Positions 1-64,000 of a stretch of DNA of 64,000 nt are shown in pieces; within the stretch, counting starts at the first letter, position 1; every line of letters starts with the position of its first letter. Both the position numbers and the translations under genes were made by a program. The stretch lies in NCBI GenBank assembly GCA_026026165.1, contig JAPEUD010000072.1, positions 1 through 64,000 of the forward strand, given 5' to 3'. This DNA is from Sarea resinae (taxonomy: Eukaryota). The notes beneath the pieces are model-generated. The model did not search any database. It had not been told where the DNA came from and saw only the letters and a program-made list of their open reading frames with translations.

Positions 1-155
1 CCAGCCAAATAGCTAAGATGCAACGCGGCCTGCAGTGCAGGCGAGCAGCGCCAGCGCAGCATAGAGGGTCAGAGGTAAGGCTAGGAGCACTAGAGGCAAT
101 GTTTTATCGCGTCTAACTAGTGGCAACTCTACTGCTGCAAGGCTACTTGGTTTAG

Positions 156-268
156 GCCAGCCTAGCCGGCTAAATAGCTGACAGGCAGAGCGAGCGCGCG
201 GCGCACAGAGAGTTTTTTTCCTTCCAGACAATCTAGCAATCTTTTCTTCTAGACTGCCTAGAAGTTTG
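156..268 (+). repeat. Left terminal direct repeat including palindrome CTTCTAGAC-T-GCCTAGAAG (246-264)
   Basis: 156-186 matches 5055-5085 at 23/31 positions, and 7 of the 8 differences are transitions. It is followed by AGAGAG, a T-tract and CTTC(C/T)AGAC. Confidence 0.7.
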
Positions 269-296
269 ATCGTCGAACAGCGACATTAAGCGACGT

Positions 297-3200
297 CTAG
301 GCTCGCTTAAGCTCTTGCTAAAGGTGCAGGATCACTTCGATCATCACTACTATAGCGTTGCTGACCCACTCTCCCTACACCAGCCAGATGTGCTGTTGCC
401 TGAGCCACTTGCTGTATCCTTCGAGGTCGCCTCGCTGGCCAAGAAATCCAGCCCTGCTGATCAGCTCCCACCCTCTCGCGCCGGCTGCCGCGTCGGCTGC
501 AGCGGTGCGCACGATTGGCACCAGTCGATTCAGCCACTGACAGCTAGCCTGAGTGTTAACTCTGGTGCAGCAATACCGCTAACTGATGCCGCATCGAAAG
601 CAGCTGTAGGTCTTCTCCTCTGAGTCCTCTTAGAACCAGATTTTCTGTCGGAAGCTATTGACAGCCTGCTTGCTGAGCGCACCCCGCTGCAGGCATTGGT
701 GCCAGCTATGCTCCTACCGCTCTGCCTGCCTAGCCCCTTCCTTGAGCCCCTCGGCCACCTAGCAGACAGCGCACCGCCCTTTGAGCTAGTCGAGTGCCTG
801 CTTGACAACGGCCTGCTGCCGCTCCGCTTTAGCCTCGCAGGTCTGCCACTCAGTCAGGCCCTCGCTGCATCGATCGCACCGCGCCGCCGTGCCTTAGTCG
901 ACCTCGCCACACCGCACCCCCTTTCTGTCAAGGTAGCCGCTTATAATCTGCCGCCAGCAGCCCTAAGTGGTGATAAATTCCCACATCGCCTGCTAGTCGA
1001 CAGTACGCTCTACGACAGCCGCCGCTGTGAGCTGGCCAGCCTCTACAAGCACGACAGCATCTACGTCCTCGCCAGCGCGCCTGGCCTAGCCTAACTCCTG
1101 CGCGAAGTCGATCATGCTATACAGCACCCTAACGTGCAGCGTCATCAAGATCCCGCCGTAGTCAACCCTAGTGCCGAGCGCGCTAGTGGCGACGATCCAG
1201 CCCTCTTCAGACATCCACTGCCTAAGCTAGCGCTCCTTCTCCTCTAATGTCGAGTGATAGTGGCCGCACTGTAGAGTCTCAGCCAAGGCCTTGCACGCCG
1301 CCCAGGTTCGGCAGTAGATCACCCCTTTCCCTTGCCGCCGCAGTCGCTGCTGCAGCTGCTGTCGACAGAGGTGCGCTGCGCTCTCAAGCAGCTAGCTATC
1401 TTTGCACCGCACTACTAGATAGCGGGTGCGCGGCCGGATCGTGCGAGCGCGAATGCAGCGCGCCACTAGCATCAGCATGCTGTCAGCTAGCTCCTGCTCT
1501 AGAGCAGGCGGCAATGTCGCGGTCAGTAGTATTATCAGGCACATCATTGTCTGCAGATGCTTGAGATCGTTAAGCCGCGGCCAGTAATAGTTAGCTGTGA
1601 ACGTCAGGTGACACTCGTCCACGACGATCTGCTGCAGCAGACTGTGCCGCTGCAGCGCTATAGCGTACGTCAAGAAACCCAACCCACTGGCGAGATCAGC
1701 GCTGACCACTACTACTGCAGCGAAGCTGCTATCGCTGTGCCTCTACTTGAGACTGTTAATGCCGACCCGCTGCAATCGGCCGACTAGATCGTTCACTAGA
1801 GCGCAGAACAGCACTACTACCACTGTCACTAGCAGCCCTTGCAGCCCTTTCTCCTGCCGCTGTTGCTTAAGCTAAGCTAGCAGCATAAACAGCAGGCTCT
1901 TCCTGCCTCTAGTAGGCAGCACTACTACAGTCGGCGTCTTATGTTGCAAGATCGCTTGCAATGCCACGCGCTGCTCTACTAACTTGAACTCCACTCGACT
2001 TAACCCTAGCAATTGCTGCATGCTAGTAACAACCTCCTCTAAGTCGACGTTAATCTCTTGCCTCAAACTATTATCATCCTCTAGCAGCTGAAACCGCTTG
2101 CGGCAGCCACAGCCTATCACTAGAACTCTTGTTTCTTCTCTCTCCTCTTGCTCCTCCTCTAGCAGCTGCTCCTCCTCTGCTTCCTGCTTGCGCTTTGGCT
2201 TTCCCTTAAGCTTAGGCTAGGACTCGCTCTGCTGCGCTGCACCAGCTAGGCTGCTGCCACTATCAAGCTGTAGGAATGCGTGCCACGCCTGACTCACTTA
2301 GCCGAACGCGTTAAGAGAGCGCGCGCTGAGATTCCAGACGATATCCCTAGAAACGCCATATCAAATTTGCCTGATAGCAGTGGTGTGCCTAGTCTGCAGC
2401 TTGAGTTTGTCCTCCTGCTCAAGCTGCAGCTCCTCTACATCCTTAGCCTTGTCCCTACAATGCAGCGCTTGCCTCTCGCTGGCAGCGAATTCCTTGCCCA
2501 CGAATTTCTAGCCGATCGTGATCGCTACATGTTGATAGTCCTGCGTGGTCAGCCGACATTTCAACCGCGTGGACGTCTCGCGGCTAAGGACCTAGGTCAG
2601 CCGCTCTGTCAGCCACAGCTGCCCTTTAGCCGTGCCCTAGATAAATTCATTGTCAAGCCCGCCCTCTAAGCTGACCGCGGTCTGCAGGTGGCTGTAGAAC
2701 GGCTGCATGTAGGCTAGGTAGACGACTATAAGCTGGCCGACTCGCTACAGCAGGAAGCGCAGCACTACCTTTAGGGTATTGTACTAGGCCTAGCTCTTAT
2801 AGTAGCGGGTCACTAGCACAACTAATCTATCTACCACGTAGACATTGCAATCCTGCAGCAGGCTGTTGCGATAGCGCACTGACAACTCCTTAGTGCTGCA
2901 GCTAGGCTAGCCCCTAGTTATATAGCAGCTAAAGAGTAGCAGCTTGAGAAAGGCCTGCACGCGCCAGCAGTAGTCCCTGACTAGGCCTAGTTCCTAGCTA
3001 GTGCTGTCGCGCTATTAGAGCGGTTTTTTGTCTTCTCTCCTTTCTTTCTTCTAGACTGTCTAGAAGTATTGAGCTGTGCAGGCGACGCGCGCCACTATCA
3101 AGGAGAGCCCCTGATCTAGCTGGTTCGCTAGATTGCTAAGGAAGGACTAATTCTGCTGCGTGAACGCTATGTCGTCCTTGATGCCAGCTAGGTTGACAGT

Positions 3201-4976
3201 GAAGCAGTCGCCTAGTTCGCGGCACTACATCAGCTCAGGCTAGAGGATAGCCTTAGCGGCCTTGATCGCCTGGTGCGCTATCTGCTAGAAGTAGGCGATC
3301 ACAATTAGCTTACTGCAGAAGCGTAGCGACTAAGCATCCTAGGCCTAGTTCGTTGTCGCTGTGCTTAGCTGCTGCTAGCCGATGTACTTAGCGTATGCAA
3401 GCAGGCTAATCATTGTGCTTATTAGGGTCAGCGAGCTGTCGGCTAGGAATATCTTACGCTGCCCTAGGAAGCGCTTCTGCTTAGCCTGGCTCTGCTGCTC
3501 TTGCGCGGCCGCTGGCAGCAGCACCTTGACCCTGATCACCTGCATGCAGTAGACCACCCTGGCCAGCTAGTAGGAGTAGCTTGTCGCTGTGTGCAGCCGC
3601 TTAGTAAGGGGGTCGATGCTAAGCACAGCGAGGAAGTAGACTAGCGCGCTGTCAAAAGGGTCTACTAGTAGTAGGTTAAAGATAAGCGCCTGCAAGAAGG
3701 CTAGCACTTGGTCGACCTGCAGGGCCTTGTCGCTATTAAGCTCAAGCGACTCCTAGACAGCCTGCAAGCGCTCGTTCTGCTCTGCTGTCAGATGCAGCAA
3801 TTTGTCGGCATCCTTTAGCCGCGCGTTAGGTGCGTGGGCAGCGAAGGTGCAGTAGGCGAAGACGCGCAAGCAATAGCAGATCAGACGCGCCTAATAGTTA
3901 GCATAGCGCACCTGAGCCTCTGCGGTCTGCAGCTGACCTAATAGCTTTAGGTGCACCTTAGTGCGCTTCTTGCTGCGCAGCCAGCGGCAGAGCTCAAGCG
4001 GTAAGGTAGCTAGCCTAGCCACGCAGCGCTCAATCATTAGTCAGGTGACCTTAGCGGCCTAGCTAAGGATCTAGTCTAAATCCTGCCGCTGCCGCTGCCG
4101 CCGCGGCCGCCTAAGTCGCTAGTTAGAGAGCTCGCTAGCGTAGAGAAGGTGAGCTATATTCTGGCGGCGCAGGTGGGCTAGCTAGCTAGTGCGACTAAAC
4201 CAGCTAGTGCGATTAGTCTTCTGCACCTCGCTCTTAGTTAGGGCCTGACTCTGCTTGTGCGCGGCCTGCTAAGCATTGAACTCGCGCTAGATCTAACTAG
4301 CTAGGTTGTTAGAGGCTGCTTTGCCTAGCCAATCATTATTGTAGCTCCTCTCTGCGTGCTCCTTTTCTGCTAGCTGCACTAGAAAATATCGCTGCAGCCT
4401 GCTAGTGAAGAAGGTCTGCACTAGAACCAGCTGCTAATTTAGCGAGTCCTCTTCTTCTTCTTTCTCCTCTTAATTAGCAGACTAGGCGTGCTGCTTATTG
4501 CTATGCTTCTGCATGATCTAGCGATTCGCCGTGCTAAAACTACAGTCTCAACAGGTAAAGCTGTTAGTAGGTGCCCCTAGAGTGGGAAATGCAGGGCAAT
4601 TTAGCGGTGGCAAAGGCACAGCATGCAGATCAAGTAGGCTGCAGCCTTAATACTGCGCTCTAAGCAGACGTCGCTCCTTAGCTAGCATTGCATGACTGTC
4701 CTTTAAGTAGCGGTCTATATTTTAAAGGGCGTAGCCATGTTGACAGCAGATTAGGACCTAATAGTTTGGCTTATAGTAGAATAATAACGATTGCGATCCT
4801 GATCTTAATCTTGATCTAGATCCTAATCTCTCTTGCTGCTTCTCTTGCTCCTCTTGCTCCTCTTGCTCCTCTTGCTGCTCTTGTTGCTCTTGTTCTTACA
4901 CCGCCTGCTGCAGCTGCTGCTGCTAGTTATTAAGGGCGGCGGCAGCGCCGCTGCAGGCGAAGTGCGTAGTTAGCAT
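297..4976 (-). pseudogene. RIP-inactivated large single-exon gene: Zn-finger (DUF3505-like) + putative tyrosine recombinase domain + RecQ-family helicase + Cys-rich C-terminus (telomere-linked-helicase-like)
   Basis: Manual translation: ATG at 4976, and every segment checked is in the same frame (4799, 2999, 2120, 1709, 1199, 320). Motifs: VLICCQHGYAL..DRYLKDSH; VVVLPTRGRKSL (Walker A, de-RIP LPTGGGKS); VVDECHL; LLTATLPP; VATSALGTRVDY; FAQELG*ARRAGE (QESGRAGR); C..QIISGYLD..RCDRC. Many in-frame TAG/TAA stops explainable as CAG/TGG/CAA transitions. The true stop may be 318-320 or 297-299. Confidence 0.88.
3048..3066. repeat. Internal perfect palindrome CTTCTAGAC-T-GTCTAGAAG
   Basis: 9-bp arms with a 1-nt spacer, preceded by a pyrimidine tract as in both terminal copies. 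Confidence 0.8.
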
Positions 4977-5054
4977 GCCTTAGCTCACTGTAATAACCAC
5001 CTCGATCCTCCTCCTTTAACCCTAAGTGACGCTTAAACTCTCCTAGTGGATTTC

Positions 5055-5146
5055 GCCGGCCAGGCTAGCCAAATAGCTAGCAGGCTAGGCAGGCGCAGTG
5101 TACATATATATAGAGAGCTTTTTCTTCTAGACTGTCCAGAAGTTTT
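5055..5146 (+). repeat. Right terminal direct repeat including palindrome CTTCTAGAC-T-GTCCAGAAG (5124-5142)
   Basis: Direct-repeat similarity to 156-268; the palindrome lies ~150 bp upstream of the ATG at 4976. Confidence 0.7.
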
Positions 5147-5258
5147 TTAAAATCTTTAAACAGCGGCTAGTAGATCAGACGCAAGCAAGCCTTCTCCTTT
5201 CCTTAGAGCGCTGCGCAGGCGCCAGGGGCGAAGTGCGCTGTTGGTCTGCCTTAGCTAG

Positions 5259-5926
5259 CTGCAATCACCTCTCGATATACCTTGAACCCTAAGTAACCCC
5301 AAGGGACAGGGCAACCCTAAGGGTGGGAAATCGACGCTGGCGGGCCAGCGATCGAACGAACAGAGGGCGGGCGCGCGGGCGAGGATCGAGGCAGCTATCG
5401 AGGTGGTCAGGTCGGTGGGCAGAGGGCGCTTTTTGACAGGCGCGAAAACACCGTCGCGAAAACACCGTCGATTCTCGCTTGGGGCTCGCTTCGATGCCTT
5501 AAAGAGGCGAAGATCGGCGAAAATCGACGAGAAGACGGTGTCTTCGGCCGCTGCAATGCGGTTAGGCCGCACTCCGCCACGTCCGCAAGCCAGTCCACCG
5601 CCACCTCCTCGACAAGCAAGTCCGCTACAACCGCCTTATTCAGCCCCCACTCGGCGGCCACTGCTTCCGCGAGCCCAAGACGTGCCAGAAAGAAAGGTAA
5701 AGGCATCTAGTATCTGATCGATCAGCGCTTACTTGTTGCACTAGTTGCTGCACGAGATCGTCTTATCCCACAAGCCGAGCATGAGGGCAAAAAAGCGGCG
5801 TTGAAGGCGGCGGTGAAGGCGGCTCGGCGGATAAGGCTAAACGTCAAGAGGAAGGCAAGGAAGAAGCAGGTCCAAGCCGAGAAGATGGCCAGACGAGAAA
5901 GCAACCTGTCCGGCGCGCTGGTCTAA
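5259..5926 (+). pseudogene. Degenerate basic (K/R- and Pro-rich) orphan ORF, 5' end apparently disrupted near the helicase element
   Basis: The frame of ORF 5403-5717 extends upstream through RIP-type stops. A further basic segment (KAALKAAVKAARRIRLNVKRKARKK) ends at TAA ~5926. Confidence 0.3.
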
Positions 5927-5975
5927 CGATATCTAGAGTGCGTATCAATGTAGGGAGATAGGTCTGGTCTACACT

Positions 5976-6647
5976 TCAAGTAGGGTGGAATCGATTGATG
6001 CGACGTCTCAGATCGTCCAAGATACTGGTACATTCTCTTTTCGTCACGAATCCATTGGCCGGTTGAGCGTCCACGGCGATGTCAACCATCTCCCATAGGC
6101 ATTTGATGCTTCTGAGAGACTTCTCAGATATCGAATTCGATGTAGTCTGAATGCCATGATCCCGATCCCATAGGCGTTGGATCTCGGTGCGAAGAGGAAT
6201 GGCAGCCAAGTTGATGGCAATTCTCTCATTCACGGACAGACGGTTGATGTGGGCTTGGACATCGGGGTGATGCATGATCTGCGAATTGACGCGTTAGGCC
6301 TCCAAAATGAATGATACACAAGGGGTTCGAGTTCCTACGAAGTTGAAGCGGCGAACGGTCTGCATGGCAATAGCTTCCCACTCTAGTAGATCCTCCTCCG
6401 AACAGTCCTTTGCGCGCTCCGCCATGGCGCATCGTCCTAGTAGTCCCAATCCAAGAAGCAGAGGGCCACACACACGATTCATCATTGTCTTCTTCGCTCG
6501 GCGAGTTTCGGCTCTCAGCCGGATGTTGTAGATGAGGTTCACCGTGTTCCAGACCGCACACATGTTGACGTGGTTCTCTAGAATAGACGGAACGACCTCG
6601 GGAAGCGGTTCATCGATAGGATCAAGAGGATCAGTAGTGGCAGCCAT
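5976..6647 (-). CDS. Orphan protein (~200 aa, two exons)
   Basis: ORFs 6294-6647 and 5976-6275 join in frame across a ~60-nt GTAGGA...CTAAC...CAG intron (RFNF|IMHHPDV). No recognisable domain. Confidence 0.55.
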
Positions 6648-6929
6648 GACAATAAGGTAGACCAGGGAGATGTATTGACAAACCGCAAGAATGATCAGTG
6701 AGTGGAATCAGTGGAATAGATGCAGATGCCGCTTTCGTACGGTTCACGACATCTGCACCTCCCTTCACCACCGGCACCATATTCACCGAATCCGCCCCGG
6801 CTCAAACCCTAACTGACTCGAACCCACAGATCTTTACCCACTAATCTTTCCTCAATCACCTTTCTTGAACTACATACCACTGTCAGAGCATCCCGCGTCG
6901 GAAAACCCACCAAGACCCCGAACTCCAAT

Positions 6930-8765
6930 ATGCCTCCAAAACGTCCATCTAATTCTGAACGAGAAGGTCCAAGAAAGAAGATTGAGACCAGATCTGCTGC
7001 AAAACCCAGTACCGAAAAGGCAACGTAAGACACCTTTGCTGCAATTCCTCATCTCATTAGCTGATCTACAAAAGTCCGGCCGTTCACGAGGATGATGAAC
7101 ATGTCATCTCGCTCGCCGGAACATTTACCAACATCCCAACCTTGCGGCCAGACGAGCTTCACTTGGTATTTCCGGATCTGCACCAAAAGCAGCAGCTCAT
7201 AGACCTGTGGTATGTTTTCACGAAAAAGCCGGCCACGCCAGCAGGTCGAGAGCGACGAGTGCAGTGGTTCGCCGTGCGTAACTAGCCCGCCCTAAGATTC
7301 AAAGCTTCTGCTAACCCGCTCAAACAGGTACGGAAGCTCTCCATTGAATTCCTTGAGACATGCTTCCAGGACGAAAATCCAAACCCAACTCCTTGTGCTG
7401 TCGCCGTGGCTATTAGAGCGGTGTCAACCTTTCGTCGTTTGGCGATAGCGGCAAAGGCAGCCTTAAACTTCGAACTATGGTCCGAATGTATCCGCCGCGA
7501 GATGGACTATCTTATGATTCTGGAGATACATCGTAAGCCGTCCTTCTTCTCCTAATAGGGCTAGGGCTAACTCCTTAGACTTTGGAAAGGAGCAGTACCA
7601 GCGATGCCGTTACGTGGATCACTTCTTTGATCAAGCATACCAAGAACTAGTATCGCAGCCCGTTGCACCCTCGCCACTAATGGCGGAAGCTAGCACACAG
7701 GTCGTGGCGCCTGCAGCGTCGACTTACGAGGAAATAATCAAGGCCGCTGAGATTAAGGCAAAGCCGTTTGCAGGGAACGTGATTGGTTACAATGATGCAA
7801 AGATGGCCTTGGACGAGGGGGTGGTTTTTCCTACCCTATTTGCATACTTAGCGTCTATGGAAGATTGCGAATCGTCCGGCATTCTATTGTACGGGCCTCC
7901 GGGCACAGGGAAGACAATTCTGGCGCATAACCTCGTGGGCTTGGCTGTGCACAAATTCTATCAGATCCGCATGGGGGATGTACTCACCAAATACGTCGGC
8001 GAAACAGAGAAGTCGGTTGCCTTTACTTATTGGGTTGTAAAAACTGACAAGATGGAATAGAATCGTGAGAGCAATATTCGATGTTGCCCGGGCGAATAGG
8101 CCAAGTGTCCTGTTCATCGACGAGGCCGAAGGGTTGTTTGGTACCCGCAGCGACTCGGACAACAAGGCGTTTTCCTCGGCAAAGGATGCAATTTTAACAG
8201 AGTGGAATTATCTCCCGGCAGATGTCAGTGTGATTGCTTGTACTAATTTGCCATGGATGATCGACGCCGCTTTTTCACGAAGGTTAAGCGTAAAGATCTT
8301 CGTCGGTCTCCCAAGCACATCCGATATTGCCGAGATGATCAAGGACAAGATAGCTAAGATGCCCACTGTGATTGCCGATAGAGATGTTGAGCAGCTCTCC
8401 AAGAAGCTATTCGGCCTCACTGGCCACGACGTCGTCGTGTGTGTAAAGAAGCTGCGGAACGCTCTTTTACATGATCTCTAGAGAGCAGAGTTCTTCCGCC
8501 TTGTAAGTCCTGGCCCAACGATACCACATTCGGTGATTGACTATTCAACTAGAACGAGAGGATTGGAAAATATCAACCATGTGCAAGCCATGTGCTCGGG
8601 GCATTCCGCTCTGCCTTCTGAGACCTTCTGCCGAGCCGTGTTGAAATTCGCAACCTCACTATCAAGCAAGTGTCGGACGTCTTCCTTGCCGCGAAGCCCA
8701 GCATCTCCAAAGACACCATGGAGCAGTACCTATCATATGCAAATAAAACGGGTGCAATACACTGA
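6930..8765 (+). pseudogene. Vps4-like (meiotic-clade) AAA+ ATPase with premature stops
   Basis: Spliced model with five introns, starting MPPKRPSNSE. Motifs GILLYGPPGTGKT, KYVGETEK, VLFIDEAE, CTNLPWMIDAAFSRR, GLTGHD, and a Vps4-like tail (YQPC...KPSISKDTMEQYLSY). In-frame stops TAG 8479-8481 and TGA 8619-8621. Confidence 0.78.
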
Positions 8766-10129
8766 CGAGATCCTGGGTTGACGTGTAAGTCTTGTATCTT
8801 TTGGACGTAGATCTTTGAAGATGAGGGGTTACTGATGCGAAGACAAGATATTATTTTCGGAATTTTCCTCAAAACATCCACCAACTATCATGGCCAACAC
8901 CCTAACAAGATGACCTTCAGAACGACTAAGAAAAACGCAGCTCAACAAGTAGCCAACCTAGTCATGATTGAAATAAGACGAGTTGATCGAGAGAAATTGA
9001 CAAGACAAGCTGCCATTGCACTGTGCCGCAGCCCTCTGGAAAAAGATGATACTGAAAGCCCCGCCGACACCCCGCCGACACCATGCAGTCACAACGCCGT
9101 CACAACGCTGTCAACACATTTTTCTCTTGTTTCTCTAACTTTGCTCTGATTTCCATGACAGTTTGATTTGCAAGGACATTATCGACGAAAATATTGGGCA
9201 AAATATTGTCATGGAGCAGGATTGTCAGGATGGTTTGGCCAACGTCAGGTACATCTGAGCTAGCAGGTCGATTCTTATCAGAACTAGGCGGTTGATAGTC
9301 TTCAGATCTAAGGACAAGCTGAGTCTAAGGCGGAACAGGGACGTCATGCAAGGGACGTTTCTGGCCGCTAAGCATGCTCATACCCTTAAGAACCTTGTTC
9401 ATGCCGACTAGCTGTTCTGCAGTCGATATATTGGCGAAAGCTACCAGATCATTGCTCACGCAAAACTCTGTAATGTATATCTAATGTTCTCTAAAGACGT
9501 CCTCAACAAATTCCTACAGGAAGTCAGGACTATGCGCGACTTGGCTAGAGACATGCATAGCGTACTATCCTTTTCTAAGTCTTTCTGTTATAAGCTTCTA
9601 CTTTCTGCTTATAAAGATTATGCTATCATGATTAATAGCATAGATGATGCCTTTGCTAGCAGCATATTAGGTTCGGATTGGGCTTAGCATATGTCTAGAG
9701 GAAATGACGCATGTTTTAAGGCAAAGGCAAAAAGAAGCGACAGCGACGATACAGCAGATAGCGGAGAATCCCTCTTTAGGTGCGCGTTCACCTTTGCATT
9801 GACTCTTTAGAGATAAAGCCAGTGGTTAAGGAACGATATCCTTACTATAGCGCACTTTAAGAGGGCGGGTAGCTTGCAAACGCCGCTGGCTAAGGGCAAC
9901 GCAAGTCACAATGAGAGAAAGCGAGCTCACTAAGTTGATTTTGTGATACCCTCTAGCCCTTTTCTGCCTGCGGCAAATCAAAGATATCACCTGAGCCTAA
10001 AGCCAGCAGGGTTTCTAGCCTATTGTGACCCACTGTCAGCTATCTCCAGGCAACTGTGATAACGTGAATAGGAATAACAAAGTGATTCGGCGTTGAAGGA
10101 TTGCATTGTCGTGTTAAAAACTTGATAGT

Positions 10130-10787
10130 AGATGAAGAATGAGGTGGGCTTGCTTCTACCTGAGGCGCTTTCACGTTTGCCTTCTATTGCCCTCTATCTC
10201 TTAAGCACGTTGTCTTGCTAGGGTCTCCTCGAGGCTCTCGCCTAAGTCATCGCCTACAAGCTTCCTCTCAAATGCTGTCTGATACCAGGCTGTCCCTTCC
10301 TTGATGTCCTTGAATATCTGATTGCCAAAGTAGCGCGCTAAGAAGTCCTTAGAGAACTTCGCTGATCTCTTATTTGCTCGCGCTTGTGCCTTAAGGTCGC
10401 TGACATCCCTCTTTATCTGTTTAAGGACAGCCTCCTGAACGAGTGAGCTCCGCTCGCGTGGTGTTGAGGACGCATCCTCACCTGGGACGAGATCTTTTCC
10501 TTTATCGCCTCTACAAGCGCCATCGTCTGATCGTTCTCTTGTTTCATCTGAATCGAGGCAGCTCTTGCAACTAGCAAAGCTGGTCCAGTCTCGTCAATCA
10601 GGTCGGTAATAGAAGGAGGACTGCGGTTTGAATCTGTTATAGTGGCTGATTGAAGGTGCTCGCAAAGGATGATAGCTGTCAATGTTCTTGTCTTGCAGCT
10701 ACAGGAGTGAACGATCTGTAGACAATCTGAGGACTCAGGCATCACATTCACTTTGCAGACAACAAGGACTTGATACAAGTTATACAT
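10130..10787 (-). pseudogene. Degenerate spliced orphan gene (helical, charged)
   Basis: The ORF continues across a GTGAGG...CAG intron (KISSQ|IKRDVSDLKAQ) with a RIP-type stop downstream. Boundaries are approximate. Confidence 0.3.
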
Positions 10788-12424
10788 ACTTTCTGAATGC
10801 TACAGTTGAATCAGATGAACAGAATTGACTTGAGGTTCGGAAATCAATACTAATAAACACCACGCTTCGACAGGCTAACGAATCCTATACCAATCACTAT
10901 ACGCTTTGTGCTATCGTGAAACTCAAATCGTCGTTTCAAGGACATGGGTTGGTCTCGTCCCTATTGACAAAACTTTGGGACTGAAAGTCATGGCAGATCT
11001 TCACTCTAACCTGCATCGTGAATTTAAGGATGAGGATCAAATTTGTAGGGCGCTTCAACAATATCTTCGTGTTCCTGTACTGACAAGTGCTCAGGGGGAG
11101 CTCGACGTGGATAGAGTGCGGTGAGGGTCTCGTCCCCTGTGGGAAGCTCTTATTCGACTGAGGCATGCGTCCTAATAAGCCCTCTGCAAGACTCTCAACC
11201 ATCACCTACAGGCGGCGCCAACGCGTCCGAGGAGGACCTGCACGCAGACATAAGTACAGGTTAGGAAGTTGGCGATTTCCGATGGTCTCAAGCTAATCCC
11301 GCTGGCAGGCGAGACCTCTCACCCCGCGCCATCTTCACCTAGTCCTTGTACCTGGCACGATGGCTACGTTTCGTATCTGGCTTATTATCCAGACTCCCGG
11401 ATCACCGAGTTTGAATACTACATGGCGGTAGTGGAAACAAGACTGAGGTTGAATAGACAGATGCGAGATCTAAAGGTGCCTATGTCTCTGATGAGTGAAG
11501 AGGAGAGGGCTTAGATAAGAGCGAAATTGGAGCATATCAAGGCTATTCTGACGATGATGCTTGAGAAGATGTAAGGGGCTGGTCTAGACATCAAATGCTT
11601 ATGTAATTATTTATCGACAGATAAGAGATATAAAAGACGCAACTGATGCGAGAAAGGTATCGACGATACAAGGAAGGTGTTTGGCGTAGTTCTATCGGAT
11701 CCAACCAATCTATCTGATCTATCTGATCGACAGCTGTCAATAAGATTCACTTCCGCCCCACGTCCCTTAAAGTCGCCACGAAAGTGAATCATGTTAATAG
11801 AGGCGGCTTGCTTCTACTTATCTATCTACATCCTACTCTGTTCCTCTTATTTCTTCTCTCGCCTTGTCTCTCACTTTGTGTCTGACCTCCTCTCTTTCCT
11901 TCTTAGCCAGATGACCTACAAGTATTGACTTGCATCAACCCTTTATCGACGTCTAGAGACTTGTGCGACCTGTCGTTTTGTGATCCAACCTTATAAGTCC
12001 TTCCTCCTAGTGAACATCTATCGCAATTAGGTCATCTGTGGCCTGACGTCCTAGTAAGTCAAGGCTTTGATGCACTTATTCACGACTAGCTAATACAGCG
12101 TTAAGCCTCACCTCTTGTTGTCCTTCTTATGCGTAGTATCTTCTCTACTCCTCAGATCTTCCTACTAACGCAAGTATTCGTGCAACAACAGTGAGTGGAC
12201 TGAACGACAATCTAGCCCTCTAGTCTAGCTAGGCTGTGGTACTTTGAGTCTGACTCTATTCTAGGTGGTGATCTACTTCTATAAGCGAAGCTTAACATTA
12301 TCGCTAACTCAAACGACGATTCTCACAATATGCGATAGATATTCTGACTGAGGTTAACGATAAGCACTTCTAACATCCGACCTTAAGCGCTCTAGTACAT
12401 CGTGTAGGGTTACTGAGTCCCACT

Positions 12425-13080
12425 ATGATAACGCCTGCCACCTTTGAAGACAGCTAGAAGGGAGTTAAACACTTTAGGAATCTCCCTAGCGCAAATCCAT
12501 TCTGGCCGACAGGCTGTAAAGCCTCTAACAAACGTTATGCCATCGCTAATACTTTCCGTCCAGGCCAGGATATCCCGGACCTGACGTACAGAAAATAGGA
12601 TGACCGCTGTAGAGAGGTCTGTCAAGAGGAGGACATTATCCGCGTGATAGCACAAAGGCAGTACTTCGTGAGCCACATGCTAAGCGACACAGAGATTGTC
12701 ACTAAGATACTTCCAGATCGAATTGGTTTAGAGCCGGACAAAGACTTTTTCAGAGCTTGGCGCGGAAAGATCATAGGCTGGCAAGCAAATTAGCAGTCAG
12801 TCATACTAAGTTAGGTCTTAAAAGGGGTCGAAGAATGCGTTGAAGCGACAGGCGGCCTTGAGAAATAGGCCACTTCTAGGATTGAACAAAGGTACAGGGT
12901 GTACAAAGCCTACTTTCTCTAGGATCCAAAGTTCAGCAGCGTGAATTTTTTGCGGCCAATAATTCCGGGAATCGACATCGATAGGATTTTTGCAAACCAG
13001 GAACAGCCACAAGTGATTTGGCAGAGATACATTTTATTGTCGTTTGTTTACATCTGCAAAGACACTTATAAGTTCTGCAT
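12425..13080 (+). pseudogene. RIP-degraded orphan reading frame
   Basis: Protein-like frame MITPATFEDS*KGVKHF...DKDFFRAWRGKIIGW...FLRPIIPGIDIDRIF, interrupted mainly by TAG codons. Product unknown. Confidence 0.4.
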
Positions 13081-13847
13081 ACTACAAAAGGACCTTAGCG
13101 ACTACTAACGCATTAACAAGACATCGAACGAATGGCTACAGCAGAGCTTAATGCCAGATATCGTCGCACTTGAACTCAGTGGCACTGACCGCATCCCTGT
13201 TCGCTGTGCAGGATTTTTTGACCAAGGACAGAGGAAGCAATTACAGCCTACTGCAGGAAAGCCAGCGCTTGACTTGTCTGATCTAGATTAAGTAAGTTAT
13301 ATCTTTATCTCTTAGCTTGACTTGTAGCTAAATGTCAGTCAATTTAGTGATAGGATTTAGTCAGGGCTAGTATAGTTGTGAATGTTCTTTTTAAGAGAAT
13401 AGTCCTTATTATAGAGACTGGCATAATGCAGAGCTACAATACATTCTCTAGTCAAATTTATTGATTCTCTCACGCTTGCGCATTGTCTTGTGTTAGAATT
13501 GGCCGATCTAACATGATTATCTGACTTGCCTAAATAGAAATTCAATGTAATCCAAAGGAGTTCAACATCTCTATAGGCTAAATTAGGGGGTAAACTAAGC
13601 CAGTTTATAGCCGAATTACTGCCTGAATCAGGCATTAATTCAGGCATAAACTGTTCTATATCTAGCTATATAAACACACTCCTTTTGCTGCTAATTAGTA
13701 GGGTAGAGAATTCAATATATAGCTGATTATTTTAACATCTTAACTCTACTCTGTTGTTGTTAAATATCTGCCTCTAGTTTCCTACACAAAATCTTCTGCA
13801 ATAGATTTTAATTAGGCTTTAAACCTATGCGCTTAGTATTAAGGTAC

Positions 13848-13943
13848 AAGGTTAGATCTAAGGTTAGATCTAAGGTCTAATCTAAGGTCTAATCTAAGGT
13901 CTAATCTAAGGTCAGATTCAAGGTCGGATTTAAGGTCAGATTT
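13848..13943. repeat. 12-bp tandem repeat x8 (AAGGTCNRATYY-like)
   Basis: aaggttagatct x2, aaggtctaatct x3, aaggtcagattc, aaggtcggattt, aaggtcagattt. The minus strand reads like an (E/K)SDL coding repeat. Confidence 0.85.
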
Positions 13944-15690
13944 ATAGTCTTCTCCTACACACCTTACAATCTTAAGTAGGAATAGAGCAGCACAACTAGT
14001 ATCAGCTCATTGAAATTAAGACTAAAGCTAAGGGTTGAAATCTCGAAACTTTTCATGTTTAAGAAAGTAAAAAGTATAACACTATTATCTAGCGTGGGTT
14101 TTAGCACTGTTATTAGTTTTAGATACTAATATAGTCTCTATACTATTGTCGATCTCAGACACTATCACAGTCTCAGACACTATTATTAGTTCTAGATTAG
14201 GGTGCTAGTCTTGCTTAGAATCAAGAGGAACTGATCTTGTTGTGCCTAAGTCTAGCTGATTGTAGATTGCCTGATTATAAGCGGTAGATTAAAGGCTTTC
14301 TAAACCTAGTTAGCGACGTCAGATTATTATTCTCTTAGGAGGCAACCTATATACTCACAGAGGGCCTTCTGCGGCGCGAAACCTAGCTACTAGCGGTGCT
14401 TTAGCATATTTATAAGGCCTAGGGCTAGTTGTGTAGACTGAATGCTGACTCCTGTCGCTAAATTGCTCGCCAAATAGACCTAGGTGCGTGGATCGCTTAA
14501 GGCAGTGATAAAATAGCTGGCTAGATTGCCTCCTACCACTATATTAGCTAAGCAATTCTAAAAAATTAAGTGGATGCAGTATGACAGTTCTATCTGTAGT
14601 AGGCTATACAGGATTTAAGAAGATCATATGCGGTAAACACTATCCGGACTAGGATAATATAGGTATGCTAAAAATAGAGATATGTCTTTGCTATAGGGAT
14701 TCCCCTGCAGAAATCTCCTAAAGAAGTTAAATCTTGTCCCTAGGAACTGTCCTTGTGCTCTCAGCCTACAGGGCCTGTATTGTGCCTTTTAGTACCTCCT
14801 TAGTCGTCTTCCTGCTAGGAATAGCATCTTGTCTTTCTGTTTGCTCCGCTTCTACTCCTGCCACCCCTAGAGTTCGCCTCTCTGCCTTTTAATCTTTAGA
14901 AGGCGTCTTATGTATCTCAACTTCACAATCCTTAATCCTACCCTACGCTAGGGCAGAACCTTAGGCTCGCTAGAAAGTATAGGTTATTTGAAGGACAAGA
15001 CACAAGAGCTTAAGGTTGCAGCCTCCTGCTTGTCGTCAGACATCAACGTCCTCTAGGCGTAGAAATACGTTTCAGTACCCTACATCCACCTTTAGCACCT
15101 TTAGGTGTTTGAAACTTGATTGTCACAGAAGCAAGGGTTAATTTGAGAACGCGACCTAAGGACCTGAGGTTGCAGCCTCTTGTTTGTTGTCGCATATCAA
15201 CGTTCCCTAGACACTTTAAAAGCGTTCCAGTACCTAAACTTTTGTGCTTGATGGTTTCTTGAGGGCTCTTAGAGATCCGTGGCAGTGACGGCATTAAAGC
15301 ATAAGAGCATCAGGTTAACGTCTCCTGCTCAAAAAGCTTTGACTACTTGCCTCCTAGACATTATTCTGGGCGCCGCGGATCGAAGAGATGCGAGTCTAAG
15401 TCCGATCTGCTTAGCACCATAGTCAGTCCTTTTGCTTAAATTTTCTGGGCAGAGAAAACTAACCCTACAAATAGTCGACCGCATCGTCAATCCCTGGTAT
15501 AGTCGACCGCATCAGCAAACCCTGGTACTAAGCCGCCACTGTCCGGAAATATCCCTGGGGCTATTATCTAGACAACACGCCCTCAAGCTGATACCGAAAT
15601 CAACATTCTATCACTAAAGGTAGTGAGTTTCGTCAGATTGTGTCTCTAGACTGTGGATCGCGCTACTTTGTTAGGCTTCTGATTTGGATC

Positions 15691-15856
15691 GAGTTGGGCA
15701 GTCTCTAAACTGCCTGTCCTAGCCGTGTCCAACGTGCTAAGTTAAGCCGTCTCTTTGCGGCTAGAGTTGGGCAGTCTTATTATACTGCTTGTCCTGGCCG
15801 TGTCCAACGTGCTGAGTTGAGCTGTCTCTTTACAGCTCGAGTTGAATAGTCTCTAT
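15691..15856. repeat. ~74-bp tandem repeat, 2.2 copies
   Basis: GAGTTGGGCAGTCT...GCCGTGTCCAACGTGCT units start at 15691, 15764 and 15839 (partial). Confidence 0.85.
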
Positions 15857-16459
15857 CACTAACAAGGCGCAATCTAGGACTTTGTAGGTGTCGTGGGCGG
15901 CTTATGTAGGCTTGAGCTGTTTTGCCCTATGCTGGATTTCTCTTGAAGCTCTCTATAAGTGGCTTTGTAGGTGTTGGTTCTTATCGCTGTTATATTGTGA
16001 TTCCTTTCTAATCGCTTGACAAGTGGCTGTGTAGGTGTTTCGCCGAGTACAGGTTGGTGGTCATAGAGCGTCATATTCAGGAGGATACCTCCCCAAATAT
16101 TCACCACCCTCTCATCTTAACCTTGCTTCCTTCACTTCACCACCTCTATCTCGCTCACCTTCGCTCTCAAACTCCCATCCTCTTATCTTATCACTATCCT
16201 CACTATCCTTATCATCTTTACCATCCTCACATCTTCTCATCCTCTCATCTCTAGCATCCTCATCGCTCATCGCTTTCATCCTTTCCGATCATCATCAGCT
16301 CGATAGACCACGGTCGCCACAACGCGCTCGTTATTATATCCTCTGCAAAGGTTCGAAATAGAGGTTGGACAGACGACAAGGCTGTATCGGCGACAGAAAA
16401 CTCAAGTCTTTTCAAGGATTTGTCTCAAGCACAGCTCCGAAAGAAACGATTTCTAAGGT

Positions 16460-17680
16460 ATGTCCACCGAGATGAATCAATCAGCTCAATTGTTGACAAC
16501 CCTATGCAGAGCTACCCAAAGCCGTCAGCTTTTCGTTGTTGTCGGAGGAGAATCAAACCCGAAACCCTACCATATACCCCACCAGCTCCTGACTCAGTAT
16601 TCACTCTCGCTCAAGGAGCGCTGCACTGCCCTAGACAAGGAAGCGGGCGAGCCAGAGATCACGTTCTCCGAGGTAGACCCTGTCACTTTCGATACATTTC
16701 TGCTCTGGGCAGCTAGGATCGAACCGCATCTCCCGGAGTACGAAGACGAACTTGATCTTGTCAAGCTCTCGATCTTTGCCGAAACACATGACGTCTTACT
16801 CCTCAAGAACCAAACCTTGGACCATATGCGGAAAGCCATGAGTGAGGACCGCTGGGCTTTCACTCCTGAACTCACAAAGGTAATCTATTCCCACACGCTA
16901 CCGGGATCCGACCTGCGAAAGTTGGTTATCCATGGCTTCAGGGTCAACCCGTTACTACTCCGAGAGACGAATCTTGGTGGCGCAGACTGGAAGGGGGTCT
17001 TTCAAGAGTTCAGCAACCTTGGATGGGATTATTTCCTGCGCGAACAGACGATACAGAAAAGCGTCACTTCTGTGGGACCCTGTTTCTTTCATGACCACTC
17101 TGATATCGTCGATCGCGATTCACATGCCTATTGGCGTCAGAGAGAGTGCCCATTTCCTTATGGTGCTCCAGTCCGAGCCGAAGAGGCATTCGACTCTGAG
17201 ATGTTATCTGATTCCAAGGACGATTCCCAAGGAGAGGATGAGTCTGACGCAGTACTGCCGAACCCAGACATCAATGAATCGGAGCTTTTTAGGGTGGATG
17301 GGCCTCTACCTGTAGAGGAGCCTGCCCCCCCAGAGGAGCCTGCATCCCCAGGGGAGCCTGCACCCGCGGAAGAGACCCCACCACCTGCCGAAGAAGAGGT
17401 CGAGCCCGACGTATACCCTGAGCCGGTAATCGTGGAAGATGCCGAGCATGCCCCTGAACCTTCCGAAGAGACAGACGTTGCATTCCCCGAATTCCTCGAG
17501 CCGACCGCCGCTGACGAGGTACCGTCCGCACCTGATGATCCGGAAGGTCGCGAGGGACTTGAGAAAGATGAGACCGCGAATAGTGAACCTACTCCTTTGC
17601 CCGATGAGGCACTCAATGACGATTGGTGGGGTCCGAAACCATCGCGTCGTAAAAAGAAGAACAAGGGGCACCCTTATTAG
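16460..17680 (+). CDS. BTB/POZ-domain protein with acidic Pro/Glu-rich tail and basic C-terminus
   Basis: 406-aa intronless ORF with a fungal BTB pattern (FVVVGG..YHIPHQLLTQYS..ITFSEVDPVTFDTFLLW..LVKLSIFAE..LKNQTLD), a CxFHDH motif, EEPAP repeats and a terminal RRKKKNK. Confidence 0.8.
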   Translation: MSTEMNQSAQLLTTLCRATQSRQLFVVVGGESNPKPYHIPHQLLTQYSLSLKERCTALDKEAGEPEITFSEVDPVTFDTFLLWAARIEPHLPEYEDELDLVKLSIFAETHDVLLLKNQTLDHMRKAMSEDRWAFTPELTKVIYSHTLPGSDLRKLVIHGFRVNPLLLRETNLGGADWKGVFQEFSNLGWDYFLREQTIQKSVTSVGPCFFHDHSDIVDRDSHAYWRQRECPFPYGAPVRAEEAFDSEMLSDSKDDSQGEDESDAVLPNPDINESELFRVDGPLPVEEPAPPEEPASPGEPAPAEETPPPAEEEVEPDVYPEPVIVEDAEHAPEPSEETDVAFPEFLEPTAADEVPSAPDDPEGREGLEKDETANSEPTPLPDEALNDDWWGPKPSRRKKKNKGHPY

Positions 17681-18783
17681 CCATCGATGGGGACCTAAGA
17701 GGGGAAGCAGCGCTTTAAATCCTTTCGTGGCGGCCGCTGATAAAGGGTAGGTAGGTATGTGAAAGAAAGCTAAAGAGATAGCCGAACGTCTCCTTAAGAG
17801 ACCTTTTCCTTCTATAAGCCTCATTTCACAGAACGATGTATGATTTGCGCGTTGTTTCCTGTTCGTTGATGCCTAATAATTATTGTAACAGAGCGAACAA
17901 TAATACAGAGTGTCCGATGTCATTATCCAAATAGTGCGCGTGTAATATCTTACCTTTTCCCTCTTTTAGCTGTGCCTCTAGCTCAGTGGATTTACAGAGG
18001 GCGCGTAAGAACAGATATTGAACGTGCGGATGTCATAGCTGTATTTCGCCTTCGCTTTCGCCATTTTTTCAGTAGTACACCTAGTCACCGCCGCAGCGCC
18101 AGTCCGCGATCAATTAGCTTATGCGCTTCTAGATCTCCTATTTTAATGTTATAGACTTACTTGATCCGAGAAAGTCAACGCAAAATAAGCTGAAAGTAGA
18201 GAGCCAGGGCACTTTTAGCTACTAAGGTACTCTCTATCACAGTATTATATCTAGGTGAAAAGTACTAGATTATTGAATTACGGTATTGGGAACTAGTTGT
18301 TTTTAGAGCGAATCACTCTAATTCAACAGTGGAGTGCATCTGATATGATTCTTCGAACGGTAGAATTCTACAAGAGGCTAAGGTATAGTGTTATAGCGAC
18401 CTTAGGTATGCACACCCACAATGCTTACTTTGTGCTACTCTGTGTGGCTCACAGTGCATTGGTTTACGCTCATTGACTCACACCGCGTGGCTTATGCTCT
18501 AAATGGGCTTACTGACAGGTCAATCTGTAGCCGAGGGGACTCGGTGGGCTTGGGTTGTGGACCTCGATGCTACCACTAATAGAGGCATCAAGCGCCTTCC
18601 TGTAGTCCTGAAGCTTGACAAGGCAGAGCAAAGATGATATAAGGCACTCGACTCGTCCACAGTGAATAGGCCATTGCTATTTGACAGATTTAATGGTCTC
18701 GGATTCGATTCTTGGCTGCAACAGAAGTCACACACTTTGTCGGTGCCAAAGAGCCATCCGCACGCGCGCAATTCCGTGTCAAG

Positions 18784-19837
18784 ATGAACCCAGTCAATAC
18801 CAAACCGTATGAACTACCGCCCGATGCGACCTGGTTGGGTGAGATTTCCCTCGTTGTTTCTGCAGGCGAACATCAGGCAAAACAGCAAAGTCTCTAACAT
18901 TTCTGCCGAAAGTGACCGGTTGTTCGTCGGGCATCGGTCGCGAGATTGCAAGCTTGGTCGCGAGCAAGCCAAACCAGCGCCTGATTGCCACGGCTCGTAA
19001 CCCTTCCAGCCTTTCTTACCTGCCAGATGCAAACCCCAATGTCCTCAAGCTTGCCTTGGATGTGACTGCAGTCGATTCGGTTGACGCCGCTTTCGCTGCT
19101 GCTGCGAAGCACTTCGGCAAGGATTTCCATCTCGATGTCGTGGTCAACAATGCCGGCTACGCCCTCTCGGGCGACACCGAGGCTGCGACAGAAGAGGAAA
19201 TACATCAGGAGATGGAGACACTGTTCTTCGGCACGGCGCGAGTCAGCGTGCGTGCCATTGAGGTCATGCGAAAGGCCAAAGACCATCGAGGCGGCCTGAT
19301 CTTCAATATCTCGTCTCTGGCTGGGCTGTGCGCCTTTCCTGGTCACGCGTACTACCATGCCGGTAAATTCGCCGTTGAAGGTTTTTCCGAGTCGGTAGCA
19401 AGGGAGATGCACCCAGACTGGAATAGTAAGCTACGACCCTCGATAAACATCTTCGGACCCTTCAAAGGAAATGGTCATGGCTAACCTTCCAATTCGCCTT
19501 TATAGTCCATTCCTGTATAGTAGAGCCTGGCGCCGTCAAGACCAACTTCGAAGGCCATAGCAAAGCCCGCACCAAGCCGCATCCGGCCTACGCTGCGGAT
19601 GACATGCCGTCTCGAACGCTCGAGTCCTATGTAAACAAGGGTCTCAAGTCCGGTGTAGGTATCGAACCTTTCGCTGTAGCGGAGACTATATTTACCATTG
19701 CTAGCCGTGGCGAGCGCATCCCGCTTCGGCTTCCCTTGGGTGCGGTGGCCTGGAAGCTGGCAAAGTCCAAGTTCGAGGGCCTTCTAGGCGAGCTGGATGC
19801 CGTCAAGGAAGTGAGCGCCATGGGCCAGGAAGTCTGA
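18784..19837 (+). CDS. Short-chain dehydrogenase/reductase
   Basis: TWL|VTGCSSGIG, VVNNAGY, NISS, YHAGK (YxxxK), VEPG; two introns. Confidence 0.92.
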
Positions 19838-20359
19838 AGCGAACGGCTCAACATTCAGCTATTGAGCGCTCCGGCAAAGTTGCTTATCTTAGGGTCGTGA
19901 GCGTCGACAGAAGGGTCTTGCCGAGCATGATCTACTGAGGGTTCAAGTGTTGCGCAGTAGAGAGTCTTTATTTAAGCGTACTTGCCTTGTCTATCGATTT
20001 TAAAAGCAAGCTTGCTCATAGTCATAAGTGTATCTGAATACGCCTTACCCCCTAAGTTTGTTACCTGTTCGGGCCTAAGGTATCCCGGGATCGCCAAGAC
20101 CATCCCGGCGGTCGATCATTCCCGAGATCAAGCCATCACGCTAACGTCACCTCTCAATAAGGTACTCCGCAACTCCGCAACTCCGCCCAGACTCAGGGCA
20201 CCTTGTCTACTCCGGGAGTAGATTTCCTCTCCGCCATTCCGCTCACTCGTTCCGAAGGCATGTACCGCGTAATTTGTCTTCCTGCTATATACCCGTAGCC
20301 AGCTGCACTTATCCATCAATGCGATTACTCCCACGACCAACCAATCCACTGCAATCAAC

Positions 20360-21392
20360 ATGTCGAAGCTCTCTGCCCCGTTAAAGGGTCTCATCAAGGC
20401 TCCGTTTGCGAAGCCCGACACCACAACGGCGCCCTCCAACATTCGATCGGTATATGAGAAAATAGCCCACGAAGCCTCTTCGAAAAATGTCGGACTTCCA
20501 TACTGGCTGACAATTTCGGTACGTGCTCGCAGGCTACCTATTCAAGTCCCATGCGTCAGTCCTGACGGAGTCTAGACGGCCGCTACCATGACGATGAACT
20601 CGCCTAATGCTCTCACGGAGCTTTATCGGTTAGCGACCTCATCGAAAGGCAACAAAGAATCGGCGTCGACGGCCGAGTTCATGCGCGAGATTGGTCTCAA
20701 ATGCATCAGTTTCAACGGGGTCAGCAGCTGTGATGCTCAAAGGGACGATCAAATCCGCTGACTGCTCGCATCGCAGATCCCTCGGACGATCAATTGCCTC
20801 GGTCCATTTCGCGCAAGCTTGCCCGGCGATGTCGTCCAATCATTATCAACAAAGACGACACGGTAAGAGCATCAGACCTTCCAGCCTCAATAACCTTGTC
20901 GTCCGTACTCATTCTTTCGGCGGCTCCAGCGTCCCGACCAAGGAAAACATTGACGAAATCAAAGACCGCGGCGACAAGCTGTGGCAATCCATCTACGTGC
21001 CCTTCGACGAGAAGCTAACAGCTAAGCTTGGCGAATCGCACCCGGACCTCCCCATCTACATCATCAGCTACCACTACGGCGCTCTCCTAGCCGATCCCGA
21101 TCGCGGCGATCTGCCCAAAGTTGACCGTGTATTGACATCCGTCGTGGCCGTTGCGTGCCTGCGCGCCCAGACCGGCGTTGGTCCTCAGGTCACCTCACAT
21201 CTCTTTGGGCTACGGAAGGCGTTTGAACAAGGTACGGGTCTTGAGCCGGCCGAAAAAGAGGATCAGGGTGCACGATGGCTTGCGAGCAATGAGGGTAGTA
21301 TTTGGATTCTGGAGACCGTGGACAAGATCGTCGAAGCCATCGGCCAGGGTCAAGGGACGACGTTTGCACCAGGCATCAGGTCGAAGCTGTGA
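20360..21392 (+). CDS. AhpD/carboxymuconolactone-decarboxylase-like protein with peroxisomal targeting signal
   Basis: Spliced exons give [21 protein letters not shown] and [21 protein letters not shown]-terminal SKL. Confidence 0.75.
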
Positions 21393-21902
21393 TTTCCCCC
21401 CTCATATCACTTGTCCATGACCACTTCTCAATTGTATATATGCTGCATCATCACCAACCACTGTAATATATCTTACGGCAGATCAACAGTGTCTCGTATT
21501 GCGAGGGAGGCCGAGGGATGGAAGTCGTCAATGTCATCGTACTCCGTACAAGCATCAAGATCCTCTACTCGTGCCGTTCAGAAGATCTTGCCAGGCCTCC
21601 TTGTTATATCTCAAATTGGGACTGGGTGACATTTCTGTTCTCTCATAAAAAAAGTCAGACATCAATCTTTGGTGTATCTAGAAGACGGGGTAGCTGGGGG
21701 TGGCAAGATCCTCTGAACGGCCCGAGTTACGGAGAAAGGTACGGAGTGATCGGAGGTGCGTGCGCTAACCGAAAGGGCCAAGCACCCCGGCGCAACTCCG
21801 AACATCACGATTCCATGAACTGACGTACCCGACGAATGTTGTGATTTAAATCATGGATCCCCGGATTTGTCGGAGTCGTTTTCCCCTCAGCACCATACAA
21901 CC

Positions 21903-24063
21903 ATGGCTTCGATTAGAAGAATCTCCGTGTCCTTAGCAAGCTCGAGGGCGAGCCTCCTCGTCACCTCTCCTCTCTATCATCCGTCACGACTAGCAGCAGT
22001 CTCCATCAAGTCCAGACAATACGGCGCACGACAATTCCAGACTTCATCGCCTCGCCGATCAAATCCCATAGCCAGCAAGGCTCCAAAGATTGATCGGGCT
22101 GCCTCGAAGCTTTTCAAAGACGCTGACGCCGCCGTGGCAGACCTGCAGAGTGGTTCGACCATTCTGAGCGCCGGGTTCGGACTATGCGGAACAGCCGGTA
22201 TGGCGGTCAATTCGCAGTCGAGAATGCCACGTTCTAACTTCTCTGCAGAAACGATCATTGCAGCGATCAATCGAAGAGGCATCGATAACTTGCACTCGCT
22301 CACGGCGGTTTCAAATAATGCTGGAAAGGATGGCGCTGGTGGACTCTCGATCCTCACCGAATCCGGACAAGTGAATCGTTTGATTATCTCATACCTCGGA
22401 AACAACAAAACCCTGGAGAAACAATATCTCACCGGCCATATCGCCATTGAGCTTTGCCCTCAAGGAACGCTGGCGGAGAGGCTGAGAGCGGGAGGGGCTG
22501 GAATTCCGGCCTTCTATACCCCAACTGGAGTTCGTACGTATCCGACCGGCCGAAAGTCATATGGGAGACACAGCTCACTGCCTCTCAGATACCTCGATCC
22601 AAAACGGCGAGATTCCAGTGCGCCTAGGGCTTCCCGATAAAGAAAGCAAGACATCGGTTGTGCTGGAGAAAGGGAAGCCAAGGGAAACGCGGATTTTCGA
22701 TGGCAAGATCTATAACATGGAGAAAGCGATCAAAGGTGACGTGGCTATCATTCGGGCATGGAAAGTCGACGAAGCAGGGAATTGTCAATTCCGGTAGGTC
22801 ATTCGTATCCTGGTCTATTGGCGAGTCTCCCCTAACGCGGTCTTTGACAGCTACACAACCAAGGCGTTTGGGCCCCTCATGGCCAAAGCAGCTCGACTCT
22901 CCATCGTCGAAGCCGAGAACATCGTACCGATTGGTGCAATCGACGCGAATGACGTCGCGCTTCCAGGAATCTACATTGATAGAATCGTCCCCGCGACGGT
23001 CGACAAAAAGATTGAGATCCGCAAGACTCGAGATCCTGAGGGTAAAGAAGATCTCTCGATGACCGGACCCCAGGCCAAACGGAATCGGATCGCCAAGAGG
23101 GCTGCCAAAGAACTCAAGCATGGATACTATGTCAATCTCGGAGTCGGCAAGTCCTCTCTCTCCACGTGCGCAAGCCGCCTCTGGCTAATCCTCTCACAGG
23201 AATCCCCACCCTCGCACCATCTTTCTTGCCGTCCGAGACCCGGGTCTGGATCCAGTCTGAAAATGGTATTCTCGGAATGGGACCGTATCCAACAGACGAC
23301 GAAGTCGATCCGTACGCGCTTTCCATCGCTTTCGCTTTCGTAGCTAACGTCGTTGTTTCGTTGTTCATAGTGACATCGTCAATGCCGGCAAGGAGACCGT
23401 CACTCTTGTACCCGGAGCCTCGACATTCGACAGCTCTGAATCGTTCGGGATGATCCGGGGCGGCCATGTCGATGTATCTATCCTCGGAGTAAGTTCTATC
23501 TGTCCCCACCGTTTCTTCACCGGCCTGTATCTAACGCAGCCAAGGCCCTCCAAGTCAGCGCCACTGGCGACCTCGCCAACTACATGATCCCCGGAAAGGT
23601 TCGTCTATGATACGCGCCACCTGACAAAGAGAAAAAATCATCATGCTAACCCCTATCGTTTTCGGCGACGTAGAAATTCAAGGGCATGGGCGGCGCCATG
23701 GACCTGATCTCGAACCCAGACGAAACCAAGATCGTGGTCGCGACCTCGCACGTCGCCAAGGACGGCTCGCCGAAGATCGTCGCCAACTGCCAACTGCCCC
23801 TCACGGGCGCCCGCTGCGTCAGCACGATCATCACTGATCTCGTGAGTTCCCCCTGTGTTGTGTCCCCGCTTTTCCCTTTTCCTTTTGTGTGTGTGGGCAT
23901 GCGTTCTTGGAGGCTGATTCCCCTGCAGTGCGTGTTCGAAGTCGACCGGACCAAGGGCGAGCTCACCCTCACAGAACTAGCGCCTGGTGTCGAGCTGGAA
24001 GAAGTCAAGCAGAAGACGGGCACTACGTTTGCGGTGGCGGAGAAGATCAAGTCGATGGAGTAA
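21903..24063 (+). CDS. Succinyl-CoA:3-ketoacid CoA transferase (SCOT), mitochondrial
   Basis: [60 protein letters not shown]; multi-exon, with an R/S-rich presequence. Confidence 0.95.
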
Positions 24064-24420
24064 AGTAGAGTATAGTAGCCCCTTTGGCTTTTTCGGATTG
24101 TATGCTAGATTGAAATGATTGATGCGATGTAGAGCAGTAGTATTTATATAGCATTTGAGCGAGCCATCAAATCGAGTATAAGCAAATACGGCAAACAGCC
24201 TTCAATCACCGAGGTCCGTAGTAGATAAGATAGCCTTTCATGGCTGAGAAGGGCAAGATCTAATTCTATATTTCGATCGCGCTCAGCTAAATGTTTCGTG
24301 CAAAGGGTTCCTATATACGGGTCTACAAGACAGGGCCGCTGGATGCTTGCTTCCCGCTGGGTCTGCTTCAGATCAGATGGACGGGAAACTAAGCAAATTC
24401 GCAGTTTTTCACCTCTCATC

Positions 24421-25693
24421 TTATAGATACTTGGCGAAGAAGTCTGCGATCTGCTTATATCTGTAAACCCCACGACAGAGGATCATTAGCACTGTATCGG
24501 GCATGAGAAGAACAGAGAAGAGATGAGATGAGAAGAGAAGAGAAGAGAAGGCAGTCCGACTCGGACGACGGTGACTTTTGAAGCAAACGTAAATCTAAAA
24601 CTCACCCGCGCTCAAACTCCTTGACATTCTCCTCGTTCTTCAGATCGGCACGCGCGCCCATCCAGCCGTGGAACATGGTGCCGTACAGCTCGACTTCACC
24701 GACTTTGCCGGACTCGGGAGCGGTCAGGATATCGGAGTAGGCCTTGACGATGTCGGCGGGCTCGTCGGGCGAGCAGAGACAGATGTGCGGGATCGTCATT
24801 GCTTCGGCGTCTTCTTTGGCGAGACGTCTGAGGTGGTGTTTTTCAGTTGAGGTTTGCGTTAAATGGCATGGCATGGGATGGAGTGGAGTGGATGGAAGGA
24901 TTGGAGTTTTTGAGGGTCTGCGAGTGTGGAGGGGGTGGGAATCGGTGATCCGGGGGGGGGAAGGGGGGAGCCTTACCCTGGGTGAGCTTGGCCCGAGACT
25001 TGGAATGGAGAATCTGGGCCAGAAGCCAGGGCCGCGACCTAAGGGGTTTAATCGGTATCAGCAGGATGAACACTTCTATAGAAAGATATATGATAGAGGG
25101 AAACAGCAGGCACAGCACCCAAAGGCATTCTCCGTATCTGACCGCGAAACAAAACATACCTTGCCGCCCCAGCAAAGGCCAAAGGCGCCCCAGCTCTTGA
25201 CTTCAGGCCACCTCTTCTTCGCCAGCTCGGTCGTCTGCAGTAGCACGAACAGGTTCGCCTCGATGCCGGCTTTTTCCTCGATAAAGGCCTGCACTTTCGC
25301 CTTCTTTTCGTCTGTGTCGGGCGGGAAAAACGAGACCTGGAGAGGCTCGCCCTTGAAGAAGTCCGGCACGAGCACCAGACAGTCGAGATGCGAGGCGAGC
25401 CGGTCGGCGCCTTGCAGTGTCGAGGGGAAGAGCCCGAAGACGTCGTAGATGTCTATGATGGCATGTGTGGAGCTGGTCTTGCCTGTGATGTCTTCACGAA
25501 GAGACAGACACCAGGGAAGTCAGAATCCAGTCGAGCAGGTGGGCTCAGTAGGAACGAGAGGCGGGGTTGTAGGAGTGATTGATGGGAACATACAGATGTT
25601 CAGGTCGCCAACCTTCTCGTATGTTCCCTTCGGTTCGTAGTTGTTCGTCACCACCGGAGGCACGGTGCAGCAGGCCTTGCTATGTTCTGCCAT
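24421..25693 (-). CDS. Dienelactone hydrolase family protein
   Basis: MAEHSKACCTVPP, YDVFG, PDFFKGEP, GLCWGGK (nucleophilic Cys), MFHGWMGAR, final exon GYKQIADFFAKYL*. Confidence 0.92.
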
Positions 25694-26233
25694 GGCCAAA
25701 GAAAACGAGATAGGTCCGTCTGGTGAGCGCGTTCAAATAGATGTCCTCAAGGTCTGTACGGTAAGACTATCAGGCAGAGGAGATGGAAACGGGTGAGGGC
25801 GGATACTTTCTGGTGCTGTACTTCTTGTTGTTGCTGTCGTGGTGGGGTCGCGAATGATCGCTGTTTGTATATTTGGTGAGGCCGAGGACCCTGGACATCG
25901 GGCCGATGGTACCTGTACCGTATGATTAGGCGCCCCGACGCAGAGTTGCGGAGATTGCGGGGTTAAAGTTATGGCCGAAGACTGCCGATCGCGTCGTACG
26001 TATCATTATGGAGCTGACAGACGTGCAATGCGGACATAATTAAGGTGTGAAGCCTGAATACGAGATCAGGCGACATTGTATTATGTTAATACGGTTAAGA
26101 AGCGTCTCTGACAATTTTTTTCAAGTCTGAAAGCTATTTACTCGTTCCTTTGAACGCGCATCTAATGCAAAATCTCTACGTGCAATTTGTCAAGTACTTC
26201 CGACTTCGTTTTCAAGCCTCAAAACCCTTCGAC

Positions 26234-28047
26234 TCATAACCCACCATTCTGCTCCGGCTTGACAGCTGCCAGCTCATTCTCTTTCGAGTGCTTTTCCGAG
26301 TCATTTGGGAGTGGTCTTTCTCCGATTGACTCTCCGCCAAGCTCTCGGCCCCTCGGTGCCTCAGCACTGGTTTCAGCCCCGGCCTTTGCCCCGGCCTCTT
26401 TTGTCGCTTCGTCTGTCGAATCAGCTTTCAGTCTCTCGTTCAAACTTTCTCTTTTCTTTTCCCCCTTCCTTTGCGCCTCCAATTTTGCCTCTCGACGCCA
26501 ACGAGGACCAAATATCATCAATGCCAAGATCAGTGGACTAAAGCCGATCCAGACTAATCCTGCAATAGTACACGACCAACCGATACCTATCGCATCAATC
26601 ATAGGAATAATGACTGCTGATCCCACCGCTCCAAGAAGACACCGGACCAGATTGTTCGCTGCGGTGGCAGTCGCTGGCCGTCCCGGATATATATCTACCA
26701 TCAGGATGGTCATACAATTGAACCCGGCAATCATAGCATATCCGATGATAAACAGAAGAATAATGGGCCCAGCCAGATTCGCAGGGAAGTGCAAAACCCA
26801 TCCGTATGTGATGATTGAGGCAGCTCCCAGGAAGAGCAACGGAAAAGCCACCTCAAGTCGAGCCTTTTCGATTGGGAAGTTGCTGAGATCTTGTTGGCGG
26901 CTCTTGATGACAGACAGACCGAGCCGTTTCGCATGTCGCTTATAATTCCAGTTGAGGATTTTTCCAGTCGTGTAGGCCGAAACAATGCTACCCCCACCAA
27001 TCGGAATAAACAGGAGACTGATTTGGATATTGTTGAAGCCGTATTTATGTTGAAATTGTGACGGAAGGCTCGACGTAACGACGTAGTAACTTGCAAACAA
27101 TAATCCATTGGACAGAAGAATCAGTCCCGCTTCCTTCTGGAAGATGATGATCAGCGTAGAGAGGGGATTTGGAAACGGAATATGACGATTCTTCGCGAGA
27201 GCGTTCCGCTCGCTGGAATCAACAGGATTGCCAGCTTTGGCCATTTTCCACTCTTTGTACAGGCTCGGGAGAGACTGGCACCATTTCGACGGAGGAATGG
27301 ATCCATCCCCGACGATATTCCTACATGTTTCAGGAAAGAAGAGCAGAAATGGCACGTAGAATGCTGCGGAAAAGATGACGAGGAACCAGAATATCCATTT
27401 CCATCCGCAAAATTGACTGAGGAGACCGCCGAGGACAGGCGACAAAGAGGGCCCCAAGATCGAGCCTAAAGAGGCGTACGCTATGTATGTACCTCGCTCC
27501 GCTGATGTGACAATATCGGCGGCGACAGCATTTGCGAGAGCGACAGTTCCACTGCTGCCAGAACTTTGAACCATCCGAAGGATCAAAAGCGCGGTGTAGC
27601 TGTTCTGCAGAGCTAGACCGAGGTTTGCCCCGAGGTAGACAATGAAGCAGATGATGTATCCTGGTCTCCTTCCTGCACCATCCGAGAACCCACCAATAAA
27701 CGCGGGAGCTACGCCCTGAAATATCTGAGCAATAGTTAGTGCTATCTCTGATCTTAATTATGGGAAGGAACGAAGCCTACTAAGTACGTTGTGACGGTCA
27801 AATTGATCTTTGAGCTCGAGACGTGCAGATCCTTTGCCAATGTATTGAGCGCAGGAAAGTAGATATTTGCCGATAATGGAGAAAAGAAGCCCGCAAAGGA
27901 CGCCGCTAGGATGATGCATCGCTTCTGGTTCTTGGTGAAAACGGAATGCTTTTTGCCCGTGACCTCTGCTTGCTCCGAAGGAGGCTCTGAAGGAGGCTCG
28001 GCGTTGGCATTCAATTCCGCGTTCTGCGGTTGTTCACTTGGAGCCAT
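26234..28047 (-). CDS. MFS multidrug transporter (DHA1, QDR-like)
   Basis: FFSPLSANIYFPAL, ADIVTSAERG, GWKWIFWFL, FPETCR; one intron; many hydrophobic segments. Confidence 0.93.
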
Positions 28048-28770
28048 GATGCGTCAAATGCCAGACATGGACGAGAAAGGGAATCGCGCGCAGTGAGATG
28101 GTTCATGAAGACTATCGCTGGTATGCATCGACATCCGTCGCAGATATAAGCGCTCACTGAAAGGGGTGAGTCATTATATTTCCCGTCCACAGCGGTGATG
28201 CTGGTGCCGATCCTGCAGAATGGCTAGGATCCTCATCTTCATTCTTGCAATTTCCGTGATGCGGGAAAGAAGAGCGGGCGACATGGAGCGTATATGTGAG
28301 AGTTCGGGGGTGATCTGTCGACCGGCAGTGGCGGTCAAGGACCGTGGAGGTCGGCCCGGTCACATCGGTCGCATCGGCTGGATATCCCTGACATCGCTTG
28401 CGCCCTACCAACGGCGCTGGTCGGCCACTTGCTTACTTCTCGACCCAGATTGCTTTGATCCATAACATGTGGCTATGAAACACAATGGTGCACTTGTTAC
28501 ATACTCAGACCCAAAAGCTGTGACCCAGTAAAGGGGGAGCCACGTTCATTTCATATGATCAGCCACAGCCCAGATGAACGAGATCATTGAAACAACAACA
28601 AAAAAAAGACAGAGATAACGCAGGCATTCAAAAATTGCTAACTCGTTGTTTATCAGACGCCGAATGACCCCTCACCCCACTAATCAAGATCAAGGCATCA
28701 GAAAACTGTGTACGAGTGAATGTGGTTCATCCGGAGCGATACCGCAAGCGGGAGCAATGAAGGTGGCCTT

Positions 28771-29229
28771 TCAGAACAAGACGTTCCCTGCCCTGACAAT
28801 GAGATACATGCACATGAAGATGCCGCTCAGATAAATGCCCGTCCTCGCCAAGCTGTATTTTCTCTGCTCGACATTGATATAGGCCAGAGTGTAAACAATC
28901 CTCGAGACCAGGTACGCCCCAGTGACAGCGTTCAGTGTCGCCGGGGGGAGCTTTGCCATATTACCCAGGATAACGGCCCCAACGAAGACTGGGAGGTTCT
29001 CAAAGCCATTCTTGTGGGCAGCTTCGGCGCGTTCGTAGCGAGCAAATGTAGCGGCAGGTACCGATTTCTGGACTGAAGCATTCCAGTTCGAAGAGCGTGG
29101 ATTCGAGTTGTCCCAGCGGCCGTTGTTCGCAGCCTTGATGGTCCTGATGGCATAGTTGTGCGGGAGGACGGAGAGGACCCAGTACGCAGGGATGGCATAT
29201 ATTGAATAGTTGTGAGTTGGTGAGGCCAT
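28771..29229 (-). CDS. MAPEG family membrane protein
   Basis: RAEAAHKNGFENLPVF and YLVSRIVYTLAY motifs; ~152 aa, hydrophobic. Confidence 0.88.
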   Translation of the reverse strand: MASPTHNYSIYAIPAYWVLSVLPHNYAIRTIKAANNGRWDNSNPRSSNWNASVQKSVPAATFARYERAEAAHKNGFENLPVFVGAVILGNMAKLPPATLNAVTGAYLVSRIVYTLAYINVEQRKYSLARTGIYLSGIFMCMYLIVRAGNVLF

Positions 29230-30877
29230 CGTCGGCTGCCGGAAAGATGAAGTCTGGGTCTCGGACAAGGCAGTGTACTTTATCGCTTCAAGAGCTCTGT
29301 GCCAAAGAAAAGATGATAAAGTATCAGCGGGCTGTCAGAAGAGGAACGTGGCTGATCAAAGAAGTGAAGGGTTTGCAAAGGATTCATGAGACACTACTGA
29401 GGATATCCGAACATGCTTCTGTCTCTGGGGAATAGACAGACTGTTTTTGTTGTCGCGGTGAAGGCCAACAGCTCACACGTCTGTGAGTGAGATGGAGGTG
29501 CAAGTGCGGGCGACTCGTGACGAGGGATGATTCAGCTGGACAAAGCCGCCGCCACGGATGTCGCATGTGTGTATCCGTAGTACTTGATTCATTTGGTCTT
29601 CATGCTTTGTACGACCATGACTGTCTCCAGCTGTCTGTCTCCGAAAACCCTACGGCGGGGCCTGAAGAGCTCCAGCTGGGATCGCCTCTTGCAGCCTAGG
29701 GCGGTTAGCTACCTCAGCGACCCGACCCCAGCAAATCGCTTTGACCTTCGGTGCCAGTCGGTATCGATTACAGGAGGGTTCTACTATGTACAATGTCGAG
29801 GCTGTCGCTCTGATTTACTTCGTCTGGTGGCATCCAGGGCTCTACGACGTAGTAGGAGGTGAAGTACGATGATCGGCGTCGATGCAGGACAGGGTTCGAG
29901 ACGGGAGGCCTAAAGTCACTACGGCATCTTGGATCAAATGGATCAAATGGATGGTAGGTAGGCTATGGACCCCAACGCGCGCTTGTCCGTGCAGGTAGGT
30001 ACCGGAGGTAGATATTTGATGAAGGGGCCCAGCTTACTGCAGTACGTAACCTCTCGAGCCACCACCACCAACATCACCACCACCGCCGCCGCCGCCACTT
30101 TGTCCATTATCATCTTCTCACCTTTTCCCTCCTCACCGCACTTCAGCTGCCCGCCAAGTCCCTCCAGATTAGCTGTTCGTCGGCACAGACTGACTGACAG
30201 CCTGACTGTACGTCTGGGGCAGGAGTCGCGTTGGCCGATTCCTCTTTCAAGCGGGATGGCCGCAGCCAATCCGAAACTGGAGAAGTTGAGACTGTCTGCG
30301 GCGAGAGAAGAGACAAGATGGCCCGGGCCGCGGGAGGAAATGAGTCAATTGGCGTGCTTTGTGTAGCCACCACACCTCACAATCAGCTTCTCACTAGGCC
30401 GAAAGAATCCATGGGCAGAGTGTCATCTTCGTTCGTCGTATAAGGCTGCCACTGGGGCTGCCCATGTGCTCGTGACTTTCTCGTTATTGACATACTGAAA
30501 CGCTGCCTTCTGATCGTCTGTATTGTGCCGTTGGGGAAGAGCGTTGGTTCGCCTTTGCATCTCGAGGACTTTGTACTTGCTTGGCAAGCTCATCTCCGCG
30601 ATTCATCTCCATCTCTGCAGCTGAACCGTTCACCCAAAGCTTCGGTGCTGTGCTTGCCTACTCCCTAGTACAGAAGGGCCTTCTACTCTGTTGCTGCCCT
30701 GCTGTAGTATCAGTCTACGGCCTACGCCACCAGCCGGAGCGAAGACCTTGCCTACCTTACCTTTCCTTGCTCGCCTGCACTTCTTCCATCACGAAGACAT
30801 TGCCAAATATCTCACCATCTCTCCATCATTCTCATCTGAAACCTCCTCTCTGTTCACTTTTCAGCTGCTCCAACATC

Positions 30878-33800
30878 ATGGCCGACTCTCTCGATCTGCC
30901 TGAGAAGGCGTTAAGTCTCTTGACACGGCTAGGAACACTCGTCAGACATACGTTGACAACTAACGTGGAAGATCCCAAAGCTCCCTCCACTGATCCACAG
31001 GCAACGGGTGCTGGACTAGTCGGAGACGTTGCGAGCCAGACCACCCGTCTTTACTCGGACGCTACTCTCGCCATCGAGTTCCTCAAGACTGAACAGCATA
31101 ATGGCTTGGTCGATGACAAGACCTATTTTGTGAGTCCCATCCCATTCTCGCTCTCATGCGCGACATATTGCTAATGAGAGCCAGATGGAGCACATTGTAC
31201 AGCTGGCTGCATCACTGCCGAGTGACTCGAAGATTGCACCAGATTTGACGAATGCATTCGTCTCGGAATTGTGGAATTCCTTGCAACATCCGCCGCTTTC
31301 TTTCATGGGTGATGACTACAAGTATAGGACTGCGGACGGATCCAACAACGTAAGTCCTTCGGCGTCGACTTCAATCTTCTCCGCTTAACCCATCTAACCT
31401 AGTCGTAGAACCGGCTGTACCCTCAACTGGGCAAGGCCGGATCTCCATACGCGCGCAGTGTTGAGCCGGTGACCCAACTTCCGGGAGCACTCCCTGAAGC
31501 GGGATCGATATTTGACGGTAGATATCAGGGCATGTCCAATCTTGAAGATGCTAATCGGTCGTAGCTTTGTTTGCTCGAGAAGGGTCAGGCAGAGAGCATC
31601 CGAACAAGATTTCGAGCATGCTGTTCTATCTCGCAACGATCATCATCCATGGTACGTTCGGAAAAGCAGCATTGTGGGAGTCCGACTAAATGAAGTCAGA
31701 TCTCTTCCGTACAAGCAACCACGACCCCAACAGGGTTGAAAATTCATCCTATCTAGACCTGGGTCCATTGTATGGCCATAATGAGGCACAGCAGGCTTCC
31801 ATGCGAATCTTCAAAGATGGTCTACTCAAACCCGATGCGTTCTGCGAGATCCGCTTGCTTGCAATGCCCCCTGGCGTGGGTACGCTCCTCATTTGCTTCA
31901 ATCGATATCACAATTACATAGTTGGACAACTGGCGGAGATCAATGAGGGTGGAAGATTCAGTCTACCGGCAGGTATCACACCATCGAATGGAAAGGCTTA
32001 CGATGCTGCTGTCCTGAAACGAGACAATGATCTATTTCAGACCGGAAGATTGTATTTGAATTTCCTCCCTAGTCTCTGGGGCCAACTAACCCGCCACTCT
32101 AGGATTACCTGCGGACTCTTTGTCAACATCCTTCTGATTGATTACGTCCGCACTATCCTGAACCTCAACCGAACAAAGTCCGAATGGGTCCTCGATCCGC
32201 GGGAAAACGACGACAGCATCCTCGATATGACGACTGTGGCCAAAGGGATCGGCAATCAAGTCAGTGTCGAGTTTAATCTCATATACAGGTGGCATGCGGC
32301 TATCAGCACAAGAGATGACGAATGGACACAAGGAATGTATAAGCAAGTCTTTCCTGGCAAGGACGTCAGGAATCTGACTCTTCCCGAATTCACCGAAGGC
32401 CTGAGAGCCTGGCAAATGTCACAGCCTTCTGATCCTGGCCAAAGGACGTTTGGTGGATTGACCCGTCAAGAGAATGGAAGCTTTCCGGACAGCGATCTGG
32501 TAAACATCCTGACGGGAGGTACCGAAGATATCGCTGGTGGGTAGTTGAGACTATATGCTCCATTCCACTGAAGGGACTACTGCTAACGGCGGACACAGGA
32601 GCCTTTGGGGCGCGCAATGTTCCGACTATCCTTCGACTCGTGGAAGTTCTCGGAATTGAGCAAGCTCGGAAGTGGCAGGTAGCTACACTGAATGAAGTCC
32701 GGAAGTACTTCCAACTCGAACCATATAAAAAATTCTCAGATATAAGCTCGGACCCGGATGTAGCTCAAAGCCTGGAGACCCTTTATGAGCATCCCGATTT
32801 CGTGGAATTTTACCCTGGTCTCATTGCCGAAGACGCAAAGGATGTCAAGCTACCAGGATCGGGGATCTGTCTCAACTTCACCACTTCTCGAGCTATTCTA
32901 TCCGATGCGGTGACCTTGGTCAGAGGAGACCGTTTCTTTACCACAGTAAGCAAATCTTATTCTGTTAGTACTTCCTCGCTGTTGCTGACCCTCAGCAGGA
33001 CTATAGCCCTGCCAACCTTACCAGTTGGGGCTACAACCAAATTCAGTCAGACCCTCAGATTGCTGGTGGTGGAGTGCTCTACAAGCTTCTCATGCGAGCC
33101 TTTCCCGATTACTACAGCGGCAATTCTGCATATGCAATGTTTCCCTTCACAGTCCCGGATGAGAATCGCAAGATTCTTCGTTCGCTGGGTACAGAAAAGG
33201 ACTATGACTTCAGTAGGCCATCTCTCAAGCCCCAGCCAAAGGTTATCGAAACTTGGGCCGGTGCCGTCAGCATTTTAGAGGATCAGGCATCGTTCAAAGT
33301 GCCATGTACGTGTTCTCGACTTCGGACCATGACGGGACATGGAGCTTACATATCTAGGGGGGCCGCATACTCATTACTTGACCGGACACGACTACATGCT
33401 GAGTGGTGATTCTCCTACCAACGCCGAGCAGAAGAAGTTTGTGTCGAATGCCGTATATTGCCCTCACGATGGTCTCAATGAGATTCGCCAATACTACGAG
33501 AAGCTCACGACGGACCTTGTTTTGGATAAGAGTCACAAATTGCGGCATTCCTATCAATTGGATGTCGTTGCCGAGTAAGTGGACCTCCAATCTATCGGAT
33601 GGACTGACAATATACATGTTAGTGTTGCAAACATCGCTCACGCAAACTTCATCGCAAAACTCTTCTATATTCCACTGAAGACCAAGGAGAGTCCCGTTGG
33701 GGCTTATACGGAAGAAGAGCTCAATCTCATCCTTTCTGTTCTCTTTGCTTACGTCTTTCTCGATCAAGATGTCGCCAATGACTTCAATCTGAGACTGACT

Positions 33801-34746
33801 GCAAAGCAAGGTACGACGAATCTGAGTAAGATTGTGCAATTGGCGGTAGAAGCAGTCAGATCGGAGGACTTTGTCGGTCTGCGCGCCATAAACACGATGA
33901 TGAAAGGAGCGGATGGGAGTGAATTGCTGAAAGATTACGGTGCAAACCTGATCAAGAGGCTTTCAGATGGCGGGAAGAGTGTCGACGAGGTCGTTTGGAC
34001 AATCATACCAACGGCAGCTGCAGCGGTAGCAACTCAAGCACAGGGTGTAAGTACTCCACCGTTGGAAAGTATCCGGCTGATTATCGCCCTAGACCTCACA
34101 AATGTTGGACCTATATCTATCAGACAAGTACAAGCACCATTGGAAAGATATTGAATCTCTCGCACAATCGGATACTCCTGAATCTTTCGAAAAGCTCCGC
34201 AAATATGCACTTGAAGCTTATCGTCTTGACACGCCAGCTTTTGGCACGCTTCGCTGGGCCGATGTGGAGTCGAAAACAATCAAAGATGGAACCAATACCG
34301 TCATCGTCAACAGAGGGGATGAGGTCTACGTCAATTTCGTACGCTGAGCAACTCATCACCTTGGAAGTCGAAAAATGACTGACACTCCCTCAGGTCACTG
34401 CTGGGGTCGACCCCGAGAAGTTTCCCGACCCCGAGGAGATCAAGCTCGACCGCCCGGAAGATTCGTATATCCATCACGGATACGGTCCGCATGCCTGTCT
34501 CGGTCGGCCGATTGTCGTGACGGCCATGGCCGCCCAGCTTCGCATCTTTGGAAGACTCAAGAATCTGCGCCGTGCTCCGGGCGGTCAGGGTCAACTCAAG
34601 TACACGACGATCCCTCCAGACATCAAGGTGTACATGAAGGAAGATTGGAGCGACTGGTGGCCGTTTCCTACAAGTGAGTGTGCACGTGCATCGTCTCCGT
34701 GCAAACTAACATGGGCATAGCCATGAAGGTGCTTTATGACGAGTAG
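30878..34746 (+). CDS. Fatty-acid dioxygenase-cytochrome P450 fusion (Ppo / linoleate diol synthase family)
   Basis: YRTADGSNN, IIIH|DLFRT, SSYLDLGPLYG, EFNLIYRWH, LVRGDRF; P450 domain with EAYRL (ExxR) and HGYGPHACLG (heme Cys). Multi-exon. Confidence 0.93.
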
Positions 34747-36098
34747 GCCACGTCTGGATGGGAAGGCGACAAGGGAGCGATGGTGGCAAGTGAGTATTGT
34801 TATTGATTGCTCCTGTCTGTCGATTGGTCATGGGATTATTGGTCTCAGAGGAACCAAGTGCGGTGTTCTTTGGCTCTCTTGCTTTGCTTTTGCTCTGCTT
34901 GTCTTGCCGCAGCGTCTCCCGTCTTCGCTCGCAGCCTCTTAGCTAGCCCAGCCGTCGATGATCAATGATAGGCCCCGATGATTTCTGACACGTGCTACGG
35001 TGCAAGGCTCTTCGGCTGTCCGTTGGGGTCGTTGGGGTTGTGGGGTTGCATCCATCCATACGACAATTGTGGAGCGACGATCCAACGAGTACTCTACTTG
35101 ATACTGAATTGCATCCGACATGCCCCCAGTAGAGTAGTCCGCAGTCCGAGGGGTCGAGGTCTTTGTGGCAGGAGAGTATGAAGTACGGAGTACGGAGTAC
35201 GGAGCACGTCGGGCGCAGTCTCGAGTCTGGCCACGTTTGCTGGATTTGGGGGGTGATGCCCCACATCAGGCACGCGCTGGCGCTCTTGATTCGGCCCAGG
35301 TCAGGCACAGGCCCTACATTTATCCGTTTCGGCTTTTGGATGGATGGATGGATGGATGTATCGCTACCATGAGTCGACCAGTCGCTGTGTGTACTCCGGG
35401 GTAGATTGCCTGATGGCGGTACTTCGGACTCCGTAGAGCACCGTATGCTGTACCTCGTATCCATTGCCGGAGGTCGCACGCGGAGACGACGGATAAAGGC
35501 CCTGAAGCAGCGCAAAGTACTCCGGGTAGTAGAGTAGTACGTGGTACTTTGTCCAACGGGGATCGTGAGGTGGAATGGAAGGGAAAGGATTTCTAACGTG
35601 ACGACCGTGTGATCTCACTGGATCCCTCATTGCGGGGGATCCGAACGACGTCCTCTCCTCTCGAGGAGGCAATCGTGCTCGTCGTGGTCGAAAGGAGGAG
35701 GTTTACCGGCCATACGTAGTAGATGGATGATGATGACTGGCAATGTTGCTGATCAACTCGGGCAAGCGGGCTCCCCACCCCACGGCCGAGGTCAACTCCG
35801 ATTTGTGCACTCCCTTGGCCCATGACGGCTTAGCGTCTTCCCCGGGCCACGAATGGGCCGAGGGGTCCCCGAACGGGGATAACCCGAACCTGGAGACCAT
35901 GCAGGGCGGCTCCGCAGCAGCAGCAGCGGCAGCAATAGAGACACCACGCCGAGACCTTAACATTCGATTCTTCGTCGACGTCTCCCTCCATCGAGCATCC
36001 TCTTCTCTTTTCCCCTCTCTCACCTTCCCGACACTCTCTTGTACTGCCTCTCTCTCGTTGCCTTTCTTTCTTTCTGCTGCCAATTCACGAGAGCCATC

Positions 36099-37823
36099 AT
36101 GGCTGCCTCCGCTCTGATGCGTAGCCGGGTGCGCCGGCCTTCGATGCTGCAAAAGCTGGCCAAGCCCGAAGACCTGATTGACCTCTTCCCCCATGGCTCG
36201 TACATCGGCTGGTCCGGCTTCACCGGTGTGGGATACCCAAAGTGAGTAGTTGCCCTCGACCGACAAGCCGGCGACTAATGATTCGCAGAAAGGTTCCCAC
36301 CGCCCTCGCCGACCATGTCGAGAAGAACAACCTCCAGGGCAAGCTCAAGTACGAGCTCTTCGTGGGCGCCTCGTCCGGCGCCGAGACGGAAAATCGATGG
36401 GCGCAATTGGACATGATCGAGCGGAGATCGCCCCATCAAGTGGGCAAGCAGATCGCCAAGGGCATCAACGAGGGCCGAATCAAGTTCTTCGACAAGCATC
36501 TGAGCATGTTCCCGGCCGACTTGGTCTACGTGCGTGATTCGCTTCTGGTGTTGGGTGCTCCGCTGACGGCTTCGATAGGGCTGGTATACCAAGGACAAGC
36601 CGAGCGGCAAGCTGGATGTCGTCATCGTCGAGGCGTCAGCCATCACGGAGAGCGGAGGCATCGTCCCCGGTGCTTCCGTCGGCGCCTCCCCTGAGCTCAT
36701 TCAGATGGCCGACAAGGTTTGTGTTCGTCGCATCCCGAGAGTTCCGGAAGCTAATTGGTTTTAGATCATCATCGAAGTCAACACGAAGATGCCCTCGTTC
36801 GAGGGGCTCCACGACATCACGATGATGGACCTGCCGCCGAATCGCAAACCGTACCTGATCATGGCGCCCGAGGACCGCATCGGCACGACCTACATTCCCG
36901 TCGACCCGGAGAAGGTCGTAGCCGTCGTCGAATCCGACTACATGGACCAGACGCAGCCCAACTCGCCCGAAGACGAGGGCTCGCGCGCCATCGCCGCACA
37001 CATCGTCGAGTTCCTCCAGCATGAGGTGACGCACGGGCGGCTGCCGCAGTCGCTGTTGCCCATCCAGTCGGGCATCGGCAACATCGCCAACGCCGTCATC
37101 GGTGGCCTCGCCCACGGTGCCCAGTTCCAGAACCTCAAGGTCTGGACCGAGGTGCTACAGGACGCCTTCCTCGACCTCTTCGACTCGGGCCATCTGACCT
37201 TTGCGACGGCGACGTCGATCCGACTGAGCCCGGACGGCTTCAAGCGCTTCTACGACCGCTGGGGCGACTACGCGGGCAAGCTGCTGTTGCGGTCCCAGCA
37301 GGTGTCCAACAACCCGGAGATCATTCGCCGGCTCGGCGTCATCGGCATGAACACGCCCGTCGAGGTCGACATCTACGCGCACGCCAACAGCACCTGCGTC
37401 ATGGGCTCCCGCATGCTGAACGGGCTCGGCGGCTCGGCCGACTTCCTTCGCAGCTCCAAATACAGCATCATGCACACGCCGTCGACGCGGCCATCCAAGA
37501 CCGACCCCTCGGGCGTGTCCTGCATCGTGCCCTTCTGCACGCACATCGACCAGACCGAGCACGACCTCGACGTCGTGGTGACGGAGCAAGGGCTCGCCGA
37601 CGTGCGCGGTCTGTCGCCGCGTGAGCGCGCCCGCGTCATCATCGACAAGTGCGCCCACCCCGAGTACAAGCCGATCCTGACCGAGTACATGGACCGGGCC
37701 GAGTTCGAGTGCCTGAAGAAGGGCTGGGGCCATGAGCCGCATCTGCTGTTCCAGGCGTTCAAGATGCACCAGAACCTGGTCGAGAAGGGCACGATGAAGA
37801 TTGACTCGTGGGAGGTGAAATGA
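36099..37823 (+). CDS. ACH1: Acetyl-CoA hydrolase / acetate CoA-transferase
   Basis: [49 protein letters not shown]; three introns. Confidence 0.96.
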
Positions 37824-38905
37824 GTTGGTGCCTAGGAGTACTAGTGGGTGTGGGTGAGGAGGTGAAGTTGAGAAGGAGACGAAGACGCGGTGGAGCAGGT
37901 GGCCGATCGATCGACGAGGAGTCGGAAGGAGATGGGAGGGATGGGGACGAGACGCCGATGCGAGAGATTGGTGCATAGGTGCATAGGCCCATGAGTGGAA
38001 TTGAAGCGCAGGCATATTGTGTACAGGAGCTCGATACAGCTATAGAGACGCGAAAGTAGAAAGAACCAGACTGTGTGTTATGTTCGCCTGTCCTCTCAGA
38101 TGCGTATGTACCATTGTTGGGCAGAAGAAGAAGAGGAGGAGAAGAGGGCATAGATTGTCTAAACGATCTCAACTCGACCCGCTTCTATTCATGAGTAACG
38201 CTGTTATATCACCCGTGTTTGCCAGATCCTTGAACCTACCTCTTTCTGCCAAAAACGACACGGAGAATCCGGGCTGTTTTTCTCCCGATATATATGTGAG
38301 GTGTGCTGCTATATAGTAGGCAAATAGGCATCGCCCGGACGAGCCGGGTTATAGTAGTCTGTTTATATGGCGCACGTAAACCAAAGTAAGGGAAGGGAAG
38401 GAAGCGGATTTTCTAGATATAAGAGGGTGGGTACTGTTGTTAAGATGTAGGAGGGCTAGGGTGTGTCTATTTACTTTACTTGTTTACTTGTTTCCTTGTT
38501 TTACTACCTATATAGGAGCGGTTCTTGTAGAGAAGGAGAGAGAGAGAGAGAGAGAGAGAGGAGGTGCAGTAGGTAGCAATATTAATCTATAGCCTCGCAA
38601 TATTAGCAGTCTAAACAGTAGTCAATCAAGCAAAGAGTAGTACTATACAAGTCGCCCGGTCTACAAGTCCACAAGTCTATAGAAAAAACCACCAGAGTAT
38701 GGATAGGTAGAAAGATAGATTCGGAGATGGGTTCGATATGGTTTTCTGTATCGAGGGCTCCTTGGATCCTAAGATCCGAAGGTCTGAAGATTAAGGTTGA
38801 GACTAATGTTGAGACTGAGATTGAGATGGAGATGGAGATGGAGATTGAAGCTGGAATGGCGCGCTAATGGATATCTAGAATACATGGCCCCCTCCTCTTT
38901 ATCAC

Positions 38906-41900
38906 TCACTTCTCCCTCTCCCTCTCCCTCTCCCTACCGCCGCTCTGCGCGTGCGGCGCGTGCGGCGGCCGGACCTTTCTGAAACAAGCAAACTCGCCCC
39001 GGGTGCTCTCCCGGAGCCTCTTGAGGATAGCGCGCATCTCGGGCAACTCGTCCTGCAGGCGCTTGCGGGCGTCGTTGTCGGTGCCGCGGTCGAGCTCGAG
39101 ATAGATCTGCGACGTGATCTCGGACACGCGGTCCGAGGTGTACTGGCTCAGCGTCTGGGCGACGAACTCGACGTCGAGCGTGGCCTGCATGAGCGCGGGC
39201 AGGCTGTAGCGGGCGCGGGCGCCGCGCGCCTTGAACGCCTCGAGGAGCGCCAGCGATAGGTGCTCGAGCGTGTGCGAGAGCACGGGCGCCGCGAGTGCGG
39301 GCGACGTCGTGGCCAGGTCCGAGTGCAGCAGCACGAGCTGCAGCAGCGCCGTGTAGATGTACGGCCGCACCGACACGGGCCGGTGCGTGGTAGGTTCCCA
39401 GTCTAGGGAGGCGATAGCGCGGGCCACGAGGCTGCGCAGCGTCGTGATGGTCGGCGTCGTGTACGTCGTGAACAGTTGCCCTTCGATCTCCGACAGCGCC
39501 GTCGCGATCGTGCTGGTCTCCGATGTCAGCTTGACGCTGAAGTTGGTCTCGAATTGGCCGATCAGTTGCGGCACCAGCGTCGAGCGGAGCGTCTGCAGGT
39601 TCGACAGCGTCAGGAGCATGCGCACGTTCTGATTGAGACGTTAGCCTGGAGTAGGAAAGACAAAGAGAAAAGAGACTTACCCGGTTGCTGGCGTCAATCC
39701 GATGCGACGCCGGCCCCTGCGACTCGGTGTTGTGGATCTGCTGAGCCGGAAAGTCGATGCCATGCCCCCATTCGTCCGCCAGGCACTGGTCCGATTTCTC
39801 CGCGCTCTCGACCATGCCGCTGAGAGCCTTGTACAAGCTCGTGACGAACTGGCTGCGCACCATCTGCAGCAACTTGGCCGGTGGCGGCGTCACCACGTCG
39901 TCCGCACCCGCTTTGCTCATGGCCTCGGAGATGTAGAGGATCTTCTGCATGCCGCCGAGGATGGACGACTCGAAAGCAACAAAGAACGCCGGCATCTTCG
40001 TCACGTCGCGTCGATCGGCCGCCCGCGTCCAGTCCTCGAGCACTTTGCAGTTCTCGGCGTCCTTGTTCCACGCCTCGCACACCGCCTGCACGCATCGTTC
40101 CCGGGCCCCGCTGACCAGACTCCGGAGTCTCTCCAGCGCGTTGTTGTTCTGCACCGCTCCGAGCGCGGCCATCTCGCTGGCGGCCGTGCCAACCAGAACC
40201 AGCAGCCGGCTCAGATAGTGCACGCCACTGAGCGAATTCGAGTAGGGCGGCCAGAACGCAAACTTCTCCCACGCCTCGCCCCTTTTCGGTGACGGCGGTG
40301 GGAGATGGGCCGGGTCGAACTTGAACCGCAGGTCTCGAAGGACTTTTGGTGACAGCGTTGCCGACCCGGGCGTGTCGGGAGTGGGCGGGATGGGCGTGAA
40401 CAGCATGGAGATGTCCTCGATGGGAGGATCCGCAAAGAAGGAGAACACGTTCTCTCGAACCAGATCGATGAGCTCTGCGGCCCCGTTGCGCAATTCTCTC
40501 ACGCCATCCGCCGAGATCTGATGATGCTTCTGACTCTGACCATCGATTCCGATCGGTAGAGTCTTTTGCGCCTTTCCGTCGATGAACGACTGGGCCGTCT
40601 CCCAGAAATCGACGACTTCTCCGAGGATCCCACCGTCGATAGCGAGCAAAGAGTTCAAAGATGCGTGGATTCTCTCCCACAGCTCGATCACTTGTACCGT
40701 ATCCATGCTGCCGGCCTTGTCTCTCAGGCCTTGGCGGGCCGCCGAGCGCAGATGGGATGCAACCGTCTTTGGGCTCGGCTTCTCACCATTGGCAAGGTGA
40801 CGCCGTAGAATTTCCACTTCGATCTTGAAGCGTTCAGAAGACAAGGCAATCTTCTGTTTCAGATGATCGTAGCGGCTCAATAGCCAGACCCAGATCGGGT
40901 TGTCCTGGACGCCCAGTTCAAGTAGGATACTGATATATTCAATGTGTTCGTCTGGCTGCACGCCGTCTATAATCGACTGCGTCGGTTGGACTGCCGTCAG
41001 CTTCCGCCAGACATCCCGCTTGAAGGATTGTATCTGTTCCTCGACATCGGCCCACATCCGCGCAGTAATGACAATCTGATGGATTTGCACGTCGGTAAGA
41101 GGCGATCGATCGCGCGCCGCCGCATTCGCCTTGTCCTTGGCGTCGTTTGCGAATCTGCGCGCGCGATGATACTCCTCGACCAGAAGTTCGTAGTCTTTTC
41201 TCTTGATGCAGTCGGCGATGGTACCGGCGAGCTCGAATACCCCTTTGTACCGTTCGACCGAATTCAACACCGCCTTCAAGCTGTCCTCTCTCTCCTTTCC
41301 CCCCAATGCAGGGCCCCACACTTCTCCAGCCTTGACCGAGAGCTCCAACAGAGGGCCTTTGATACCTTGGACGCCATATTCGCTCTCTTTCGTGAGAGCA
41401 TTTTTCTTCTTGCCGCCGCCCAGGCGCTGGCTGCTCGGGCTCACCGAGCGAACCCCGGCACTACTCGAGCGGAGATGGCCGTTTGACCTGCTGCTCTGTC
41501 TCGAGTGTCCACGTCGCTCGCTCTCGACCTCGGCGCCCTGGTTGCGCATCTCCGTGTAGACATTATCGATGGTTGCCTTGGCTCGCACGAAGCGTTCGAA
41601 ATTGGACTCCACCAGCACCTTGAGGGAGGCCGATTTCTGGTCGATGGATCGCGAGAGGAAGTCGAGGCCTTGCAAGAGTGATTGGGTCGATGAATTCGAG
41701 TGCACCTGCGAGAGGAAGAGCGCGGGCGAGAAAGTGGTCGAGGACAGCAGAAAGCGATTCCCTGGAACGGGAGTCAGCAACTAGGTCCAACAGCCCTACC
41801 AAAGAAGATTGACGTACTTAATTTCGAATCATCGTCCACAGGCAAGCCGCGAGATCTCAGGATGCGCACCACACTATCCGTCGCGCCCAAGGGATCCGGC

Positions 41901-42178
41901 TCGTCCTTCTGCACGAGGTTCTCGACTCCTTCATTGGTCTTCTCGGCGCCTGGCACGAGATGCCGGCGATCGCTGACGCGACGCTCGAGGGCAGAGTACC
42001 TTGACCGCGAGCGACGAAGATCGGCTTTGGGCGGAGAGGTATTGCTGTTTGGGTTTGTGTTTGTATTTGGCAGGTCGACATCCGAGTCATCGCTGTCGTC
42101 CTTGTCGGCGGGCCATTCGGTGGGGTAGGGAGAATTGAGGCCGTAGTGGTTCAAGACGGTGCGCTCATAGTCGGTCAT
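38906..42178 (-). CDS. SEC5: Exocyst complex component Sec5
   Basis: DEPDPLG, FSPALFLSQVH, LKVLVESNFERFVRAKATID, LMQATLDVEF; two introns (~41765-41815 and ~39628-39680). Confidence 0.93.
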
Positions 42179-42717
42179 GATGTTGACGTTGACTCTGAAG
42201 GTAGTGGTGGTGGTGATGCTGGCGATGATGGCGATGATGGTGATTGAGGTTCAGCGCTACCTCCCTAGTCGGTATTCATCCATGCCCCGGGTCCCTGTTA
42301 GGTTGCCCGTAGTATCTCCGGTCCGGAACTGAGGAGAATTGAAGGCCCGAAAGGTGCGCCGGGAGACTTGCGAGTACGGGGAAGGTACGTGGGGTGCCGC
42401 ACCCACGACGGCCAGCAGCGAGGTCTCTTCTCTCGCCTGCCGTGTACCGGACATCGGCTACGGGACGTGTATGAGGTACTCCCTTCTCGACGGGATTTGC
42501 TTCTTCTCTCCCTCCAGGAATCCTCATCATCTCTGCTTGCACCTCCAAACCTGCATTCTCTCACCCTCATCTTTACCCTCTCCCCTCCTCACCCGTCCAC
42601 TGCCCACTGCCCACTTCCCACTTCCAGCCTGCGTGATCCTCTCGTCACTCCTCTGGACAAGCCTCGCTCTCCTGCCTCGATTTCCCTCCTCTCATCTCGG
42701 ATCCCTGATCGATCACC

Positions 42718-44181
42718 ATGTTGGCTTGTCGATCCTTTGCAACCCCGGCACGGCAGTGCTTGCGCCAGGTGAAGGGGTCGCAAAGGTGGGTGCCCGCATT
42801 GGCACAGGTCCGTGACATTCCTCTCCTCTCCTGGAGACCCTCCGACTCACCTTTCAAGCAGGCTCAGTCTCGAGCATACGCCGTTGCGGCCGAGGACAAG
42901 GTCGCCAAGTTCAAGGGCCAAAAGGGCGCCAGCGTGAGACCCCTGCTCCTCCTCGACCGGGCAACTACCACCCCTCGTGAATCAGGATGCTAATGCTCGA
43001 TGGCAGGGCAAATACACCGTGACGCTGATCGAGGGTGATGGTATCGGCCCTGAGATCGCACAATCCGTCAAGGACATCTTCGCCGCCGCCAAGGTAAACG
43101 ATTCCGCATCTCATATGCTTTCGCAGACGTTAATATGACCAAGGCGCCAATCGACTGGGAGCCAGTGGATGTCACGCCGCAGCTCAAAGACGGCAAGACC
43201 GTCATCCCCGACGAAGCAATCAACAGCGTCAGGAAAAACTACGTCGCCCTAAAAGGCCCCCTAGCCGTATGTTCCTCTCCCCTCTAGAGGCAATGAGTAT
43301 CTACTAAAATAAACCCCCAGACGCCCGTCGGCAAAGGCCACGTCTCGTTGAACCTCACCCTCCGCCGTACCTTCAACCTCTTCGCCAACGTGCGCCCCTG
43401 CCGCTCCATCGCAGGCTACAAAACGCCCTACGACAACGTCGACACGGTGCTCATCCGCGAGAACACCGAGGGTGAATATTCGGGCATCGAGCACATCGTC
43501 GTCGATGGCGTCGTGCAGTCCATCAAACTGATCACGCGCGACGCCTCGGAGCGCGTCCTCCGCTTCGCCTTCCAATACGCCGAGGAGATCGGGCGGAAGA
43601 AGGTGCGGGCCGTGCACAAGGCGACCATCATGAAGATGTCGGACGGGCTCTTCCTCCGCACGGCGCGCGACGTCGCGCAGGACTTCCCTGGCATCGAATT
43701 CGACGCTGAGCTGCTCGACAACGCCTGCCTGAAGATCGTCACGGACCCGATCCCCTACAATGACAAGGTGCTGGTGATGCCCAACCTGTACGGCGACATC
43801 CTGTCGGACATGTGCGCGGGGCTGATCGGCGGCCTGGGTCTCACGCCCTCGGGCAACATCGGCGACGAGTGCTCCATCTTCGAGGCCGTGCACGGGTCGG
43901 CGCCCGACATCGCCGGCAAGGCCCTCGCGAACCCTACCGCGCTCTTGCTCAGCAGTATCATGATGTTGCAGCACATGGGCCTGACCGAGCACGCCGACAA
44001 GATCCAGCGCGCTATCTTTGATACCCTCGCCGAAGGAAAGGTGAGTTTTTCCGTCCTTGTGTTGTCATCCTTTTTCTGGGTGTGTCAGCTGACTCGCATT
44101 GCCTTCTAGACCTTGACCGGTGATCTCGGCGGCAAAGCCAAGACGCACGAGTACGCCGAAGCCATCATCAAGCGGCTATAA
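42718..44181 (+). CDS. IDH2: NAD-dependent isocitrate dehydrogenase catalytic subunit 2, mitochondrial
   Basis: [49 protein letters not shown]; multi-exon. Confidence 0.93.
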
Positions 44182-44572
44182 GAGAGAGCGAGGGGGCGAG
44201 CGTGGGGGAGAGAGAGCAACGAACGTGCTCTAGGTGTAGTCGCAGCTCGTCAATCGAAGTAAGGGAGAATGGCTGGTGAGCGAGCGAGCAAGCGAACGAA
44301 CGAGCATAGTGGACGTCGTCATTGGGTTGGTTCCGGTCCTACAGAAACGGTCTCCTCTTGCCCTCTCTGTTCGCAAAAGGGGTGAGAGGAGGGGGTGAGG
44401 GGAGAGGGGCGGAAACCAATGGATATCCGGGCAACGACGGGCGATGATCGTGTAGCTGGATAGGTTATTAGGCGGATGGGTTGGTAGGCGGAGAAGCAGA
44501 TAGGGTCGGGTAGATGGCCGACGCCATGGATGAGCGAGTTCTTTTTTCTGCACCTCTTGCACCTGTACCATT

Positions 44573-45100
44573 ACACACACACACACACACACACACTCAC
44601 ACACTCAATATATGAACATGAACATGACCATGAACATGGATATGATATTGGATATGGACATGGATATGACCATGAACATGCATGTCACAATCTGTGGAAT
44701 AGATTCGAATGGGAAGGAATAGGGTGGTATGGGATGGAATGGGATGGAAAGGAACGGGATAGGGTGAGTTTTTGCTATGTTATGCTGTTAGGCAAGGCGT
44801 GTGTGTATATGTATTTGATGTTTGTATGTTTGTATGTTTGGATGTTTGTACTCCGTATATTTGGACGTATACACATAGTTGAGGGAAAAGAAGGTAGGTA
44901 AGTAGGTATGTGAGGACGGGGGGGTCAGGGGGAAGAGGGGGAAGAGGGGCGGGTGAAAGGGGGGTTCGGTAGGTGGGTGGGTGTTCTGCGCTGAATGTTT
45001 AGAACGGTGAGTGTGGAGTGTGGAGTGTGGAGTGTGGAGTGTGGAGAGAGTATAGAGTATTGAGTATGGAGGATAGAGTATAGAGTATAGAGTAAGTAGT
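44573..45100. repeat. Microsatellite-rich intergenic tract
   Basis: (CA)n ~44574-44603, CATGAA/CATGGA hexamers, (GTGTGGA)n ~45010-45046, (GAGTATA)n. Confidence 0.85.
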
Positions 45101-45457
45101 ATGCAGTATGTAATAACTAGTATCTAGTATAGAATATCGAGGATAGATCATGAAGTACGAGAGCATCGAGTGTGGACTGTAGATTATAGGTTATCGAGGA
45201 TAGATCTAGTATGGAGTGTAGACCATAGGGTCGAGTATGAAGTACGCAGCATGGAGTATGAGATATGTGGTATGGAGTATAGAGTATCAAGCACGAAGCA
45301 AACCACACAAACGCACAAAGCGGCCTCCCTGGACGCCTGACTCATAGAAAGAAAGAAGAGGAGAAAAGATGAGAAATGAAGAGAAGAGAAAAGAAAAAGA
45401 AAAGATGACAAAGAGCAGTCGAGTCATTTCTCGGCCAAACGCCATCTATCCACCTAC

Positions 45458-47413
45458 CTATCTGTCCATATCCACATCTGCATCCGCATCTGCATCCGCA
45501 TCTGTATGCACATTACCCGTCGTCGACATCGTCGTCATCGGGTTGGCAGACACCAGCATGCTCTTCGCGTCTTGCATCTCCTTGCCGCTAGCCCCATACC
45601 CATCGCTAGACCCAACTCCGTACCCTTCTGCCCCTTCCGCCTCATCATCATCATCGTCGCTAACATCGTCAAATTCATCGTCATCACTGCCGCCCTCCCG
45701 CTCGGCCATCTCGACATCCATAGCATCGAGCATCGCCTCGATAGCTAGTTCGCGCGCGCGGGTATCCGTGCTCGTGGTTTTGCCTGGCGGAGTGGGTTTC
45801 GCGAGGTGATGGAGTTGCGGATGAGGGTGAGATTGGATATCGCTGAAATGCTGATGATGGTGGTGGTGGTCAGAGTCGTCTTCTGTGCTATTATCGTCGT
45901 CGTCGTTGTTGATGGTGGTGTGGTACCGTGGATGGGTATTAAAGGTGCTGATGTTGGCACCAGCAGCATTGGCGGTGGCGTTAGTCTTTGTGGTAGTATT
46001 AAAATAGCTCTGACGAGGCTTCTTCGCATGCCCGTCCCCAGGCTCAGCTCCAACGCCAACTGTGTCCCCTTCGCGCGAGAGCGACGGCACATGCATGACC
46101 TGTTCGTCCATACCCAAGACAGGCGACGGCGTCGGCGCTCGGAAAGTAGAGAGATGATAGCTCGAGTTGCCGGGACTGGACATGAACAGCAGTGTTTCGA
46201 CGGCGTCTTGTTCCATGGCGGCTTTTTGGGTCTGGCTGACTGCCGTCGCGCGGCCTCGGTCTCTCCCTATGGCGGCGGCGGTAGCGGAAGAGGACGTTGG
46301 TTGTGATGACGGACGGATCGTAGATGGCGTGCTTTGCGCCCATGATAACTCGTCCTGGTTGTTGCTGCTGGATCGTTGGTGAATAGGAGACCAATGACCC
46401 TGTCCTCGTTGCAAGGGCGACACTTGCGAGAGCAGGGGTGGAGCACTATTATTATGGCCCTTGCGTCTACTAACGATATCGACGGGCGGGGCGAGTGATG
46501 GATGAGGGTTCTGTGATACCTGTGCGCGGAACATCCGTGAGGCGGGGTTGTTATTGCTGCTGTTATGATTGCGCCAGAAAGACTCGTAGGTGCGTGCCTG
46601 TTGCGTGCCGGTGGCGGCGGCGGCGGACGGCGGAGGTGACATAGGCGTATTACTCTGCGATGGCTGGTATTTGGTCTCCACGCTGCGATGTCGGGAGGGT
46701 AAATCTACGCCAGCGGAATCTGAGAGGGTCCTGACATGTCTGATCGATGATGGTGGTGGCTGCAGTGAACCATCCCTGTTCAGTCGGTTGTTTACCCTTT
46801 CGACGTTCGAATGCGACCCTCGCCGAGCCGTAGGACTATTTGGAGCAGATGACGCAGAAGGGATCCGTTGCACAGGCATGTAGCGATCAGCTTCAGCTAC
46901 CGGCTGGGGTTGTCCCCAGCCATGTTGGACTTTGGAAAAGGCAGTCGAAAGACGCGTGCGAAGTTGAGAGGACAGCTGCAATTCCGTCAGCGTTGAACTC
47001 GGCATAGAGTAAGACAGCAGAAATACCTTATTTTGGCCGGAGACATGAGAATGACCATTTGGAGCAGCATTCCCGTGCGAAGACAGAGCGCCAGCCGATT
47101 TGACTGAACCACTGGCCGTCCTCTTGCGCCCGTTGGGGCATTTTGGTCGGCCATCTGTGAATAGGCTCTGTTCACGACTCGGCTTCTCGAATCCATCATT
47201 TGCATTCCAGAGGGCCGCCTTCGTAGAGTCCTGCGAATTCTCTCTCTTCGCAGGTGATGGTTGTGGTGATGAACGCGAAGTAAAAGGGTGGTAGGCAACA
47301 AAGCTCCTCGTCGTCGCCGGGCCAGCCTCATCGAGACCGGTCATCTTGACAATGGGTGGGGTGGGAGGCTGCTCATCCTGCCCAGATGCGCCGGAAGAAA
47401 AAGCAAGCATCAT
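45458..47413 (-). CDS. Whi5/Nrm1-like G1/S transcriptional repressor
   Basis: GTB-like motif LRTRLSTAFSKVQHGW, conserved EQDAVETLLFMSSP, many SP/TP sites. Probable in-frame intron ~46980-47028; start codon uncertain. Confidence 0.72.
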   Translation of the reverse strand: MMLAFSSGASGQDEQPPTPPIVKMTGLDEAGPATTRSFVAYHPFTSRSSPQPSPAKRENSQDSTKAALWNANDGFEKPSREQSLFTDGRPKCPNGRKRTASGSVKSAGALSSHGNAAPNGHSHVSGQNKVFLLSYSMPSSTLTELQLSSQLRTRLSTAFSKVQHGWGQPQPVAEADRYMPVQRIPSASSAPNSPTARRGSHSNVERVNNRLNRDGSLQPPPSSIRHVRTLSDSAGVDLPSRHRSVETKYQPSQSNTPMSPPPSAAAATGTQQARTYESFWRNHNSSNNNPASRMFRAQVSQNPHPSLAPPVDIVSRRKGHNNSAPPLLSQVSPLQRGQGHWSPIHQRSSSNNQDELSWAQSTPSTIRPSSQPTSSSATAAAIGRDRGRATAVSQTQKAAMEQDAVETLLFMSSPGNSSYHLSTFRAPTPSPVLGMDEQVMHVPSLSREGDTVGVGAEPGDGHAKKPRQSYFNTTTKTNATANAAGANISTFNTHPRYHTTINNDDDDNSTEDDSDHHHHHQHFSDIQSHPHPQLHHLAKPTPPGKTTSTDTRARELAIEAMLDAMDVEMAEREGGSDDDEFDDVSDDDDDEAEGAEGYGVGSSDGYGASGKEMQDAKSMLVSANPMTTMSTTGNVHTDADADADADVDMDR

Positions 47414-47777
47414 GAGACAGAAAGCACAGGGTCGATCGCATCAAGCCTCTCGAGGTATCTGTGACTGTCGTGTCCAGAAAAATAGCAGTCTGGTGTGGTG
47501 CAGATGGATGAGAGCAGAGTCCAGTCCAGGCGGTCCAGATATCAACACTCCAGGACAGACAACCTCTTCGACTGAAGCTACTAGATGCTCGTTGACCGTC
47601 CCGATTTCATTGCAAGAGATGGCAGAATTGGCGGCGAATGTGATATTAAATGATAATTGAAGGTCACAGCAAGATTTATACAAGATTGAAGATACTCAGT
47701 CAAGTCGGATGGCGGGATAAGCAGTGGAGGGAGGGGTTGACGGTTGACACTGGATGGTTGACACTGGACTTGGGTAG

Positions 47778-47799
47778 ACGCGAATGCCTCGCTTCGCGT
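47778..47799. promoter_or_regulatory. Inverted pair of MCB/SCB-like sites (ACGCGAA-N8-TTCGCGT) upstream of the Whi5/Nrm1-like gene
   Basis: Perfect 7-bp inverted repeat containing ACGCG cores. Confidence 0.5.
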
Positions 47800-48085
47800 T
47801 GCGCCGGAACACGCTGATCACCTGCTAAATCCTATCTCCTATCTCAACCTCCTGGGACGGGACAATTCAGGAGAGACAATCATCACGACGACTTTTCGAT
47901 CCGGAAGAACCAATGTCATGCTGTAGTACCGATGCAGCAGCTTCCACGCCATGCCGTACCATAGTAATATCTAGTCTCAAACGCCATGCTATGCCATGCC
48001 ATGCAACATCTACCTCGTGCCCTTGACGTGCATCATGCAGCTGCAAGACCTCAAGCGAGCCATGCCGGATCGTGACCGACGACAC

Positions 48086-51000
48086 CTACTTCCTCCTTTT
48101 CCCTCCGCCGCCTCCGCCTCCATCATTCTTCCTCTTTTTGCCTTCCCGGCGCCAGTACTCATCCCGCTCACGCTTCTCCCTGTCCGCCCTCTTCTCTTCA
48201 TTCTCGGCAACCTTCTGCCGGTAACCCTTTCTGCGCTCTTCCTGCGCCTCCCTCCTCTTCGCCACCTTCTCATTTCGCAGCGTCATCACTTTCTGCAGGA
48301 GATCTCTGGCCTTCTTCTCCTCACCTCCAAGCACAACGGCCCGCTTCTGTAGATACGTCTCTTTACGTTGCGGCTTCATTTGCGCAATCTGAGACTTGAA
48401 AGGAAGATCTGCCGCTAGCTGTCGAGGTACGCGGAGGGGGTTGAAGTGACGAGTCGGGCGCTCGATTTGCTGCAAATATATGAGCCAAGGAAGCAAAAAG
48501 TGAAAAGGAAATTACTCACCCGATAAGCCGAGTTCTTTTGCTGCGGCGTAGGCAGACCTTCGTCTCGCCGAACTTCTCCCGTCAGCCTCATCCCGTTCCA
48601 TTCTGCAACTTCCCCGTTGGCTTCCGCGGCCGCGAGTAAATTCGTAACTGGGTTGTAGAACCTGTGCGGTCGGACCGGGTACCATGCTCGTAGGAAGACG
48701 ATATCGCTCATGAGGATCTTGTCTTCGAAGGTTGCACGGAATGTGCCTTCGGGCTTGCTAAGGGCTCTTTTGATTTGACCCCGGATCCCAGAAACGGTAC
48801 GAATGCTGGCTCCCTCAAACTTAGCAATCTCGAGCGAGGTGCTGAACATGTCCTTGATGAATGCCGTATTCTTGAAAATCTTATAGGGGTGGCCAGTGAG
48901 TTTGAGCTTCTTGACAATCTCCGTGCTCTCATCGACGTTCAAGACGACTCCAGTGGCAGCAATACGGAAGCCGGGGTTCTTGTTTGAGAAAGATTGCACA
49001 CAGCAGAAGCCAGTATTAGGAGCAACCAACGGGCCGTAGAAAGTGCCAAAACAGTGCATATGCTCCGGGGTGTACTTCAGCATCCGATTGCGCGTTCTTG
49101 AGTCCGATATACTGTAGACAGGCACGCTCTGGAAGCGCCTCCAGCCGAGTGAAAAGATCAATGGATCGTTCGTCTTCAAGATCTTCTTATGCCACCTATG
49201 GCGTTTGATCCGGACCTGGACGAACCCAAACCTCTCTTCTGTAGGCGATAAGCCTCCAATGACAATTGGATAGCGTGGATTGAAGCCAACTGTGAACTCA
49301 TACGGGACGTTCTCCAGCACGATTCTAGCATAAGTGCCGGCTTTGTAGCCTTCAACTCGTACTCGAGATTGCTCATCCAATTGATCGAATTCGGCTCGGT
49401 TGATGTCCAGTTGCTTTTGTATCTGAGCCTTCTGCGCATCATACCAGTCATCTTCCCCGAACTGCTCTTCATCATCACCTCCTTCTCGTCTGGCGTTGGC
49501 CTTATCGTTTGCGAAGCCTTCACGATCTTCTTCTTCGAAACGCAGCTTAAGCTCTTCCTTCCGACGTGCGTTGCGTTCACGCTCTGCCTCCAAGTCTTCT
49601 GGTTCGTCATCTGCTACTGCATTTGACTGGGGAGCGTTATGGTTCTCCCCGGTTTCGAGATCTTCAAACGCCCCATCACCTTCGTCATCTCCAGAAGAGC
49701 CATCTAGATCATCATCTTCATCATATTCACCTGACTTCTCCTTGAGCAAGTCTGCAGAGGCAAAACGTCGTCGTAGAGCCTCGACATTTTGGCTATCGCT
49801 CCATTTCTGCTCCAGAACTTCGTAGTCGTAACGAGGGATCGTGCGTTCTTCGAGTCCTTCGCTTTTCTTTTCGTGCTCTGCCTTTTTGAAGAAATCATCT
49901 TCCTCCTGGTCGTCGTCGGAACTCACTTCCAGGTCCTCATCACCAGCGCCCCCTCTCCACCTTTGAATCACCTCGGCCGGAGTTAGGGATTCGTCATACA
50001 TTGTCCTGACCAGATCTGCCGTTCTGAACTGAGGCCTGAACCCATGCATATTTCTTGCATTTTGCGCCAAATTATCTTTCCACCTGGTGGCACCGTCATC
50101 ATCCTCATCCACATCTTCATCACTTTCAGCTTCACCGTCATCCAATTCTTGGTCGTCGACGGATGATATGGATCCCAAGTCTGAATCGCTGTCGGCAAAT
50201 GCGAGATCTCCTTCTGCGGGCCCATTCTTTCCATCGATTGCGTCGGATTGAAAAGATCGTCCCAGCTTTGTTGTGGAGATATCAGTATCTTCAATGTACC
50301 CAGTGTCATCTTCATCTTCATCGTCGAGATCGTCCAATTCATTGACCTCTTCATCTTCCTCTTCCTCGCCGCTTTCGAAGCCTTCATCGTCATCCTTTTC
50401 GATGTTCTGGTCTTCACCTTCTGCTATTCTTGCATGGCGTCGCTGCTTACGACCCACATCTCCCTCTCCTTTTCCATCTACACCAGAAAGCATTTCGCCA
50501 CCGCTGAAAAGGCGCACCCCTGAATCGGCTTCACCGAGTAGCTTTCTTTCCCCTTGCAGGCCAACCACCATCTGTTCTCCAAGTCCCCTTTCAGCATAGT
50601 TGACGTCTTTGTCAAAGGTGGAGGACTTGACGTCGATATAAACAGCGTCTTTATCCACTAGGACACCTCCGACGTCGGACATAGGCGCGAAAAGAACTTT
50701 CTGCTTCTCCCCCAGTCGTCGACGCCCTCCTTTCCCGGTTGCCTTTGCGATAGCTTGATCCATAAATGGCGTGGGGCAAGGGTCAGGGAGTGCTTCGATC
50801 AACGAGACGCCGAGATCGCCAACACCTGGAACATGCACTCTAGCACCTTGTGCCGGGAAATTGGTTCCTCGTAGATAGCCGTACAGGGCTACAGTGCGGT
50901 CGCACTTGGGATTTTCTTCGATTACAGTTGGTGGGGTCAGATCGAGGAAGCGGTCGGCAAGGCAGTAAGGATGCGAGTTTCGCCAAACAAGCGGACGGGG

Positions 51001-51838
51001 ATTTTTCATGACAGAGATAAAGCGAGACAGATTGTGAACCTCCCGATCGGGGTATCGCCCGTTAATGACACCAGATAGATAAAATAGCTTGGCGCCCTGA
51101 TACAGCTCACTCCAGAATCGATGCTTGAGTCTCTTCTTCGCTTGTCGCAGTGCGCTTGGCTTCCGGAAAAGATCGAGATGCGTGAGTATACCAAAGACGT
51201 TTCCGGGCATACCGCTTGTCGACAAAACGTTGAGGAATTCCATCGTTTCCATCTCGAAGCCGAAATTGCCATCAATCATGAGCAGTACGATATCCGCAAC
51301 CTTGGAGATATCAATCATGCTGGCTAAGGAGTCGGCAGGACATTCTATAAAGGTTAACCGCCGGCGCTTGGAGGTGACGACGGTCAGAGGACCCGCCGGC
51401 GAAGAAAGGCTGTGCTTGGTGTATCGTTTGATCAAAGACTTGATGAGCGTTGTTTTTCCAACCTAGATAAAGTCAGCGGAATGCCGAACGAAAAGCGGAT
51501 TCAACATACACCAGGTGGTCCAACGACAGCAACCACGATGGGTGGCGCCTCTTCTGGGAGGCGATCTACCAAAGGAACATGGAGCCGCTTCTCTTTGACC
51601 TAGTCGTCTGTTAGTCGCACATCTCTCTGAGGAGGTAGATCCACAAACATCGTGAGAGCGCGCTGCCTGTTTCTGAAGTCGGCCGGGATTCGCGAATGCA
51701 AATGCCTTGGGATTTGGCGCTGCGAGTAATCAGCGATGGGACGGCGCATTTGTCAATCGGCGGCAAAAGCATACCTCCAGCATGTGGCTTCTTCTTTTCC
51801 TTCGCTTTGCGATGAGGTCTATTGGATTGGTCCTCCAT
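48086..51838 (-). CDS. BMS1: Ribosome biogenesis GTPase Bms1
   Basis: VVGPPG|VGKTTLIKSL, DIVLLMIDGNFGFEMET, KRHRWHKKILKTNDPL, RMLKYTPEHMHC, MSDIVFLRAW; several introns. Confidence 0.97.
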
Positions 51839-52481
51839 CGCGACGGTGGCTATATTGCGATGAGCAGACTGTCTGCTCCGTTTCGAATGCTGTGCGAATC
51901 TGAGTACACAACTCGTTACATCTTCGAGAATTTTTGGAGTGGTCCGTGCTTGGAGAGTCGCTACGGCGAACCAGGGCTACCATTTGCGTCCTTCCCTATC
52001 GCTTATCCCCGGATAACCGATTCATGATGGAAATGATTAGATGATCGTGTCGACAACAAAAGCAAGATCATGCTGCATGATGACAATATCAGTGGTAATA
52101 ACCTCTGGGAATAGGGATTTCAGTTGATAGTCTATTCTGCATGTTTCAGCCTTTCTGGACACCACCGTCCAAGATTGCTGACTATGTAGCTACATGACTT
52201 GACGCCTTAGACGTGCTGCATGGCGCATCTTGATCAGCTGAAGGCCGCCGGCTATCGCCGCTAGGCGGGCGTGCGTCATCGAGGTCTGCCTGAACGAAAC
52301 CGGGCATCCTGGAGGGGCAGACCTCAGATATCATCGCTGATTCCCCACCATATTCTCTCCTCTTCACACATTCCCGTCCAGACAGTTCAGCTCCTCAAAC
52401 TCTCAACCTTCATAAATTGTCAATACGGCTTTCACTTTCATCTCACGAACTTTGAGACGTTAGATTCATTCACCCGCTAAG

Positions 52482-52864
52482 ATGCCTGTTGTCAACGTGA
52501 GTACCTATTCACTCCCCGGCAGATTATCAAGGCCTGGGGCTGAGATATATGCTCTGCTGCACAGGTTACACTCAAGAACCAGAGCGCTGGAAAGGAAGAG
52601 CTAGAAAAGTAAGGAACATGCAGTGCCCTTCAATCAGTAGCATACTGACTCTTGCAGGGCGAAGAAGACGGCGCAGGAACAAGGTGGCACCGACATCCAA
52701 GACTACAAGCTGATCAAAGGCTTCACGTAAGGCGTTTCTCGCAGAAGCCATATCAGATGCTAATCTATCTCTGCAGTGTCAACTTTCCAGCCGATAAAGT
52801 GAGTACGCTGGAATCGAACGAGCATGTCAACGTCGAGCACGATTCGGAATTTACCACCCAATAA
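52482..52864 (+). CDS. Small protease inhibitor, I9 family (Pbi2/POIA-like)
   Basis: Four micro-exons splice to MPVVN|VTLKNQSAGKEELEK|AKKTAQEQGGTDIQDYKLIKGFT|VNFPADKVSTLESNEHVNVEHDSEFTTQ. Confidence 0.8.
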
Positions 52865-54324
52865 GCTTCTCGATAGGTCCTTCGTCATATCAAGCTACTA
52901 TGAGCTACAATGAGCCACGATGAACTGCATGACAGTTGCTACCAAGGTTGGAGCATAAGGAGGGGCGGTTAGGGCACGCTGGCATGCGAGGATGGCGGGT
53001 TCGGCAATGACTTTCTGGATGTTTTCGATATACCCTACAGGTCGAATAGCATTACCAAAGTAATATCCCGGTTGCTTCAGACCTACCAAATCAGCGACTG
53101 AGATCCTGAGACCTTGAGTATTTAAGCCATCTATTACAGCAGCGTATGATCCAGTAATGTATTGCGTACCTGGCGATGTACTAGGTGGCCGACTTCGATG
53201 AAGGTATGGCCATCCAATTAAGGGAGTCCATTCGGTCACAATCAACTCCATGTCCAATGTGAGGTGCTGCACCTAAATAATATAATCTCAAGCAGAAGTT
53301 CAATCAGAGGGTGCTACCTTTAGCGATAGCCGTATGCGGCTGTCAGATCGTAGCTTGGTTGAAGCTCCCATTTCCTGGGACACAGCATGTTAAAGGAGTC
53401 ATTATTGCTGGTGGATAATATTTGAGAACATATACTGCTCAACGAACAAGTAAAACATTAGCAACCTGGCGCGGACTCATTTGAATACCGTATCGCACAG
53501 GTGTCAAAGTGGTCCATTGTATCAAGGTAGGTGGGCAGGTAGGTAAGGTAGCTCTGGGGTAAAGCTTGATGTGGTCCACGGTGTCACTCAATAATGATGC
53601 AAACCTCGTTGACTCGCCATGACGTTTGAAGCCCTGACGGACAAGGGTCTATGGTCAGGCAATAATAATAGCAATTTAAGATGCAGCCGTTACAACCGTT
53701 CATACCTAATTGACGATCCACACATAATTGGGTACTCAGGGGTTGGCTAGGGTTGTATTGTAAAGATCGCATTTGCAGATATCTGTTGGCGTGGCTACAA
53801 GTCGATCTACGAATTGCACGGTAAAGCCATCCCGCTTTACCCGGCCTCATGGGCAATTGAGACCAATCCGGAGAAAAGTATCTAGCTCGTAGTCACTCAC
53901 CCTGATTGTGGGCTCATCTACTCATCTGGTACTTCATCTGGGCCTGCAGCGCGGACGGTCTGGATCGATCGGCAAAGCCCTTAGCTCTGGAATTGACCTC
54001 ATGCGATTTCCGAGATATCCAGATCGCCGGAGAGGATGACGTTTATTGACGTTCATACATGTTCATGACCATGTTCTCAGTCGTGCTCTAGCATCAGTCC
54101 AAATTATGGAAACTCTCTGTGGGATCCTTATGAGAATCATCTCCACCATACCTTACCTACCTACTCTAGTCCCTCCATAGCGCCAGCTATATAGTTCAGT
54201 CCATTCCCTCCGCCAAATGCGATTTCCTTCATTTCATCCATCTCAATTACATACCTATTCGCTATTACCCCCAATAGACCTCATACCTCTCAGTTTCCGC
54301 GCTTCAGATTTGCAACAACCCATC

Positions 54325-55475
54325 ATGGCCTCCCCAGCAGTCGTCCGAGCAGTGAAGCCCTCTGCACGAGCTATCATCTCAGCTCCACAAGTTGCAAAGC
54401 TCTCTCAACCCACTGCTCGTCTCTTTTCGAGCAGCTCAAAACGCGTTTCCCTTCCTTCTAGTTCACCTGTTCGCTCCTCTCACCGGCAATTCCGCGCCAA
54501 CTTCTCCACAAGCAAAATCACCCAGGCCCCGGTAGGTGCTCGTCTCGAGGGCCGAACGGCCATCATCACTGGTTCGTCTGCCGGTATCGGCCGTGCCATT
54601 GCACTTGCCTACGCCCGTGAGGGTGCCAACGTGGTGTGCTCCGACCTCCAGGCAGGTGGCGGGAAGGAGCTGGCAACGCATGAGCAAATAAAATCGAACG
54701 GTGGAAAGGCCCTCTTCGTCAAGGCCAACGTTGCCGAGACCGAAGACGTGAAGAACTTGGTGGCTAAGGCTGTGGCCGAATATGGCCGTTTGGATATGTA
54801 AGTTATCGTGTCAACTATTTAGCAATCGAGGCTGATTCCTAGCAGTATGGTCAACAACGCAGGCGTCCTGCCCGAAGCTAAGAACCCGAAGTCAGTGCAC
54901 GAGCTCGACGAAAAGGTTTTCGATCAGACCATGTCAATCAATACGCGCGGTGTCTTTTTGGGCAACAAGTACGCTATTCAGCAGTTCCTGAAGCAGGAGC
55001 CCCAGCCATCCGGTGACCGTGGCTGGATCATCAACCTCTCTTCGATCCTGGCTTTTGTTCACTTCCCCAAAGTTTGTAAGTATAAACGATCCTAGCCCCA
55101 CGGCAGTCTTGACTGACTCTTTCCAGTCTCTTACTGCGCATCGAAGGGCGCTGTCCAGCAGATGACCAGGCAGGTGGCTGTCGATTACGCTCCCCACCGC
55201 ATCCATGTCAACTCCGTCAACCCTGGCTGTAAGTCTGCTCCATGCGATTGATACTGTAACAAGCATCTGATTGGATTCTAGTCACCGAGTCAGCCATGAT
55301 CGAGTCTTTGACCGACGATCCAGAAGCGGGCAAGAAGCTTTCGGACTCGCACCCCTTCCGCGGTCTCGGCCACCCAGAAGATATCGCCAATGCGGCTGTC
55401 TTCCTTGGCTCGGACGACGCGAGCTGGGTTACTGGCATTGCCCTTCCAGTCGAGGGTGGCTATCTTGCGAAGTAA
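54325..55475 (+). CDS. Short-chain dehydrogenase/reductase with mitochondrial-type presequence
   Basis: TGSSAGIG, NNAG, YCASKGA, VNSVNPG; three introns; R/S-rich N-terminal extension. Confidence 0.92.
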
Positions 55476-55690
55476 ACGAATACGGCGTACGATTCTGCAA
55501 GGAACGGAGTTGGTGGCCTGATCATATGTACGATTGTAAAGTAATATAGATAAATCAACAAGTCACATATTATCAAATACGCCCAGTTACCTTAGATAGG
55601 AACAGTCTTGGAACTCCAGCTGTTCTTTGTTTCGGTGGGGAAGGGTATTCACCGCCGTAGAGTGATCATGTGACGAGGCGCCGATTTGCT

Positions 55691-55796
55691 CGCGTCGTAG
55701 CCGGGTCAATGATGCAACCACTTCACTTCCTCTGGTGACGACTTGTTTGCACGCCAAAAGAACGCGGTAGACAAAGTACCCCGGCGCGTCCACGCG
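55691..55796. promoter_or_regulatory. Cluster of four MCB cores (ACGCG/CGCGT) upstream of the SNF2 gene
   Basis: CGCGT 55691, ACGCG 55762, CGCGT 55785, ACGCG 55792; all within 200 bp of the ATG at 55882. Confidence 0.5.
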
Positions 55797-55881
55797 CTCC
55801 ACTTGACACTCACCCACAACTCTCACCACTGCCTCAACACCGTGAATCTGGATCATCCTGAGATATCTAACCGAGCCAATT

Positions 55882-58734
55882 ATGAGGTCCTGTCCAGATA
55901 CCACGTCCCAAGGGACTGATTCACCTTTAGATACGAGTGCTGCTACCTCACCTCTTTCCGCCGAGTCTCAAGATGACCTGAAGAAAGAACCGGGGCTGGG
56001 CCCCACGGAGACGATGGTGCAGGTGGAGGAGGAGATGAGGAAGGAGGGAGAAAAGATAGAACAGGAGAGACTGCGTCTAGCTCAAAAGAGCTGGGAGGCT
56101 GAGGCGGGTTCTCAAGGCCAAGAAAAGGCTGTCAACGACAAGCTACGGAAGCTTAATTACCTCTTGAACCAGAGCGAAGTATGAAATCGTCCATGCATTG
56201 AAGGAATCGAAAACCTCTAACAATGCAACTAGGTCTATGTGAACATACTTGCGAGCAAGATGCGCGAACAACGAGAAGTTGAAGCCGCGAAATCGAACAA
56301 GGAGAGAGGTCGAGCAATCAAGCGGGAAGAAGCCGCCGAGAAGGCAGCCGAATCTTCTCAGAGAAGAGTAACCCGCGCTGCAGCTACCACAGGGTCCGGA
56401 GCGACGAATAACAACGTCCCGAAAGAATCAAAGACAAAGCAAACTCTTCCTCGAGGGAAGGGCAAGAAACAGGCCGGTGTTATGAACCTATCGGATCTCT
56501 TCTCCAAAGATGATAAACTTGAGGCCAAGGCTGGGGACGTTCCCGTCTCTGAAGCTCTCGAAGTCGCTGCTCAGGAAGAGACCCAGTCTTCTGCCATTGG
56601 AGCACATGATCTGCGCCCTGCACGTCAGCCTGACTTGATGATTGGAGGCACCATGCGTGGATACCAATTGGAAGGCTTGGAGTGGCTTAAAAACCTTTAT
56701 GAAAATGGATTGAACGGCATCTTGGCTGATGAAATGGGATTGGGAAAGACGATCCAAACGATTTCTTTCATAGCATTCCTCAGATCCATGAAGGTTAATG
56801 GGCCTTTTCTCATCGCAGCCCCTATGACCACTCTGGATAATTGGGTCCAAGAATTCGAGAAGTGGACTCCTACAATCACAGCTATCGCCTATATTGGTTT
56901 GCCAGCCGAGCGAGAGGCCCTCCGAACTAAATACTTCGGTAATTGGAGCAGCGATCAATTCCCCGTCATATGCACATCTTACGAAATCTGCATGAACGAC
57001 CAAAAGTATCTAGCTAAACTTGGCTGGAAGTTCATTATCATCGTACGTTCCCTCGTTGATGGAGTATTTGCCGTTTGAAGCTAATTCCCAAAATTCAGGA
57101 CGAGGCCCATCGTCTCAAGAACTTCAACTGCCGACTCATTCGCGTCCTGAAGACATTTGAGTCCGGGAATCGTTTGCTTATTACTGGGACACCTCTCCAG
57201 AATAATCTAGCCGAGCTTTGGTCGCTGCTGAACTTTCTCATGCCTCAGATCTTTGATTCGCTCGAGTCCTTCGAAGACTGGTTCGACTTCTCTGCCATAC
57301 AAGAAAAGGAAGGTTCAAAAGCGCTGTTGGCGGAACAAACCAAGACCAAGCTCGTACAAAAAATCCATGCAATCCTGAAGCCCTTCTTATTACGACGAGT
57401 CAAGACAGACGTGGAGGCTTCGTTGCCAAAGAAACGAGAGTACATTCTCTACGCTCCTCTCACCAACGCTCAAAAGGAGCTTTATGGCGAGATTCTCAGC
57501 GGCAACAGCAGGTCGTACTTAGAGGGCAAGGCCGTTGAAAGCCTCAGCAATAATAATACCGGGATGCTCCAGCACACGAACAGTGTAGTCCAGAAGAGGA
57601 AGGCGGGAAGTGGGACATCGACCCCGATAAAGAGCGCCAAATCGAGCAGAGATTGCACACCGGCCAGTGGTCTGAGAGGAACCAGATCTAAGAAGCGCCA
57701 AAGCTACAGAGAAGTTGGCGATACGGAGTTCTTCAAGAATTGCGATAAGCCGGACGATGAGGTACCGATCAACGAAGAAGAGCAAGAAGAAATCGATCGT
57801 GCCAAAACAATCGCAGCAGCCAGTAAGTCATATCGAAATGGGCGTTTTCCCTCGGTTTTCTTGTACTAAACAGTCCAATCTAGAAAAGCAAATTGCGAAC
57901 AAGAAGCTTCAAAATCCTATCATGCAGCTCCGGCTCACCTGCAACAGCCCACACAACTTCTACTGGCCCTGGTCCGAGTCAGAAAATCCAGACCGCACAC
58001 TCATCACCGAATCTGGTAAAATGCTTATCCTTGAGCGTCTCGTTCCCGAGCTCATCGAGAAAGGGCACAAGATCTTGATTTTCTCCCAGTTCAAGACTCA
58101 GCTAGACATCCTCGACGACTGGGCCCAGATCCTACATGATTGGCCTATTTCCCGGATCGATGGTGCTGTCAAGCGAGGCGATCGTACAAAAGCGGTCTCC
58201 GCCTTCAATACTGAATCCAAAGTCAAGCTATTCCTTTTATCCACTCGCGCCGGTGGTCAGGGTATCAATCTCACAGCTGCAGATACGGTCATCATCTTTG
58301 ATAGTGACTGGAATCCTCAGCAAGATCTTCAAGCTCAAGACCGCGCCCATCGCATTGGTCAAACGCGTCCTGTCATAGTCTACCGCCTTGCGACAAAAGG
58401 TACTGTCGAGCAGACCCTTCTCGAAAAAGCAGATGGCAAGCGTAGACTCGAGAAGCTCGTTATCCAAAAGGGCCAATTCCGCTCTTTGACGGGACAGGCC
58501 AATGAGGAGAGCACGTCTGCCGAGCTTCAGCGTCTGCTGCTTACGGACGACTTTGAAAAGTTCGACTTGCCCAACGCAGATGGAGGAGAGCTACTGAGCC
58601 AGCGTGATCTGGACATTCTTACAGATCGTAGTGAGGCGGCTTATCTGAGAGCTGAAAAGGGCGAGGATACTGGTGAGGCGTTCAAGACCGTCGAAACGAA
58701 GAATGAGGGTACCGATGGAGTCTTGGCTGCATAG
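55882..58734 (+). CDS. SNF2-family chromatin remodeller, LSH/HELLS/DDM1 (IRC5) type
   Basis: YENGLNGILADEMGLGKTIQTI, DEAHRLKN, TGTPLQNNL, LRRVK, FLLSTRAGGQGINL, QAQDRAHRIGQ; three introns. Confidence 0.9.
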
Positions 58735-59253
58735 TCGGGAGTCATGATGGATTTCTTTGAATGTTTCATTCCATTAGCTAGTCTCACGGCATCGCCATTT
58801 TCACCGTTTACGCATCGGCGGCGTCTTGGTCTCAATGGGGCCGGTGTTGAGCAGGTATCATTGGCATCTGGGCGGATTTATGCGAACGGTCAACATCAGG
58901 TAGCATGCTAGTTCTTTAGTAATCTCATAGTAAAACTTCTCCAAGTTGGATTGAATGCCGACACTCTAGGAATGACTTGCGATAGTATTAACGATCCTCC
59001 ATTACTGCTACCGTGCTTTCGAGTCGAGCCCGTGGTTCGGCATCACGGTCCATTACCCGGTGAATGGATCTGTGCATCCCCGACCTAACGCAACGCAACG
59101 CAACGTCAGCCCAAGCCTCAGTTCCGTGTCCGGCCAACTCCATATCCGATACCACAACAACAGTATAAGCCTCCGATCCAGTTCAATTTGACTACCCACC
59201 TCTCTTCTTTCCTCCTCCTCGACCGGCCTCAAACGCTCGCCCACAGGACAATC

Positions 59254-60808
59254 ATGACGGACAAGAAAATCGAGCAATGGGAAGTGGAGCGGTACTGGGA
59301 GATCTTCTCGTCGCTGGCCGAGGGGGGCAAGTACCTGTCCGGCGCACAGGCGGCGACGGTGCTCAAGAACAGCCAGCTGCGCGATGACCAGCTCGAGAAA
59401 GTCTGGGATCTGGCTGACGTCGACAACGATGGCAGTTTGGACTTTGAGGAGTTCTGTGTGGCGATGAGATTGATCTTTGATCTGGTCAATGGGGTAAGTC
59501 GCACTGTTATTCTACGCTCTTCCTCTTGTGTTCAAGCGACTTCGTTGCCAATGTCCGCCTGTCCTTATTATGCGTCCTCGAGGTAGAGTGCCGGGATCAT
59601 GGCAATATGCGAGTGGCCGCGGAGCACACCATCGATGAGAATACAAGAATTGATCATATCATGACAGGAATACATGGACGTGCCGTCGACGCTGCCAGAC
59701 TGGCTGGTGCCGGAATCCAAAGCGCATCTCGTGCAAGCCAACAGGGCACTCACAGGCCGCCAGCCGCAATTCGAGCGCGTCGATGCCGACGACGACGACA
59801 CGCCCGGATTGAAGGATGGCTTTGACTGGTATATGAGTCCGGCGGACAAGGGCAAGTACGAGGAGATCTACTCTGCGAATAAAGACGGAAGGGGGGAAGT
59901 CTCCTGTAAGCATATTCCCCTGGCTCTGTTCCAGCGCCTCCCACTTCTGGTGCAGCTATATGCGGACCGCGTGTAATCGAGAGGCTGATTGAATGAACAC
60001 AGTCGACGCCCTAACACCCCTCTACGCCTCCCTCGACGTCCCCGACACGGACATCTCCTCTGCGTGGAACCTCATCAATCCGTCCGCCTCGCCCTCGCTC
60101 CCAAAAGACCCGATCCTAGCCTTCCTGCACATCCTCAACAACCGACACGAAGGATACCGGATCCCGCGGACGGTACCGCCGTCGCTGCGCGCATCGTGGC
60201 AGCAGAACCAAATCGACTACAACGTCTCGCGCACGTCGTCGCCGTCGTCGAGCGCAAGCCGGAACCGCTGGGCCGAGTCGCAGAACGACAGCAACACGTC
60301 GTCCGGGCGCAAGGCCAAGTTCGGCGACACGTATCTGTCGCGTCTCGGGCTCGGGGGCGCCGGGTCCGGCAACACGGCCAAGGGCACGGACTTTTCGCAC
60401 ACGAAGACGAGCGAGGACTGGGAGGAGGTGCGGCTCAAGAAGTCGCTGGCGGAGCTGGAAGCCAAGATCGAGCGCGTCGAGGCCGAGGCGACGAGGAAGC
60501 GCGAGCGGCGGAATAATGGCGCCGGGGCCGGTGTCGAGACCAGCAAGCCCGCCCTCATCAAGCGCGAGCTGGAGCAGCTGCTCGAGTATAAGCGGCGCGA
60601 GATGCGGGCCTTGGAGGATGGTGGCGGTGGTGGCAAGAACGGGGCCAAGGGTCGGGATGGCGGGCTCCGGGCTGTCGAGGAGGAGATTAGGGCGGTGCGG
60701 GAGCAGGTCGAGGGGCTGGAGGAGCATTTGCGGAGGAGAGAGTCCGTGCTTAGTGGGCTGAGGGACGAGATTGACGAGGAGAAAAGGGCGGGGACTGGGC
60801 GGTCGTAG
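59254..60808 (+). CDS. END3: Endocytosis EH-domain protein End3
   Basis: [19 protein letters not shown]-hand [39 protein letters not shown]; two introns. Confidence 0.93.
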
Positions 60809-61795
60809 TCGTGTCGTGTTGTGTTGTGTTGTGTTGTGCTGGACTGGGAAGGTTGGCTGGACTGGGCTGGATTGGGCCGGGACAGGGGCTTGGGCTCGGG
60901 TGTGTGAAGGGGATTCTTTCAACCCTTTCTTTTCGTTGTACGCATCTCGCTCATCTCATCATTGTATCATAGCTTGCCTGGCTGCCTTTTTCCTCTGTCT
61001 TCATTCTCTCTGTCTATTCCCCCTTCCCGTTCCTCTTCCCCTTCCTCGTCCTCTTTCTCTTCCTTGTTCTTCTTGTTGTCAAATTCCAGCCTCATATTCC
61101 AGCCTCATATTCAGCCTCAGCCTCATACTCAGACTCCGGCCTAATACTCATACTCAGACTCAGACTTGGTGGTCATCCCCTTCTCTAACGCAGCCGACCT
61201 CCTTGTCTTCTATGATTTCCTATACGTGGATGGACACGGCGAACGTAACTTTGTATATGTGCTAAAGTACGAAATTTCATTTCATTTCACGTTATTTGAT
61301 TTCAGCACAATAAGGCCTGGAGACCTCACTAGACTTTCACAGACAGACAAAGTGACAGACAGACAGATAAGCAGGCAGACACAGGAAACGGCAGCATCCT
61401 TGATTGAAAGATATCTGATAGATTGGTGTGCCATCACATTCACACTCATTCAGAGCTTTCTCTACGGATGATGAATGCTAAAGGGCAATTGAATGCAACG
61501 ACAAAACACACGAACAAATGAACGGACGGATACAAACGCCAGATACATGCTGATGATAGGGACGCCGAGCCTAGCCCAGCCGAGCCGGGCCGAGCCGGGC
61601 CTTGCCTGGCCCTTATTCCCCGTGACTGAGATTTAAATTTCCCCCTGCGCGACTGATATGCCCCATCCCTCTCCCTTCGTGCCCGCCGTTGCCGTTGGGA
61701 ATTAATGCGAAAAATGCAACATAGGTAGATGACTGACAGAAGAAACCGACAAACAATAGACAAGACTACGGTACAGATCCAGCGATGCAAATCAA

Positions 61796-64000
61796 TCACA
61801 TATTGGCGAGTTCGTTGTCGATCTGGCGGTCCAGGAAAGTACGGCGCTCGCCAACCAGCTCCGTCTGTAATCTCTGCTCGACCAACGCACGAACTAAGAC
61901 CAAAGTCAGCAAAAGCACATATAACGGCCAAGAGATTGAAAAAATGCTCACCTTGTTTCTTGGTGACGGTATCGAGGTCCACCTCAGCCAGACATTGCTG
62001 GATAGCCTCGACGATCAACCCATCATCCGGCCCCTGCTGCGCCCGTTGGAAGTCGACGGTACTAACGGGTCTGCTACCACCATATCCCAAGGGACTGCGG
62101 CTGGTTCTTGGCGGCGGCGACTGCATGCCTAACAGATTCTCGGAGCTCGCGGGAAGGCCTACGACGCTGTTTCGCTGACCATATGGATTGTCCTGATAAT
62201 GTTCGCTGACCCCCGCTGTCGAGTACGGGCGTTGGTACGGTCCCTGGGGCGCTTGGTCGGTGTAATGACCTAGGTTGGAGTATGTTGACTGTCGGGTCGG
62301 TGCGCCGCCGAACTGGGCGGGAGATTGCGGCGGCATATAAGGCTGTGCTTGATGAGGGAACCCGGTGAGAACGGTCGAGGCTGGCTTCACAGAAGAGTAC
62401 ATAGAATGCATATCGTCCATTTCGTAGGCATTGTCAGTGTACCCGCCTTGCATGTCCTTTTCCATTCCCGGAATCACGCCACGGCGGCCAGGAAGATTGT
62501 TGTTTAGAGCGTAGTCATCCCATCGTTGTAGCGGGATGGAACGTGGATCAAATCCTTCATCCTCGAGAGCGATGACCTGTTTGTTGCCCTTCTCGGCAAT
62601 GACAATGCGAGTGTTTCCCCACGAGAAATTGTCCTGTTGCCAGAACGAGTATATTGGCAGAACGAAAGAATATATAGGGAAGGCCATCAGATAGATGAGC
62701 ATCCATCCCACATGCTGCCACTGCCGGTGAAGGATGAAGATGAGTGCCTGGAGACCGTAGACGACAGCGATCATGATGATCGAAATCAGTGGAAACTGGC
62801 CCGAGTGGGATGCCACACGGTAGATCAGATAACCCATATACCCGCAAGTGGCTGGAAGGATAATCGTTCCGAACAAGTCGATGAAGACGACGAAACGCAT
62901 GCTGAAACAGCAGAACCCACACATGTCCTTTATGAAGACAAGTTCGGCCAAATTATGGATGGTGGAGTTGATCCAACGTCGCCTCTGAGAGAGCAAGACA
63001 CTCCATGTCTCGGGAGCTGCTGTGCTGGCGTACGCATCCGGAACGAACTTGTAGGACATGAGGGGGAAGTGTTTGGTCATCAGCGTGGTCAGGTATCGAT
63101 CTTCACCCAACGCTAAGAGGTTTTTCTTGTGTAGAGTATCGACCTCACAGTCACTATACTCATCAAGGATCTTGTTAGAGATGATCAGAGGTTTGCCCTT
63201 GTCGGCTGTGCGCAAGCGATACATGCAGAAACTGTGAGAACGTTAGCGTGCGATTTTCGAGAACCCCAGAAAGACTCACCATCCCGGAAGGCAGGTAACA
63301 CTGCCAAACAAACTCTCGAAAGCTTTGGCCAAATGATGGGAGATGTAGTATTCATACACCTGGATCATGGTCCACCAAGTCCTATCCTCGTTTTGCAAGC
63401 TTGTCTCTCCACAGATACCGGCAATTTTCGCATCATTCGCGCAGCTAGCCACTAAACGGTTCAAGGAGTCTTCTTTGACGCTTGTATCTGCATCGACCAT
63501 GAAGACGTATTCATATAGCTCGGGATCGACACCGATAATGTTGTTGATCTGGTGAAACATCTCTAACTCGAGCGGTGACATGGACGATCGATGGTGGACC
63601 CGGTTGAGGAAGCTGAGCAATAATATTTGCGAGTCACGCTTTCCGCGATTCCCTGGCTTTGCTTTTGTTTGTTCCGATTCCTTGCCGACCTTGACGACGA
63701 CAATATAAGGCACCACATTTCCTTCAAATTCGTACAGTCCAGAGTAGACCTTGCCATAGTTGAGTTGTTCGCTGCCTTGCCCGACTGACTTGAATGGCAG
63801 CGCAGGTGGGTCAATCTTTGGATCCACTCCAAGGATGTCAAGAACAATTTTGGGAGTCGGCCTGTCGTTTCCACCGCCCACAATCATACCATCACAGATG
63901 ACACAGATAAGTTTCCTCTTATTATCGTACTGAAGAGCTGTCAAAGAATCTAGTCCCTGGCGTAGCTGGTCCTCTCCCTCGGTATAAGCAGGGACCTGAC
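61796..64000 (-). CDS. Chitin synthase, class V/VII (class VII-like), 3' portion; continues beyond the window
   Basis: [34 protein letters not shown]-terminal DEK-C-like domain ([18 protein letters not shown]). Confidence 0.95.

Follow-up and report, generated by a model that had tools for sequence, protein, structure and literature searches.

Genes for telomere-linked RecQ helicases (TLH genes) encode two C2H2 motifs at the N terminus, a ∼250-aa TLH domain, and a RecQ helicase, and the TLH-containing regions of F. oxysporum are described as single or arrayed, with telomere repeats on both sides (preprint 10.1101/2024.02.27.582403). The M. oryzae TLH gene has blocks of helicase-associated repeats (HARs) on its flanks, some with TTAGGG, and HAR-D is reported to contain a conserved 23-bp imperfect palindrome (PMC1635262). 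The Y′ elements of Saccharomyces are helicase-encoding subtelomeric units of 5–6 kb, single or in tandem beside the telomere and amplified by recombination; their helicase is described as distantly related to RecQ (PMC1635262, PMC4522978).

Here we compare with these systems a locus at one end of a 64-kb stretch of Sarea resinae DNA, hereafter the window. Positions 1–5400 of the window are probably a dead TLH subtelomeric repeat unit, whose palindromic repeats would be TLH-associated junction repeats, the counterpart of the HARs.

The TLH gene copy and its decay

The element was originally taken for a candidate new mobile element. Judged by its sequence, it is a hypermutated TLH gene copy, is laid out as published for TLH genes, and belongs to a known class of subtelomeric repeat. 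Its parts are as follows.

297–4976, minus strand: TLH pseudogene, 1559 codons plus the terminal TAG
4488–4784, minus strand: N-terminal C2H2-type zinc-finger region (Pfam OrsD, PF12013), residues 65–163
2241–3659, minus strand: helical lobe and TLH domain with a predicted tyrosine recombinase-like fold, equivalent to homolog P0020
1068–2024, minus strand: RecQ-type helicase core, from phmmer against PDB sequences
520–965 (approximate limits), minus strand: Cys-rich C-terminal region with CxxC motifs, from the translation and the family consensus

Six long homologs (P0001, P0002, P0003, P0005, P0007, and P0013) matched a single frame from ∼4781 to ∼312 in tblastn, and phmmer against 1.84 billion proteins returned 5938 matches at E≤1e-3, the best being P0001 (E 1e-178); these homologs share the architecture of the window copy. 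The reading frame holds 59 in-frame stops (48 TAG, 8 TAA, and 3 TGA) and no frameshift. The TAG at 299–297, the stop of the original prediction, is supported by homologs P0007 and P0013, which end within ∼10–20 codons of it.

OrsD was matched with a Pfam E of 6.1e-8 (33.6 bits vs a cut-off of 26.6) and is also found in 5 of the 6 long homologs. In phmmer against PDB sequences, the helicase core matched RECQ5 (5lb5_A, E 1.1e-14), BLM (3e-9), WRN (4e-8), and E. coli RecQ (7e-5). Pfam Helicase_C gave a weak match at 1071–1355 (E 0.012), and RecQ_Zn_bind gave weak, sub-threshold matches in several homologs. Helicase motif I has decayed to PTRGRKS at 1896–1919, and a DECH box lies at 1608–1625. A Pfam scan of the correct frame shows OrsD and the weak Helicase_C match only, with no reverse transcriptase or RNase H. 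The original prediction had also found no reverse transcriptase, and because of this absence the analogy it drew with DIRS elements fails.

The gene copy appears to have been inactivated by RIP-like C→T/G→A hypermutation. In-frame TAG codons stand opposite W (49), R (30), and Q (21) in the six homologs; the terminal TAG at 299–297 is itself just one among many in-frame TAGs. Relative to the window, most differences in the close fragments P0042 and P0048 are replacements of the transition type. Within the element, CTAG occurs 99 times vs 20 expected and CCGG 4 times vs 28 expected, the observed/expected ratios of GG and TA are 0.56 and 1.30, and TA/AT is 1.5–1.9 vs 0.3–1.0 across most of the window. 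The classical RIP index, (CpA+TpG)/(ApC+GpT), is however not depleted (1.3–1.5) and the mutation context appears CpG-biased, so we use the label RIP-like rather than proven RIP.

The fold of the TLH domain

Modelling gave an unexpected result: the TLH domain is predicted to fold as a tyrosine recombinase (YR), with R-K-R-H-Y conserved. The AF2 model of P0020 (pLDDT 82.1, pTM 0.78) was matched by VIA-align to XerA (Z 12.1; rmsd 3.1 over 168 residues), XerH (10.7), XerD (10.4), and Cre (10.3), and the nine top structural matches among 48,161 chains are all YRs. R243, K277, R362, H/R407, and Y416 are conserved in 41–44 of 45 sequences, and the H-to-Y spacing of 9 is the same as in Cre and lambda Int. 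Kinship to known YRs was not detected at the sequence level by Pfam (0/36) or hhalign (probability 0.1%), the fold is not annotated for the TLH domain in Pfam, and a literature search found no report of it. Given this fold and the conserved catalytic-type residues, it is legitimate to think of a recombinase that acts on DNA with dyad symmetry. The protelomerase TelA scored a Z of only 6.4 vs 10–12 for Xer and Cre, and the hairpin ends originally suggested are not favoured.

In the window copy, the Arg of box I has become Cys (2886–2921) and the second Arg Gln (2511–2540). The Lys is retained at 2790–2810, and the H...Y segment at 2352–2399 is broken by a TGA.

Palindromes and proposed junction repeats

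The repeats in and around the gene are the following; the palindromes are given without strand.

246–264: palindrome copy 1, CTTCTAGACTGCCTAGAAG, 33 bp downstream of the TAG at 297–299
3048–3066: palindrome copy 2, CTTCTAGACTGTCTAGAAG, in the ORF
5124–5142: palindrome copy 3, CTTCTAGACTGTCCAGAAG, 148 bp upstream of the ATG
221–239: degenerate palindrome copy adjoining copy 1, repeat family D4
5154–5173: weak candidate for a further degenerate palindrome copy, aligned to copy 1 in a transition-tolerant alignment
148–279, minus strand: downstream copy of the direct repeat, beginning 18 bp past the stop, from local alignment and MAFFT
5047–5187, minus strand: upstream copy of the direct repeat, containing palindrome copy 3 and a TATA-like run (5105–5112)
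3025–3069 (inferred limits), minus strand: probable in-frame insertion of ∼45 bp, palindrome plus purine-rich tract
5020–5025, minus strand: telomere-like motif, 49 bp before the ATG and reading TTAGGG on the gene strand, repeat family D9
5287–5292 and 5315–5320: more TTAGGG copies
5210–5297, minus strand: truncated 5′ end of a second unit (TTAGGG, leader, and the opening ∼35 nt of the ORF), duplicating 4942–5030

The 19-bp palindrome, with 9-bp arms round a single central base, occurs three times where it had been predicted, and each copy is preceded by a tract that is T-rich on the plus strand. Since the central base is identical in all three, they lie in direct orientation. A degenerate pattern with ≤3 mismatches gave 6 matches in the 64-kb window, namely the three sites on both strands. 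From 100 shuffles of the window that preserved dinucleotides, the expectation was 0.10 (sd 0.41), and none of them reached 6 matches. The palindrome was not found in the second RIP-like block, at 12–16 kb of the window. The partial fourth copy of the original prediction is real: positions 221–239 are identical to the palindrome at 13 of 19 bases, the differences being mostly transitions, and the repeat search placed 217–242 in family D4 at 69% identity to the reference copy. The distance of copy 3 from the start codon (ATG at 4976–4974) fits the ∼150 bp first estimated, and a TATATATA run lies ∼10 bp from this copy on the gene strand.

On the gene strand, 279→148 and 5187→5047 aligned with a local score of 94 (100 shuffles: mean 32.8, maximum 53), which defines direct repeats of ∼130 bp holding the outer palindrome copies. 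The 23 of 31 identities noted earlier between 156–186 and 5055–5085 were recovered as part of a repeat that extends further than had been seen. In the alignment, palindrome copy 3 pairs with 221–239 and not with copy 1, and the TATA-like run is missing from the downstream copy (MAFFT). The truncated 5′ end aligned to 4942–5030 with a score of 81, reached by 0 of 300 shuffles, and by blastn at 74.7% over 75 bp (E 1.5e-5). The stretch 147→1 resembled the unit start no more than expected by chance, its score being reached in 30 of 300 shuffles, which leaves a full head-to-tail array unsupported on that side.

The similarity of the internal palindrome copy extends to a 23–28-bp match. The copy corresponds to ORF residues 637–643, translated F-stop-T-V-stop-K-K, in a linker that is variable in alignments and lies just N-terminal of the catalytic lobe. 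Between two conserved anchors this linker measures 72 aa, vs a median of 58 aa across 39 homologs and 57–58 aa in 10 of 12 close relatives (52 in P0027, 43 in P0001). Linker lengths thus point to a probable in-frame insertion of ∼45 bp. Insertion of a palindrome unit into the ORF is not predicted for a passive junction repeat or promoter site, and hints at some mobility of the unit.

We compared the locus with 80 related metagenome loci, 39 of them complete. The original prediction implied that homologous copies share the palindromes; as far as these distant loci (≤∼68% nucleotide identity over coding alignments ≥280 bp) can tell, they do not, the palindrome being present in 0 of 80. At such distances, sites confined to one lineage could escape the comparison. 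A perfect palindrome with arms ≥8 bp lies ≤400 bp upstream of the ATG in 3 of the 39 complete loci; over all, 5 perfect palindromes fall in 27.3 kb of TLH flanks and 5 in 101 kb elsewhere. Matches between the upstream and downstream flanks were found in 3 of 39 loci, two of them inverted and one just 20 bp long. Of the 39 loci, 17 have TTAGGG ≤300 bp upstream of the ATG (∼3 expected by chance; CCCTAA in 1), 13 have it at 9–60 bp, and 22 lack the exact motif upstream, counts that are not fully independent because some loci are near-duplicates (L026/L027, L032/L033). Short TTAGGG runs follow the stop by 24–250 bp in many loci (e.g. +70 in L031, +24 in L051), and 11 of the 80 loci end, downstream of the ORF, in a (TTAGGG)n array on the coding strand. 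TLH units of the related loci begin at TTAGGG a short way ahead of the ATG and are oriented toward terminal telomere arrays. On these sequence comparisons, the recurrent landmark of TLH unit starts is the strand-specific TTAGGG and not the palindrome.

Mechanisms and comparison with known systems

Because the palindrome occurs in none of the 80 loci and units start at TTAGGG, the palindromic repeats look like lineage-specific, TLH-associated junction repeats and not shown transposon termini. On the minus strand, a unit would run from TTAGGG through a short leader and the 1559-codon gene (C2H2/OrsD fingers, YR-fold TLH domain, RecQ helicase, Cys-rich tail) to the ∼130-bp junction repeat, which carries two adjacent palindrome copies, one intact and one decayed. 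The junction repeat would flank the gene on either side since the gene sits in a remnant of head-to-tail units; upstream of the gene lies the truncated 5′ end of a second unit (5297→5210), and the same junction repeat comes after it. Units may spread as blocks among chromosome ends by homology-driven copying, through unequal exchange or break-induced replication. In the spacer between units, the palindrome may be a putative dyad-symmetric site for protein binding; this spacer would also have to house the gene promoter, since TTAGGG leaves only ∼50 bp before the ATG. The ORF-internal copy would be a secondary insertion or conversion patch in a variable surface linker.

A possible but doubtful alternative is that TLH units owe their movement to their own YR domain, with the telomere repeat as crossover site, the palindrome being at most accessory or regulatory. 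A circular or excised unit with one or a few TTAGGG would recombine with the terminal array and become a telomere-flanked, outward-pointing unit. The YR fold with its catalytic-type residues, the strand-specific TTAGGG upstream, the short runs after the stop, and the downstream telomere arrays all argue for it, as do the telomere repeats on both sides of the F. oxysporum regions (preprint 10.1101/2024.02.27.582403). However, telomere healing followed by recombination-dependent copying, the explanation implied in that preprint and in PMC1635262, accounts equally well for interstitial telomere repeats. Against it stand also the 22 loci with no exact upstream TTAGGG and the near-duplicates in the counts, and no circle, junction, or activity was seen.

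We consider it decidedly unlikely that the palindromes are crossover sites of the unit's own YR domain, with recombination between 5124–5142 and 246–264 excising a ∼4.9-kb gene circle that may re-integrate, and the internal copy as a secondary or pseudo-site. The structural matches to XerA and other YRs and the conserved catalytic-type residues with their H-Y spacing favour this, together with the directly oriented palindromes that bracket the gene inside longer direct repeats, the apparent single insertion of the palindrome unit into the ORF, and the somewhat higher density of perfect palindromes in TLH flanks. Weighing against it, the motif is absent from all 80 related loci, 36 of the 39 complete loci have no perfect palindrome with arms ≥8 bp within 400 bp upstream, and flanking direct repeats are not general. 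The recurrent TTAGGG falls in the interior of the proposed circle rather than at its edge. The 9-bp arms round one central base are short compared with typical YR sites. The TLH domain showed no sequence-level kinship with known YRs in Pfam or hhalign, and the window copy, whose box I Arg and second Arg are gone, cannot be active. Of the self-mobilising unit originally proposed, the direct repeats bracketing one large gene and a YR-fold domain in the family stand; its novelty as a mobile element does not. Finally, a chance origin of the three copies in low-complexity, hypermutated DNA through RIP-like creation of CTAG is extremely improbable: CTAG is fivefold over-represented and the palindrome has two CTAG or CCAG units, but the shuffles and the alignment of the flanking direct repeats effectively refute it, and the longer match at the internal copy and the absence of the motif from the 12–16 kb block also oppose it.

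A TLH unit with junction repeats can be set beside several described systems. With simple YRs (XerA, XerD, XerH, Cre, lambda Int, IntI), the TLH domain shares a two-lobed fold (Z 9.2–12.1, 152–232 aligned residues), a beta-hairpin Lys, an Arg-His in a helix, and a His followed by Tyr 9 residues on; its conserved Arg in TGGQPARGxE resembles lambda Int TGQRVGD. Unlike them, it has no first His of the HxxR box (Leu in P0020), carries a ∼20-aa acidic low-complexity insert before the His-Tyr segment (modelled at pLDDT <50), is fused to zinc fingers and a helicase, and has no profile-level sequence similarity.

Cryptons are fungal YR DNA transposons, dispersed and not known to be telomere-tied, whose recombinase is not known to come with a RecQ helicase. 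The TLH unit resembles them in its large ORF with a YR-type domain, the lack of reverse transcriptase, and the short direct repeats flanking the gene, and differs in its RecQ helicase and in showing no detectable sequence-level similarity to any recombinase family. In DIRS-like retroelements, which encode a YR, the repeats comprise an internal copy akin to the termini; the TLH unit differs in having neither reverse transcriptase nor RNase H, and in repeats that are direct and not inverted-plus-complementary.

Y′ elements, as described, resemble the TLH unit in size and helicase, and in the telomere-adjacent arrays and amplification by recombination proposed for it. The likeness to the M. oryzae HARs, by their description, lies in short repeats confined to TLH flanks, some with telomere-like motifs and one with a palindromic core, and in placement upstream of the start codon and between gene and telomere. 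HARs form long tandem blocks, whereas the window repeat has one ∼130-bp copy per side and an extra copy in the ORF, of which the HAR description in PMC1635262 makes no mention.

Known TLH genes and TLHcr (M. oryzae, F. oxysporum, Metarhizium, Ustilago, S. pombe) have the same architecture, at ∼1400–1800 aa. Unlike them, the window copy is wholly degraded by transition hypermutation, and its flanking repeat and palindrome recur in 0 of the 80 related loci. As in known TLHcr, telomere-like repeats mark the unit border, genes of related loci point toward the telomere, and copies are commonly mutated.

The TLH gene and its decay

The first ~5400 nt of the window are a degraded unit from the family of telomere-linked RecQ helicases (TLH), consisting of a minus-strand pseudogene and its flanking repeats. 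The gene is directed toward the window edge, which lies 297 bp away, and no second TLH copy is present within the 64-kb window. Among sequencing runs, one DNA run contains 0.68 of the words sampled and may be the source, and no RNA run with them was listed.

Features of the TLH gene
ATG 4976-4974 to TAG 299-297, minus strand: TLH reading frame, 1559 codons
Residues 65-163 of the frame: OrsD (PF12013), a C2H2-type finger domain; Pfam E 6.1e-8, above the cut-off
1068-2024, minus strand: RecQ-type helicase core; RECQ5 at E 1.1e-14, also BLM, WRN, and bacterial RecQ (PDB sequences)

The frame contains 59 stops (48 TAG, 8 TAA, and 3 TGA) and no frameshift, as judged from its translation and from tblastn. 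A candidate frameshift near 4040 was ruled out, since a TGA lies at that point and tblastn continues in one frame. A DECH box and a degraded motif I were located in the helicase core, and Helicase_C was matched at E 0.012 (Pfam); DEAD and Helicase_C are found together in 6 of 6 long homologs. The TLH-domain region of the frame aligns with the homologous proteins P0001, P0002, P0003, P0005, P0007, and P0013, and the family consensus of this domain reads HxTGGQPARGxEI...YHKS...YRHxA...LQxxH........YGV. When 1.84 billion representative proteins were searched with HMMER, 5938 matched the window protein at E≤1e-3; many of these are 1400-1800 aa long and have in common OrsD, a conserved domain in the middle, DEAD/Helicase_C, and a Cys-rich tail. 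According to excerpts of a preprint (10.1101/2024.02.27.582403), TLH proteins have a pair of C2H2 motifs at the N-terminus, a ~250-aa TLH domain, and a RecQ helicase. The window ORF has the same architecture, with an N-terminal C2H2 region, a TLH domain of ~250 aa upstream of the helicase, and a RecQ-type core, and it is therefore a member of the TLH family. Near the TLH N-terminus, a 9- to 12-bp periodic CTCTTGCTC repeat at 4827-4922 encodes a Glu/Gln-rich low-complexity tract.

Transition mutations have inactivated the copy. In alignments with six homologs its in-frame TAG codons fall on W (49 times), R (30), and Q (21), and two close short protein fragments, P0042 (83% identity to the window) and P0048 (89%), have W, R, or Q at the window stop positions. 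The differences between these two fragments and the window are mainly E/K, P/L, R/Q, G/R, G/S, and D/N. The TLH element has 99 CTAG (20 expected) and 4 CCGG (28 expected), and it is depleted in GG, CC, and CG. TA/AT is 1.5-1.9 in the element, compared with mostly <1 elsewhere in the window, while (CpA+TpG)/(ApC+GpT) is 1.3-1.5, so that the classical CpA-based RIP index is not depleted. Because GG/CC, CG, and CCGG are depleted while the CpA-based index is not, we read the process as RIP-like hypermutation with a CpG bias, and such a signature would imply a past duplication of the TLH copy. An alternative genetic code with TAG as a sense codon was ruled out, since the residues aligned with TAG include W, R, Q, and many more; that TAG is not enriched in the rest of the window is further evidence against it.

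The RIP-like signature stops at ~5300-5400, and a small direct duplication, gcgaaaacaccgtc, is present in two copies at 5440-5470, just outside the hypermutated block. Beyond the TLH unit, the first gene that seems intact is at 7614-8481 on the plus strand and has normal composition; its two neighbouring ORFs, with a GPPGTGKT Walker A motif, resemble exons of a gene for an AAA-type ATPase. A second RIP-like block is found at 12001-16000 (GC 0.41-0.44, TA/AT 1.2-1.5, CTAG 19-25 per 2 kb), and its six frames, read through stops, gave no Pfam match.

Palindromes and proposed junction repeats of the window

The original prediction reported a 19-bp near-palindrome in three copies, which we recovered with the sequence described.

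Palindromes and repeats of the TLH unit
246-264: palindrome copy 1, just 3' of the stop
3048-3066: palindrome copy 2, inside the ORF
5124-5142: palindrome copy 3, upstream of the leader
221-239: decayed palindrome copy adjoining copy 1
5154-5173: weaker candidate palindrome beside copy 3
279->148 and 5187->5047, gene strand: direct junction repeat of ~130 bp

A search of the 64 kb with ≤3 mismatches returned the three full copies only, each on both strands, which gives 6 matches against 0.10 expected; 0 of 100 dinucleotide-preserving shuffles reached 6. Within the window the palindrome is restricted to the TLH unit, where it occurs in the repeats on either side of the gene as well as inside it, and the RIP-like block at 12-16 kb lacks it. 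The partial fourth copy that had been proposed is present in decayed form. Likewise, the 31-bp direct repeat with 23/31 identical positions stands as first given, and it is part of the longer junction repeat, whose score of 94 compares with a maximum of 53 in 100 shuffles and which was also viewed by MAFFT. On the gene strand, ~10 bp separate the palindrome from a TATATATA run, and the ATG is 148 bp away from it. These palindromic direct repeats look like lineage-specific junction repeats of the TLH unit. An extended homology between the 3' flank and the gene interior (364->19 versus 3181->2846, gapped, score 80) was rejected, the extra score beyond the palindrome core being no higher than the shuffle mean.

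The unit 5' end is present a second time upstream of the gene, where 5297->5210 matches 5030->4942 with a score of 81, reached by 0 of 300 shuffles; the match takes in the TTAGGG motif and leader and runs ~35 nt into the ORF. The junction repeat with palindrome copy 3 sits between these two unit 5' ends. The order on the gene strand is then truncated unit start, junction repeat, full unit start, gene, and junction repeat, which is what decayed head-to-tail units would give. At the gene-strand end of the window, 147->1 has no resemblance to a unit start beyond chance, and the signs of a head-to-tail array are therefore confined to the upstream side of the gene. A third unit start at 62->8 was considered, its best local alignment running from ATG to ATG, but the score was reached by 30 of 300 shuffles.

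The spacer that carries the palindrome must also hold the promoter, and because of this position the palindrome is predicted to be a dyad-symmetric protein-binding site. By analogy, an ancestral, CCGG-containing form of it might have been a site for a zinc-cluster factor.

Only the internal copy is unexpected for a passive junction repeat. It codes for residues 637-643, is read in the frame of copy 1, and lies in a poorly conserved linker directly before the catalytic lobe. Between two conserved anchors this linker measures 72 residues in the window versus a median of 58 in 39 homologs (range 43-72, plus one outlier of 160), and 57-58 residues in 10 of the 12 close relatives that form alignment A2 (52 in P0027 and 43 in P0001). 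The excess of 14-15 residues equals the palindrome together with its purine-rich tract, for which reason the internal copy is probably an in-frame insertion or conversion patch of ~45 bp. A word-index protein search with the linker around the palindrome found no match among proteins of 99-315 aa.

Related loci and a probable telomere-like unit border

Eighty related TLH loci were fetched from metagenome contigs with a 12-sequence alignment, and 39 of them, including a few near-duplicates, have an ORF of at least 1200 aa. The palindrome motif is found in 0 of the 80 loci, whose nucleotide identity is at most ~68% over long coding alignments (≥280 bp). In 3 of the 39 loci a flank motif recurs within the ORF, and these cases look trivial.

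A (TTAGGG)n array downstream of the ORF terminates 11 of the 80 loci, in each case on the coding strand, and TLH genes therefore point toward the telomere. Exact TTAGGG was found ≤300 bp upstream of the first ATG in 17 of 39 loci (~3 by chance), and ≤60 bp upstream in 13 of those 17; CCCTAA was found in 1 of 39. In the window, the gene strand carries TTAGGG at 5025-5020, which is 49 bp upstream of the ATG, and again at 5292-5287 and 5320-5315. Telomere-like repeats at start and stop look like a family-wide border of the unit. In 13 of 39 loci degenerate forms (TTAGGG, TTGGGG, and similar) are seen 9-60 bp before the TLH start, each time on the coding strand, and short TTAGGG runs often lie 24-250 bp past the stop in the same set.

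In many loci the stretch from stop codon to telomere contains minisatellites. Near TLH genes, perfect palindromes with arms of at least 8 bp are rare (3/39 upstream and 2/39 downstream) but somewhat denser, at 0.22/kb upstream and 0.15/kb downstream, than in other sequence of the same loci (0.05/kb). Where palindromes recur they belong mostly to downstream tandem minisatellites, and none of these loci has them in flank plus ORF. One locus (L014:179-206) has a perfect palindrome of 28 bp, located 236 bp upstream of the TLH start codon, and two others (L018 and L051) have perfect palindromes of 16-18 bp at about -250 to -260. In a further locus, the TLH leader and first codons (L026:1-316) are repeated inverted at L026:5288-5603, over 316 bp at 100% identity and ~580 bp past the stop of the same gene; L027 shows the same. 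Possible explanations of the inverted copy are a second, convergent unit, a chromosome end folded back on itself, or an artefact of assembly.

The TLH domain as a putative tyrosine recombinase

The family consensus of the TLH domain looked like a tyrosine recombinase (YR), and for this reason the structure of the domain was predicted. An AlphaFold2 model of P0020, a 496-aa fragment of the TLH-domain region, was built from a 45-sequence alignment and reached pLDDT 82.1 and pTM 0.78. The best 17 Foldseek rows against the PDB were all Cre, Xer, or lambda integrase chains, at E of only 0.02-0.1. In an exhaustive comparison with 48,161 chains by VIA-align, ranks 1-9 were all recombinases, and type IB topoisomerases came next (Z 8.3).

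Recombinase chains ranked 1-9 by VIA-align against the P0020 model
XerA 4a8e_A: Z 12.1, rmsd 3.1, 168 residues aligned
XerA 5hxy_A: Z 11.0
XerH 5jjv_A: Z 10.7, 232 residues
XerD 5dcf_A: Z 10.4
Cre 1kbu_A: Z 10.3
XerD (second): Z 9.8
Brujita Int: Z 9.6
MRSA integrase: Z 9.3
IntI: Z 9.2

The catalytic residues of Cre and lambda Int were checked on their sequences. Among the 45 aligned sequences, R243 is kept in 44, K277 in 43, R362 in 41, and Y416 in 42; at position 407, 31 have His and 10 have Arg. His/Trp and Tyr are 9 apart in Cre, lambda Int, and the TLH domain alike, and the remaining distances are similar. The TLH domain lacks the first His of the HxxR box (Leu in P0020), and the His-Tyr segment of P0020 is modelled at low confidence. 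In the window copy itself, catalytic-type residues have changed from R to C and from R to Q. P0020 residues 381-400 and their family equivalents form a ~20-aa acidic low-complexity insert (pLDDT <50) between the Arg-His helix and the His-Tyr segment, without an equivalent in Cre or lambda Int.

Sequence comparison did not link the domain to recombinases. No Pfam family was matched in the TLH-domain region by any of 36 homologs at E≤5, hhalign of A2 against Cre and lambda Int gave a probability of 0.1%, and phmmer of P0020 against PDB sequences returned nothing relevant. A protein atlas gave lead-level neighbours only (0.85), with one NDC10_II cluster and one Phage_integrase cluster. A two-lobed YR fold of the TLH domain, with a catalytic lobe like that of Cre, Xer, and lambda Int, is well supported by the predicted structure, and the domain may be catalytic; YRs cut DNA by way of a 3'-phosphotyrosine intermediate. 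This domain of thousands of fungal proteins has no family in the Pfam copy used, and it shows the predicted fold and the conserved Arg-Lys-Arg-His-Tyr pattern of a YR.

TLH genes have so far been treated as subtelomeric helicase genes of unknown role. We suggest, as a tentative reading that we hold to be possible and not probable, that their product may join an active YR of Crypton type to zinc fingers and a RecQ helicase. In that case TLH units would be DNA elements that mobilise themselves and target telomeres, their recombinase acting on the TTAGGG motif a short way upstream of the ATG and, for the lineage of the window, also on the junction repeat with its 19-bp palindrome. Such self-mobilisation would explain the telomere-repeat borders, the constant outward direction, and the arrays of TLH units. 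The locus itself is ordinary, another degraded TLH subtelomeric repeat with lineage-specific flanking repeats. Two further recombinase-based explanations survive because the predicted YR fold is taken to be real. Crossover at the telomere repeats is unlikely. Crossover at the palindromes, the recombination sites of the original prediction, is quite improbable and was not borne out, as homologous loci lack them and have their unit starts at telomere-like motifs. If the TLH domain is catalytically active as we suggest, the role of TLH genes and the spread of TLH-containing regions among chromosome ends become directly testable.

No link between Cryptons or YRs and TLH was found in the literature searched, which left out most subscription journals, and an earlier description is possible. 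Excerpts of two papers (PMC4522978 and PMC10799480) mention both topics without connecting them. Crypton DNA transposons are recognised by dispersed copies, whose ends are set by comparison between copies, and by empty sites. DIRS-like elements require an RT/RNase H ORF, and the earlier statement that reverse transcriptase is missing holds: no such domain was matched by Pfam in the correct window frame at E≤10 or in 36 homologs. Telomere resolvases have a protelomerase fold and act on a long perfect palindrome to give hairpin ends. The window palindrome has 19 bp and an odd centre, and TelA (4f43_A) matches the TLH domain at Z 6.4, well below Xer and Cre. Closer likenesses are found among TLH regions of other fungi. 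In the published extracts, those of F. oxysporum are arrays bordered by telomere repeats, and the window arrangement matches this. As excerpts of PMC1635262 describe it, the TLH gene of M. oryzae is flanked by blocks of helicase-associated repeats (HARs); TTAGGG motifs occur in some of these, and an imperfect palindrome of 23 bp is conserved in HAR-D. The junction repeats of the window match that arrangement, and within the 64 kb short repeats, some palindromic or telomere-like, lie on the flanks of the TLH gene.
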